A DNA stretch of 64,000 nt from Eledone cirrhosa (Eukaryota). The first letter of the stretch is position 1. Each line of letters opens with the position of its first letter. A program made the translations under genes and the position numbers. Location of the stretch: assembly GCA_964016885.1 (NCBI GenBank), contig OZ024740.1, forward strand, positions 292,330,001 to 292,394,000, in the 5' to 3' direction. Below, one piece after another: positions 1 to 64,000 of the stretch. The notes beneath the pieces were generated by a model, which was not told where the DNA came from, made no database searches, and saw only the letters and a list, made by a program, of their open reading frames with translations.

Positions 1-80
1 AAAATTGGGATTATCACTTCTGATTGCCATTGCTTAAGTGGCTTTCCAGAGATCCAGTTGACCCGGCATACACGAGTCAG

Positions 81-519
81 CAGGGCCGGATTTAGATTTG
101 ATGAGGACCTAAGCTATTTGAGATAATGGGGCCCTTTGTATATCCAGATGTCCTATGTCAGCGACAAATTGTCGCTGTTTTTTGTGTTTAATATACTATA
201 TATACTGCATTATTGGCAGTATCGGTAGAGGGTCGGACGCCATGCTTTCCAGCGTGGTTACGTCCCTTTACCATCTGAGTTCAAATCCCGCCGAGGTTGA
301 CTTTGCCTTTCATCCTTACGGGGTCGATAAAATAAAGTACCAGTAATACACTGGGATAATTGCTGGCCTTGTGCCTAAAGTAGAAACAATTATTTTAGTT
401 CTTTTTTATCTTATATTTTGGAAATGTACACACCGTTTTTTTTTCAATTTTTTCGGGGCCCCAAGAAAGTGGGAGCCCTAAGCTATAGCTTGTTTAGCTT
501 ATACGTAAATCCCACTCTG
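81..519. mobile_element. hAT-type MITE with perfect 8-bp TSD
   Basis: Termini CAGGGCCGGATTTA / TAAATCCCACTCTG (imperfect TIR). TSD CGAGTCAG at 73-80 and 520-527. Confidence 0.85.
212..393 (+). mobile_element. Octopod tRNA-derived SINE (family A), nested in the hAT MITE
   Basis: A-box-like TGGCAGTATCGG, B-box GAGTTCAAATCC, body GCCTTTCATCCTTACGGGGTCGATAAAATAAAGTACCAGT and tail GTAGAAACAATTATT, shared with many copies in the window. Confidence 0.85.
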
Positions 520-665
520 CGAGTCAGCCAGAGAATGCCTTCTCTAGTTAAGGCTTTTAATATGTCGGATCGGATTTCATCTTTCCCAGCAACTTTGCCA
601 CATTTGAGCTCTTTAACTGTTGTTGTGACCTCAGCTTCTGAGAGATTAGTCACTGCTCCCAGTTG

Positions 666-2790
666 TTTAACGAAGTGTATTAGTAGTAGTTAGAAATTGT
701 TAGATGAAAAGACATGAATAGCGATTTACTTTATATATAAAAAGGTTTACTTCGTTTCAATCAAAAAGAATAATAAACAAGTTACCACGAATTGCGAAGG
801 TTGACAATGTTACTTTTGTTGTTGGTTCATGAGGCTGGTGTAGTCTGAGACCATAGTGAGAGAGCGTAATGGTCTGTAGTTGACTGTAGACCACTGCGGC
901 CTGAAGGTAGAGGTGAATTTTTCACATAGCTTGTCTGTATCGTGGTGCTCCGATCTTTCTGTATCTAAGGTGGGAAAATATAGGCTTTATATACCTGTCG
1001 CTTTCTGTCTCCCACCTTGAGGGGATAGCCCACGCATGAACCGGTTCACACCAAAAGGGTGGTGACCTAGAGTTTGACCTTTAGGTGTCACCCAAGGTTC
1101 AAGGTGTGGACAGATATCGCTACATTAGTTCCCTACCCAGATCGATGCAGGAGCAGCGATCGATTATAAAAGGGGTAGCGAAATCTGATCCCAGAAGCGT
1201 ATCCCAAAACACACAAAATGTGGGTACTGCGCCCGCACTTCGAGTGCAGAGAAATTTGGAGAGAGAAAAAAAAATCGTATAACTGTGTATGCAGGTGTGA
1301 GTGTGTAACATTTAGAAGAAACTGTAAAAATACAAAGTTGTGATCATGTATTTCGAACTGTTGTGTATGGATGGCTGAACGTTGGGGTTAAGGTATCGAA
1401 TTACGATATGATAACACAGAGGACTATTTCTCTCGATGTATCATCATACGTAAGATTCTCTTCCAGTGAGTCGAGGTTTACGCTATGACATGAGTGTGTG
1501 CAATTTTGAGTTGCGTGCCTGAGTGAGTTCAAGCGTGTCTGAGTGACTCCAGGCATGTGCCCGTGGGTTGTTTATCATGTGTTTAATAGCTGTTGCCGAA
1601 CCTCGACCCGTTGAATCTCGATGTATTATCATACGTAAGATGCTTTTCCAGTGAGTCGAGGTTTATGCTATGACATGAGTGAGTGCAATTTTGAGTTGCG
1701 TGCTTGAGTGAGTCCAAGCGAGTAGTAACCGTGGGTGTGTTTCTCTGTTGTCGTACCTCGACCAGTTGAAAAGTGATCTCGCTGAGACCCAACCGAATCC
1801 AGAATATACCATAGACAAAAACATGTTGGTGTGTGACAAAGAAAATGATGTGTGTTTGATGCAAAACGTGTTATTCATACAGGCATATAATACAGTAAAA
1901 CGAATAAAAAAATAAAAATGACATTCATATATAACCTGTAAAAAAAATTAAAACAAATATTTATATAATTATATATTATTGGCAACATGACCCTCCCAAA
2001 GTATAACAATATTTATATAATTGTTCTTTACAAAAAGTTCAGTTTTCTCTTCTTTATGTGGTCGTTTTGTTGCTAGGAAGCTAGTAGTATTGTCTGTTAC
2101 GAAGCAAGTGGTGAAGTGTTTGGTAATGAATAGAAACATAAAAGCGAAGTCACTAAATATTCCGTAGAATGGAAGTTTGGTGAATAATTTGAAAAAGTGA
2201 AAGTTTTATCATATCGTACCATATAGAGGAAGTTTGGTGAATAATTTGGAAAAAAAAGTTGCGTGTTGTTTTCTTTTCTTTTTTTAAATACCACTTCGTA
2301 TTTTTTTTTAATCACGTCGGGTTCACCAATTTAACGAAGGGTATTTTAAAGAAATTGTTAGAATGATTATAACATGATTGTTGTTGAAATAACAAGAATG
2401 GCCGATTTACTTTATATATAAAGGTTTACTTCATTTCAATCAAAAAGAACAATAAACAAGTTACCACGAGTTGTGAAGGTTGACAATGTTATTTTTGTTG
2501 TTGGTTCATGAGGCTGGTGTAGTGAGAGAGCGTAATGGTCTGTAGTTGACTGTAGACCACTGCGGCCTGAAGGTAGAGGTGAATCTTTCACATAGCTTGT
2601 CTGTATCGTGGTGCTCCGATCTCTCTGTATCTAAGGTGGGAAAATACAGGCTATATATACCTGTCGCTTTCTGTCTCCCACCTTGAGGGGATAGCCCACG
2701 CATGAACCTGTTCACACCAAAAGGGTGGTGACCTAGAGTTTGACCTTTAGGTGTCACCCAAGGTTCAAGGCATGGACAGATCTCGCTACA
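666..2790 (-). mobile_element. Non-autonomous LTR retrotransposon, Ty3/Gypsy CsRn1-like
   Basis: LTRs of ~460 bp at 666-1124 and 2330-2790 (minus-strand TG...AA). 4-bp TSD GTTG (662-665, 2791-2794). PBS TGGTGAACCCGACGTGAT (2311-2328, minus) is one base from the tRNA-Trp PBS. PPT-like CTGGGTAGGGAACTAA at 1125-1140. The 1.2-kb interior has no gag or pol. Confidence 0.88.
1431..1719. repeat. Direct duplication of ~105 bp inside the LTR element
   Basis: TCTCGATGTA...GAGTGAGT(T/C)CAAGCG at 1431-1535 and 1616-1719. Confidence 0.8.
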
Positions 2791-3034
2791 GTTGCACCTA
2801 ATGTACAACAGAAGACAACAAAGTATTCTCTCCACCTTGCGAGGATGCACATCTCTGGAGAGAGGTGAACCCCAGACGCGTTCTTAACAGCAGGTGTTGA
2901 GGGGGAGGACTTCTTATTACGAAGTCGGCGGATGGTCTGTCAGAACACTTTATTTGTTTATTTGAAGTCGGATTACAGCTTAACCCCAAAGTTTTCCCAT
3001 GTCTTAACTTTGGACGAGCGATTTTTCGTACCTA

Positions 3035-3700
3035 ATAAACAGTGTGGTTTGCGCCCCGCACACAGCTCAGCCAATCAAATATTCATGCTGTGGCAGGTAT
3101 TCGAGAAAAGAAGTATATTCTTGTTTTGTTGACCTTGAAAAGGCATATGACCGCGTTCCTCATGACCTGTTGTGAAAAACTGTGCAGGAGTATGGGATTG
3201 ATGGTCAGCTTCTTGCTGCTTTGATGTCGCTATATGTATGCCTGAGTAGTTGTGTTCTGATAAATGGTGCTAAATCGAAACCATTCAATGTGGGAGTCAG
3301 ACTCTGCTAAGGTCTCGCACTGTCACTTCTCCTGTTCATTATTTACATGAAGGGCGGTGGATTGGCAGTATCGGTAGAGAGTCGGACGCCATGCGTTCCA
3401 GCATAGTTACGTCCCTTTACGATCTGAGTTCAAATCCCGCCGAGGTTGACTTTGCCTTTCATCCTTACGGGGTCGATAAAATAAAGTACCAGTAATGCAC
3501 TGGGTAATTGCTGGCCTTGTGCCTAAAGTAGAAACAATTATTTACATGAACAGGATTGACATGGGCAGCCGGGTTGGAAGTGGCATCATGACAGACAAGT
3601 GTAAAATCAGTTGGCTGAAATTTTCAGACGACATGGTGTTACTTAACTTGACAGACGATAATCTTCAATTTGCACTTGGTAGGTTTGATGCCGAGTGTTG
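3035..3700 (+). pseudogene. RTE LINE RT fragment interrupted by a SINE
   Basis: QCGLRPAHSSANQIFMLWQVFEK, FVDLEKAYDRVP, LLFIIYMNRID, LKFSDDMVLL, with stops and frameshifts. Confidence 0.8.
3352..3536 (+). mobile_element. Full-length SINE family A with 14-bp TSD
   Basis: TSD ATTATTTACATGAA at 3338-3351 and 3537-3550. A and B boxes present. Confidence 0.92.
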
Positions 3701-4500
3701 TATGGCCCCATCGCCCAGCACTTCTGCTCCACCCGTCATTCCGCCCGCAACCTATCCGCCTGCGGTGTGATTGTGTGCTCTGGAACCCCGGATTCACGAC
3801 TGAGGGTCGAGCAGCATAACATTTTCCGGCTTCAGACCTGAAACACCACTGGTTTGAACCCCCCCCCCCCCTCCTCACAGAGACCAATAATCCACGAACT
3901 GATCCCCCCTCCCACTAACTACTAACTTCACTAACCACCTCTTCTCTCTACACTCAATCACCCACACACCCCTGCCCTCACCTCACCGTCTACCCACTAA
4001 CCTCCTCCACTAACTTGCAACTTTCTCTCTCCCAACCCTACTAACCTCAACACAACACCCACCCACACCTTGCCACCCCACTAACACTATTAACCACCAA
4101 AACTCCACCAACCTTGTCCCGTTGTCACTACTTTCCCCTCCATCCTTTCTGCTTTGACTTACCACTCCTTCCGGTTGCGTGCGCCACCACTTCTATTTCA
4201 CATCCTCTTTCCATCTTCTTCGCCATCAACTTTGGATTCGACTGCACGTTCTTACCCTGTCCATCAACGTCCAGATCCTAACCATCTGCACACACACCCA
4301 TACAGGAACATACACACGAACAGACATGTACACTATTCACACACTAATCCATTAACCCACAACACCCATATACATACCACCCACGTGTCTGTACTTACTA
4401 TTTAACACATGTTCACACACACTCGCTTCTTTTCAGACACACACGCTTTACTCTCCGCCGTCTCTTCCTAGACAGCTCTCTCAGGAATGTGATGCCGCTG
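3700..4500 (+). mobile_element. Penelope-like element 3' relic (GIY-YIG C-terminus plus pyrimidine-rich tail)
   Basis: Frame PIAQHFCSTRHSARNLSACG...RLRVEQHNIFRLQT*NTTGLN resembles the PLE GIY-YIG end (PVAxHF...RExxxIxxLxTxxPxGLN). Confidence 0.6.
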
Positions 4501-4514
4501 ATTAAGAAGATCAG

Positions 4515-4972
4515 TATGGCTTAGTGTCCCCGCCAACCGGCTAGCGTTCTACAAACCAAATATAAATGTTAGCATCTCACATTACTAGTTGGGCTTACAG
4601 TCGTGAGATTCTGAGTTCGATTCACGAACAGAGCGAAGCGCTGTGTCCTTCAGCTAGACACTTTATTTCACATTGCTCCAGTTTACTCAGCTGTAGAAGT
4701 GAGTTGTGACGTCACTAGTGCCAAGTTGTATCAGCCTTTGCCTTCCCCTTGGACAACATCATATATAGTGTATATATATGAGTTTTGGCGTCATTGATGC
4801 CAAGCTGTATCAACCATTACCTTCCCCTTGGATAACATTGGTGGCGTGGCGAGGGAGACTGATATGCATAGGCGACTGCTGGTCTTCCACAAAATAACCT
4901 TGCCTCGTAGGTGAACGTTCTTGGTGCAAATTCCATGGTCATTCGTGACCGAAGGGGTCTTTACCCTTACCC
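4515..4972 (+). mobile_element. Octopod SINE family B (tRNA head, TTACCC tail), partly rearranged
   Basis: B-box GAGTTCGATTC, central GTGTCCTT..AGACACTTTATTTCACATTGCTCCAGT..CTCAGCTG, end GGGGTCTTTACCCTTACCC. Confidence 0.65.
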
Positions 4973-5392
4973 ACGGAAATGCCTTTGCAGTTTTGTCCGC
5001 CCCAATCCAGGTGTAGAGTCTGTCATCTTTTCCCTTTCCCCTCTCTTTCTTCCATTACCTAATAGTCCTTGCTCTTTCCCTCCTTTTCTTCTCATTTATG
5101 GCATTTATAGTCCTTTCTTCTACAGCCAGATCGGCCCTTCTTTACTCATTCCCCTTTTTTCATCACTTAATTTTTTTTATATTTTCATCATTGTATAACT
5201 TTTGTTTGTAAAATATGGTTGACATAATACGTTTATGTATAACAGATAAGAAAATATTTCCATCATTGTATAATCTTTGTAAAATATAGTTGACATAAAA
5301 AAGTAGTGAAGTGAGTTGTAAATATTAAAGTATTGTTATGATCAGTACATTTTATTTATCAAGGAAATTATATAATGAAGGTTTTAACTCGT

Positions 5393-5566
5393 TTATTTCT
5401 TATAATTAGGGTTCTCATAGCTTGTTGGGTATTTCTGTTCATTATCTAATGTCTCATATTTTGGCTCTTCGTCCAGATTGTTATACGTATTTTCCATAAT
5501 AATTTCTAGTGTACCGGTATTTAGAGTGCTTCTATTGTATGAACTCTCGCAGAAAGAAGAGGATGT
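5393..5566 (-). CDS. Putative terminal exon of a host membrane-receptor gene (cytoplasmic tail with Tyr motifs)
   Basis: Strong acceptor TTTTTAACTTTATTTCAG|ACA. Encodes TSSSFCESSYNRSTLNTGTLEIIMENTYNNLDEEPKYETLDNEQKYPTSYENPNYKK*. AATAAA lies ~40 nt past the stop (5351-5356, minus). Not TE-like. Confidence 0.55.
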   Translation of the reverse strand, partial: TSSSFCESSYNRSTLNTGTLEIIMENTYNNLDEEPKYETLDNEQKYPTSYENPNYKK

Positions 5567-5673
5567 CTGAAATAAAGTTAAAAAGAAATACAAAGAATCA
5601 CAGGCAGATAGTAAAACAGAAACTGCGTAAATATACTTAGGAATTTATGTATTTAGTAAACATACTAAACACA

Positions 5674-5866
5674 CGAGGGTCGGCAGAAAAGTTCATAGGC
5701 TGACCAAGATACTCTCATGGAATGACCAAATGAGATTTATTTTTCAACGTAGTCCTTGGAGAGAAACAAGATAGTTATGTATAAGAGTTGAAATTAATGT
5801 GTGCAGCATTTCAGTTGTAGCATCATTTTTTCATAATCAGCCTATGAAAGTTCCAGCCGACCCTCG
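5674..5866. mobile_element. Tc1/mariner MITE
   Basis: TIRs CGAGGGTCGGCAGAAAAGTTCATAGGCTGA / TCAGCCTATGAAAGTTCCAGCCGACCCTCG, with TA on the right side. Confidence 0.8.
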
Positions 5867-5902
5867 TACGTATTTGTAAATTGAAAAAAAAAAAAAAAAT
5901 TA

Positions 5903-5956
5903 TTGATAACTTTAATTGATTTTCGAACCTAGTTGAATTCTCATCAGAAGATCATC
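5903..5956 (-). ncRNA. Minimal type I hammerhead ribozyme-like motif
   Basis: Minus strand GATGATCTT CTGATGA GAATT-CAACTA-GGTTC GAAA ATCAAT TA AAGTTATC. A degenerate inverted copy lies at ~6395-6445. Confidence 0.55.
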
Positions 5957-5961
5957 TATTG

Positions 5962-6322
5962 CAGAGGTTCTCAAAGTGGGCGCTACTGCCCCCAGGATAA
6001 GGAGGGAGGGCGTTGAGAAGGTCAATGGGGCACTGGGGCCTAATGGGGTGGTAGAGATGATATAATAGTATATTAAATATCAATTGATATATATATATAT
6101 AAATATAGTAAAATAAAAAATATGTAATATCTATTTATACATAGTATATATATTATTTATTATATATAATTTAACGATTTTATTTATTATATATTATTTA
6201 CAATTTGCGTGTAGGTAGGTCTATCTGGAAATAGGGTTGGGGGGCGCTGAGGTTATTACGTGCCGTGATGGGAGAAGGGGGGGGGGGGGGGGTCAGTGGC
6301 CCCAAAAGTTTCAGAACCTCTG
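5962..6322. mobile_element. hAT (Charlie-like) MITE
   Basis: TIRs CAGAGGTTCTCAAA / TTTCAGAACCTCTG. Degenerate 8-bp TSD ATCTATTG / ATCTAAAG. Confidence 0.75.
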
Positions 6323-8004
6323 ATCTAAAGGAAACACGTAACCGAGGGACTTATATACTGCATCACTTTCTTTGTAGTTGTTGAGATGATTTACATATTT
6401 TCTCATGAGAACATAACCAAGTTCAAAAATCAATTAAAGATATTTTATTGTTTTTCAATTTATAGGGAAATATGCATGTTTAGCATGTTTACATATCTAT
6501 ATACTTAATGTGTGAATTTATATACACATTTATGCAGTCTTAGTTACCTTTATATTGTATATATACAGATATAAATTTATCAATATACTTTATAGTATTT
6601 GGCTACATCCCTTTACATTTTTAGTTCAAATCCTACCAATGTCCATTTTGCGTTTCTTCTTTATAAGTCGAAGCTTTCCTGTATCCAATGAAGGTTGTGT
6701 TGTGAACATCATTTAAAGGACTTTCTTCTTTGACCAGGCCCATAACAACCTTTTCAAGTTTCCTTTTGAAAGGAAGTTGAGCGTGAAGAGGGAAGTATTG
6801 CACTCCAATAAATTTGTTGAGCAGTGAATGAGGGTAGCAAACAGAAACATTGAGCATGCGCCAGTGGACCGGAGAACGAGAGCTGGGAGATGGCACTTAC
6901 TCTCGTTAGTCAAGGTAACTATGAACTCTAACGATCTTAGTCTTTGAACAGTAAAAAAAAATTGTAAATGGTGCATACTTTAATTTTTCTTATCTATTTC
7001 ATTCCTCATTCGACTCCAATGAAAACTTCGTAAGACTTGTGTAAGGGGTTTAGTAGTTGGCTGTCAGACCCAGAATTATTTACTTGAGTAAATATCACCG
7101 GAATCTAACTACTAAATTTTATACGGAAAAGGATAACAAACCCATGCAAGCATGGAACACGGACGTTAAACGATGATGATGATATTTACAAAACACCACA
7201 TCGAATACAAGTCTTCATTTTATTGTAACTCCGTTATAATTGTGGTACACAAATATCCTTGTACATATTTAGGTATAGTCCAAACTTGTGATTAACATAT
7301 TCATCTTCCATGTTATTGGTCCGAAGGAAAGCGGCAAAGAGAGTATACCTTCGGCAGCCAAAAGGTGAAAAGAGGGTAATTGATTTTGGTTGACGCTATT
7401 TATATCCTTTTTACCGGAAGTTACAAGAAGGTTCTAGAATTTCGACGGGAAGTAACTCTAGCTACTTCCTTTGTCTAGAGAGCGCTACAGGGGTTTAGGG
7501 ATAGATTTGTAAAGAGTTATAGCTTTTGGCATTCTCCGATGGCGTTAGCCTGCACTGAAGGAGAGATATTTCTATGTGATGACAATTTACCATTTTATCG
7601 ATATTCTAGCCATGATTATCTTGTCTTCGTTTCAGTTTATCTTGTAATATTTGAAAAACGCTTGGCTACATTTTCTCCAGGTAAAGTCTTCGCATAAAGG
7701 CTTCCGCGCTAACTCCTATATTATATAGGGCGAAGTGGACTCGGTTGTTGAAAATTAAGTATCCTATAGCCAAGAGTACAGTACTATTAGTGGCAAAATA
7801 TGAACTCTTGACCTCGGCACAGGTTGTACGGCGCTAAGCCTTTTCGGACATTCGGACATTCGCCCTTTCCATAAATATATACAAAAATGAGCCGATGCTG
7901 GAATCTTTACATTGTCACTTGACTTCCTAGCAGCCAATCATTCTGAAATCGCACTCTCCAGTCATAAAAAAGGAAAAAAGCAAATAGTGTAATATATATA
8001 TATA

Positions 8005-8365
8005 CAGTGTACCCCCAGCATTCGCAGTCCCGGTTATTCGCGGAATTTTCCTTAGAACCTAACTAATAATTGTTCGTCGAAACAACCGCATATTCGTGGA
8101 ATTGTTATTATCTTCCTCGATTTTTTTAATGCCTTTTTTCGCGGCAATAAATATATTTTTTAATGCTAAATTATTGACAACAATATACCGTATTTGCCAG
8201 CCTATTGGACGCCCCTTCGCATATGATGGTCCCTCTTTTTAAAATTATATTTTACGTTATATTTTGACGTTTATAGGCACTTTTATGGCCCACGTCCGAT
8301 ATTCGTGGTTTTTCACTCTTCGTAGGTACTCTAGGAACGTAACCCCTGCGAATACCAAGGGACAA

Positions 8366-8368
<3 letters not shown>
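8005..8368. mobile_element. Tigger/pogo-type MITE in (TA)n
   Basis: Termini CAGTGTACCCCCAGCATTCGC / GCGAATACCAAGGGACAACTG, flanked by TA repeats. Confidence 0.65.
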
Positions 8369-8405
<37 letters not shown>

Positions 8406-8436
8406 AGGAAGTTATAGTTCACTTGAAGCATTGTAT

Positions 8437-8793
8437 AATGAGGTATAAACATTTGAATTTGTAAAGCCAAAACAATGCAGGTATGGACATAGAATAAAAA
8501 ATGCAAATGCGAAAGATATTGTTGACAATTAGTCTTTTACCTTAGATTTATTTAAATGTCCTTAATTTTCGAGATAATATCTCTTCTTCGGAGGGAAGTA
8601 AGCTATTTAGAACACTGGTTTAACCACTTTACTTCCCTCCGAAGAGGAGATATTATCTTGAAAATTAAGGACATTTAAATAAATCTAAGGTAAAAGACTA
8701 ATTCTCAACAATATCTTTTGCATTTTCATTTTTTATTCTATGTCCATACCTGCATTGTTTTGGCTTTACAAATTCAAACGTTTATACCTCATT
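8437..8793. repeat. Fold-back with ~165-bp arms, each carrying a hammerhead-like motif (Penelope-like relic)
   Basis: 8437-8600 is the reverse complement of 8628-8793. Plus arm reads CCT CCGAAGA GGAGAT-ATT-ATCTT GAAA ATTA AGG (8635-8671). Confidence 0.8.
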
Positions 8794-8864
8794 TTAATTG
8801 AAAATTAGAATTGGCGCTCTGAAATAGCGATATATATATGAATGTATCTTTATTGCAAGAATAA

Positions 8865-10859
8865 TCAATATTTATGGGAACATTCCCTACCCCGAGTAGA
8901 CCCTATAGAGGGGCCAGCAGTACAAGTCAGCAGCAACGTAGTAAGTAAGGCAATCAAAGATATGAAGATGGGGAAGGCAACCGGTCCATCGGGTATAGCT
9001 GTCGAGATGCTGAAGGCATCTGGGTCTGTAGGTCACACTATAACCACACGTATTGTTAACCAGGTAATACTAGAAGGTGTCATACCAAAAGATTGGTGCA
9101 GTAGCATCATTGTCAACTGCTACAAAGGTAAAGGCGATGCACTAGATAGAGGAAACTATAGAGGTATAAAGTTGATGGACCAGGTCATGAAAGTAACAGA
9201 AAGAGTTATAGCACAGTTGATTAGGGACCAGGTGAAAATAGACGAGATGCAATTTGGGTTTGTACCAGGAAGAGGCACCACTGATGCCCTCTTCCTTGTG
9301 AGGCAGTTACAGGAAAAGTACCTAGCTAAAAGTAAGCCACTCTACTTGGCATTTGTCGACCTTGAGAAAGCCTTTGACAGAGTTTCACGTGCTGTAATCT
9401 GGTGGGCTCTTAGAAAACTAGGAGTAGATGAATGGCTTGTGAAAGCGGTACAAGCCATGTATAGGGGAGCAGTCAGCAAAGTTAGGATTAGCAATGAATA
9501 TAGCGAGGAATTTAGCGTACAGGTTGGGGTCCACCAGGGCTCTGTTCTTAGCCCCCTCCTGTTAATCATAGTCCTGCAGGCAATAACGGAGGAGTTTAAG
9601 ACCGGATGCCCATGGGAACTCCTGTATGCTGATGACCTCGCACTCATAGCTGAATCTATGGTAGAACTAGAGAAGAAATTCCAAACTTGGAAGCAGGGAC
9701 TAGAAAGAAAGGGTCTCAAAGTCAACATGACAAAGACTAAGGTCCTTGTAAGTAGACGAGAAAACAGAACCCAGATCCCCTCAGGGAAATGGCCTTGCTC
9801 AGTATGTAGGAAAGGTGTAGGTAGGAACTCCATTCTCTGCCCCAAATGCAAACAATGGGTACACAAGAGATGTAGCGGGATCTCAGGAAGCTTAATTAAG
9901 AATGTAGGCTTCACATGCAGCAGCTGTGCTGGGACAGCAAGCAGCAAACAGCCACAGGAAACAAGTACCACCAATCTCTGGGAGGGCTCTGTAGAAACAG
10001 TAGACAGCTTCTGCTACCTAGGTGACCGAATTAGCAGCGGAGGTGGGTGTTCAGAAAGTACAATAACTAGGGTAAGAACGGGATGGAAGAAGTTTAGGTA
10101 ACTACTACCACTGCTAGTTGCAAAAGGCTTCTCCCTCAGAATGAAAGGTAGACTGTATGATGCATGTATCCGAACAGCAATGTTGCATGGTAGTGAGACC
10201 TGGGCGCTGAAGGTGGAAGACTTACGTAGATTAGAGAGAAACGAAGCCTGCATGCTCCGATGGATGTGTAACAGTAATATACGTGAACGACAAAGCATAA
10301 ATGAATTGAGAGAGAGACTGAGCATAAGAGGAATCAAATGCTGTGTGCAGGAGAGGCGGTTGCACTAGTATGGACATGTGATGCGTATGAAGGATGACAG
10401 CTGCATAAAAAGGGACCCAAGATGACCTGGGATGAGGTGATAAAAGCCGACCTTACCCAATTACACCTCTCAAAGGCGATGACACACGACCGTGACCACT
10501 GGCGTCACGCAGTAATACAGAGTACCCGACCTCCCATGGGTACAAGCTGAAGCATATAGACAATATGCCCCCACACCCCCCACCGCAAGGTGGTCGTGGA
10601 GGTGCCACGGCAAAAAAGCACCCAGCCCACACTGTAAAGTGGACGTGTAGGCGCCACGAAAAAGCACCCAGCACTCACTGTAAATGAGGTTGGTGTTAGG
10701 AAGGGCATCCAGCTGTAGAAATCAAGCCAAATCAGTTCTTGTATGAGCAAGGCATGGTCAGCCGACCAGACACTGCCCACAACAGGATAACCTGTCTAAC
10801 CCATGCTAGCGTGGAAGAACAGACGTAAAACGGTAATGATGATGATGATGATGATAATG
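8865..10859 (+). mobile_element. 5'-truncated RTE LINE with PHD-like finger, nearly intact RT and (GAT)n tail
   Basis: ORF 8842-10101 has QFGFVPGRGTTDA, FVDLEKAFDRV, GVHQGSVLSPLL, LLYADDL and CSVC...CPKCKQWVHKRC...CSSC. Premature stops at 10099 and 10366. GAT repeats at 10838-10859. Confidence 0.95.
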
Positions 10860-11280
10860 AGTGTATTTTGCAATACACTGTATGCTTAATTAAAAGCATT
10901 TCGAAGACCTTATGCTATTGTTTTAGAGTAGTGACTGCAAAATACACTATATATACATTCATATATATATCGCTATTTCAGAGCGCCAATTCTAATTTTC
11001 AATTTCTGCTTGACCGGCAACCGCTCTGTATAATCAGTTCCTGATTATTACTAAAAATTCCATAAGAATCAAACATTCATGATTTTCAGCAAACAGGTGG
11101 AGTACTTGGCTTTGATAATTACCAATCAGTACGAAACATAGCTCTGTCAGCTTTATCTCCCCTGTTTGCTGAAAATTTAAAGTGAAACTGTCACTACTCT
11201 AAAACAATAGCATAAGGTCTTCGAAATGCTTTTAATTAAGCATACAGTGTATTGCAAAATACACTATATATACATATATA
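10860..11280. repeat. Remainder of a fold-back Penelope-like relic that the RTE inserted into
   Basis: 10860-10935 is inverted with 11190-11265, and 10953-11003 is inverted with 8798-8848. Decayed hammerhead GGCT TTGATAA TTAC-CAATCA-GTAC GAAAC ATAGCTCT GTC AGCT at ~11108-11152. Confidence 0.7.
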
Positions 11281-11553
11281 TATATATACATAATCGGAGA
11301 AAGCTAAAAGTGATACTCCGGCCAAATTCCAACTCACTCAACAAACATTAGGAAATACCTGAGTATATTCCCAATTAAACGTTTGGGGTGCTAACTATAT
11401 TGTATTGTGTGGATAATTGGCTGTATTATTTCATATGAGATATATCAAATATATATATGTATGTATGTAAAAGGTAAACTGAAATAACAACACAATCGGT
11501 ACAGTATATGGAAGGGATATATTAGGTTAACACTTGATATAGCAGGAAGAGGG

Positions 11554-11591
11554 TCTTAACGTTTCGGACGCTAGTCCTTCATCAGAAGAAA
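11554..11591 (-). ncRNA. Minimal hammerhead-like motif of PLE type
   Basis: Minus strand TCTT CTGATGA A GGAC-TAGC-GTCC GAAACGTT AAGA. Confidence 0.55.
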
Positions 11592-12249
11592 GAATGAGAA
11601 ATAAGATAGATTGAGGGGACCGGCGGTATATATATATATAACCAGATAGTTACGACTGGAACTCCTTTGATCATAGATCTCCGAGATCAGAGATCACACG
11701 AGGCTTAACAACATTTATACGCAAATGCACACACCCTGACATTCATATATACGAGAGTACAGTACATTAAAAAACAAATGAACTTCGAAAACTATGTGAT
11801 AGAGTTAAGGTGAGCGTTGTTAGAATAGATGAGGTGTAAGCTCTACGACATTTATATCTTCATCTTGTATTCAAATCTCTTTTTAACCGATTTCACTTGA
11901 ACCGTTAACGGCTTTCGTTAATACTAAAAAGTCATACTTAGCCTGAATGTATGCAGCAGTATAGACTTCACAGTTTAGACCAGGTCGTGGCACTAAATTA
12001 GGCAATGGGTTAAGTTTACCTTTTATGAATGACTATGCTTTCTTTGGGAGCTTTCTACACAGTTTACGTCTACCAAATGTCACTTACAAGGGCTCGGTTG
12101 ACAAGAGACTGTGATAGAAGACACTTGCTCAGAGTGCTGCAGAGTGAAATCAAACCTGTGACCACCTAGTTGCTAAATTAACTCTTGACCCAGACATTCC
12201 CTTCTGTTTCCATTATTAAATGAAAAGGCAGTAATAACAAATTATAAAT

Positions 12250-12715
12250 TAAGTGCTAGAATTGAAGGAGCTGGTGCAGTAATGTGCCAGCTTCAGCATT
12301 CGGTAATCAGAAGTAGGGAGGTAGGTGTAAAAGACAAACTCACTAATGTCAATTCGGTATTCGTGCCAACACTTACCTATGGTCATGAATCCTGGGTAAT
12401 GACCGAAAGTATACGATCGTGAATACAAGTGGCCGAAATGGGATTCCTCCAAAGGGTCTTTGGAGTAACGTTACTCGATAGGGTGCGTAACTCGGAGATC
12501 AGAGAGTCACTTACAGGCAAAACCAACCGGCAGGAGACCCAGAAGTAGACCTCAAGCAATATGTTTGGATAACATCCATGAGCTCGGTTGGTCTCACTTG
12601 GCAATCCAATTGGATCAGTTGGAGTCAGTTGCTTTTGACAGGACCCGCTGGAAGGAGTGTTTGAGGACTCTGCCCCCACGACCCTCTCAGGAATATGTGA
12701 GTGAAGAAAAAGAAA
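12250..12715 (+). mobile_element. RTE (Rex3/Expander-like) 3' fragment
   Basis: VFVPTLTYGHESWVMTESIRSRIQVAEMGFLQRVFGVTLLDRVRNSEIRESL. The same 3' end recurs at ~25420-25545 (+), ~43940-44215 (-) and ~48400-48655 (+). Confidence 0.8.
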
Positions 12716-13049
12716 TAAGTATAACAAAAAAAACAACAAAAACAACAAAAAACAAAATAAAAAATAACTAACCACATTTTCCTCAATTTCTTCATATAGA
12801 CTGCTCTTTGGTAAATGAGGAACTTCAAAATTGGTGCGAGTATTATCAGGAGTAGAGTTTCGCCTTGAGAAAATATCAAATAAAAATCATTAAAAGGTAT
12901 CGGGCAATATATATTGTGATATTTGGTTACTTTATGTTCTGAGTTCAAATTTTACTCAGGTCCATCTTGGCGTATATAGTTTCTCGGACATTAAAAATGA
13001 ATTTTTGTCGGGCCTCTATCGGCTCTGATGAGTGTTGTTTGAACAAAGA

Positions 13050-13325
13050 AGCAGACTACAAGTGAAATCAACGGGGAAGTTCTGAGTATTCCACAGACAC
13101 GTATACTCTTAATGTAGTTCTCAGGGAGATTCAATGGGAGACAGTATGTGAAAAGCCAGCACTTTGAATTACAGATACAACTCATTTTTGCCAGCTGAGC
13201 AGACTGAAGCAACGTGAGATAAAGTTACTTGCTCAAGAACACAACAGGTCGCCCGGTCTGTGAATAGAACTTACGACCTTACAATTGCAAGCCCAGTCCC
13301 CTTACCACTAAGCTATGGGTCTTCA
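13050..13325 (-). mobile_element. Octopod SINE (family B-related head)
   Basis: tRNA-like head TAGCTTAGTGGTAAG...AAGTTCTATTC and body GAATCTCCCTGAGAACTAC. Related copies at ~42545-42680 (-) and ~47430-47730 (+). Confidence 0.6.
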
Positions 13326-13719
13326 CAGAAATAAAGACCAGACAAAATTGGAATTAGGACAGAAATTTTGGAGAATCGAAAGAGCATTGGAAAAAAATGC
13401 TTTGCTGCATTGAGTTACATTCCATTACATTTTTAATTCAAATTTCGCACAGATCGACATTACTTTTTATCTCTCTGAGGTCCTTAAAATATAGAACCAC
13501 TCAAGTACTTGGGTCGATATAATCGGCTATATTCTTTCCCTAAATTTGTGATCTTGTGCGTATGTTAGAAATCAATATAAATACTCAAATCAATATAGAT
13601 AATCATATCATATAAAATGGTGCTCCAAAATGAACAAAAATCAACGAATAAAGCCAGTAAAAGAATAAAAAAAATACTTGGAAACTGCAGTCGACTAAAT
13701 CAATCATTATTTCAGATTA

Positions 13720-14320
13720 CTGAACTCTAGTTATTCTTGATTTTCATTCTGACCTCCTTCCTCTCTTTTGGGGTATTGGGCATGTAGTGCTTTTTCTCTT
13801 CATTTTACTTTAGGATATTCTGAAATTCTTTTTTGATTTTGTTTATTTTTTGTTTTTTAACTTTTTCTATTGTTTTATCCTTATCTAAAATTTTTCCTTT
13901 AGTGTAGTTAGTTTTTTATCGTTTTCTATCATACATAGAAAAGTCAATTGTTTATCATATATCTTTATTACACTAATATGATTTCTTTGTTTGCTTATAA
14001 ATATTTTCTAACTGCACTACTATTGTTTCATAGTAGTTTCTCTTTGTATAAGACTTGTGCAAGGTGTATTTCCTCTTTTATAATAACTTTGGAGTTGACA
14101 CTTGAGAGGCATTTATTTTTTTCTGTTTAAGCTCTTCGATTCATTTGACTTTCAATTTATTATGTTGAACCTGTAGATTATAACAGTGTTGGCACTTGTA
14201 TTATATACCAACCATCTAATATTTAGAATTGGGTTCAAGTTTTAATATTAGTCTAACTCTTCAGTAGTACTCTTTCTAATTTTCTCTTTTATTTTATTCT
14301 TTTAATTTAATCTCTGATGT
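13720..14320 (-). pseudogene. Highly decayed R4/Dong-like non-LTR fragment
   Basis: Minus-strand KVK*REKALHAQYPKR resembles the WxxKxLHGQYP motif of RLE-type retrotransposons. Confidence 0.4.
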
Positions 14321-14479
14321 CTGAATGTTGAAGCTGGCACATTACTGCACCAGCTCCTGTAATTCTTGCACTAAATTCAGCCTCCTGCCCTCCAAAATTA
14401 AGTAATGAACATAGGGGGTAAGGGGTATAAATGCCATAAATGAGAAAAGGAGGGAAAAGCAAGAACTATTAGGCCACGG

Positions 14480-14690
14480 AAGAAAGGAAGGGGGAAGGGG
14501 AAATGGTGATAGGCTCAATGCTTCGAGCAGGGCGGGGCGAGGTTTCGGCTGCGCCATGCAGACAAAGGCCAGCGACACGCACTGCAATAGCCACCCCACC
14601 TCGTGGAGCTCCTTCCTCAGACCTGCTGGTGACGTTCTGATTTTATGAAAGAGCGCGGCATATTTGTTGGGGTTTTTTTGTGGACTTCTA
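14480..14690 (-). mobile_element. CRE-like non-LTR 3' fragment
   Basis: GLRKELHEVGWLLQCVSLA, homologous to 53630-53700. Confidence 0.65.
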
Positions 14691-14852
14691 TATTTTTAGT
14701 GTCTTTGGTAGTTTCCAACTTCAAGATGTTGAAACTGTATCAGTCACACGAATCGCGGAGGACTTTCAAAGATCATAGGTATTGTCATTCCTCTAAACTA
14801 AATCACAAAATATATATGAATGAAAGGAATGAAACTGAGAACCTTTACGTAC

Positions 14853-15063
14853 TTTCGTCTAATGGATATCCATACAATTAGGAAGACAATAAAAATGATC
14901 GCTAACAACAAAAAGCTGGCTAAAGGTAGAACGACTAGCAAATTATATGTTTCTGGCTGATGTGGAGTTGTCGGGTTCGGTTTCTGCATAAACTTCTTTA
15001 TTTTGTCGTTGTCCCAATTCGAGAAATCTTTTGGCCAATTATTCCGGCATTCATTTTTATTAT
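14853..15063 (-). CDS. Putative transmembrane exon of the host gene
   Basis: Acceptor TTTCTCACACAG|AT (phase 1), donor AA|GTACGT (phase 2). Encodes NKNECRNNWPKDFSNWDNDKIKKFMQKPNPTTPHQPETYNLLVVLPLASFLLLAIIFIVFLIVWISIRR, a stalk, a hydrophobic helix and a basic stop-transfer. Confidence 0.7.
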
Positions 15064-15139
15064 CTGTGTGAGAAAGTTTTAAAATGAGAACAAAAACGTA
15101 TTAATTATTTTTTTTTTACTTAATATAATAAAAAAAAAA

Positions 15140-16810
15140 TAATAATAATGAAATTATTGTGTACAGTGCTCAGGAGCACTACAACTCGTCAAACGTGCAT
15201 GTATAGTACATAGAATAATATACAAATGTCAGGAAAGTGAATAGTGTATGAGTCATGATATACATGTGTGTATGTGTAGGTGTAGTGTTGGCGAATCTCG
15301 GGAAGCATGGAGGTTTTAAAGGATGCAGTGTCTCGACAGCTAACAACTGATGCAGGTAGTTTGTTCCATGCTTCAGCAACTCTGAGCGTGAAAAAATGTT
15401 TCCAAAAGTCATGGGAACTGTGCTGTTTTCTGACTTTGTGGGCATGCCCATGTGTGTTAGACACATGGAAATCAAAAAGGTACTCAGGGTTATTGTTGGC
15501 AAGATGGTTAACAATTTTGTGGGCATTTACCAAGTCAGTTGCCAGGCGTCGGAGCTTCAATGTATCCATGCCCAGGGAAGCAAGGCGTTCAGATTATGGT
15601 AGATGCCTGATGGAGGGTATTCGCTTGGTTGCACGTCTCTGAACAGTTTCCAGGGCGGTCAATGTTCTGAGCAAGATAGGGGTTCCAGACTGGTGATGCA
15701 AATTCTAAGCCATGTACAGCCTTAAATAGATAGCTGGAGAGCGGCTACAAAGGTCTTGCTGAGTGATGCTAAGACACCTTCGGCCCTCTTGACAATTTTA
15801 GAGACGTGCTTCGTCCAACGCAAATCGCTGCTGACCGTAATGCTCAGGTCACCTTCACAAGAAGACTTCTTGATATTAGTGCTGTGGAGGCAGTATGTGG
15901 ACGTTGGGTTTTACTCCCAAAATGCATGGTGGTGCACTTGTCCACAGCTAGCTTGAGTTGCCAGTCTGTGATCCATTGTTGCATTGTGTCCAGGTCAGAC
16001 TGCAAGCAAGATCTATAGTGTTCAGGATCTGTCCTTTTTATCTCAAGGTACAGCTTGATGTCATCTGCGTACTTTAGTACTGTGGCATTCTTTAAGTTGG
16101 CATCTATGTCATTAATATATGCCACAAACAAAAGGGGGCCAAGAACAGATCCCTGTGGTACACCAGATGACATCTCATATGGTGAGGAATGCTGTCCCAG
16201 AACCGTGACTACCTCTCTTCGACTGAGAAGGAAGGACTTCAACCAGTTAAAAAGATCATCCTTCATACCCATTGCAGCGAGTTTTGCCATAAGCCTTTTG
16301 TGTGGAACAGAATTGAAAGCTTTCACAAAGTCAAGGTAAACAACATCCACCCATGAGCCGCCATCAGTGATCCGGGTGATGTCTTCAAGAAACTCGATAA
16401 GTTGATAACAGCAGCTGGAGTTGGGGATAAATCCAAATTGCAAGGGCCGGATAAGACTGTGAGAGTTCCAGAAGTTCAAAAGTGTTTCTCTGACACAGGA
16501 TTCCATCAGTTTGGCAATGCAACTAGTAAGACTGACTGGATGATAGTTCACAGGTGATGTGCGGTCACCCTTTTTGAACAGAGGAATGACACTGGCAGTT
16601 TTCCACTGTTCTGGAGTAGCACCGTTGTTCAGACAGAATTGGAAGAAGCGTGATAGCTGGTGCAGAAGGATGTACCCACCACGTTTAAGAAGCAGGTACA
16701 TAACACCATCAAGACCAGGAGAGGCATGGTTGCGATTATTTTTTAGGTGACGTCGGAGCATTGCAGGTTTAATGTTGTTTAGACCCAGTTCAACTTTGAT
16801 CAAGCGAAAT
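15140..16810 (-). mobile_element. 5'-truncated CR1/L2-clade LINE
   Basis: ORF 15844-16803 has SPGLDG, PVSLTSCIAKLMES, VYLDFVKAFNSVPH, GVPQGSVLGPLLF, KYADDIKL. C-terminus FFTLRVAEAWNKLP. (TTA)n tail. Confidence 0.92.
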
Positions 16811-17529
16811 TGTTAAAAAAGACATCTCAGTTAGCACCATCCCATCTTATTATATTTCAATATAGTTTACCTAGAACTACATTTTCTAATGTATCTCTTT
16901 TTATAGACAGTAGCAATTTCACTGCTATAACAAGCAAATCAAATGATCACATACTCTTTTATTGACTCGGTTTGTAAGAGGGGGGAGATATAGATGATTA
17001 AATCAACCTAAGTATATTACTGGTACTTATTTTATGAACTTTGGAATGATGAGTGCAACATTGATAATATCATAAATTAAACATTAAAAGTAATGAAGAG
17101 GACCGTATTAAAATGCAAACTGGACTGCAACTCCACTATTGTTTCATTTGTTAATTCTTTTACTGGTTTCAGTAACAGGACTGTAGCTAGCTGAGACACC
17201 ACAGTCAACTATATCAAACCCAACATTTATATGTTGCTTATTTTATTAATCTCTATTTACCGAATGACCAAGTCTGCCATTTCTGAAATAAGGGAACATA
17301 ATTCAAGGCACGTGTTTTATATCCATCCATGCATCCACCCAATCATGCATGCATATATACGTACATACATATATAGGTTTTTACGTATATATGTACAAAC
17401 ATCCAGCCATCCATGCTTCATACATATATACACACAGAAACATAAAAACTTACATATGTATGTACATACATAATACATCATATATACATAAATACATACA
17501 TGGTGGCTGCCAACTCGTTTTCGAGTACG

Positions 17530-18112
17530 GCCACTACTTTATATCCATGTAGGAGAACCCCTACCGATGCGCTGAACGAGTGTGACTTTTTAGTCCAGCC
17601 AGCGACTTGAAAACTCTGGTACAAACACTACACTTGTGACAATTATTGACACATAGTGCTGGTCCCATGGTACCATGTGACGACAAGTGCAGAGAGATCT
17701 CCAGATATAAAGCAATGCCTGTGCCATGAAGCTTTTATAGTGAGCAAAGGCACTGCACAAAGCCAGTCCCACTCTCTTAACCAAGATGATATTTACCAAA
17801 AAGAAGAACAAGTCAACATCATTGGATACCATCAGAGTTGCAGGTGTTATATCAGAGTTTTCCTTCTCCTAGAATTCTGCCTTGACAAAGGCTAAGGGGT
17901 CATCTCTCCCGGTGATTTTGGATGGCCATTGACTCTTAAGAGCTCCTTTGCCCTTTGACAGGTTTTGTTTTTAGTCCTGCAGGATGTCCAAAGTCACCCT
18001 CCTCACCAAGAAACCTTGGTGGGGTTGCCAGTTTAGTTGCCAACGACCCGACCATGAGGCAGGTTGTACTGGGATACATGTTACCAGTAGCACCAACTGG
18101 TGACCTGACATC
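17530..18112 (-). mobile_element. 5' end of a non-LTR family inserted in (CATA)n (copy A)
   Basis: GTGCTACTGGTAACATGTATCCCAGTACAACC...GGTGAGGAGGGTGA...GGCCATCCAAA is shared with 18290-18812 (-) and 30495-30660 (+). All three abut CATA/TA repeats. Confidence 0.6.
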
Positions 18113-18289
18113 ATACATACATAGACACGTACACACATTATGATGATGATAGCTGAAACTCAATTTCGAGTAATGCCATTGCTTGGTATTTAATCATGAC
18201 CACCATGGACAAACATATATATATCTATACTATGTACATACATACATACATATATATATATACATACATGCATGCATACATACATGATG

Positions 18290-18812
18290 GTTGCAAACTC
18301 TGCTAAGAGTATTGCAATCGCTTGTCAGATTACAGAAAATAGTGCACTTTTAGGCTACAGCCACCCACACAAACCTGTAACAGACCCTGAACAAGCAATG
18401 CTTGTGCTTTGAAGGTTTTTTAAGTAGGGAAAGGACTTGTACTCGCCCAATCCCGCTCGCTGAGCATCGAAAATACTACCTGAAAAGGAGAACTGGTTAA
18501 CATCATCGGATGCTTCCAAAGCCGCTGGTTTTATTTCAGAGTTTCCCTCTCTTATAAAGGTGTTGTGACAACAACTGGGGGCCTTTCACTCACACGTGAA
18601 AAAAAAAAAAAGTACTATTTGGATGGCCATTGGCTCTGCTGAGTTCCTCCGCCCTTTGTCAGGTCTTGTATTTTATCACACAAGGTGTCCAAATATCACC
18701 CTCCTCACCAAACAAGCAAACTTGGTTGGGTTGCCGGTTTAGTCACTGACTACTCGGCCTTGAGACAAGTTGTACTGGGTTACATGTTACCAGTAGCACT
18801 CGAGAGCAACCT
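18290..18812 (-). mobile_element. Same family, copy B
   Basis: Aligns by eye with 17530-18112. Confidence 0.6.
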
Positions 18813-19149
18813 CATACATACATACATGCATGTATGCATACATACAAACATACATGCATACAAACATACATACATACATATATACATACATACATATATA
18901 CATGCATGCATACATACATACATATATACATTAAACATATATACATGGATATGACATTAAACTGCATCCAGTGGCAAGGCTCCAGTTCAGGAGCTTTGGG
19001 GAATGTGGAGTTACCCCTTAGTTGTTATCACTCCCAGGTCTGCTCTGGCCTGGAGCAGTAGTACCTGTAATGGATTAAATAATTGTCTTATTTGAGTGGT
19101 ATTCGGTAAGGTATTGAAAAGAAACATGGAGAGTGTATTTAACAGCAGT

Positions 19150-21410
19150 AGGGTTAGAGCCCCTAACTACACTGTCAAGGAGCAGTCTGGTCGTTATGAC
19201 TTTGCTGGTTTAGAGTCACATGGAGGACCAGTGGATGATGGATAGGCTGTCTTTAAGACACAACATAAAAATATAAAGAATACTGTTTTGTCCCATAGAT
19301 GAGCCATTAAAATCGGCTCTCTGAATGTGAAGACTGTTCGGACGCTGGAAAAGAGAGACAGGAGCTGGGTCATCAAGAACGCATGATCCTAAATGCCTGT
19401 GAAAAGAATGATGATTGGAAAGAGGAGCCAGCACATCACCACAGCAGCAGTGAGGAATACTATTAATGCTGCAGTAAGAGAAGGTTTTGTTTTGACTACA
19501 GGAGCCAATCTATTAGTGAGGGAGATCATACCTGTCTCCCGGTGAGTGTTGAGGGTGACCTTCAGTGGAAACCCAAGTCTGACAGTCATCTCAGCCTATA
19601 GTCCAACCGAGGGCGAGAGTGATGTGAGTGGAGAGGAGTTCCATGAGGAAGTGTGTAGAGTGGTCAACACTACACGAGCTCATAACATCCTGCTTGTTCT
19701 GGGTGACTTCAATGCACTTCTGAGTAAGGAGAGCAGTGAAGATCCTTGCTGGTACTTTCATAACAACACCAACCGAAACAGGAGATTACTGAGGAAAGAG
19801 GAGCCACCACATCACTACAGCAATGGCATTACTTGAAATATGTATATCATCTCAACAACTGCTGGATGTGAACTAACTAGATGGCAACCAGCCTAAGGTT
19901 CAGGAAGAATCCAGGAAAGATGTGGACCTACATCTCTGATATGCACCTGTCCAAGTCCCTGATTGATTTCATTCTGGTGAAGAAGAAGTGGCAGAATAGT
20001 GTTCTGAACACAGAACCATACAATTACTTCAGTACACTGGGCAGTGACCACCGGCTTGTTATGAGTGAGGTCCAGGTGTGCTTAAGAAAGAGTAAGGTTC
20101 CACCCCTGAGAGCAATCTATGAGAGGGGAGCTTTCAAGGGAGATGATAAGCTACAGGAGAGGTACACAGTAGAAGTGAGGAGCAGGTTCAGTGCTCTATG
20201 TGGAGAGGCAGAGGAGAGAGAGATTGGAGGGACTGAGGGGAGTGTGACGAGGAGGTACGGATACTTCACTACTGCAGTGGTAGAAGCAAGTGAGACCCTG
20301 GTGCTCAGGAGAGAGAGGAAGAGGAAAAACGTCAGCTCTGCAGATCCAAAAGTGTGTGCAGCCAGAGAACACCTGAAAGCTGCAAAGGACCAATTCCATA
20401 CTGATCCTACAAAGGAGAGGAAGGAGAATGTGAAGCTGATGAAGGAAAACCCTGTACTGCTTACACTGAAACCAGAGATGTGGCTTTGATAGAGACGATC
20501 AGAAGTGTGGAGAGAGTGGTTGACAGGTGTAAGTGTAAAGAGAGGTGAACGATCATCAACGAGATCAAGAAAGGGAGTTCGAGCCAGATCCTGGGAACAG
20601 GGCCCGAGAATAGGGGAGCCACCTTCCACAGCCCAAAACACTGGAGAGATCAGACAGCTGTTTGAGGAACTGGATATTGAGAAAGGACTCAACACCAGAG
20701 AGGGGCTTCAGAGAGCCAAGAAGAAGATCAAGGAAAGCAAGGCCCATGGAGAAGATGGAGTAGTATCAGAGGTGACGAAGAGGTGTGATTTTGATGGTAC
20801 CATCCTGGAGTTCTGTAACTGGGTACTGGAGAAAGCAGTTGCCCCAGATCAGTGGAGGATCAGTAACATCGTCCCAATACCAAAGAAGGGAGATCTCACT
20901 GACGTCACCTGTTGCAAAGACCCTAAATAGGATGATTCTTAACAAGATTAGGTCCAAGATGGAGAAAAAGCTCAGGGAGAACCAGAATGGTTTCAGAGAG
21001 AGAAGATCAACCACCAGTCACATCCTGGTGCTGAGGAGAATTTTAGAAGGAGCTAGAGCAAAGAGCCTTCCTATCATGGTTTTCACTGGCTTCAGGAAGG
21101 CCTTTGATTCTGTGGACCATCATTGCTTGATGAAGATCTTACACACTTATGGAATCTGCAAGAAGATAGTGGATCTGATATGACTGTTCTACACCAACAC
21201 CAGAGCCCAAGTCATTACACCTGACGGGATGATGGAGTTCTTTGAGATTTTGGCTGAAGTACTCCAGGAAGATACATTGGCTCCCTACCTTTTTATCATC
21301 ACAGTGGACTCGGGCTTTACTGTAGCACTGGCTCAGAGAAGGAGAGTTAAGGCTAAAAAGATATCAGATGTTGAATTTGCTGACGACATAGTTCTGGTGA
21401 CAAACACATA
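19150..21410 (+). mobile_element. Degraded RTE-clade LINE (APE endonuclease plus RT)
   Basis: LKIGSLNV, ISAYSPT, LGDFNA, GSDHRLV (APE); NQNGFRERRSTTSHILVLRRILEG, FRKAFDSV, LQEDTLAPYLF, FADDIVL (RT). Many frameshifts. Related pieces at 37100-37700 and 61045-61340. Confidence 0.88.
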
Positions 21411-22044
21411 TGCACACTAGCATTTATGTATCAGCTGTGCTAGGGCTAGAAATTAAATTATAATCTTATATATATATATATACAGAGAGAGAGAGAGCAT
21501 GTTACTTCAAAGTGAGAACAACGGTTTAAAAGTAGGTGCCTTCCACTTGCCACACAATTTTATCAAGGGGGTCAGATTTGTTGAAAATACATCGTATAGA
21601 CGGACGAAGCCCAATTTCATTTTTAAAATATACTCACACACATACAAATAAATATTTATATGTGCGTGAGTATTTGGCAAACTGATATAAGAAGATGGGG
21701 GTGGAATAAGAGTGAGTGGGGTTGGAAAAAATTTCAAAAATTAATAAGCAGGGATCGGGTGGGGTAGTCTATTATTCGAGACTCAAGAGTACTTTCCTAC
21801 TGAACGGCAGGGCGATGTTTTTCTGTAGATTTTAGCACTTAATTTATTTACCCGAGAATACTGGTGCCTCACACAAAGCAGATGTTGTAGAGAAGACTTT
21901 ATCTGTCGGAGAATGTGAGAAACAAAACGAAAAACTCATTCATCCAGTCATTGGTAAAGTTATCTCCCTTGCATAACTAGTTTACTATGGAATTATGTAG
22001 TGATAAAATATGCATGCATGTGTGTGTGTGTGTATGTATGTCAT

Positions 22045-23430
22045 ACGCTCTATTTTTTCCAATGTGTTTGTTGCGCCTATCCTAACACCAACGTTTGGAA
22101 TACTCGATTGGATGATAAACCCGAAAAATCATAAACAACACCGGAAACTTCCACATCAACAGTGACATAGACCGCCTCTACTTGAAACGTAAGCAGGGAG
22201 GCAGAGGCCTAACATCAGTCCAGACAACATTTGAGTGTCCTATCATATCCCTCCGACAACATCTCTGAATCTCCAAGTGTACAAGCCCATCTATTGAGCA
22301 AGTCTATCTGCATGAGACAGACAAGATCAAGAGATGTGGGAAGGAACTCCTTGAAAGATACATCCTGCATGATAATAAAAACTCATGCCCAGTGAAATTG
22401 CCAAGCGATATCGCAATGAATCTATGGATGAAAAACTGCATGCTTATCAGCAAAAAATCATGCATGGATATATTGCCAGGAAGGTCCAGAGTGAGAGTAA
22501 TATAGATAAGCAAAGTAGTCTATCTTGGCCCAACAACTGGTATGTTGGCTCTCACTTTGATTACTTTTGTAATCCAAGAAGAGGAAATCAACACGAAATA
22601 CCTGATTCACGAAAGAGATAGGGATACAAGCAAACACCTAGATGTGACAGCAAATGCTGACTCTGAAGAATTAACATCGAAGATGTCACCCATGTCATAA
22701 GCAGCTATCCAAAGATGTCATCACAGGACTATCTACCTATGAGACATGATGTTGTGGCCAAAACACTGTACAATGCAATCCGCAGAAAAGATAGCCCCAA
22801 TAATAAACACATTAAAAGTTACAGCAATGTGGAAGACATATACATACATAATAAGAAAGAGTACTGGTGGAATGTTCCAGTCCCGCTAATAAAATACAAG
22901 CATAACAGACCAGATATAATGATATGGGGCAGGGAAAAGAAGGCATGCACAGTAGTGGAAGTTAGCTGCCGAGCAGATGCCAATATAATATTAAAGATTA
23001 GTGAAAAGGAGAATACCTATGCAGAATTAATGAAGAATCTGCAGATACTCCACCCTGACTATACCTTCAGACTTATACCTGTGATTATTGGGGAACTGGG
23101 ATATGTTAGTAACTGCTTCAATACAAATCTTGAGAAGCTGGGCTTCACAGAAGCAGAATGAACATGACTAGTTAGGAAATTACAAGTACAATCCATTATT
23201 GGAACAGTAAGAAAATGTAAAACATTCCAAAAATTCTGCAGGTAATAACTGCATAAACAGATACAAAAAACATGCTCATGCACACATATAACTCAAAACA
23301 TCCACATCCTCACATACAATAACATCCACACATGCAGATATGCATACATATCTACGTAGTTGATGTTGTGTAAATTCCAATAAGAGAGTCTTGTATCTAT
23401 GTTAGAAACCCACTATTAGTAAAAATGTAT
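22045..23430 (+). mobile_element. R4/Dong-like (RLE) non-LTR 3' half, degraded
   Basis: IDRLYLKRKQGGRGL, decayed CCHC (CDSKC..EDVTHVISS), RHDVVAK, and HNRPDIMIW...VVEVSC (PD-(D/E)xK restriction-like endonuclease). Confidence 0.85.
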
Positions 23431-23731
23431 AAAATTATGAAACCAGCAAAAGATACATACATGATGGCTGTCCCCTCGTTATCTAATATGGCCATTGCAC
23501 GATATAAGATTATTAATAATTTTGAATTAAGCTATCGTGCAATGCCTATGTGTGAAGATTCTTTTAAAAGTGAGGAAAGACTGTGCACTGAGCCAATACC
23601 ACTCTCTGAGCGACAGTAGATATAACCCCAAAAGAAGAAAAGATCGACATCATCGGTAACTACTGAGCTGCAGCTTTTATGTTAGAGTTATCCCAGTTTC
23701 CTGAGTTGCCTTCTCCTAGAAGAATGCCCTG

Positions 23732-24015
23732 ACATACATACATACATGCTCGCATACATACGTACATACATACATGAACGCATACATACACATACACACA
23801 CATACATACGTACGTACATACATACATGCATGCATGCATGCATACGTACATACATACATACATTCATACACACATACATACATGCATGCATACATATATA
23901 CATGCATGCATAGATACATACATAGATGAACGCATATGTACATACATACGTACATACATACATACATACATACGTACATACATACATGCATACGTACATA
24001 TGTACATACATATAT
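23732..24015. repeat. (CATA)n microsatellite
   Basis: Directly visible. Similar tracts at 17345-17500 and 18813-18945. Confidence 0.95.
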
Positions 24016-24133
24016 GCTCCACCCTGACTATGCCTTTAGATCTGTAATCATTAGGGCTGTTGGGTATATTGATGGACTGCAGAACTAATAAGCGACTGAG
24101 TAATTGATTATAATGTTATATTATGAAACTTAC

Positions 24134-24313
24134 ATTTTTTAGTGATGCCACATCTGAACCAAGGTTTTTTCTTACACTGTTTGTTATCGTGATCACACGT
24201 TTCATTGATTCTGTATGTACCATAGGCGCATTTTTGCCGCACACCACCATTATAGAAGAAATAACAATCACATGGATCATAGTGAGTAGTTCGATCGGAA
24301 GACATGCAAAAGT
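24134..24313 (-). CDS. Putative Cys-rich ectodomain exon, chitin-binding type 2 (peritrophin-A)-like
   Basis: Acceptor TATATTTTTCAG|AC, donor T|GTAAGT, a 180-nt phase 1-1 exon. Encodes FCMSSDRTTHYDPCDCYFFYNGGVRQKCAYGTYRINETCDHDNKQCKKKPWFRCGITKK (C...DPxDCxxFY...CxxGT...CD...C spacing). In phase with exon 14853-15063. Confidence 0.72.
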
Positions 24314-24589
24314 CTGAAAAATATAATAATAGATTTATAAGACGTAAGAAGCTCAGACGCAGAAAATAACTGCAATTACAGTCAGTGCTATAAAATAGCT
24401 TATAAAAATCTAGTAAAAAACCTCTAAAGACAGAAAAATGCTTTTCCTTGTACTATGTATGCATGCATGATCCTGTAACTCCTGATGAAATCGTGGGGGT
24501 GCCGTAATGGTGTTACTACTGCACTCTAAAGCCTGGCGAAGCCCATCTCATCACCAGGTCTGAACACAGTAGATTTCTTCCAGCGAAGG

Positions 24590-24795
24590 ATAGAAAGTAA
24601 GAGAGAGAATGAGAAAGGGATACTGAGAAAGAATCGACCTCACTACTAAACTGGTACTTTTTTTTTATCGACCTTGAATGAATGAAAGGCGAAGTTGACC
24701 TCGGCGGGATTTGATCCCAGAGAGCAGAAAGTTGGAACAAATACCACAAAGTATTCTATCCAACATTCTAACGACTCTGCTAATTCGCCGCCTAC
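24590..24795 (-). mobile_element. SINE family A relative
   Basis: Minus-strand GGCGGCGAATTAGCAGAGTCG...GGATCAAATCCCGCCGAGGTCAACTT. Confidence 0.7.
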
Positions 24796-26384
24796 CGTAT
24801 ACTATATAACACTACAAAACAGGATATAACTTATACTTATTGGCATGGAGTTCTTCATTAGTACATCCTTCCTACCATTTTCATCATTATGTAGTGACCT
24901 ACATTCTGAGGGCTCTTGAATACATTCTCCGTACGTTGTTTGGCTCAGTTCAGCCAAACGCTACCAGCGTAGGGAGATGTATTTCAACTTCCACCCTAAG
25001 GGAAAAATTCTCGCTTCTTTTCGAAAAACTCTCTCCTGCATCTCAACACCAGAAGGTAAACATCTCTTGATTTTGTTCCTCAACAAACATTCCAAAATGT
25101 AACTACTGGAATTCTCCGCGGCTTTAGCTTCTTATTTCAGCCACTTGACCGCGTCTAAATTTACAGCATCTTAATTTGTTTTATTTCGTTTCTTATGATA
25201 TGTCTTCACAGCTAACTCAACTTCTCATCTTTGTAAATAAATTATATATAAAAAAACGTTGTAATGCCTTATGATGATATTTGCCACAACAGTCCTTTGA
25301 ACTGCTTCTTTGGTGACTTCTGTGATACAATACACAAACAAATGCATACATTCTCAACACAACACATATATATCTATATCTCTCTCTCCTATTAACTATC
25401 CTTTAATTACTACAGTAATATGGATCCACAAGCTCGGTTGGTCTCGCTTGGTGATGCCGTCTGATCAATTGGAAACAGTTGCTTTTGATAGGACCCTCTG
25501 GAAGAGCTTTTGGGAGACTCTGCCTCCATGACCTTAAGAAGAAGACTACAGTAACATCTGCTCTTCAAAGCGGACTGGTCTCGTGCTATATCTACCCTGA
25601 TCCATCTCACCTATTTCTACATTCTCCTTTTATCAGCTATATTATATTTAGCTTTTCAGGGCCTGCTCTCATCACGATGCCTTCTGGGAGTCTCTCTTTA
25701 TCCACAATTTTCCTGCAGTCGTCAATTTGCAGTTAAAAAAAAAACTTTAACTGTCCTCGGTGGGCTTCTGAAAGACATTTTCTCAAGATCAAACCCTCAT
25801 AAAAATCGAAATGAATAACATGCAATACTATGGTACACGTTTCTATTGACTATCTGTGACAGTAAATATGTCTAGCCATATTATTGATCCTGATCAAGTA
25901 AAATAAGTTGCTGAAATTCTGATTCCTTCCAGCCATTACTCAAACTAGACTCATTTTATCAGCTAAAGTTTCGAAACCTAACATATCTATTTACTATCCA
26001 CTTCATTTCCAAATTGATTTTATATTCAAAATAAATTTTTCTGTGTACATTCTTTCTTTAACACCGTCTTACTTGTTTGGTGCTCTTGACAATACTCAAA
26101 TCAACAAGCCAATGACGGAGCCTCTACGTAGTTGATCGACATGCAATAAATAGCAGCTAAACCCCTCTATCAACACATCATACTGTTTTGGTTTTTTTCT
26201 AAATTAACAAAATGATACTTTTTGATAATATGGTTCTAAAAATAAGAGAGAACATTGACGATAATCAGAGTTAAGGTTATGTTTTATCGATAGTTATCGA
26301 TAAAGCATAACGAATTCTCTTCCATCTATCAAACAAACATGGCAATGAAACAGCCACATTCTCAGATGAAATACCGTACAATCC

Positions 26385-26680
26385 GACATATTGTAATTAC
26401 TTGTGATATTTTAACACTATAACCACCAAATTATCAGGACAAAGAAAACCTTGTAGACGTTTGCATCTAAGGCCAGCAAATGTTATTAAAATTACCTACA
26501 TAGGGCTAGCAGAGAACACATCCAAAATCCGGTATCACAACCAACCATAAATTCACAGACTTAACATTACTGCTCCAACATATCTAGAAATTCAAAAGTA
26601 AAGGAACCGACAATATGGAGCATTGTCGAAACACTATACCACTATGATGAAACATCATAATTGAACAAAGGTTGTCCCAA
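26385..26680 (+). pseudogene. Penelope-like GIY-YIG endonuclease relic
   Basis: ITYIGLAENTSKIRYHN at ~26490-26545. Confidence 0.5.
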
Positions 26681-27199
26681 TATAGTTATGTATGGGCAAT
26701 GTAGTTATGTATGTGCAGATCAATGGTGAATGGTATACTGGCTTAGCTTCAGGTTTCACAAATTACATACATAAAATGTGTAGAAAGAGGCATAATATTT
26801 ACATCCTGGATAACATACATAGTTATGGTTGCGAATGTCTTGATCCTTTATAGAGGTTGTAGCATAGTCATTAAAAGATCATCTCAACCCTTTTTGTATA
26901 GTTTCTACGATTGGAAGACCTTCCTAACATCAACCACCTTGAGGTTAAGATGGAGGGGAGTAAGCAGAGTAAGTATGACACCATGGGCGTATGACAAGTG
27001 TGGTTGGATTTGACAGACTGATGTGTGAGAGGGGAGGGTGATCTCCCATAGAATGGGAGTACTGTGATGAAGGAGGAGGGCTACCATGGAGTTACGACTG
27101 GTATATAAGGATTTAAGGGGTAACACATGAATGTTGTGTAATGATTTCAGAAGGGTGAGGCGATCTTGGATAGAGTGGTGGTGAGGAAAGTATATTAGC

Positions 27200-27590
27200 T
27201 TCACATGTCTTCTGCAGTGAAGGCTCACCATATAGCATTGCAGTTTGCATGCAGTCATCACCCAGTTTACCCTTCAATCCGAGAGAGAAGCTCTTTGTTG
27301 TCTGCAGAGGTATTAGCTTCCTAAATTTCTTCCAGCCCAATGTCACTCTGGCTACCACACTTCCAGAGCATCCTCCCACATTGCTGATTAGATCAAGGCA
27401 ACAAAATCTGTATACATCTGAAGAACGACCCTGGTAACCGAGCTAATCTATTTCCCGTGTGTGCTAGTGCTTACTTTTCCTATGCAACTACTGCATACAA
27501 AGGCTATCTTCTCCGTTAATATACCTGCAATTCCACAACATCCCTTGTGTATCCATAGAATACTCTAAAGGTATCAGATTCCTATCCCCC
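27200..27590 (-). mobile_element. Fragment of the PHD-type RTE family
   Basis: GGCSGSVVARVTLGWKKFRKLIPL...SLGLKGKL, homologous to 10040-10190. Confidence 0.8.
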
Positions 27591-28160
27591 TTTCTCCTTA
27601 TTAAGACTTTAGTCTTATGTTAAGATTTTAGTGAAATCTACCCACACCTTGACTCCTGGGTGACATTTAATGGTCATTTTCTGGGTTATCTCCTTTCGGG
27701 CGTCAACAGGTCTGAGAGACAAAGGTCTGGGAGACAAAGGAATCGCCATAAATAAATAGCCAGCCTTAGACCAGACCAGGCAGATCAGAGTGATTCTTGA
27801 TAGAGTAAACATGTAAACATTTGCTTTTCACAGACCCTTTGGGTCTTCCTGACTCTTACTTACTTTGACTCTCTCTTGCTCTCTCTCTTTCACTCACTCT
27901 CTATCTCTTGGTCCCTCTCTCAACCAAGTCAGTGAAGTTCATGAAGTTTTCTTGGTAAATACAATATTAATTCTACTTTAAACAAACAAACAAATAACGT
28001 CCATAATTCTTGTGTATTTTTCGTATAGCTTCAGCATAAACTATTTTCAATAAATTAATAATATAGCGGTTTGGTGTTATCGTGGTTCATTTATATATTC
28101 ATTTTCTGCGTGATCAAGGAACTATCATATCATCATCTTAATGAACACTTACTCACTTAC

Positions 28161-28287
28161 CTGCACACATGCAACCTCTGGTCACACTGATCACAGAACA
28201 GTGGTCACACCACACAGAAGCTACAAGTGAGCACACATGCAACAAACGAACCAGCATCACAACACAATCAACTAACAACACGACCAT
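28161..28287 (-). CDS. Candidate first coding (signal-peptide-like) exon of the host gene
   Basis: MVVLLVDCVVMLVRLLHVCSLVASVWCDHCSVISVTRGCMCA ending in consensus donor CAG|GTAAGT (phase 1), in frame with exon 24134-24313. The sequence is TG-rich, so this could be fortuitous. Confidence 0.35.
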
Positions 28288-28310
28288 CAAATTATCGCTA
28301 AAAGTTTACT

Positions 28311-29240
28311 TTTAGACCTTTTGATTCTAAATTTCTCCTCCCTGCCTGAACAATGTTACCCCGTTTATTACCGTATTTCTAATGAAAAACAATGTCCATG
28401 ATATTTAGATAATTTTGACAATATTGAAAAATTTGGAGGGCTCTAGTAATACAACTACCTTTTCTATTATTAAGTTGGTGTTAGGAACAAACAAGAGGTT
28501 CTTACATAAAATTATGATGGTATGTAGCAAAATTGAATGTAGAGAAATAGATTTTTGAGTTGTGTAGGGATAAAAGGAATTGGTTTGTGTTTGTTATTGA
28601 TCATTCGAACCTGGCAGAGGTTGTAGTACTAAAGTTGTTAGCTTCCTGGGTGATTATGCATAAGGTAAAATTCCTCCCATATATAAGCGCTGTGTGAAAT
28701 GCCGTTGAATGAACAAATAAAACATGATCGCTACTTAAAGAATTTTTATTAAGAAAATAGCTTACATCGAAGTTATTGATAAAACAGGAAAACAGTAGGT
28801 GTGGAGAATTCGTTACAGTCATGTTATCATATTTCTAATATAACTAACGTTCTCCTTAAGTTGGTGTTAGGAAAAAAGCAAAGGTTCTTACATAAAATTA
28901 TGATGGAAGGTATATTACTATATTTCTAATATAATTAACTTTCTCCTTAAGTTGGTGTTAGGAACTACTTCACAAAATTCCTTATACAAAATCATGATAG
29001 AAGGTTTTTAAATGAATATAAACGTTAAAATATGCAGTTTTGAACCGTAAAACCAGAGACGATTTAAGGTGGTTTGGTATCTCAAGGGTTAATGTATCGT
29101 AAAATCAGAGACGGTTTAAGGCAGTTTGGTATCTTAAGGGTTAATGTATATCGTAAAACCAGAGACGGTTTAAGGTAGTTTGGTATCTTAAGGGTGAATG
29201 TATTGTAAAACCAGTGACAGTTTGTTATCTCAAGGGTTAA
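28311..29240. mobile_element. piggyBac-like MITE with reiterated right end
   Basis: Ends in AAGGGTTAA. The internal block TAAGTTGGTGTTAGGAA...AAAATTATGATGG occurs three times, and four 52-54-bp terminal units start at ~29046, 29098, 29152 and 29205. A related copy lies at ~63420-63663. Confidence 0.55.
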
Positions 29241-29296
29241 TGCGTTAAAGAGTCGTCAGAAATAGCTGTGATTGAACTGAAAAAAAATTCACGTAC

Positions 29297-29418
29297 CTAG
29301 AATTGTCATTTTCAGTTGCATGTGATATAGAAAGTCTTTCAGATTGATGACTGGTTGATCGAATAGAAAATAACGTATGTATTGATATAATGTTCAGCCT
29401 CTTCCGCTTAGGAACATT
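29297..29418 (-). other. Candidate upstream (5'UTR or coding) exon of the host gene
   Basis: Bounded by ATTTCAG| and AG|GTACGT, non-repetitive. One open frame joins in phase to an acceptor at 28297. Confidence 0.3.
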
Positions 29419-29675
29419 CTGAAATGTTCAGAATAGGAAATAAAATAATTAAAGTATGTTAGAGGAATAGAAATAATCCACTTACATTTATATGGTCTAC
29501 TATTTCACTCTTCTCCTCCCCTGTCTCCCTCTCTCTATTTATCTAATTCTTTCTTACTTTCTCATGTACTCACTCTCACTGAGTCTCTTTTATTTCGTTT
29601 GCCATAACCCATCCTATTGACTTAAAAACAACAGTTAATCAGCAAATACAATTTAACTTACATTCCATCAAAATT

Positions 29676-30309
29676 AATAATTGTTTCTACTATTGGCACA
29701 AGGCCAGCAAATATCCAGTACATTACTGGTACTTTATTTTATCGACTCCGTAAGGATGAAAGGCAAAGTTAACCTTGGCGGGATTTGAATTCAGAATGGT
29801 AAGGGCCGTAACTCTATGTGTGACGTCCGACCCTTTACCGATACTGCCAATCCACCAATGGTTCCTAATTTAAGCACAAGGCCAACGATTATGTGGGCGG
29901 GGAAAGTCGATTTAATCGACTTCACTGCGTGACTAGTGCTTTATTTCATTGGCCACCCGTAAGGATGAAAGGCAAAGCTTAGCTCGGTGGAATTTAAACA
30001 CGGAACGTAAAGTGTCGTAACTATATGCCGCAAGGCAGGTTGTCGGACGCTCTACCAATTTTGTCAATTCACAGGTCTCATTAAATACACAATAATCGTT
30101 TCTGATTTAGGCACAAGACCAACAATTTTAAGGGAGGAGAAAGTCGATTAAATCCACCCCAGTGTATTACTGGTTCTTATTTTTTCGACCCCGTAAGGAT
30201 GAAAGGCAAAGTTAACATCGGCGGGATTTGAATTCAGACCGTAAAGGGCCATAACTCTATGCTGCCAAGCATAGTGTCCGATGTTCTACCGATATTGCCT
30301 ATCCACCGC
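29676..30309 (-). mobile_element. Cluster of three tandem family A SINEs
   Basis: Copies at ~29676-29855, ~29860-30075 and 30097-30309. The last is flanked by TCTCATTAAATACACAATAAT (30076-30096, 30310-30330). Confidence 0.85.
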
Positions 30310-30681
30310 TCTCATTAAATACACAATAATAAATTGGAAATCAGTAATCGCCAGCCATAACCGCGTCTCCTCCCCCTCCTCACTTTATCAAAGTTCTTTT
30401 AAAGCAATCTTTATACTTGAGTTTTGGTTTACATATTGGCTGTTTAATTTTGACTAACTCCTCTTAAGAATACGATGATCTGGTGTTCTTACAAATGTGT
30501 CTGGTAACATGTAACTCAGTACACCTGTTGCACAGTCAGTTTGTCTGGCAACACAATCAAGCCTGCTTGGTGAGTAGGGTGATTTTTGGACACCCAGTCA
30601 GATGGAAACAAAACCTGTCAAAGGGCGAAGGAACTCATGAGAGTCAACGGCAATCCAATAGTGCGTACATATGTACGTATG

Positions 30682-30724
<43 letters not shown>

Positions 30725-31269
30725 TCAAAGGAGTATATATATATATATAATTAGACATAGTCACAGATACATATATGAGTTTGGCTACCTTTCACTGTGT
30801 GGCTCAATGAAGAATTAATTAAGCAAATAATCATTAATCAGAGCTATATATAAAATTGCAAATTTGAAGAACCATTGATATACAGTATTTCCTCTCCGTA
30901 TAAATCAATCACATAAAAAATCATTTAAACAAGGCTATAAGTTTAAAATGTAACTATGGAGAAATAATAGGCTGCTTCTCCTTCTTTAAGTGAAGAAGGG
31001 GAGCCTTGGAAATCCAAAAAACAAAAAAAGAGACACCACAAAACCCCCAAAACTCCAATCACCAACACCAACACACAACCACAGACACAAACAACACCAC
31101 AGTTAAACATCCTCCTACCAGCAAAACCAACACCAACACCACCCCAAACACAAGCACCCGCCATAAAAAGAAAACTCCCGAACGAACAACAAACAATAAC
31201 AACACAACAAAAACACAAACAACAATACGCATACATCAACACAAACAACAAGAGTTTGATGGAGGTCAT

Positions 31270-34200
31270 CTCCCAAAACCCCAAGTTGCAGAATCGTCTC
31301 CACACCTTAAGCTTATAAGGGTTTCTATGGAGAGCTATAGTGACCTGAAGAACAAATTTTCGCAGGACGTGGGCAACCCCTGCCAGAAACCCATCAACCG
31401 CGTCCTGTTAAACTGTTTCCCCACCCCACCCAACACCCCCTCCAGCACCCAAATGGAGATTGAACAACCCGATCTCCAGGAAACGAAAAGGTAAGTGCAC
31501 CTTTTCTTCCTTTTTCGCCAACTCTTCTCCACCAATATGGCTAGTTTACGAGTTGGAAGCGTGAATGTGCGTGGCCTAGGGATGCCCTGGAAACAGGGCC
31601 AACTTTTAAACGACCTTAGGTCACACGGTATAGATGTGATAGCCATCACCGAGTCCAGGATCCACAACAGGCAGCAACTAACCCCCATCTTCAGTGACTT
31701 TGAGATCTACGCATCTCTCTGTCAGCCAGTAGGTGGAGGGGGAGTGGCTGTCATGTTTCGGAAAAACCTGGACATTGAAGTACAACAAGTACACTTGGAC
31801 CTGGAGAGTAGACTGGTAGTCCTAGACGTGAACAGTATTGGAGGTGGAGCCTTCAGACTGGTGGCCGTTTATGCCCCGACCGGGCAATCGCAATCGCGGC
31901 CAGACTTCTTTAAGCGTTTAGAGTCTTTTCTGGGAACGTCTCGCTCCTTACTTTTAGTGGGGGACTGGAATGGTATCCTAGATGTACAATGGGACTATGT
32001 GGGAGCATGTCCCAGTAGAGGGGGTGCAACAGCCTCAAAAATCTAATCGGCCAATTCCAACTGGCCGATAGATATCGACTAGATTTCCCGACTGCACCAC
32101 AGTGGACGTGGGCAAACCGCAGCGGGACATCTAGATCGTATTTAGATAGGTTTTTCATTAGAGAGAAGAACAAGAAGATGTTAAGCTGTCCACAAATGCA
32201 CATGGTTGCCTATTCAGACCACAAACTAGTCATCTGCATAGGCAACAGTAATAGAATACATAGACAAGGACCCGGATACTGGAAGCTGAACGTGTCGCTA
32301 CCGACACGTAAAGCCTACAGTGAACGGTTAAGTAGATTAGTTAAGCAACAATTAACGGGAACCATCGTCAACAACAGATGGTGGTACTCCCTCAAGAAAG
32401 CAATTAGAGTAGAGTCGATAGACTTTAGCAGAGAGTTAGCCTTAGAGAGAAACGGAACTAGTAGCCAAGGTAGAGGAGGCGCTTAGGAGTGGAAACGTAG
32501 CTAGAGTGCTAGCAACGAGAACGGCATTGGACCAGGTCTTTGACGCAAAACACGTGCTCTAGGAAACGAGGGAGCAAAAGCTGTTAGCTGGGCCCGAGTG
32601 GCAGAGGCGAAAAGTGGCAACAAGTCCACGATTCGGTCTTTGAAAGACCCAAACGGACGCGTGTTACTTGACCCCAAGCGGATGTGCGCGGCCTTTCAGC
32701 GGCACTTTGCGCAACTGTTCGGGCAGAGTGGCGGTGCGTCGAACGAGGCAATGGACTTCGGTTTATACCTCGACGGCCTGCCGCGTCTCTCGAACATGGA
32801 CGCCGAGTTCTGCGAAAGACCGATCACAGCCACTGAGATGCGGGACGCTCTGGGCCGCTGCGGGAAACGCAAATCACCCGGTCTAGATGGTCTACTCTAT
32901 GAGTTTTACATAGGCATGCCGGACTTGTTCTCTGGCGTCCTCGAGGCCGTCTACTGCAACTGGCAGCAGAACGGGAGAATTCCCAGTTCTGCAGGCAGGG
33001 CGTAGAAACGCTGATCAGGAAAGACGAGAACAAAGGGGACGAACTAAGCAACTTTAGGCCCATAACTCTGCTCAACACAGAGTTAAAGATTTTGGCCAAG
33101 GTGTTGGCAACGAGGTTGGCGCTTGTCGTCAAGAACCTGGCAGGGAAAGCGCAAACGTGTGCAATCCCGACCAGGTCCATACACGACAACCTCCACCTCA
33201 TGCGATACATCATAGAGAGGGTGGGGTGTAAACCCGACTTTGGTGGGGCTCTGATCAATTTAGATCAGTCTAAGGCGTTCGATAGGGTCGACCATCGATA
33301 CTTGGAAGCTGTTCTCAAGGCGGCCAGTTTCGGACCTATCTTCAGAGGCTGGATCGCTGCAATGCACACCAACATCTGCTCGATGGTCAAGGTGAACGGC
33401 TACCTATCCGAGCCGTTCGCAATCACGCGTTCCATCAGACAGGGATGCCCTCTCTCCTCCATTATGTACGTACTAACTCTAGAGCCACTATTGCGGAAGC
33501 TGGAGCTGCTGCAGGGCATTCTGTTGGAACCGGGACTGCGGAAAGCGGCGTCGGCTTATGGCGACGACGTAACGGTAATAGTGTCGGAAGCCTCCGAAAT
33601 CGGGGCGATCGGCAAATTACTGCAGGAATATGAAAGGCTCACAGGAGCAAAACTGAATCCGGACAAGTCTGTCGGTTTGCAACTCGGAACGTGGAGAGGC
33701 AAACCGATGCTGTCCGATAGCGTCGATGCCGTCGATGCCGTCCGATTGCTTGGGGTCTGGTTCGGTCCAGACCTCCAGGTGGAGAAAAACTAGAACGAGG
33801 TCACTGCCAATGTATTTGCGCTCACCCGGAAGTGGGCAGAGTGCAAACTATCCTTGAAAGGTCGAGCGGAAGTGGCGAACACTTTCATAGCGTCCGTCAT
33901 CTTCTACCGCTTGACCGTCGTGCCTTGTCCCCGTGAACACCTCACCAAGATGGAACGCATGCTCTTCCAGTTCCTTTGGAAGAAGCAGGCTCCACTGGTG
34001 AGGAGATCCGTCTGTTGTCAGCACCCTTCCAACGGAGGGCTGGGAATGCCGTGGCTGATGATGAGCAAGCATGCGCCGAGGCTACGGCATCTCCAGGTAT
34101 TCCTCACCGACCAACCGGTGTGGGAACCGTTTGTGAGACAGGCCTTCCTGCAACTTGTCTCGCTGACGGAGCTGCAGTCCTGGGTCAAGCGGAGACCGAA

Positions 34201-35410
34201 GAAGATGGGCGCCTGGCACATTGAATGCGCTCAGACACTCACAGTCCTCTGTCAAGCGGGCACGGCAATCAGTAGAGACTCCACTTCGACATTCTATAGA
34301 GGGTTAGTACGTCACAAGGGCGACGACGTGCTCGGGGAGATTCTAGGCGTCGAAGACAACGGACTCACCAGTCTGTGTGATAGGACTTTCCGCCCGGGAC
34401 CTATGAACAACCTCCAGAGGTCCCTGGCCTAGCAGTGCTACCGAGGAGCTCTACCAGTTCGTGACAAGATCTACAGGCATGGACGCGCCGACAGGGATCC
34501 TTCCAAGAGGACGTGTCCAAGATGCGCGCAGGACACTGAAACCGTCCTGCGCGCAATTGTACACTGCCCGGGCGTAACCGACCTGTAGAACTACGTAGAA
34601 CAACTGCTGTCGCGTATGGGACAAATCCAGTTGACTGCCGAGTCCATAGTAAGGATCAAACCGCCAACTTCTTTCAAAAACGAAAGAGAGGCGGTTTTCC
34701 TCTGTATAGTGGCTATGGTGAAAGAGGTTATATGGTGGACGAGATTGAGAGGACTGAGGACAGAAGCCTTTCTCTCCGGACAACTCATTTCCTTCTTTAG
34801 ATACCACTTTAGAAGGAGAATCAGAGTGGAGAGAGAGGCACTGCACCCCAGTAAATTTACTGAAAGGCGGGTGAATGTGGCAAAAATGGCCCGAGTGATT
34901 GGGCCTTCTCTGTATATAAACCTGTAGGTTGAAGAAGAGAGCAAAAGGAAGAAAGGAGCACTTGCACGACATGCTCCTGGAGTTGAGGGTTGTTCTATCG
35001 ACGGGATATTAAACAACCCATTTGTGGCGCCTCCCCCCTATTGGGGATTTCGATTGTTATAATTGTTTGTTTCATATTTTTTTACACGATTGTATGTAAA
35101 ATCCCCGGCATGTGTTTGTTTTGTCCCCTTTTCTTGTGGCTAATAAAGAAATATATCTATCTATCTATCTATCTATCTAATCTTTTTTTTTCGGGGGTAT
35201 GTGTTACCCATATAAACTGTCTCCCTCTATTGGGGAAAATCGACTAACTTTTTAAATTCCATTTGTGATAACATTTTACACGTTTTTATTGTATGTAAAC
35301 TTCCCCCTTTGTATTTGTCCCCTTCTTTTGTGCCCCTGTGGCTAATAAAGAAATATATCTAATCTATCTATCTAATCTATCTATCTATCTATCTGTCTGT
35401 CTATTTATCT
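31270..35410 (+). mobile_element. Tx1/L1-clade LINE: complete but disrupted ORF2, end of ORF1 and duplicated 3' tail
   Basis: ATG at 31537: MASLRVGSVNVRGL, AVYAP, VGDWN, YSDHK, GPGYWKLN, KSPGLDG, LDQSKAFDRVDH, IRQGCPLS, AYGDDV, CPRC zinc knuckle, end at 34927. GGCTAATAAAGAAA(TATC)n tails at ~35140 and ~35340. Confidence 0.93.
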
Positions 35411-35809
35411 ATATACTATATTCTTCCGTGTGTACCACGCAGTTTTTAAAAACTTATTCCCTTGTTTGTTTTGGAGGTGCGTGGTATACACCATAACTAA
35501 ATGATTCTAATTTTTTTCAGCTCTGTTCCAAAGAAAATGGCCGGAAGAAGATTAGGAACTGTATCAAGAATCAACCAACACCGAGATTCTTTTCACTTCC
35601 ATCATACCTTTTCTTTCACACTATATATGTATTTGTGGAGAAGATAACTCCCATAAAACCCGGACCTCAGGTGGCGGATAAAGGAACTGCGAATATATTG
35701 AATAAGCAATCCTGGACTAAATCCCAGATTGTCTTTTGACAAGGCATAGTACCGGGCGGCCACCCGTGCGGGATTATGCCCCTCCCCCCTCATTAGCTCT
35801 TGGTATAGA

Positions 35810-36960
35810 CTACATTGCCCAGAGTACCATGGCCTCTCTCAATGTTTGGTACTTGGATGATGCTACGTCGGGCGGGCCCGTAGAGACTGTCTGACACGAC
35901 CTGCAATCGGTAGTTTCTGCTCTGGATCGAAATCGGTCTTCAGGTCAACTCGTCCAAGTCCAAGGTGGTGAATGTCAACCACGATGGTGAGAGCCTTGCA
36001 GCCTCCGTCTCTGACGTGCTGTCTATTCTCCTCCAGGTACAGGTGACCCCTAAAGAGGATGTCCTCATCATCAGGTCACCGATCCACTAGCCGGCCATCC
36101 GATACACCATCAGGTCCAAGCTTCAGCAACTCATGAGCCGACTGAGCACGATTAACGCCCACCCAGCCCTCTTTCTGATGAGAAGCTGCTTCACCATGCC
36201 GAAGCTCCTTTATACTCTTCGCAGCGCCACGTGCTACAACCGTGCTACAGCCAAGCATCTCTTCTTGCTGACCTCGACACCTGTATCTGAGCAGCAGCTG
36301 AGGAGATATACAACATCAGGTTTGACGAAATTGGATGGCAACAAGCCCCCTTACCTGTTAGATATGGTGGCCTTAGCCCCCGGTTCCCGGTCTCGCTGGC
36401 TTTGCCGGCGTTTCTTTCGTCAGTAACCTCATGTCACGTCCTCGTCAACAAGGTTCTCCTAAACACAATGGAACCCACTGTGATCGAGGAAAGTGAAGCC
36501 GCCTGCGAGACGTGGACCCGGCCTTGACTTAGCCCAGTAGATGTCTCTCCTCCTTCTCCCCCTGCTGACGTCAAGTCCCCCCAGAGTATTTGGGATACCA
36601 TCCAGTGTAACCTGGCCTCGGACAGGCTAGCGTGCCAGCTCGACCAGCACCGCCTTGCATGACTTCTGGTGTCCTTGGCCCTAGGGCTACCTCTCTACTT
36701 ATCACCATAGGGGCTGAGCTGGCTAGCCGCAGGTGTGAGCTTCGCGAGATGGAATAGCTCTTCCAGCTCATCTCCCTTACCATCCTCCGGGGAAATGTTT
36801 GTCCATTTTGTCCACCGGGGCCGTGGGGCGACCAGAACGTGGGACCCCATTTGCTCATAATACAGAGAGATGGGGAGGGCGAGAGAGATGGAGGCGATGA
36901 CAGTGGGAGTTAGGCTCTTCCGTGTTCGGACCTGGTGTGCAGCGTCAGTTGTCCGTAGGG
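35810..36960 (+). mobile_element. CRE-like non-LTR retrotransposon, internally deleted
   Basis: LNVWYLDDATSGGP, HPALFLMRSCFTMPKLLYTLRS, and a 3' part shared with 37700-38125, 42990-43190 (-) and 45660-45815. Confidence 0.75.
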
Positions 36961-37099
36961 AGGTAGTGGTTAGTTACGACTTTCATGTTTATTCATAAAT
37001 CTAACCATTTAGTAGTTATAAAGTTAGTTAGAGACAATCTTTTGACCATCTTGAGGATGAAAGAATCAATCAAACTTGAGCTGATTTTGAGACTAGAAA

Positions 37100-37700
37100 C
37101 AACACACCCAGAGAAGTTTGGCGACTGATAAAAGAAAAGGAAGAATGCGGTATATATCCAAGGGGAAGACTGTCTTGTGACTTGGAGAGAGCACTTCCAC
37201 CAACTCCTGTCAGCTGACGATCATTGTGAGCTAGACGCAGTGATTGAGCCAGTATTTGAAGTCTATCCAGAGATAAACATTACTGAGTTCTTCATAGAAT
37301 TGGTAGATCATGCACTAAAGGCAATGAAACCAGGCAAAGCTCCTGGGCTTGATAGTCTAATTGTAGACCTATGTTAACTACTCAAAGCTCGCAAGCTTCT
37401 AAGAGACTTCTGCATCGAAACCTTTGAAGGGAAAATGCCTCAGGAATGGGGAATATAAGGAATAGTGGCAATACCCAAGAAAGATGATCATACCATCTGC
37501 ACCAACTATAGAGACATCAGTCTTTGGCAAATTGCAGCAAAGACTTACAATGGGATGATCCTGAATATGATCATATCACGTACCGACAACATTCTACGTT
37601 CCAGCCAATATGGATTTCGGCTATTTCGCTCTACTACCTCACACACCTTGATCCTATGTGGGACTGTTAAGGAGATACGGAATCACAAGAATGAGGCATC
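37100..37700 (+). pseudogene. RTE RT fragment
   Basis: WREHFHQLL, MKPGKAPGLD, TNYRDISL, QYGFRLFRSTTSH. Confidence 0.75.
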
Positions 37701-38125
37701 CAGTGGAGCCCGGCTTCAGACAGGCTAGTACATCAGCTCGACCAGTACCACCTTGTATGTTTTCGTGCGGCCTCGCAATCCCATAGTGGTACCTGACTCT
37801 ATACCTTACCTTCCTTTTCGATTGGCACGCAGCTGGATAACGATAGCCTGCGCATCGAGGTTTCCCTGAGGCTCGGCTACCTCCCTACTTACCACCATAG
37901 GCGCTGAGCTGGCGAGCCGCAGGTGTGAGCCTCGCGAGATGGAATGGCTCTTCCAGCGCATCTCCTTTACCATCCTCCGAGGAAACGCCTTCTCTATTCT
38001 GTGCGCCAAGGCCATTGGGCGGCCAACGCGTGGGACCCCATTTGCTCATAATCGTGAGAGATGGAGAAGGCGTGAGAGATGGAGGTGATGAAAGTTGGAG
38101 TTCAGCTCCTCTGTGTTCGGACATG
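37700..38125 (+). mobile_element. CRE-like 3' fragment
   Basis: Similar to 36610-36930 (GAELASRRCEPREMEWLFQRISF). Confidence 0.65.
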
Positions 38126-38170
38126 CTGTACGTGTATGTGTATGTTTACCATTATTATTATTGTTGTTAT

Positions 38171-38360
38171 TGGGTCGGTGGATTGGCAGTATCGGTAGAG
38201 CGTCAGACACCATGCTTTGCAGCATGGAGTTACGGCCCTTTGCGTAGTGAGTTCAAATTCCGCCGAGGTTAACTTTGCCTTTCATCCTTACGGGGTCGAT
38301 AAAATAAAGTACCAGTAATGCACTGGGGTAATTGCTGGCCTTGTGCCAAAAGTAGAAACA
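38171..38360 (+). mobile_element. Full-length SINE family A
   Basis: Flanked by ATTATTATTGTTGTTATT on both sides. Further copies at ~48061-48260 (+), ~52915-53100 (+) and ~63770-63950 (-). Confidence 0.88.
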
Positions 38361-38391
38361 ATTATTATTGTTGTTATTGTATTCTATTTAG

Positions 38392-39662
38392 AACTAGCAT
38401 TAAAGCCCGGCGTTGCTCGGGGTCATTAAGTTACCAAAGTTAAGTTGCACCACCCATTTTATGGCAGCACTTTTTTGTCTGCCAGGCACTGGGTGAATGA
38501 ATTACAGACCTGGAAGCATGAGCTGCGCCAGCAGTGACAATTGTAGTTTCGCCTATGGATATTATCTCTGTGCAAAAAAGTGTTGAAATTTATTGTTTCA
38601 CAGTACTTGCGCAACACGCGCGTAGACGATGCCAGCCGAACAACAGAGCTGCGATGGAGTTGTTCTGCATGGTTGTCTGTGTGTTTTCTAAATTTAAGAC
38701 AGTAGGGAGGGTTGTGATATGTGGGAGAGTTAGCTGTTGTTTCTAGCAGGTTTAGTGACCTCATAGAGGATATGTTTTCTAAATTTAAGACAGTAGGGAG
38801 TGGTGTGATATGGGGGAGAGTTAGCTGCTGTTTCTAGCAGGTTTAGTGACCTCATAGAAGATATGTTTTCTAAATTTAAGACAGTAGGGAGGGGTGTGAT
38901 ATGGGGGAGAGTTAGCTGCTGTTTCTAGCAGGTTTAGTAACCTCATAGAGGATATGTGTTTTCTAAATTTAAGACAGTAGGGAGTGGTGTGATATGGGGG
39001 AGAGTTAGCTGCTGTTTCTAGCAGGTTTAGTGACCTCATAGAAGATATTATTGTTTATCATTATCTATAAAAGGCAGATTGTTGTTGTTGTTGAAGCGAG
39101 TGTGTGTTTGTATGCGTTTGGAAAAGAGGTTTTAAAAAAGATTTATCGCTTGTTGTTGAATAAATGTATCTGTTGCTTTTGCATAATTGTCGTTTCGTAT
39201 GAAATGTAATAATTGTTTCTACTTTTTTGGCACAAGGCCAGCAATTACCCAGTACATTACTGGTACTTTATGTAATAATAAACGTTCTCTATCTCTCTTC
39301 CTCTCACTCTCTTCTCTCTCTCTCTTCGGCAATCACGCACGTTGTCAGATGATATGAGAGAGTAAAACGGACAATATCACCATCAAGCTTGGAAAGAGAA
39401 AGTAGCAGAAAGTATGAAGTTGTATAGATTTTGAATGGTAGTAGAAAGAGTTCAGCAGTTTAAATGAGAGAGAAAAATCGTAAAATATTGAGTTTTATCT
39501 ATTTTTTGCGTAATTGTGGGTGAAATTGAAAAAATTAGATGTGCCAAGACGCAATCGATGCTATTTCGAATACTGAATTGTAAATTTCAATTGAAGAAAT
39601 TCTATATCGTAGATTTCTATAAGAAAGGAGCATGACCACACACTGAGCTTTATAGATTATGA
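38392..39662 (+). mobile_element. Helentron/DINE-like non-autonomous element (HINE-like)
   Basis: Starts AACTAGCATTAAAGCCCGGCGTTGCTCGGG (subterminal hairpin), ends GCTTTATAGATTATGAT, and carries an internal tandem array. Confidence 0.5.
38682..39046. repeat. Four near-identical 91-bp tandem units
   Basis: Units start at 38682, 38773, 38864 and 38957 (TGTTTTCTAAATTTAAGACAGTAGGGAG...CCTCATAGA). Confidence 0.95.
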
Positions 39663-39725
39663 TAAACAGAAAACTGTGAAGGCGGATCAACAATGTTGGT
39701 AAGTGTGCTTTGATTCTCCTCCACT

Positions 39726-39886
<161 letters not shown>

Positions 39887-40019
39887 TTAGTAAATCACTA
39901 ACACTTGTTTGCAGAATAGAGCACTCAATGAAGCATACAAATAGGTTTGTTTACTCCGGAGAAAAATTATAATTGTTTCTATTTTTGGTACAAGGCCAGC
40001 AATTATTCCAGTGTATTAC

Positions 40020-40990
<971 letters not shown>

Positions 40991-43900
40991 AGTAAAATGA
41001 CAGGAGACCAAATTGGTTGAATTTCCTTAATTATTTATTTCTGCAAACACTATGCGCATTTCAATGGCCAGGTTGCGTAAGAACCCGGTGACATCTTCAG
41101 TTGTAAATTGCATAATAGATGTATACAAATGGAATGATGGTAAACATATTCCAAGAGGCTTTAAGGAAAAAAGCAAAGAAAAAACAGAGACGACGGGGCA
41201 TATTCGTTCGTCTCTGGGTCAAAAACAAAAACACTTTTTTCTTCTCTGTTTTTTCTTTGCTTTTATCCCTTTTTTCCCGATATATCTTTAACCTGGTTTG
41301 GGAAAAAGGTTTAAATATCTCACCTTACCACATCATCTACCTCACTTTTAATAATATCCGCCGTTCCATCACACTTCTACGTTCATCAATCTTTCATATC
41401 GCAGGGTTAAGGTTAGGTGCAATAAGAAAGAAAGGAAGGAAATTTTCTAAATGTGCCAATATTTTTCACCTTCTTTGAATTAAATTAACCATACACGGAG
41501 TCCCTCAACAGGTAGCACTGCCCTTGCTGTTAACCTACTCTCGGTCAAACGAATACCCAGGGGCTTGACACAACAATGATCTGGATATTCTCAATTCGAG
41601 CGAGGTGTTGTCAGCGATATTCTGACCCAGGCAGACGCAAATAGTGACTATCAGCACCACAAAAGCTGTCTGCACTCTTGAGGCTGTAGCGTTTAACACT
41701 AACATTCCGCAAGACTAGAGCCGCCTGTTTTATTTCGCAACTCTCGCGCTCAGGATGTCGGTAGTTAAGGTGAACTCGGTTTCCTCTCTTGCTTAGAGAC
41801 TCAGAGACAACATCGCTTCCTTCTGCCACCTTTCTTCAACTAGCCTCACTGTTCAATGTAGCTGCCATCCGCATTGACATCGGACATCTAGTTCACGGCG
41901 GATAACACGAAACATGTCTCTAACCAAGTCAATAACAAATTAATTCAGAGTGACTTTTCTGGTACGGTGTCTGTCCAGGCCACACCGGAGGTCCTTGCCA
42001 CATTCTGCTGGTCGATATTAAGGACACCTAAGCTTCTGCTATGGGTATCTCCTTGTCAGCAATGCAACAGGATGTGATAGCTGCTCTGAGATTTTTTCCA
42101 GGCAATAGCAGTGGCGAGGTGGAGGGCCTGCGGTTCGGTCAACTATGAGACCTAATTTTGCTACATCCTGCTTAAGCCGGAATATTTCTGCTTTAGTCGA
42201 TTACTTCTAGAACGAACAGTTTCCTCGGAGATCTCCCTACACACACACCATCATCGTCGTCAAATTAGTAAGCTTTTATCTAGCTTAACGTGAAGTAACA
42301 ATTATTAATATTTTTGTGCTGTTTTGAAATACAAATACCATCTTTAGAGATAAAAAGTGTTTTAATTTACATTAGCAAGGGTGGTGGAAGAATTGATAGA
42401 ACGTCGGATAACACATTCTGAATTCAAATCCCGTCGAGGTCAACTTTATCTTTCACCTCTCCGCGGTCGATATACCGGTCAAAAACACTAGGGTTGATTT
42501 AATCAATTCTGCCCTTCCCAAATTTGCTGACGATGAATAATGAACCTCTGTCGGTCTCGACGATGACTGTTCCAGTTGTTCGATCAACGGAACAGCTTGC
42601 TCATGAAATTAACTTGTGACTGAGCATTTTATAGACACGTGTATCGTTAACGTAGTTCTCAGGGAGATTCAACCTGACACAGTAACAACTGCACTATATT
42701 TTTATTGGTTTGATCTCTAATTGGGACCAGGTGTTTATTCTTGGATATGCACATTATATCTGGCTGGTTTCAAATTCGGACCCTTTATTTCTAAGCAGTA
42801 AATATTAAATCCTTTTTCGTATGAGCTTAATAGTCTGTAAACTTGAACGAAAAACATAAAAAAATATTCGGAAAGTGAAATGCATTTCTATATAAATAAA
42901 AGCAATTGAAAAATTCCATAACTCAATCATCCCTATCCTAATAGTACAAATCCGGACAATGTGGGGTAACGTTCTTTGACGACTAGAACACCAGGTGGAA
43001 GCCGCCTCGTGGTCTCAGCAGGCAGAATGGAGAAAGCGTTATCGAGGGAGATGCGTTAAAATAGTTATTCCAACTCACAGGACTCACTCCTGTAGGTGGC
43101 CAGCTCTGCCCTGATAGCAGGGAGTAAGGAGATGGTACGGGTTCAAGAACGCCGGAAGTCTCCACCACTATAGGTTCAATGATTCTCAATTACATTCTAC
43201 TTATAGCAAGTAGAAAATTGAGCAGTGATATTATCACTCAGGGGAAGTGTGTTGCCTTAGAAGGAGACAGATTCTAACCACACATCTAAAATATGTTTCC
43301 ACATGGAAAGTAAATGAAGAGAAAAATGAAGTTGAAACTGTATATATCTCAGCTCCTCATCTTTCCCAGACAAGCAAACATTGAAGAAATAGTTCTTTCA
43401 AGATTTACTTACATAACTGACAAATCTTAAGTTTGGTTTTAGCCATGGACAAATCCATGATAAAAAAATCCATTCCAACTGTGAACATCTCGCTTATATT
43501 TTCAGGCATAGTATATTTAGAGTGATATAATCCGATGTATAATTGGGGCAAATCTCGTTGCTATTTCTAGCAGGCCGAGCAATTCTATAAAAAATCCCGC
43601 TTTGGCTTGATTTGTTGTTGTTTAATCCTAAACCAGCTCTAATTAAGATGAACAGAGGCATTCTACGTATGACAATCCCGTCTTTCGTGGAGTATTTTGT
43701 TGGACTGCACTGTCTTATGTGCCCAGTCTTTGTATAAGAGGGAGGATGCGATTTGATCGCCATTTAGCTGCTATTTCTGGGAGATTGAGTGACCATATAG
43801 AAGCTCCCTAATTGTTTGGTGTTTGCGATATAAAAAGTATTGCTTTTAAAACAAGAATTCTAGTGGCGTCATATCTTGAATCCCATCTAACTAAATAGAC

Positions 43901-44734
43901 ACTTCCCGAAGTTTTTCTTGTTTTTTCCTTATACTCATTTCTTCTTCGTCCACTTATTCGTGAGAGGGTCGTAGTGGCAGTCCTCAAACACTCCTTCAAG
44001 CGGGTCCTGTCAGAAGCAACCGTCTCCAATTGAGCCGGCTGGATTCCCAAGCGAGATCAGTCAAGCTCATGGGTGTTATCCAACCATCTTGCTCGGGGTC
44101 TACCCCTGCTGGTTGGTTTTGCCCGTAAAAATATGTCCAGCAAATCTTTCTTGAAACATTCTAACCACATGCCCATAGTATCGGAGCTGTGATCTCTCAA
44201 TTCGGAGAAGTAGCGGCTTTATTTAATAAATACTTTCTTATATTGTTATGATGCACCGATAGAGATTTTCCCAACTTAAGAATTTGTCCAATTTATCACT
44301 TTGTAGATGACATTACCGAACAACAAAGAATAAACCAGGAGAAATTGCTAATTAACAAATATATACCATGTTTTAATGTTTAGGTATAATATTCTACCAA
44401 CAAACTCACGTATCAAGTCACATGACTGCTGTTAAGATTCTTAAGTTTTAAAATTTAATATCAACACTAGCGTTCCATCATAGCGTTCCACCATAGCTTT
44501 CTAGAATAAAGTCAAAAAGGAAATTACATTTATTTACAGTAAAATCTTATAAATAGCCAGACGCAGAAAACCGGTTAAAGTAATTACATTTGATGATAAA
44601 AGGTAATTATGGTATCATAATATTATTAGAAACTGTATAATATAAGATATACTGATTTTTTACTTTAATATATCTATATTATATAACTTGTGTGGACAGA
44701 CATTACCTCTCTCTCTCTCTATATATATATTACA

Positions 44735-44873
44735 TAGTGTAAGCAGAATCGAAGTCAGAGTTGCAGCATATGTACAAACTTTATTAGCATAGTACAATTG
44801 TTTCGATATCAATTGTAATATGCCAAAGTTTGTACATGTGCTGCAACACTGACTTCCATTCCGCTTACTCTAT
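44735..44873. repeat. Inverted repeat with ~48-bp arms
   Basis: ATAGTGTAAGCAGAAT...TGTACAAACTTT versus AAAGTTTGTACA...ATTCCGCTTACTCTAT. Confidence 0.7.
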
Positions 44874-46247
44874 TTATATTCTGCACAACACAGCCGCGAG
44901 ACAGACCTCGTAACACAATTGAATGCTTCGAACAGCGCGCCGCCTGTAACTCTAATTACACACCTAACTAACATATATTTGATATATACATAGTTTATTC
45001 TGTAAGATTTTTGACACAGGTGCTATGTTATCGGCGAATCTAAAGTGTTTGAGAAATTTGCTATCGATTGTAATACTTATTTCGTCTTCATCCCAGTGAG
45101 GTTTTGAAAACTTCTAGGCAGGTTGTAAAACGTATTGGCGGGCTAAAATCTCTTTACGTTACACCATATTAGAGCGAAAATTAGCCCGATGAAGTCGCAG
45201 TGTGATGTGTTTTTTGCCTTTCATCCTTTCGAAGTCGATAAAAAAGTGTCAGTCTAGTACTGGGGTCGATTCTTCCTCTGTATATCTTTCTCACTTCCAT
45301 TGTCTCACTCTCTCTATCCTTCTATGAAAGAAATCTGCTATATTCAGACCTGGTGAGGAGATGGGATCCGCTAGGTTTAGAAATGCCCAAGAAATGCCAT
45401 TTGTCAACACGGGGCCTCTACAACTCCCTCAGAAGTTACAGGACCATACATGCATGTATGTGTATGCTGGTGTAACATCTTGGTTTGTTATAGTTGTTAT
45501 CACTAATAGTATTTTTACAGCGTCAAATGATTTTTAGTAGTACACAAATGCTAAGCAGAATGGGATGTTATAGTTTATTGATATTTCGATTAATTAGTTT
45601 AAGTATTGAGGTTCCTTCAATAAACATATTTATAGGTACCATTTTTTAAATTTCAAGAATTACCTCCATCTCTCTCGCCCTCCCCATCTCTCTGTATGGT
45701 GAGAAAATGGGGTCCCACGTGCTGGCTTCCCCACAGCCCCGGCGGACAGAATGGAGAAGGCGTTTACCCGGAGGATGGTAAGGGAGATGCGATGGAAGAG
45801 CCATTCCATCTCGTTTAAGTATTATACCTGGAGAAAACAAAAAAAAAAACAAGAACAACAATAAAAAAACACTTGAAATACATTTGTTTGGCAGTTCTGT
45901 TTATTAGCATTTGCGAAAAGCTGGCAATATGTCTCTTAGAAAGGTTTTTACTTCGTTGTTACTTAAACTTTCAATGTCGTTACTTATCGCTACATTGTTA
46001 CTGAGCAACAATGTGTTTGTTGCTCAGTTAGTTGCAGTGTTATTTCAGTTTGGAAATAATCAATTGGATTCCTAATTGTTTGTTCTTGGGATAAAATAAT
46101 TTCTCTCTTTTGGATTTTCTTTTTTTAACATGTCTCGTACGAACCTATGACTAAGTTATTTGTATTGTTGAAAGTTTCGTAGTTTGGACTTTTCAAGATT
46201 CATTTTTCGTATTTCTTCTTCTAAAATTGGCATTGAAAAATGTTCTG

Positions 46248-46545
46248 GGCGATATCCAATTTTAGGGGCTTATTTGCTGCTGATGCTGCTTACGTGCTGT
46301 AGTTGCTGCTTACTTGGTGGCTTACTGCTGTTGCTAGCTACTGCTGACTTGCTGCTATTGTTGCTTAACTTGTGCTACTTACCTGCTTCACTGTATGAGG
46401 CTATTCCAACAAATTTACATTCCCTTTTTTTTTTAGCCGTTAAAAGAAATATAGATTTATTTATTTGCAACGTTTTTGTTAGTTTCTTGGTTTTGTTTTT
46501 TTTTGCGATTTATTTGCCACTGGGGCATAGATTTCTTTATTTGGC

Positions 46546-46580
<35 letters not shown>

Positions 46581-46690
46581 GATTTATTTGCCACTGGGGC
46601 ATAGATTTCTTTATTTGGCCAGGTTTTTTTTTTTTTTTTTTTTTTTTTTGCGATTTATTTGCCACTGGGGCATAGATTTCTTTATTTGGC

Positions 46691-46722
<32 letters not shown>

Positions 46723-46763
46723 GCGATTTATTTGCCACTGGGGCATAGATTTCTTTATTTGGC

Positions 46764-46798
<35 letters not shown>

Positions 46799-46837
46799 GA
46801 TTTATTTGCCACTGGGGCATAGATTTCTTTATTTGGC

Positions 46838-46868
<31 letters not shown>

Positions 46869-47032
46869 GCGATTTATTTGCCACTGGGGCATAGATTTCT
46901 TTATTTGGCCAGGTTTTTTTTTTTTTTTTTGCGATTTATTTGCCACTGGGGCATAGATTTCTTTATTTGGCCAGGTTTTTTTTTTTTTTTTGCGATTTAT
47001 TTGCCACTGGGGCATAGATTTCTTTATTTGGC

Positions 47033-47070
<38 letters not shown>

Positions 47071-47339
47071 GATTTATTTGCCACTGGGGCATAGATTTCT
47101 TTATTTGCCAGGTTTTTGTTTGTTTGTTTGTGGCAAATAAAGAAATCTATGCCCCAGTGGCAAATAAATCGCAAAAACAAAACAAAACCAAGAAACTAAC
47201 AAAAACGTTGCAAATAAATAAATCTATATTTCTTTTAACGGCTAAAAAAAAGGGAATGTAAATTTGTTGGAATAGCCTCATACAGTGAAGCACGTAAGCA
47301 GCATCAGCAGCAAATAAGCCCGTAAAATTGGATATCGCC
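46248..47339. mobile_element. Fold-back DNA transposon (Merlin-like termini), copy 1
   Basis: Termini GGCGATATCCAATTTT / AAAATTGGATATCGCC, perfect TSD ATGTTCTG (46240-46247, 47340-47347), arms of ~200 bp. Confidence 0.88.
46505..47112. repeat. Nine ~45-bp units separated by variable poly(T)
   Basis: GCGATTTATTTGCCACTGGGGCATAGATTTCTTTATTTGGCCAGG(T)n at ~46505, 46579, 46650, 46723, 46797, 46869, 46931, 46992 and 47069. Confidence 0.95.
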
Positions 47340-48799
47340 ATGTTCTGAAGTATGAAATTCCTGGCCCTTGAGTCACAGACGTCGCTTCATGGCTATAATA
47401 AAGTATGTGTCCATATATGTGAACACAAAATAGTTAAGGAGTTCGCTTCGCGATCATGAAGGCCCTGGTTCTATTCCTCAATACGAAAAATTGAGTGTTA
47501 CCCTAGTCTCGGGTCGACCGAAGCCTTGTAAGTGAAACTGTGTGGAAGCCTGTCGGACGGACTGTACCTGTAATTCAAACGGTCAGCCATGTTACACATG
47601 CCCCTTGTCACACTGAATCTCTTGGGAATGTACGTTAAGATTACATGTGTCGTGGAATGCTAAGCCACCTACAAGTTAATTTCATGAGCTGATTGTTTCG
47701 TTGATCGAACAACTGGAAACCGATGGAGGTCCATTCCATCCATGCCCTCCCCCCTCTACACTCACCCTTACTCACCTCACACAGATATCCCCACCCCACA
47801 CACACCCCATCGCTCCTCACACTCACACATGCCCCTTTCCCACCTCACACACACACACACTCTCTCTCTCACACACACACACTCTCTCTCTCTCACACAC
47901 ATACCTCCCACACACACTCACATACTATATATAAATGTTGACCGTTCTTTTGTTAATGGTTTATTACTATTTTGTGGTTATTTCATTGTTTTGTTCTTTG
48001 ACACTGAATTCTATTTTAGTAGCGTGTTGGGTGTTGGTTTGGATTATTATGATTAAGGTTGGGCGGTGGATTGGCAGTATCGATAGAGGGTGGGACGCCA
48101 TGCTTTGCAGCACAGAGTTACGGCGCTTTATGATCTGAGTTCAAATCCCGCCGAGGTTAACTTTGTCTTTCATCCTTACTGGGTCGATAAAATAAAGTAC
48201 CAGTCACGCACTGGGGTCGATTTAATCGACTTTCCCCTCTCCCCAAATTGCTGGCATTATTATGATTGAGGTTGTCCAAAGTTTTGATGAGATGAACTAT
48301 TTTTGGTTTATGATTGTGGTTAATATATTTTAATGATGCCTCATGGCGCACGCTTTCTGGTGTGTTCACAATTATTTTGTTAAATGTATGTACTGCACCG
48401 ATACTATGGGCATGTGGTTAGAATGTCCCAGGAAAGAATCACTGGACAGATTTTACGGGCGAAACCAACAGGTAGGAGACTCAGGGGTAAACCCCGAGCA
48501 AGATGGTTGGAAAACATCCATGAGCTTGGCTGGTCATGCTTGGGGATCCAGTCGGATCAATTGGAGATGGTTGCTTCAGACAGGAGCTGTAGGAGGGAGT
48601 GTTTGAGGACTCTTCCCCCACGACCTCCTCTGAAGTAAGTGGACGACGAAAAGAAGTAGTATGTACTACACTGTCTATGTAGGTGATTGTCGGAGCAGTA
48701 ATTATTTTAGCATGCCATTCACCTCTGCTTGTGTCGTTCTAAATTTAATTGTGTAGTAAGTTTATATTTTATATCAAATACTATATGCACTTACATGGT

Positions 48800-48991
48800 A
48801 AATCATCATCATCATCGTTTAACGTCGATCTTCCACGCTAGCATAGGTTAGACGGTTTTGTCGCACTTGAGGCGAGATTGGTCGGGAGATCGTGTCTCGC
48901 TTGTACAGAACTGTTTCTGGCTGGATGCCCTTCCTAACACCAACCACATTTACAGTGTGAACTGGGAGCCTTTTTACCGTGTCTTTTACAC
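48800..48991 (-). mobile_element. RTE 3' UTR/tail fragment, continuing at 52667-52735 after the hAT
   Basis: (CAT)n tail and GGCTGGATGCCCTTCCTAACACCAACC, as in 10690-10712. Confidence 0.75.
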
Positions 48992-50059
48992 CAGTGGTCG
49001 CCAACATGGGTTCCGCAAAACAAACTCCGGGTTCCTTAAAATATAAATATTTACATTACCATTAATATTTTAGGTTTTCTGAAAAAGGTGCAAAGAAAAT
49101 GCCAAAGGTGCAATGTATAAATGAACAAGTACTATTGTAGTGTACATAGGTTCTCCACTCCAATTCGTGGAAAACACTACTTTCAATTTCTCACTTGAAT
49201 TAGCAGAAAAACACTGTTCTGAGATTCGTGGAAATTGAATACTTTCAATTTCACATCAATTCTTGGAAAGACATAGTTTTCTGAATTCCGAGAATTTGAC
49301 TACTACTGATAATACACTAATTGAACTTAGAAATTGACCAATCACGAACAAGTAAATGTTGGTCGATGACAGCATAACTTTAAACTGAAAACTTCAGTTC
49401 AGCGAGGTCTCTCAGCCCAGAAGCAGGGTCAGTTCGCTGTTCTCACAACGTAAGTTCAGTAGAATGTTTTCAATAGAGAACACGTTTTAATCTGCTGCCC
49501 TCACAAAAGCTTTAAAGTCGTCTAAAGTTTCCTCACTGAGTGAACTCGCTTACTAGTCGTTTTCAACATGCATCCAGTTCCACAGACAATTCTAAATAAG
49601 AACACGTTACATTCTGTTGTACTTTGCACAGAAAATATAACGCCTGTAAAGGTAATTTTGTATTCCATGCATACACTATAAACTTTGCCACACAATTATG
49701 TATTCATTTGATGAAATATATTTACATTACCAATAATATATAATACGACCCTAAAGTAGTATATGCAGGAAGTGCTGGACTCTGAAAAAAATTTCTTCTA
49801 GTTGTTCATAAATTTGCACCTTTTTCAGTAACCCCTAATATTTTAATATTATTATAAGACTTTAAATAATATGTTTGCCATCCTAAAATGGAGAAATTTC
49901 AATTTTTAAAAATTAAAATTTTTTTTTAACTAGTTAAGTTTTTCCAAATATCTAAAATTAAAGTTAATTTAAGAACTTTTTGTAATTAAAAAAACTGTTA
50001 ATTTCTCTTGTTTATTAATGACATATTAAAAATGTTAACTGTAGATAAATAACATTGAT

Positions 50060-52546
50060 ATGATGTCTACTGCAAAGAAGCTGAAGTTAGATATCAGCAG
50101 TAAGGTTAGACAGTGGTGTGATGATTATGTTAGATATAGATTTCAAAAAGCTGACACTAAAAAAGATACACCAGATCAGCCCATGTGTTTGCTATGTTCA
50201 AAAGTTCTATCAAATAGCTGTTTAAATCCTGCTAAACTTAAAAGACACCTTGATACTAATCACACCAATGATAAAAACAAGTCACTGGAATACTTTACTT
50301 CGCTGAAAAACAACATAAAAAAATCACAAGCTAATATGTATGACTTGTTTTGTAAAAAGTCAGATAGAAATAAAGCTTTAACAAGAACATCTTTTGAGAT
50401 TTCACATTTGATTGGTAAAAACAAGAAACCATTTACATTAGAACAGTTAATTCTGCCAAGTATAAAAATTGCTACAAAGAATCTTTTTGAAAGCTGCAGT
50501 ATTAAGGACAAAGAAAAATTAAGCCAGTTACCATTGTCAGCAAATACCGTAAAAAGAGGGATAATTGATATTTCTTCTGATATAGAAAATCAGATACTAA
50601 CTGCACTAAAGAAAAGCCCATGTTTTGGACTGGAAGTGGACGAAACTACGGATATTAATAACAAGGCTCAATTAATTTGCTATGTACGGTTTGTAGACCT
50701 TGATAAAAAAGAATTAGTAGAAGAGTATTTGTTTTGGGCGATATCCAATTTTAGCGGCCTAAATGCCGCTTACTTGCTGTAGTTGCTGCTTACTTCAATG
50801 TATGAGGCTATTCCAACAAATTTACATTGCCCTTTTTTTAGCAAATGGTCCTCTTCTTCCGATACCACTTCGAAAGAAGGATCAAGGTGGAGAAAAAGGC
50901 ACTCAGTCCCAGCCAATTCCATGAAAGATGGGTGAAAGTAGCAATAATGGCCCGTGTAAGTGGGCCATCTCTCTATATCGGCTTGTACAGGTAAGAGAAG
51001 AAGGGAGCACCCCCTCTCTCTGTGCTCCCTGGCAGAAAGGTCGCACACTTTCTACGGGGGTGTGTGTGACCCCAAAAGGCTAATAAATCGCAAAAAAACA
51101 AACCAACCAACAAACAAACAAAAAAGGGGCAAATAAAGAAATTTATGCCCCAGTGGCAAATAAATCGCAAAAAAAAAAACAATAAATAAATCTATATTTC
51201 TTTTAACGGCTAAAAAAAGGGGAATGTAAATTTGTTGGAATAGCCTCATACATTGAAGTAAGCAGCAACTACATCAAGTAAGCGGCATTTAGGCCGCTAA
51301 AATTGGATATCGCCTTGTTTTGTCTGGCATTAGACATCACAACTAAAGGTCAAGATATATTCAATAAAATTGAAAAGTATTTTTTAAAAAATGGTGTATC
51401 TTGGAGCAAGTTGACTTCAATAACAACAGATGGAGCAGCTGCAATGACTGGTAAAAATTCTGGTTTGATTGCAAAAATTAAAGAACAGACCCCAAATTGT
51501 ATTTCAAATAATTGTATGATTCATCGAGAGGTTTTGTGTTAAAAAAAATTCAAAGACAGAGATGCTCAAATATTAAATGACCAGCTGAAAGACATTGTCA
51601 AAATTATCAATTTGATCCATGCAAGAGCAAAAAATTCTAGAATGTTTGAATCTATTTGTGAATCTTCTGGAAGTAATTATAATAGATTGTTATTGAACAA
51701 TGATGTGCGTTGGCTGTCAATTGGGGATGCTATGAAGAGAGTTTTTGAACTGAGAGAAGAAATAATAGTTTTTCTAAAAAAACAGAATGATGAAAGAGCA
51801 AGTGTATTAGAAACCAATGAATGGAATGTGCAACTCGCTTATTTAGTAGACATTTTTGGTGAACTGAACAAACTAAATAAGTGTCTTCAGGGTAACAATG
51901 CAGATATTTTTACTTCAATCAATTTTATTACATATTTTCAATCAAAATTAAACATCTTTATAAAAAGAATTGAATCGGACAATTACTTTCAAACCTTGAA
52001 ATAGAGCTTAAGAAGAGAGAAAATTTTGACTCCAGCAATCTAAAGAAGATTATTCTTTCTCATTTAAATGTGCTTTCCACAGGTTTTTCAGATTATTTTG
52101 ATGGAAAAAGATATTGTTAGCGGAAATTTATGGATAAAAAACCCGTTCACCGAGATCGAGCAGTTAGTGTCAGAAAATGACGCTGGAAATTGTAAAAATT
52201 TACTACCTGCTTACATCAGTTGATGGATTTGAATTCAAACGAAGACCTGAAAGTGATATTCGAAAGCAGAAAGAAAGAACTATGGATCGACTTATTCTTG
52301 ATTGGGGAGTTTAATGAAATCAGCCAACTTGCATTGAAGTATTTGACTTTATTCCCATCTAGCTATTTGTGCGAAAAAGGGTTTTCGCAGTTGGTGGAAA
52401 TCTGCACAAAGAAGAGGAATAAACTGTCAGCAATTGACGAGTGTATGAAACTGGCATTAACTAGTGTTGAACCTCGATTTTCTAAACTCACTGATGAGGC
52501 GCAGCAGCAGAAAAGCCATTGTGTTCGATTACATACACACGCATGA
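50060..52546 (+). pseudogene. hAT transposase (BED finger, DDE core, dimerisation domain), disrupted by insertion, stops and frameshifts
   Basis: PMCLLCSKVL...LKRHLDTNH, LEVDETTD, ITTDGAAAMTG, CMIHRE, VRWLS, SSYLCEKGFS. Removing 50737-51322 restores EEYLFCLALD. Confidence 0.92.
50737..51314. mobile_element. Fold-back transposon copy 2, carrying a Tx1 3' fragment
   Basis: Same termini, ~100-bp near-perfect TIRs, perfect TSD TTGTTTTG (50729-50736, 51315-51322). Interior encodes FRYHFERRIKVEKKALSPSQFHERWVKVAIMARVSGPSLYIGL. Confidence 0.92.
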
Positions 52547-53199
52547 AACACTAAAATAAATAAATACTTTATTATTTTTTTTGAAAAGTTTTGTATTGTA
52601 TAGGTTCCGTGAAGAATTCAAAATATTTAGAGGGTTTCTCGGTTTTAGAAAGGTTGGCGACCACTGTCTTACACGACCACTTTACAGTGTAGACTGTGTG
52701 CTTTTTGTCGTGTCACCTACACGACCACTTTACAGTGGTAAATGATATTCAAAATACTTAAAACACTCATAAAATGTTAAGAAAAACCATTACAAATGCT
52801 TCTCAGATTCAAAGAATATCAATCACTGGATCATGGCGGCTGTCTGAAAGATTTGTGCAATTGAAGATAAAAATAAGAAAAACTTTTTTTGCAGGTATCG
52901 GTTACGTGTTAGCGCCTTGGCAGTATCGGTAGAAGGTAGAACGCCATACTTTGCAGCATAGAGTTACGGCCTTTTACAGTCTGAGTTCAAATCCCGCCGA
53001 GGTTAAATTTGCTTTTCGTCCTTACGGCGTCGATAAAATAAAGCACCAGTATTGCACTAGGATAATTGATGCCCTTGTGCCAAAAATAGAAACAATTATT
53101 AAAGGTAGTTTCTTCGGTGCACAGTGTTTTAATCCCTTAGCTGATGTCTTTGGATATGTATATTTGATGACGCTAGATTGGTTGCTAAATTGCGATGAA

Positions 53200-53900
53200 A
53201 AATAATATTGGATGCTATCTGGCTTGGGTAATGCCCACGCTAATTAATAACATAAATGCCGCTGCGGGGCGGTTGTTGACAAGTTCGGCTTGCACCCTCT
53301 GTCTTTTCACCAGAGCGCAAGCCGGTTCCCCCGATACGCCGCTCTCAACGACATATTGAGAAGCCTGGACTCAGTTTGCTTTCCATCCCAACTGGAGCCA
53401 GCAGGCCTAGACCGCGGAGATCTCAAGTACCCTTACCGAATCACCCTCTTCGCCTCCAACTTAGTTGCTTCGGCCACAAACGCTGGCATCGCGGCCCGCT
53501 TCGCAGAAAAACGTAAAATAAACAAATACCGGGGTTTGTCCTGACGCTTCCTCTTCGCACCGGTGCCGTCGAGACCTCAGGCGCACTTGGACACCGTACT
53601 GCTAAGTTCCTCCGCAATATCGGAGCGTCGGTGGCCCGTATGAGGAGGGAGCCCCGCGAGGTTGGGTGGCTGTTGCAGTGGGTGTCACTAGCCATCGTCC
53701 GGGGGAATGTTTTTGCCGTCTTGTCCGCGGGGCGCAGCACTCCCGCCCCCTTTCCCGAGGCCCAAAGCCCAACCCCTCCCCCTTTTGCGACACCAGAGCT
53801 CTTGCCATCCCCTTCCTTTCTCTCTTTTTCCCCCTCTGTATTTCCCTATTCTTTCTTTCCTTTTGTTTCTCTTTTTTATTTTTTCTTACTAAATAAGGTT
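53200..53900 (+). mobile_element. CRE-like 3' part (zinc finger plus RLE region)
   Basis: CRCGAVVDKFGLHPLS, LEPAGLDRGD, AEKRKINKYRGLS, EVGWLLQWVSLAIVRGN. An inverted relative lies at 59040-59520. Confidence 0.8.
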
Positions 53901-54341
53901 TGTTTTTCCACGAGATGTTAATAAACAAATTAATTAATTCGTTTGAAAAAAAAAGGCACTATTAGCTGTCAGAAGTGAAAGTAGGAGAAGGTGACGTCAT
54001 TCGTCAACCTTCTCAATCGTAAACCATCGTTTATTTCCGTATCATCACGCGTTATTTCTAGCGCAGCCATTTATGATTTTCTAAGAGATACGTTTACGAT
54101 GAGATACACTTAATAAAAAATAAAGCATATCGATGTAAGTGGAGTTAACTTAAAGGAAAATAAAGGTGGCCCTTAAAAGGGCCAAATTAGAAAACAAATT
54201 TAAGTTAATTAGAAAACAAGTCATGGTTATCAAATTAGAAAAAAAATTTAAGTTTATAAAAAAATATATGGTTATCAAATTTTTTGAAAAAAATGTTTAG
54301 AAAACAAATTTTTTTCACCAACCTTATACAAAAGCATGGAT

Positions 54342-54430
54342 AAAGTTTATTTATTTACACGTGGTGGTGGTGAGTACATAGACAATCCCCACCAATCAGC
54401 ACCACCACCACGTGTAAATAAATAAACTTT
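54342..54430. repeat. Perfect 31-bp hairpin with 27-nt loop
   Basis: AAAGTTTATTTATTTACACGTGGTGGTGGTG (54342-54372) and its reverse complement (54400-54430). Confidence 0.9.
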
Positions 54431-54577
54431 GATTTTCACTTTGGGATAATACACGCATTTGCAAGTTGAAAAATATGAATTCTACAATATACCCCAGCGT
54501 AAATGGAATTAACCCTGGCGATATTTCCATCGCTACCACTACTACAGCAGATACCATTAATTGGTTGAAAAATCATG

Positions 54578-55936
54578 GGCGATATCCAATTTTAGCGGCC
54601 TAAATGCCGCTTACTTGATGTAGTTGCTGCTTACTTCAATGTATGAGGCTATTCCAACAAATTTACATTCCCCTTTTTTTAGCCGTTATAAGAAATATAG
54701 ATTTATTTATTGTTTTTTTTTTTGCGATTTATTTGCCACTGGGGCATAGATTTCTTTATTTGCCCCTTTTTTGTTTGTTTGTTGGTTGGTTTGTTTTTTT
54801 GCGATTTATTAGCCTTTTGGGGTCACACACACACCCGTAGAAAGTGTGCGACCTTTCTGCCAGGGAGTACAGAGAGAGGGGGGGTGCTCCCTTCTTCTCT
54901 TACCTGTACAAGCCGATATAGAGAGATGGCCCACTTACACAGGCCATTATTTCTACTTTCACCCATCTTTCATGGAATTGGCTGGGACTGAGTGCCTTTT
55001 TCTCCACCTTGATCCTTCTTTCGAAGTGGTATCGAAAGAAGAGGACCATTTGTTGGCCGGCGACATATCCCCACAGTTTCCTCGTTGCAAACGCATCTGG
55101 GACATTTCTTTTCCAAGGGGTTTCCGTCCCGGAATCCGTGTCTGTAGAGCCTTTCCCGAACGGGCAGGGCCCCTCGGTATAATAGTAAGTATTAGTGGTT
55201 GTAATAAAAATGCAATCAAAATGTAATAAATACCTTCACTGATTTCTTTCCTTATATTATCAACAGAAGTTGGTATGTCACCCAAAGTTCGCTTTGTATG
55301 TTCCAGAATAGCAGTGAATTTTGATAAAAATGTTTCTAATTCCTTCTCCACAGTAAGACAAATATACATGTGTAGTCCAAAAAGATATAAATCTTTAAAA
55401 AAATTATAATAATTCTTTATTATTATTATTATTTTCTTTTTCTGTAAATAATTATTTTTCTATATATCTCAAACCCTGCCAAACACCACATCTGTCCATC
55501 TGTAAATTTAAATGACTGTTCTTTCATACTTATCCTCTTCAACTACACATGGATATTTGTCTTACTGTGGAGAAGGAATTAGAAACAGTTTTATCAAAAT
55601 TCACTGCTATTCGGGAACATACAAAGCGAACTTTGGGTGACATACCAATAATGGCCCGTGTAAGTGGGCCATCTCTCTATATCGGCTTGTACAGGTAAGA
55701 GAAGAAGGGAGCACCCCCTCTCTCTGTGCTCCCTGGCAGAAAGGTCGCACACTTTCTACGGGGGTGTGTGTGACCCCAAAAGGCTAATAAATCGCAAAAA
55801 AGGGGCAAATAAAGAAATCTATGCCCCAGTGGCAAATAAATAGCAAAAAAAAAAACAATAAATAAATCTATATTTCTTTTAACGGCTAAAAAAAGGGGAA
55901 TGTAAATTTGTTGGAATAGCCTCATACATTGAAGTA
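54578..55936. mobile_element. Fold-back transposon copy 3, right end truncated, with nested inverted cargo
   Basis: Intact left terminus GGCGATATCC at 54578. ~54634-54948 is inverted with ~55649-55936, and 55269-55376 is inverted with 55542-55648. Confidence 0.85.
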
Positions 55937-56295
55937 GAAAATACATATAAGAATCCTACAGATGAACCTTTCAAAGAGCAATAATGCAGGGAGTCTCTTT
56001 GCCTCTGTTTGTCCGCACGGCAAAGCTTATCGCTGGCCACCACATGAACCCAAATCTCTGTGCTGCTTCCAGGAAAAAGTGGTACACCCAGATGTGAGAA
56101 AAACCACAGACCCTCCATCTCAACTCTACTTTTGAAAAGCAGAAGAACTGCGAAACCGGTAAAGGAACCAAATAAATATATATATTTTTTTAAAAATAAG
56201 ACTCCAGTTGCATTTTCGATTTCACTTTTTTTTCTTTATACTTTCACTCGTGTAGGACACCTCGGTTATTTTTCATTTTGTAAAAAAACCCTCAC

Positions 56296-56328
<33 letters not shown>

Positions 56329-57330
56329 ATTGGTAATTATATATAGTTATCAATATATATATATATATATATATAAAACATGAGAAGAAAGAAGAATACT
56401 GCGTGGTTTGCACATGGGTTACATATGATAAAAATAGTCCTTCGTCAGTGATTTTCCAACCATCATTGGTATTTCATCGCATTAAAAATCAGATACCTCA
56501 GATTGGTGCGAGCAATAACTAAAAAAAGTTATTAGGACCAGTAATTGCGTAAAGCGAGGGGGACAAGTGAACAACATTGAAGGATAAAAACAAACCAAAG
56601 AAAGGAAATAAACAAGCAACATGGTAGTCCTGGTCAGCATAAACTGGGTGGATTTCATGAGCGAAAGGTACAGTCGTCCGACGTGAGTGAGATGTAAGCA
56701 AGAAGAGGCCCACTGTTAGCCAAACAGGAGGAAGTGAGAAGGGGAGAAACAGAGAGTGAGTGAGTGGAAGTAGGAACAAGTATGACCCCAACAGCAGAGC
56801 TCAAGCCGTTTCGACGGCTAATTCTGGACTAAATAAAAATGTTTAGCCTGGTAAATAAATAGCCGAATATCTCAGGGGGTAATTCCATATATGGGAAGAT
56901 AGTAATTGTCAAGAGGATTGGTCAAAAATTTGTTGTAAAGACAGTTGATTCTATCATGGCATTTAGTGGAAGGTAGGGTGGAGGTAGCTGAACTTGCCGG
57001 TAGAACAAAGAGGGAGTGGGGGAAGCCCAGTCAAGCATTGAAAGTGAAATCTATACAGCAGAATCTAAGGATAGTGTTAAAAGGTCGAAAAAAGTGTACT
57101 GGAGAAGGGGGGGAGGGGTTAAAAGTAGGTAAATCGAAAGGGAGTAAACAAACGAGTCATTATAAAGATGAGGAGATAAATATATAAAATAACAGATATA
57201 TAAACAAACAGCAATTTCTGGTTACTATTCCAACGCCACCATCCTCAAATCTCTCATTGGTATTGTTAAGCTATAGAAAAGTTTAATAGGTGGAGAAAAA
57301 TGCTAAATACGGGATTGTAGTGAAAGCACT

Positions 57331-57715
57331 TTATAAAGCCATCTTTAGAGGGGGTCTGACACCACTGCAAAAGTTAGTAGTAATCAGCCAATGCTATCTT
57401 ACAATGACAGGTTAATAAGTTGAGGACACACATACTAAAAACCTAATAGGAACTATTAATTCAGAATGCTAATACATACTAATACCAAGAATACTAGAGC
57501 AAAAATACCACTAAGAATTTTATAAAGCCATCTTTACAGGGTGTCAAACACCACTGCAATAGTTAGTAATAATCAGCCAATGCTATCTTACAATGACAGG
57601 TTAATAAGTTAAGGGCAAACATACTAAAAAACTAATACGAAATATTAATTCAGAATACTAATACAATAAATACTAATACAAGAATACTAATGCAGAAATA
57701 CCACTAAGAAATTTA
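57331..57715. repeat. Tandem duplication of ~190 bp
   Basis: TTATAAAGCCATCTTTA...AATACCACTAAGAA twice. Confidence 0.85.
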
Positions 57716-57946
57716 GAAACCACGGAAATGGAGCAGCAACCAGAAAGAAGGCAATTATCTGGGGTCTAACACATCTGATATAAAAAGCGTAATCGGCCAA
57801 TTCTATCTTAAAATTAGGGGGGGGGGGTGCTGAGGCTACAGAGGACCGATGAGCTGCATCGGGGTAGGCGAAAAGTTCTACTACCCTAAGTATTGAGTAC
57901 TTTGGTGCGTTATGGTCTATCTGGTTCCTTACCACATTTCCTTCGT

Positions 57947-57982
<36 letters not shown>

Positions 57983-57986
<4 letters not shown>

Positions 57987-58096
57987 AACGAGTAGGACCC
58001 CGACGGCTGAGCTCAAGCCGTTTCGACGGCTAAATCTGGACTAAATTAGCCGTCGAAACGGCTTGAGCTCAGCCGTCGGGGTCCTACTCGTTCCTA
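57983..58096. repeat. Perfect palindrome with 51-bp arms and 12-nt spacer
   Basis: 57983-58033 and 58046-58096 are exact reverse complements. A diverged single arm lies at ~56770-56833. Confidence 0.92.
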
Positions 58097-58174
58097 TTAC
58101 CCACTCTACTACCCTAAGTATTGAGTACTTTGGTGCGTTATGATCCACCTGGTTCCTTACCACATTTCCTTCGT

Positions 58175-58206
<32 letters not shown>

Positions 58207-58479
58207 CCAATATAACAGTAATCTGTTGGTTATGGATTCAGCTGCATCATTCTTCCTCCAAAAATCCAAATTCAGTCTTACTTTGAACCAGTTTAGCTGG
58301 TATATACACTCTGCAGCTCTAATATAATTGATTGGTTTGAAGCTGAGGATATTTCTGACACCTCAAGCCAGTTGAGCTGGTATACACTCTGTAGCCCCAA
58401 CATAATTGGTTTGAAGCTAACGATATTTCAGACACCTCATCAACTGCTCATGTCATTCACCTGTTTTTTCTTTTTGATT

Positions 58480-58860
58480 TTTGCCACATTGTCAAATGGA
58501 CAGCTGACTTCAGCAACAGAACATGTTTATATTTTATAGTTCCAAACAGTCAGTCATTTTAATTTGGTGGTGGTTGTTATTTTCAAGTTCCAATATTATT
58601 TTGAGCCACTAGTCTCAATATGCTCATCCCTAGTTTTGGTTGCTTTTGTCTTTCTAAGCGAATTCCAAATTTTTCTGGCTACCACATCATATCTCATGGG
58701 AAGATATATTTTGAAATAATGAGGTTAATGTCTTCAGTTTTTGTTTTGCACATCCTTCAATAGTTGTTTGATGGTGATTTCTCTATTTTGTTTAGTAGGT
58801 ACACAATGTTATGAACTTGTCAAAACTCCATGCCAAACATTTGGTGTGGTTCATCTCATT
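58480..58860 (-). pseudogene. R4/Dong-like fragment
   Basis: YLPMRYDVVARKIWNSLRK matches YLPMRHDVVAKTLYNAIRRK at 22730. Confidence 0.65.
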
Positions 58861-59039
58861 TAAGAGCTGTATTTTTCGTTTCTTGCTTCCTTTCTCTGAC
58901 CCCTCTTTGCCCATTAGCTTTTGTTGGCTGGACTCTGTAATATAAGATCAAACTTTTGTTTATGGAATATATCATGTAAATACAGTTTAAGAGAAAAAGA
59001 AAAAAAGAAAAAAAAACGGAAAAGGGAGGGAATGACAAG

Positions 59040-59520
59040 AACTCTAGTGTCACAGAAGAATGGGGAAGGGGAGGACAATTGGGATCTGGGCCTAGGGCAC
59101 AGCGGTAAAGGGGCTGCACCCCGCGGACAAGACCGCAAACGCATTCCAGTGGACAATGGCCAGCGACACCAGCTGTAACAGCTACCTCACCTTGCAGGGC
59201 TCCCTCCTCAGATGGGCCGTCAATGTTCCAATCTTGTGGAGGAGTTCGACTGTACAGGGTCCAAGAACACCTGAGGTCTCAATGGTGACCAGTGTATGGA
59301 GGAAGTGGCTGGACAATCCCCAGTATTTGTTTATTTTCCTTTCCTCTGCAAGCTGGGCTGCAGTACCGGGGGTTTGTGGCCAAAGTGACTAAGCTGGAGA
59401 TGGAGAATGTGTCATAACAGGTGGTGTACCAGATGAGGGATCTACCTCCTTCGAATGGGAAGAAGGTGATTCCATTGAGGCACTTGCCATCTCCACAGTC
59501 AAGGCCTGCTGGCTCCAAGT
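59040..59520 (-). mobile_element. CRE-like 3' fragment
   Basis: LEPAGLDCGDGKCLNGITFFPFEGGRSLIW. Confidence 0.75.
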
Positions 59521-61044
59521 TGAAAATTACTTTAGTAGACAGATCTGCCTACCTGCCTCTTTTATGTTTTGTGGTTAAGAAATTTGCTTCAAAACTATGT
59601 AGTTTTGTGTTTGATCCTGTTGCATAGCACTTTGGGGAGTGTCTTTCATGGTCTTGTGAAATTTAGATGGAAACTATAGTATCCTGCTGTGCATGTATCT
59701 GCATGGCTTTACATCAATGCAGCTTAGCTAACCCCTGCATAAACAGATCAGGGTAATAAAGTAACTTAAAAACAAGTAAGGTTTGGCATCTGGGTATGGA
59801 ATACTGCCTAAAGAAAATTGCCTGATCCATACCAGCATGGAAAACTGGCACAAGAAACTGGTGGTGGTAAATGTAAATTAGTGTTAGAATTCTGAAATAA
59901 TTCTAGTGTCTCATACTATTTCTTTAAATAATAGTTATAAACTAGAAGCCTCTTCCAATTAAGAATCAAATTGTGGTTAGATGTGGAGAATAATATTATG
60001 TATTAAATTAAAATAAATGTGATTCATGAATATGATTCATTTAAAATAAATATGACCACATGTTTCTCTTTATGTGAGCTTTTAAAGATGAATGAGGTAT
60101 TAGTTCAGCTGACGGTATTCATAGCAGATGGGAGAGACTGTCATAGATTTTCTAAATAAAGAAAACATTGACAGGAATATGGAAAGAGGTACCACTTGTA
60201 GAATTATGGTAAGATGGGTGAAAATAAATTGTATCATTGCTGGGGAGATTTATAATTAGAGATCTTGAATGTGATATTTGAGAATATGCCAGTGTTTCAT
60301 TCATTAAATTTTTTTTCTATCTTAAATCTTAAGTCACCACAAGATAAGATAGCATGATAAAATGCACCCAACATACACTACAAACTGATCAATATTTACT
60401 ATTGTATTTTCGTGTTAAAAGCTTTACCTCACATAATTATCTCACATAATATTTAATCTATGAGATTTTGATATGGCCAGTTAAATGCTAATGGGTTAAG
60501 CCATAGAAATTGTAGTCTAAAAATAGAATGTATGAACACATAGATTCCACAAGTCACATAAGTCTAAGAGGGCTGTAAAATTCTGAATATGAACTGACAC
60601 ATGGTAGAAGGGACTCTTATCATAGGGCAACTTGGTGGGTATGATAAAATGTTTCTAATCTTCACTATAAGAAATATACCACAAGACTGGCTGATTTGCT
60701 GTTACGGTGTGTCCTACGTGACATGGACAAGGATGATTAATGAGATACTGTAAAGCTTGTCCAATTAATTCATGTCAGCAAGGTAAAATGGACATAAAAT
60801 TACATTTCCTATTTAAAATTTATAAGACCTCAATGTTAGCCATCTTTATAGCTGTTCTGAAATATTAAACATAATTTCAACAACATGTGTCAAATGACAG
60901 GTCTTTTTACAATAAGCATCAAGTTTATTATAGGGTCTATTTGTGAGTGGTGTACATACATGGAGAATGGGGACGAGGGGGATATATATGTATAGAGAAA
61001 GTGATATAAATATATATATATATATGAATATATACTGATCAGTA

Positions 61045-61340
61045 TATACTGAGGATGAAGAACTCGGAGCTGTACGGGAGCCTCCCAAAAGTCAGCTCTA
61101 GAGTGACACAGAGGAGACTGAGGTTAGCTGGACATACTCACTGACATCCAGAGTTGACACTGCACTCATGGACACACTGGAAGAAGAAGACTGAGGTTAA
61201 CATATGTTGATGTCCTAAGGACAGACACTGGTTTCTTGGAGACGCAGGACATGGCAGCGATAATGAGGGACAGAGACCGCTGGAGAGAACTCGTCCATGG
61301 ATCTTGGGAATTTTACCCGTCCTAGATGTAGATGTAGATA
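61045..61340 (+). mobile_element. RTE 3' end with (GATGTA)n tail
   Basis: NSELYGSLPKVSSRVTQRRLRLAGH...MRDRDRWRELV. Confidence 0.7.
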
Positions 61341-61342
61341 TG

Positions 61343-61379
<37 letters not shown>

Positions 61380-61389
61380 GTATTTCGAT

Positions 61390-62962
61390 TTGGGGCAGAA
61401 GTCTGTCCCAAATCGATCTAAAAGAGGGACCAGCTGTGCAAGTTAATAGTTGTATAATAACTAAGGCAATCAAAGATATGAAGACAGGCAAGGGAGCTGG
61501 ACCTTCGGAGATAGTTGCTGAGATATTGAAAGCATCTGAAATAATGGGACACACTATGGTCACCCGGATAGTAAACCAAGTAATACAGAATGGGGTCATA
61601 CCAAATGACTGGCATAGCAGCATCATCGTTAACTACTACAAGGGTAAAGGAGATGCTCTAGATAGAGAAAACTATAGGGGCATTAAATTAGTTGACCAGG
61701 TCATGAAAGTTGACCAGGTCATGAAAATCACAGAAAGAGTTATTACTCAACTAATTAGAGACCGAATTGATCTAGATGAAATGCAGTTTGGGTTTGTGCC
61801 AGGTAAAAGTACCACGGATGCTCTCTTCCTTGTACAGCAACTACAGGAGAAGTACCTAGCTAAAAGTAAACCCCTTTACTTAGCTTTTGTTGACTTGGAG
61901 AAAGCCTTTGGTGGGTCCTTAGAAAACTAGGGGTAGATGAATGGCTTGAGAGAGCTATACAAGCTATGTATAGAGGAACAGTCAACAAGGTTAGAATTAA
62001 CAATGAATATAGTGAAGAATTTAGCGTAAAAGTTGGTGTTCATCAAGGCTCTGTCCTTAGCCCTCTCCTGTTTATTATTGCGCTACAGGCTGTTACAGAA
62101 GAGTTTAAGACTGGCTGCCTATGGGAACTCCTATACGCAGATGATCTTACTCTCATAGTTAAATCTATGGCTGAACTAGAGAAGAAATTCCAAACATGGA
62201 AATATGGCCTAGAATCAAAAGGCCTTAAAGTTAACTTGTCTAAGACTAAAGTTCTAGTATGTAGAAAGGAAAATAAGGTACAGGTACCCTCTGGGAAATG
62301 GCTATGCTCAGTGTGTAGGAAAGAAGTAGGTAGATATTCCATTCTATGTCCCAAATGCAAACTATGGGTACATAAAAGATGTAGTGGAATCACAGGCAAG
62401 CTATCTAAGAACGTAGATTTTATATGTGGCTAATGCTCAGGTGCAATAAGTAGCAAGTGCCCACAGCGTACTAGCTCCTTCAACTGCCCAGATGGTTCTA
62501 TAGAAATAGTAGACACTTTCCGTTACCTTGGTGACAAAATCAGCAGTGGTGGAGGGTGCTCTGAAAGTACAGTAGCCAGAGTTAGAATGGGATGGAAAAA
62601 GTTCAGAGCACTAATACTGCTGTTGGCCACAAAAGGTTTCTCTCTAAAAATGAAAGGCAGATTGTATGATGCTTGTATACGAACAGCAATGTTACATGGC
62701 AGAGGATCTGCGCAGATTAGAAAGGAACAAAGCATGCATGCTCTGTTGGATGTGTAATACACGAACGGCAAAATATAAACAAACTAAGTGAGAAATTAGG
62801 AATAAGAGGGATCAGATGCTGTTTACTTGAGAGGAGACTATGCTGGTATGGTCATGTGATGTGCATGAAAGACGACCTGTATAAAAAAGTGCAGGGCGAT
62901 CAAAATTGATGAAAGTTATGGAGTAGGTAGACCCAGAAAAACCTGGGATGATGATGATGATG
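61390..62962 (+). mobile_element. Second, more decayed copy of the PHD-type RTE LINE
   Basis: Collinear with 8880-10440 (GVHQGSVLSPLLF, LLYADDL, CSVC/CPKC/HKRC), with an 18-bp internal duplication, deletions and stops. Confidence 0.93.
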
Positions 62963-64000
62963 TATGTGTATAATATGGTGAGAGAATATAATTAATGGAG
63001 CATTACAAATATAACTTGAAATATTCTGTTTACTAATTTATGTATTTGATTTTGAACATGACTGGGATCAATGAGGGGTTGAAAATTCTATGTGGGGGCT
63101 TATTGGGGGTTGATGATTACATGAAGAAGTTGACCTAAAATGTTTGGAGATCCCTGGCATAGAGGTTTCTATATTGGTCTATATCTTCATGATTATTGTA
63201 TATTTCTATAATAGACTGACACAAACATTACCAGATAGTAGGAATGACTGAAATATACAGTACATAGCTTACTGGATGCTATGTTAACTGTTTTGTTTTA
63301 ACATACCATGTTAATTGTAGCATGCTCAATTAATTTTGTTTTCAGTTTTAAGGTTATTTTGCAAAATTTAGGCTGAGATGCTTCCCAAAGCTTGACACCT
63401 AGTTCAAATCACAGAAAACGGACTGTTATGCTTTCATCTTGCTTTAGCCATTTCATTAGTGTATTTCTAATGAAATACACTCTATTTCAATTAGTTAATG
63501 AAGAATCTTGAGGGATTTACTAAAATTATTTCATTACTAATGTAAGGTTCTTATGTCAAATTATGTTGGAAGATTTTGATTTCAATTGGAAACCTTTAAA
63601 ATGGGTGACATTATTTCACAGAATCAGAGCCATTTCTGGCCAGGTTGGCAACAAAAGGGTTAGTGTTCTTCCTTTTAAAACTTTTGCAGAAAGTAAAAAG
63701 AAATTCTTTCAAATTTTGGCAGGGAATTGAAATTATACTTTATAAAAATATCTACTTTAGGTACAGGGTCAGCAATTTTGGAGGAGAAAGTTGATTATAT
63801 CAACCCTAGTGTATGACTGGTACTTCATTCTATTGACTTCCAAAAGATGGAAAGCAAAGTTAACCATGACAGAATTTAAAACTAGGATGTAGAAGGGCAT
63901 AATGAAATACTGCAATGCATTCATCCAATGCTCAGATGATTCTGTCAACCCACTAGTAGTTTTCAATTGAAAGTATTAAACAGCAGAATGTAAAAGTCAT

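What the first reader, a model, noticed from the sequence alone, without database searches (positions are those of the whole stretch)
46248..55936. Young fold-back transposon family (GGCGATATCC ends, 8-bp TSD) that has captured a Tx1 LINE 3' end
Seen: three copies (46248-47339, 50737-51314, 54578-55936) share termini and long arms but have different interiors. Two have perfect 8-bp TSDs, and one splits a hAT transposase. Copies 2 and 3 carry sequence encoding RYHFERRIKVEKKALSPSQFHERWVKVAIMARVSGPSLYIGL, homologous to the end of the Tx1 ORF2 at 34790-34927 (RYHFRRRIRVEREALHPSKFTERRVNVAKMARVIGPSLYINL). The inner arm motif GCCCCAGTGGCAAATAAA / AATAAAGAAATCTAT resembles that LINE's tail GCCCCTGTGGCTAATAAAGAAATATAT. 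Known: GG termini with 8-9-bp TSDs fit Merlin/IS1016, and cargo capture is best described for Pack-MULE, CACTA and Helitron. Inference: a Pack-type Merlin-like DNA element carrying a LINE 3' recognition region. It might move by two routes or make anti-LINE hairpin RNA.
Basis: partly seen in the sequence, partly recalled or inferred. Interest (0 to 1): 0.75.

Follow-up and report, generated by a model that had tools for sequence, protein, structure and literature searches.

The report
Merlin transposon carrying exon and LINE
These three mirror-armed repeats are shortened copies of a cut-and-paste jumping-DNA family (Merlin type, likely over 200 copies) that carries the first coding exon of the host gene RMND5 and the tail of a retrotransposon; it likely picked both up once, likely keeps re-copying one arm onto the other, and shows no sign of moving by a second, RNA-based route.

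Summary
The three copies belong to a Merlin (IS1595-type) family: 444 exact termini in the genome, 72 fetched copies with 8-bp TSDs, and transposase-bearing relatives. The interiors are not separate captures. Arms reach 1.9 kb, up to a whole palindrome with two transposase genes. Both ends carry the same variant in 59 of 61 copies (21.9 expected), which points to arm-to-arm copying. A second, retro route is not supported: 0 of 88 arms stop at the LINE tail. An anti-LINE hairpin is weak: 0-6 of 395 21-mers match free LINE copies. Contigs of one run fit the exon being spliced onto a hAT transposase in a LINE-less derivative elsewhere. Precedents are Turmoil-1, multicopy Pack-TIRs and Galileo TIR extension. 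This scan has already reported the family from other pieces of this genome.

The parts
46248..47339 (.). Copy 1: non-autonomous Merlin derivative of an older terminal type, with no RMND5 or LINE ORF sequence; TSD ATGTTCTG at 46240-46247 and 47340-47347
46451..47129 (-). Tandem array (9.5 units, consensus period 74 bp, poly-T length variable) of the subterminal unit that holds the Tx1 tail motif
48992..52666 (+). hAT element interrupted by copy 2 (TIRs at both ends, 8-bp TSD with one mismatch; broken transposase with weak zf-BED and DUF4371 hits below cut-off)
50737..51314 (+). Copy 2: 578-bp deletion derivative with a 106-bp left arm; TSD TTGTTTTG at 50729-50736 and 51315-51322
50849..51081 (+). 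Tx1 ORF2 end and start of 3' UTR in copy 2 (tail motif at 51147-51164)
53955..54577 (+). Left part of a different Merlin family (GGCACTA-type end) into which copy 3 likely inserted; its remainder is missing
   Evidence: 76-97% matches to L115-L117 running up to 54578
54578..55936 (.). Copy 3: member of the 1.7-kb fold-back subfamily with an internal deletion, right terminus lost
54811..55182 (-). Tx1-derived arm segment (part of the zf-RVT region, family-wide internal deletion, ORF2 end, 3' UTR)
55234..55369 (-). Captured RMND5 first coding exon (136 bp, ATG to GT donor), followed by intron flank down to about 55179
55374..55648 (+). Mirror copy: RMND5 upstream flank and the first ~100 bp of the exon (ATG at 55549), cut by a deletion into the LINE segment
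55634..55840 (+). Second Tx1 ORF2-end/3' UTR segment and tail motif in the right arm of copy 3
31495..35370 (+). Free, broken Tx1-like LINE (endonuclease and RT domains); a 70-76% relative of the cargo, not the closest subfamily

Best explanation
The three copies are non-autonomous members of a Merlin (IS1595-type) DNA transposon family with 8-bp target duplications, whose fuller relatives carry a host RMND5 exon-1 piece and a 5'-truncated Tx1 LINE behind the transposase; both cargoes were likely acquired once, and the long arms likely arise by repeated copying of one end onto the other. SHOWN: (1) family identity, TSDs and copy number; (2) the ancestral order of left end, promoter region, transposase, RMND5 piece, LINE piece, subterminal repeats and right end (L110); (3) all three window copies are subsets or mirror duplications of that order; (4) subfamily-specific variants sit on both arms. 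INFERRED: (a) RMND5 was copied from genomic DNA by template switching, because non-exonic flanks on both sides are included; (b) the LINE then inserted once, soon after, at the border between the RMND5 piece and the A-rich subterminal repeats (about 55%; co-capture as one block about 35%); (c) breaks in the element are repaired from the opposite arm, which extends the inverted repeats up to a full head-to-head palindrome, and deletions across the centre give the varied interiors; (d) each new structure was spread in trans by a transposase that is now broken in every copy examined; (e) both cargoes are neutral passengers in the window copies.
For: PF12762 (46 bits, cut-off 27) in L033, which has the same termini and an 8-bp TSD. 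72 distinct copies have 8-bp TSDs: 60 perfect, 12 with one mismatch. The host RMND5 match is 343/396 with flanks on both sides of the exon; the gene is identified by its next exon (PDB RMND5A, E 1e-12) and by CTLH exons. Element-element divergence is 1.3% and element-host 7.4% over 20 pieces. The sister Merlin family (L112, L114; about 61% amino-acid identity) shows no DNA match beyond position 1537 of L110, so it lacks both cargoes. Both ends have the same terminal variant in 59 of 61 copies, against a shuffled mean of 21.9 and a maximum of 35, and lineage-specific deletions lie on both arms. L101 is a 3828-bp palindrome with two transposase genes and a direct TSD. Changes at codon positions 1+2 are similar in the exon (6 of about 91) and the LINE piece (13 of 191 conserved sites). 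A LINE-less derivative ends its RMND5 piece within 1-2 bases of the LINE junction.
Against: No intact transposase was found: the longest of 16 starts is open for 283 aa, so the mobilising copy is not shown. 57 of 201 ends had no TSD partner, partly because loci were cut short, and 18 listed end pairs lack an 8-bp TSD. The order of the two acquisitions is unresolved. The LINE-less derivative shares the derived RMND5 changes, which needs later homogenisation if it is the pre-LINE state. No LINE TSD is visible. Arm-to-arm copying is inferred from sequence patterns only. 3 of 72 copies sit inside other copies of the family, so recombination between copies also shapes the structures.
Confidence: 0.8

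Rival explanations
1. Co-capture: the truncated LINE already sat in RMND5 intron 1 on a haplotype since lost, and exon plus LINE were copied into the Merlin as one block, with the switch back occurring at the tail-like subterminal repeat.
For: The LINE abuts the intron piece with no Merlin sequence between them, and no RMND5 intron resumes after the tail. The neutral ages of the two cargoes are similar. The LINE tail resembles the subterminal repeat.
Against: The present host intron has no Tx1 piece in the 10 kb examined. A LINE-less derivative passes from the same RMND5 endpoint straight into the subterminal repeats.
Confidence: 0.35
2. One reading: the LINE 3' end lets Tx1 reverse transcriptase mobilise element RNA, so the family also spreads as a retroposon.
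For: The natural LINE 3' end with AATAAA is kept; the tail region is present in 60 of 72 copies and a LINE-derived piece in 36 of 40 terminus-picked copies.
Against: Of 88 distinct arms carrying the element-specific LINE junction, 79 run on to the terminus and 9 break off at scattered places, none at the tail. The arms came from about half of the 179 genome matches. Retention may only reflect closeness to the terminus.
Confidence: 0.05
3. The family is kept or tolerated because read-through hairpin RNA silences Tx1 LINEs or tunes RMND5.
For: Copy 3 is predicted to fold into long helices (-798 kcal/mol, no shuffle control). 20 of 116 host-exon 21-mers are matched exactly by a young copy.
Against: Only 0-6 of 395 arm 21-mers match each of 21 free LINE copies (18 have none), and none matches the window's Tx1. 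All six exon changes alter the protein and the exon is often deleted, as expected for a passenger. No small-RNA data were examined.
Confidence: 0.1
4. All long-armed copies descend from a single head-to-head palindrome by deletion only, with no continuing arm-to-arm copying.
For: One whole palindrome exists (L101), and many junction types could be deletions across a centre.
Against: Different subfamilies carry different deletions and terminal variants, each on both of their arms; one symmetrising event cannot give this.
Confidence: 0.07

Closest known systems
Merlin superfamily / IS1595 family (as summarised in PMC8101967; passages read; Feschotte 2004 not read)
   Same: DDE_Tnp_IS1595 transposase of about 320-330 aa in relatives, 5'-GG ends, 8-bp TSD.
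   Different: TIRs are given as 24-462 bp, whereas arms here exceed 462 bp in 16 of 72 copies and reach 1914 bp. Host exon and LINE cargo lie inside the arms, and one copy has two divergent transposase genes.
Turmoil-1 of C. elegans (PMC2572040; abstract and passages read; lead from an earlier scan note)
   Same: An animal DNA transposon with a host start-codon exon plus intron sequence, and a second captured piece, on both sides of its inverted repeats.
   Different: Turmoil-1 is a Harbinger with one full copy and eight fragments. Here it is a Merlin, the second cargo is a LINE, and there are dozens of exon-bearing copies.
Multicopy animal Pack-TIRs, incl. Ssk-FB4 (PMC8277862; passages and section 7 read, supplements searched for 'Merlin')
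   Same: Non-TE genomic DNA between TIRs, an identifiable parent locus, distinct TSDs, and capture by template switching followed by transposition (proposed there).
   Different: Only 4 multicopy cases were reported in reference genomes, with a few copies each in the examples read. 'Merlin' does not occur in the main text and occurs once in the supplements held, as a column head. Here the cargo rides in transposase-bearing copies and in both arms.
Galileo (P superfamily) TIR extension in Drosophila mojavensis (PMC3573991; passages read)
   Same: TIR length varies widely through tandem-repeat expansion and recruitment of internal sequence, proposed to come from repair on the opposite TIR.
   Different: Galileo TIRs reach about 1260 bp and the longest are in copies without a transposase. 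Here the arms take in captured cargo and up to the whole transposase gene.
Tx1L inside Tx1D of Xenopus (one passage in PMC4494074; the original papers were not read)
   Same: A Tx1-clade LINE residing in a DNA transposon.
   Different: Tx1L targets Tx1D specifically. Here there is one truncated ancestral insertion, and none of the 20 free-copy tails located runs into this Merlin.

Membership tests
Merlin superfamily | DDE_Tnp_IS1595 transposase between the family's termini | tested here: met
   PF12762 46.3 bits in L033; not present in the three window copies, which are derivatives
Merlin superfamily | Conserved D, D, E blocks | tested here: met
   QIDES at 167, HTDRW at 229, HIEGLW at 268 in L033; assignment of the catalytic residues is recalled, not aligned to a structure
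Merlin superfamily | Terminal 5'-GG | tested here: met
Merlin superfamily | 8- or 9-bp TSD | tested here: met
   72 copies, 60 perfect; empty site in sister hAT copies
Merlin superfamily | TIR length 24-462 bp (descriptive range) | tested here: inconclusive
   Asymmetric transposase copies have short arms (25-63 bp by single alignment); 16 of 72 exceed 462 bp
Merlin superfamily | No N-terminal Zn_Tnp_IS1595 domain | tested here: inconclusive
   No hit in L033; weak hit below cut-off in sister L112 (E 0.04); cysteine pairs are present near residues 55-83
Merlin superfamily | Transposition by the encoded enzyme | not testable with these tools
   No intact copy among 16 starts
Multicopy Pack-TIR | Non-TE host sequence with an identified parent locus between TIRs | tested here: met
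   RMND5 piece, 87% with gaps, on contig C5
Multicopy Pack-TIR | Several copies with distinct TSDs | tested here: met
   Exon in 28 of 72 TSD-flanked copies; 11 of 40 among copies picked by terminus alone
Foldback-type element | Long, internally repetitive, length-variable inverted arms | tested here: met
LINE-dependent retroposon (SINE-like) | Copies end at the LINE-derived tail, with 5' truncation and variable TSD | tested here: not met
   0 of 88 arms
Tx1D/Tx1L-type targeted composite | Repeated, site-specific LINE insertion into the DNA transposon | tested here: not met
   One shared 5' junction in the 4 copies that keep it; none of 20 free tails located lies in this Merlin

The most novel reading that the evidence does not exclude
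The captured cassette is a working, portable expression module passed between three transposon classes. The Tx1 tail gives the Merlin transposase message its poly(A) end, and a palindromic derivative supplies a Merlin promoter plus the host RMND5 exon as the spliced first exon (a 31-codon upstream frame) on which an intact-ORF hAT family depends for making its transposase.
Probability: 0.25. Interest if true: 0.72.

Novelty: new variant of a known kind. Interest (0 to 1): 0.5.

Why it matters
Multicopy gene capture by DNA transposons is rarely documented in animals, and I found no description of it for Merlin in the searches made. This family preserves the whole series in one genome: an asymmetric founder, growing arms, a full palindrome with two transposase genes, and deletion subfamilies. 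That makes the proposed repair-from-the-other-arm route to foldback elements testable by phylogeny and by assay. Dozens of hairpin-ready copies of a conserved E3-ligase exon, and its likely reuse as a first exon by an unrelated hAT, give concrete cases for small-RNA and splicing tests. The specific ideas in the finding (retro route, anti-LINE RNA) add little.

Tried and rejected
No RNA holder was listed for the cargo region. A direct DNA search for the RMND5 parent returned only element copies; the gene was found through PF10607 instead. The translated exon alone gave no Pfam hit and only E 0.084 to RMND5A. A search for a Tx1 piece beside the host exon was negative in 10 kb. A search for a near-identical donor LINE found at best 91%, but only 40 of 2672 candidates were scored. 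Shared outer flanks among 201 ends: none, so the main family is not carried by a larger element in the loci held. A systematic microhomology reading of the fold junctions was inconclusive, because gaps against the older reference dominate. An assembly fold-back artefact was rejected: palindromes have direct TSDs and arms differ by 1-9%. MULE and hAT identity were rejected on the transposase. The protein database search gave only unnamed or uncharacterised PF12762 proteins, the best at 60% over 62% of the length. Literature searches found no description of a Pack-type or foldback Merlin or of RMND5 capture; most of these hits were seen as listings only. Repbase and Dfam could not be searched, so the family may already have a library name. 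No structure or complex was predicted.
Full report
Check of the observation. The termini, the two perfect 8-bp TSDs, the split hAT frame and the LINE-like peptide are all in the sequence as stated. Copy 3 lacks its last ~55 bp. Contigs of sister hAT copies cross the copy-2 site without the 578 bp and one 8-mer in 3 of 4 runs, which confirms the TSD from an empty site. The genome is 3.0 Gb. That it is octopus-like rests on my recall of its SINE and on earlier scan notes, not on a call.

The family. The 17-mer terminus has 214 + 230 exact matches and the reversed control has 0, so there are likely about 220 or more copies. Among fetched loci, 201 distinct ends gave 109 candidate pairs, 72 of them with an 8-bp TSD (60 perfect, 12 with one mismatch). 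57 ends stayed unpaired, partly because loci were cut short, and 18 listed pairs had no 8-bp TSD; two of these look like 9-bp TSDs with mismatches. Forty of the 72 were picked by terminus alone. The other 32 came from transposase, exon or junction searches and are biased towards cargo. L033 carries a PF12762 transposase between these termini with the three acidic blocks. By the features summarised in PMC8101967 (passages read) this is a Merlin. None of 16 transposase starts in 17 loci is intact; the longest is open for 283 aa, against 321-341 aa open frames in other Merlin families here.

L110 (2894 bp) is asymmetric: short left end, promoter region, transposase, ~380 bp matching the host RMND5 locus, ~670 bp of 5'-truncated Tx1, subterminal repeats and the right end. 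The host match is 343/396 and covers the 136-bp first coding exon plus flanks on both sides, so capture was from DNA. The gene is RMND5 by its next exon (E 1e-12 to PDB RMND5A) and CTLH exons. Element pieces differ from each other by 1.3% and from the host by 7.4% (20 pieces), which fits one capture followed by later spread. The sister Merlin family has neither cargo. Among the 40 terminus-picked copies, 36 hold LINE sequence (20 in both arms), 11 the exon (6 in both arms) and 3 a transposase piece. In the window, copy 3 is a 1.7-kb-subfamily member with the exon on the minus strand and part of it again on the plus strand. Copy 2 is a deeper deletion, and copy 1 is an older terminal type whose interior is a 9.5-unit array of the tail unit.

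The LINE piece. It groups with 4 of 21 free Tx1 copies on a long branch (0.124). At sites conserved in free copies it differs at 13 of 191 first and second codon positions and 13 of 85 third positions in the 5' block, and 7 of 79 and 5 of 29 in the 3' block. This fits a neutral passenger about as old as the exon, whose 6 changes all lie at positions 1-2. The 21 copies are the best of 40 scored from 2672 candidates, so a closer donor may be unsampled. The host intron has no such LINE now. A LINE-less derivative ends its RMND5 piece within 1-2 bases of the LINE junction and goes straight into A-rich subterminal repeats, which I read as the likely empty state. Against this, it shares the derived RMND5 changes, which needs later homogenisation. 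I put sequential insertion at about 55% and co-capture at about 35%. That L1-clade endonucleases favour A/T-rich sites is recalled, not tested.

How the arms grow. Arm length by single alignment runs from about 20 bp to 1914 bp (median 196; over 462 bp in 16 of 72; interrupted arms are underestimated). L033's arms include the end of the transposase gene, and L101 is a 3828-bp palindrome with two divergent transposase genes and a direct TSD. Both ends carry the same terminal variant in 59 of 61 classifiable copies (11 dropped), against a shuffled mean of 21.9 and a maximum of 35 in 5000 shuffles. Subfamily-specific deletions appear on both arms. The inference is repeated copying of one arm from the other during repair, as proposed for Galileo (PMC3573991, passages), followed by deletions and spread of each new structure. 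Two other Merlin families here also show arms that take in the transposase 3' end; three of those loci were chosen because they showed paired hits, so this gives no frequency.

Retro route: of 88 distinct arms with the element-specific LINE junction, 79 reach a terminus and 9 stop at scattered points, none at the tail; the genome has 179 junction matches. Anti-LINE hairpin: copy 3 folds into long helices (no shuffle control), but only 0-6 of 395 arm 21-mers match each of 21 free copies, while 20 of 116 host-exon 21-mers match a young element. If hairpin RNA is made, RMND5 is the better-matched target. This is untested.

The exon passed on to a hAT. Run X2 (kind not on record) has two contigs that leave L110 exactly at the exon donor. 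Assuming the printed consensus breaks ties alphabetically (my inference), it is compatible with host exon 2 at the predicted acceptor; 0.46% of all positions pass that test. After seeing earlier scan notes that claim a splice to another transposon, I searched the genome with the pattern implied for the second contig. It gave 7 matches, all the same sequence bar one base (control 1). All 7 follow an AG and lie 11 nt before a DUF4371 hAT ORF, and in most of them a palindromic, LINE-less derivative of this Merlin ends about 120 bp upstream. The derivative has 39 exact termini, and the 30 of them examined share one insertion site, so it spread inside the hAT. Six of 7 copies keep a 91-bp exon whose spliced frame ends after 31 codons, and 2 of 7 have an 883-aa ORF. 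This is independent but indirect support for splicing. It rests on one run, contigs only and no strand, and it shows nothing about function.

Comparison and verdict. Turmoil-1 (PMC2572040, abstract and passages) already shows host exons in both inverted repeats of an animal DNA transposon. Tan et al. (PMC8277862, passages, section 7, supplements searched) define multicopy Pack-TIRs, and Tx1L in Tx1D (one passage) is a LINE inside a DNA transposon. A recent octopus repeat annotation lists Merlin only as a table row (PMC13282606, passages). Searches found no Pack-type or foldback Merlin; Repbase and Dfam were not available, and supplements of the other papers were not examined. The family is a true Merlin and a true multicopy Pack-TIR. 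It is unusual in copy number, arm length and the likely hand-over of the exon, but it is built from known processes. Verdict: new variant of a known kind, interest 0.5.

Noticed in passing
window 53955-54577: Left part of a second Merlin family (GGCACTA-type end); relatives L115-L117 are 2.8-3.3-kb long-armed or palindromic elements. Copy 3 likely inserted into it, and both right ends were then lost.
   Followed up: partly
window 50843-51314 and 54578-55052: Copies 2 and 3 share two variants found in no other held locus, though they differ at 7 of 474 bases. On C1, 18 of 49 neighbour gaps are under 500 kb against 2.7 expected (some from segmental duplication). This suggests local hopping.
   Followed up: partly
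L256-L262 (e.g. L256:1935-6374): A 4.4-kb hAT family with an 883-aa DUF4371 transposase ORF in 2 of 7 copies; it carries the LINE-less Merlin/RMND5 palindrome about 80 bp inside its left end.
   Followed up: yes
L142:1337-1472 (host RMND5 exon 1): Six amino-acid-changing and zero silent differences between element and host over 29 silent sites; about 2-4 silent ones would be expected. Chance, or faster mutation in the element lineage; unexplained.
   Followed up: partly
72 target sites: Weak palindromic target preference, roughly (C/A)AAWWTT(G/T).
   Followed up: no
L037, L034, L035, L039: Copies inserted into other copies of the same family, including a triple nest in L037.
   Followed up: partly
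L031, L034, L036, L043: Later insertions inside family copies: a 3-kb insert with a helicase-like frame (Helitron-like), inserts with Penelope-like C-terminal frames and a LINE fragment; the labels are recalled from the translations, not tested.
   Followed up: no
L158, L159, L164, L165 downstream of the tail: The Tx1 subfamily closest to the cargo is followed by a similar TC-rich repeat in these four copies, a possible target preference or longer 3' end.
   Followed up: no
window 8434-8796, 40135-40841: Other long inverted repeats (181 bp at 93%; nested arms among TA runs) and a 4 x 91-93-bp tandem array at 38679-39048.
   Followed up: no
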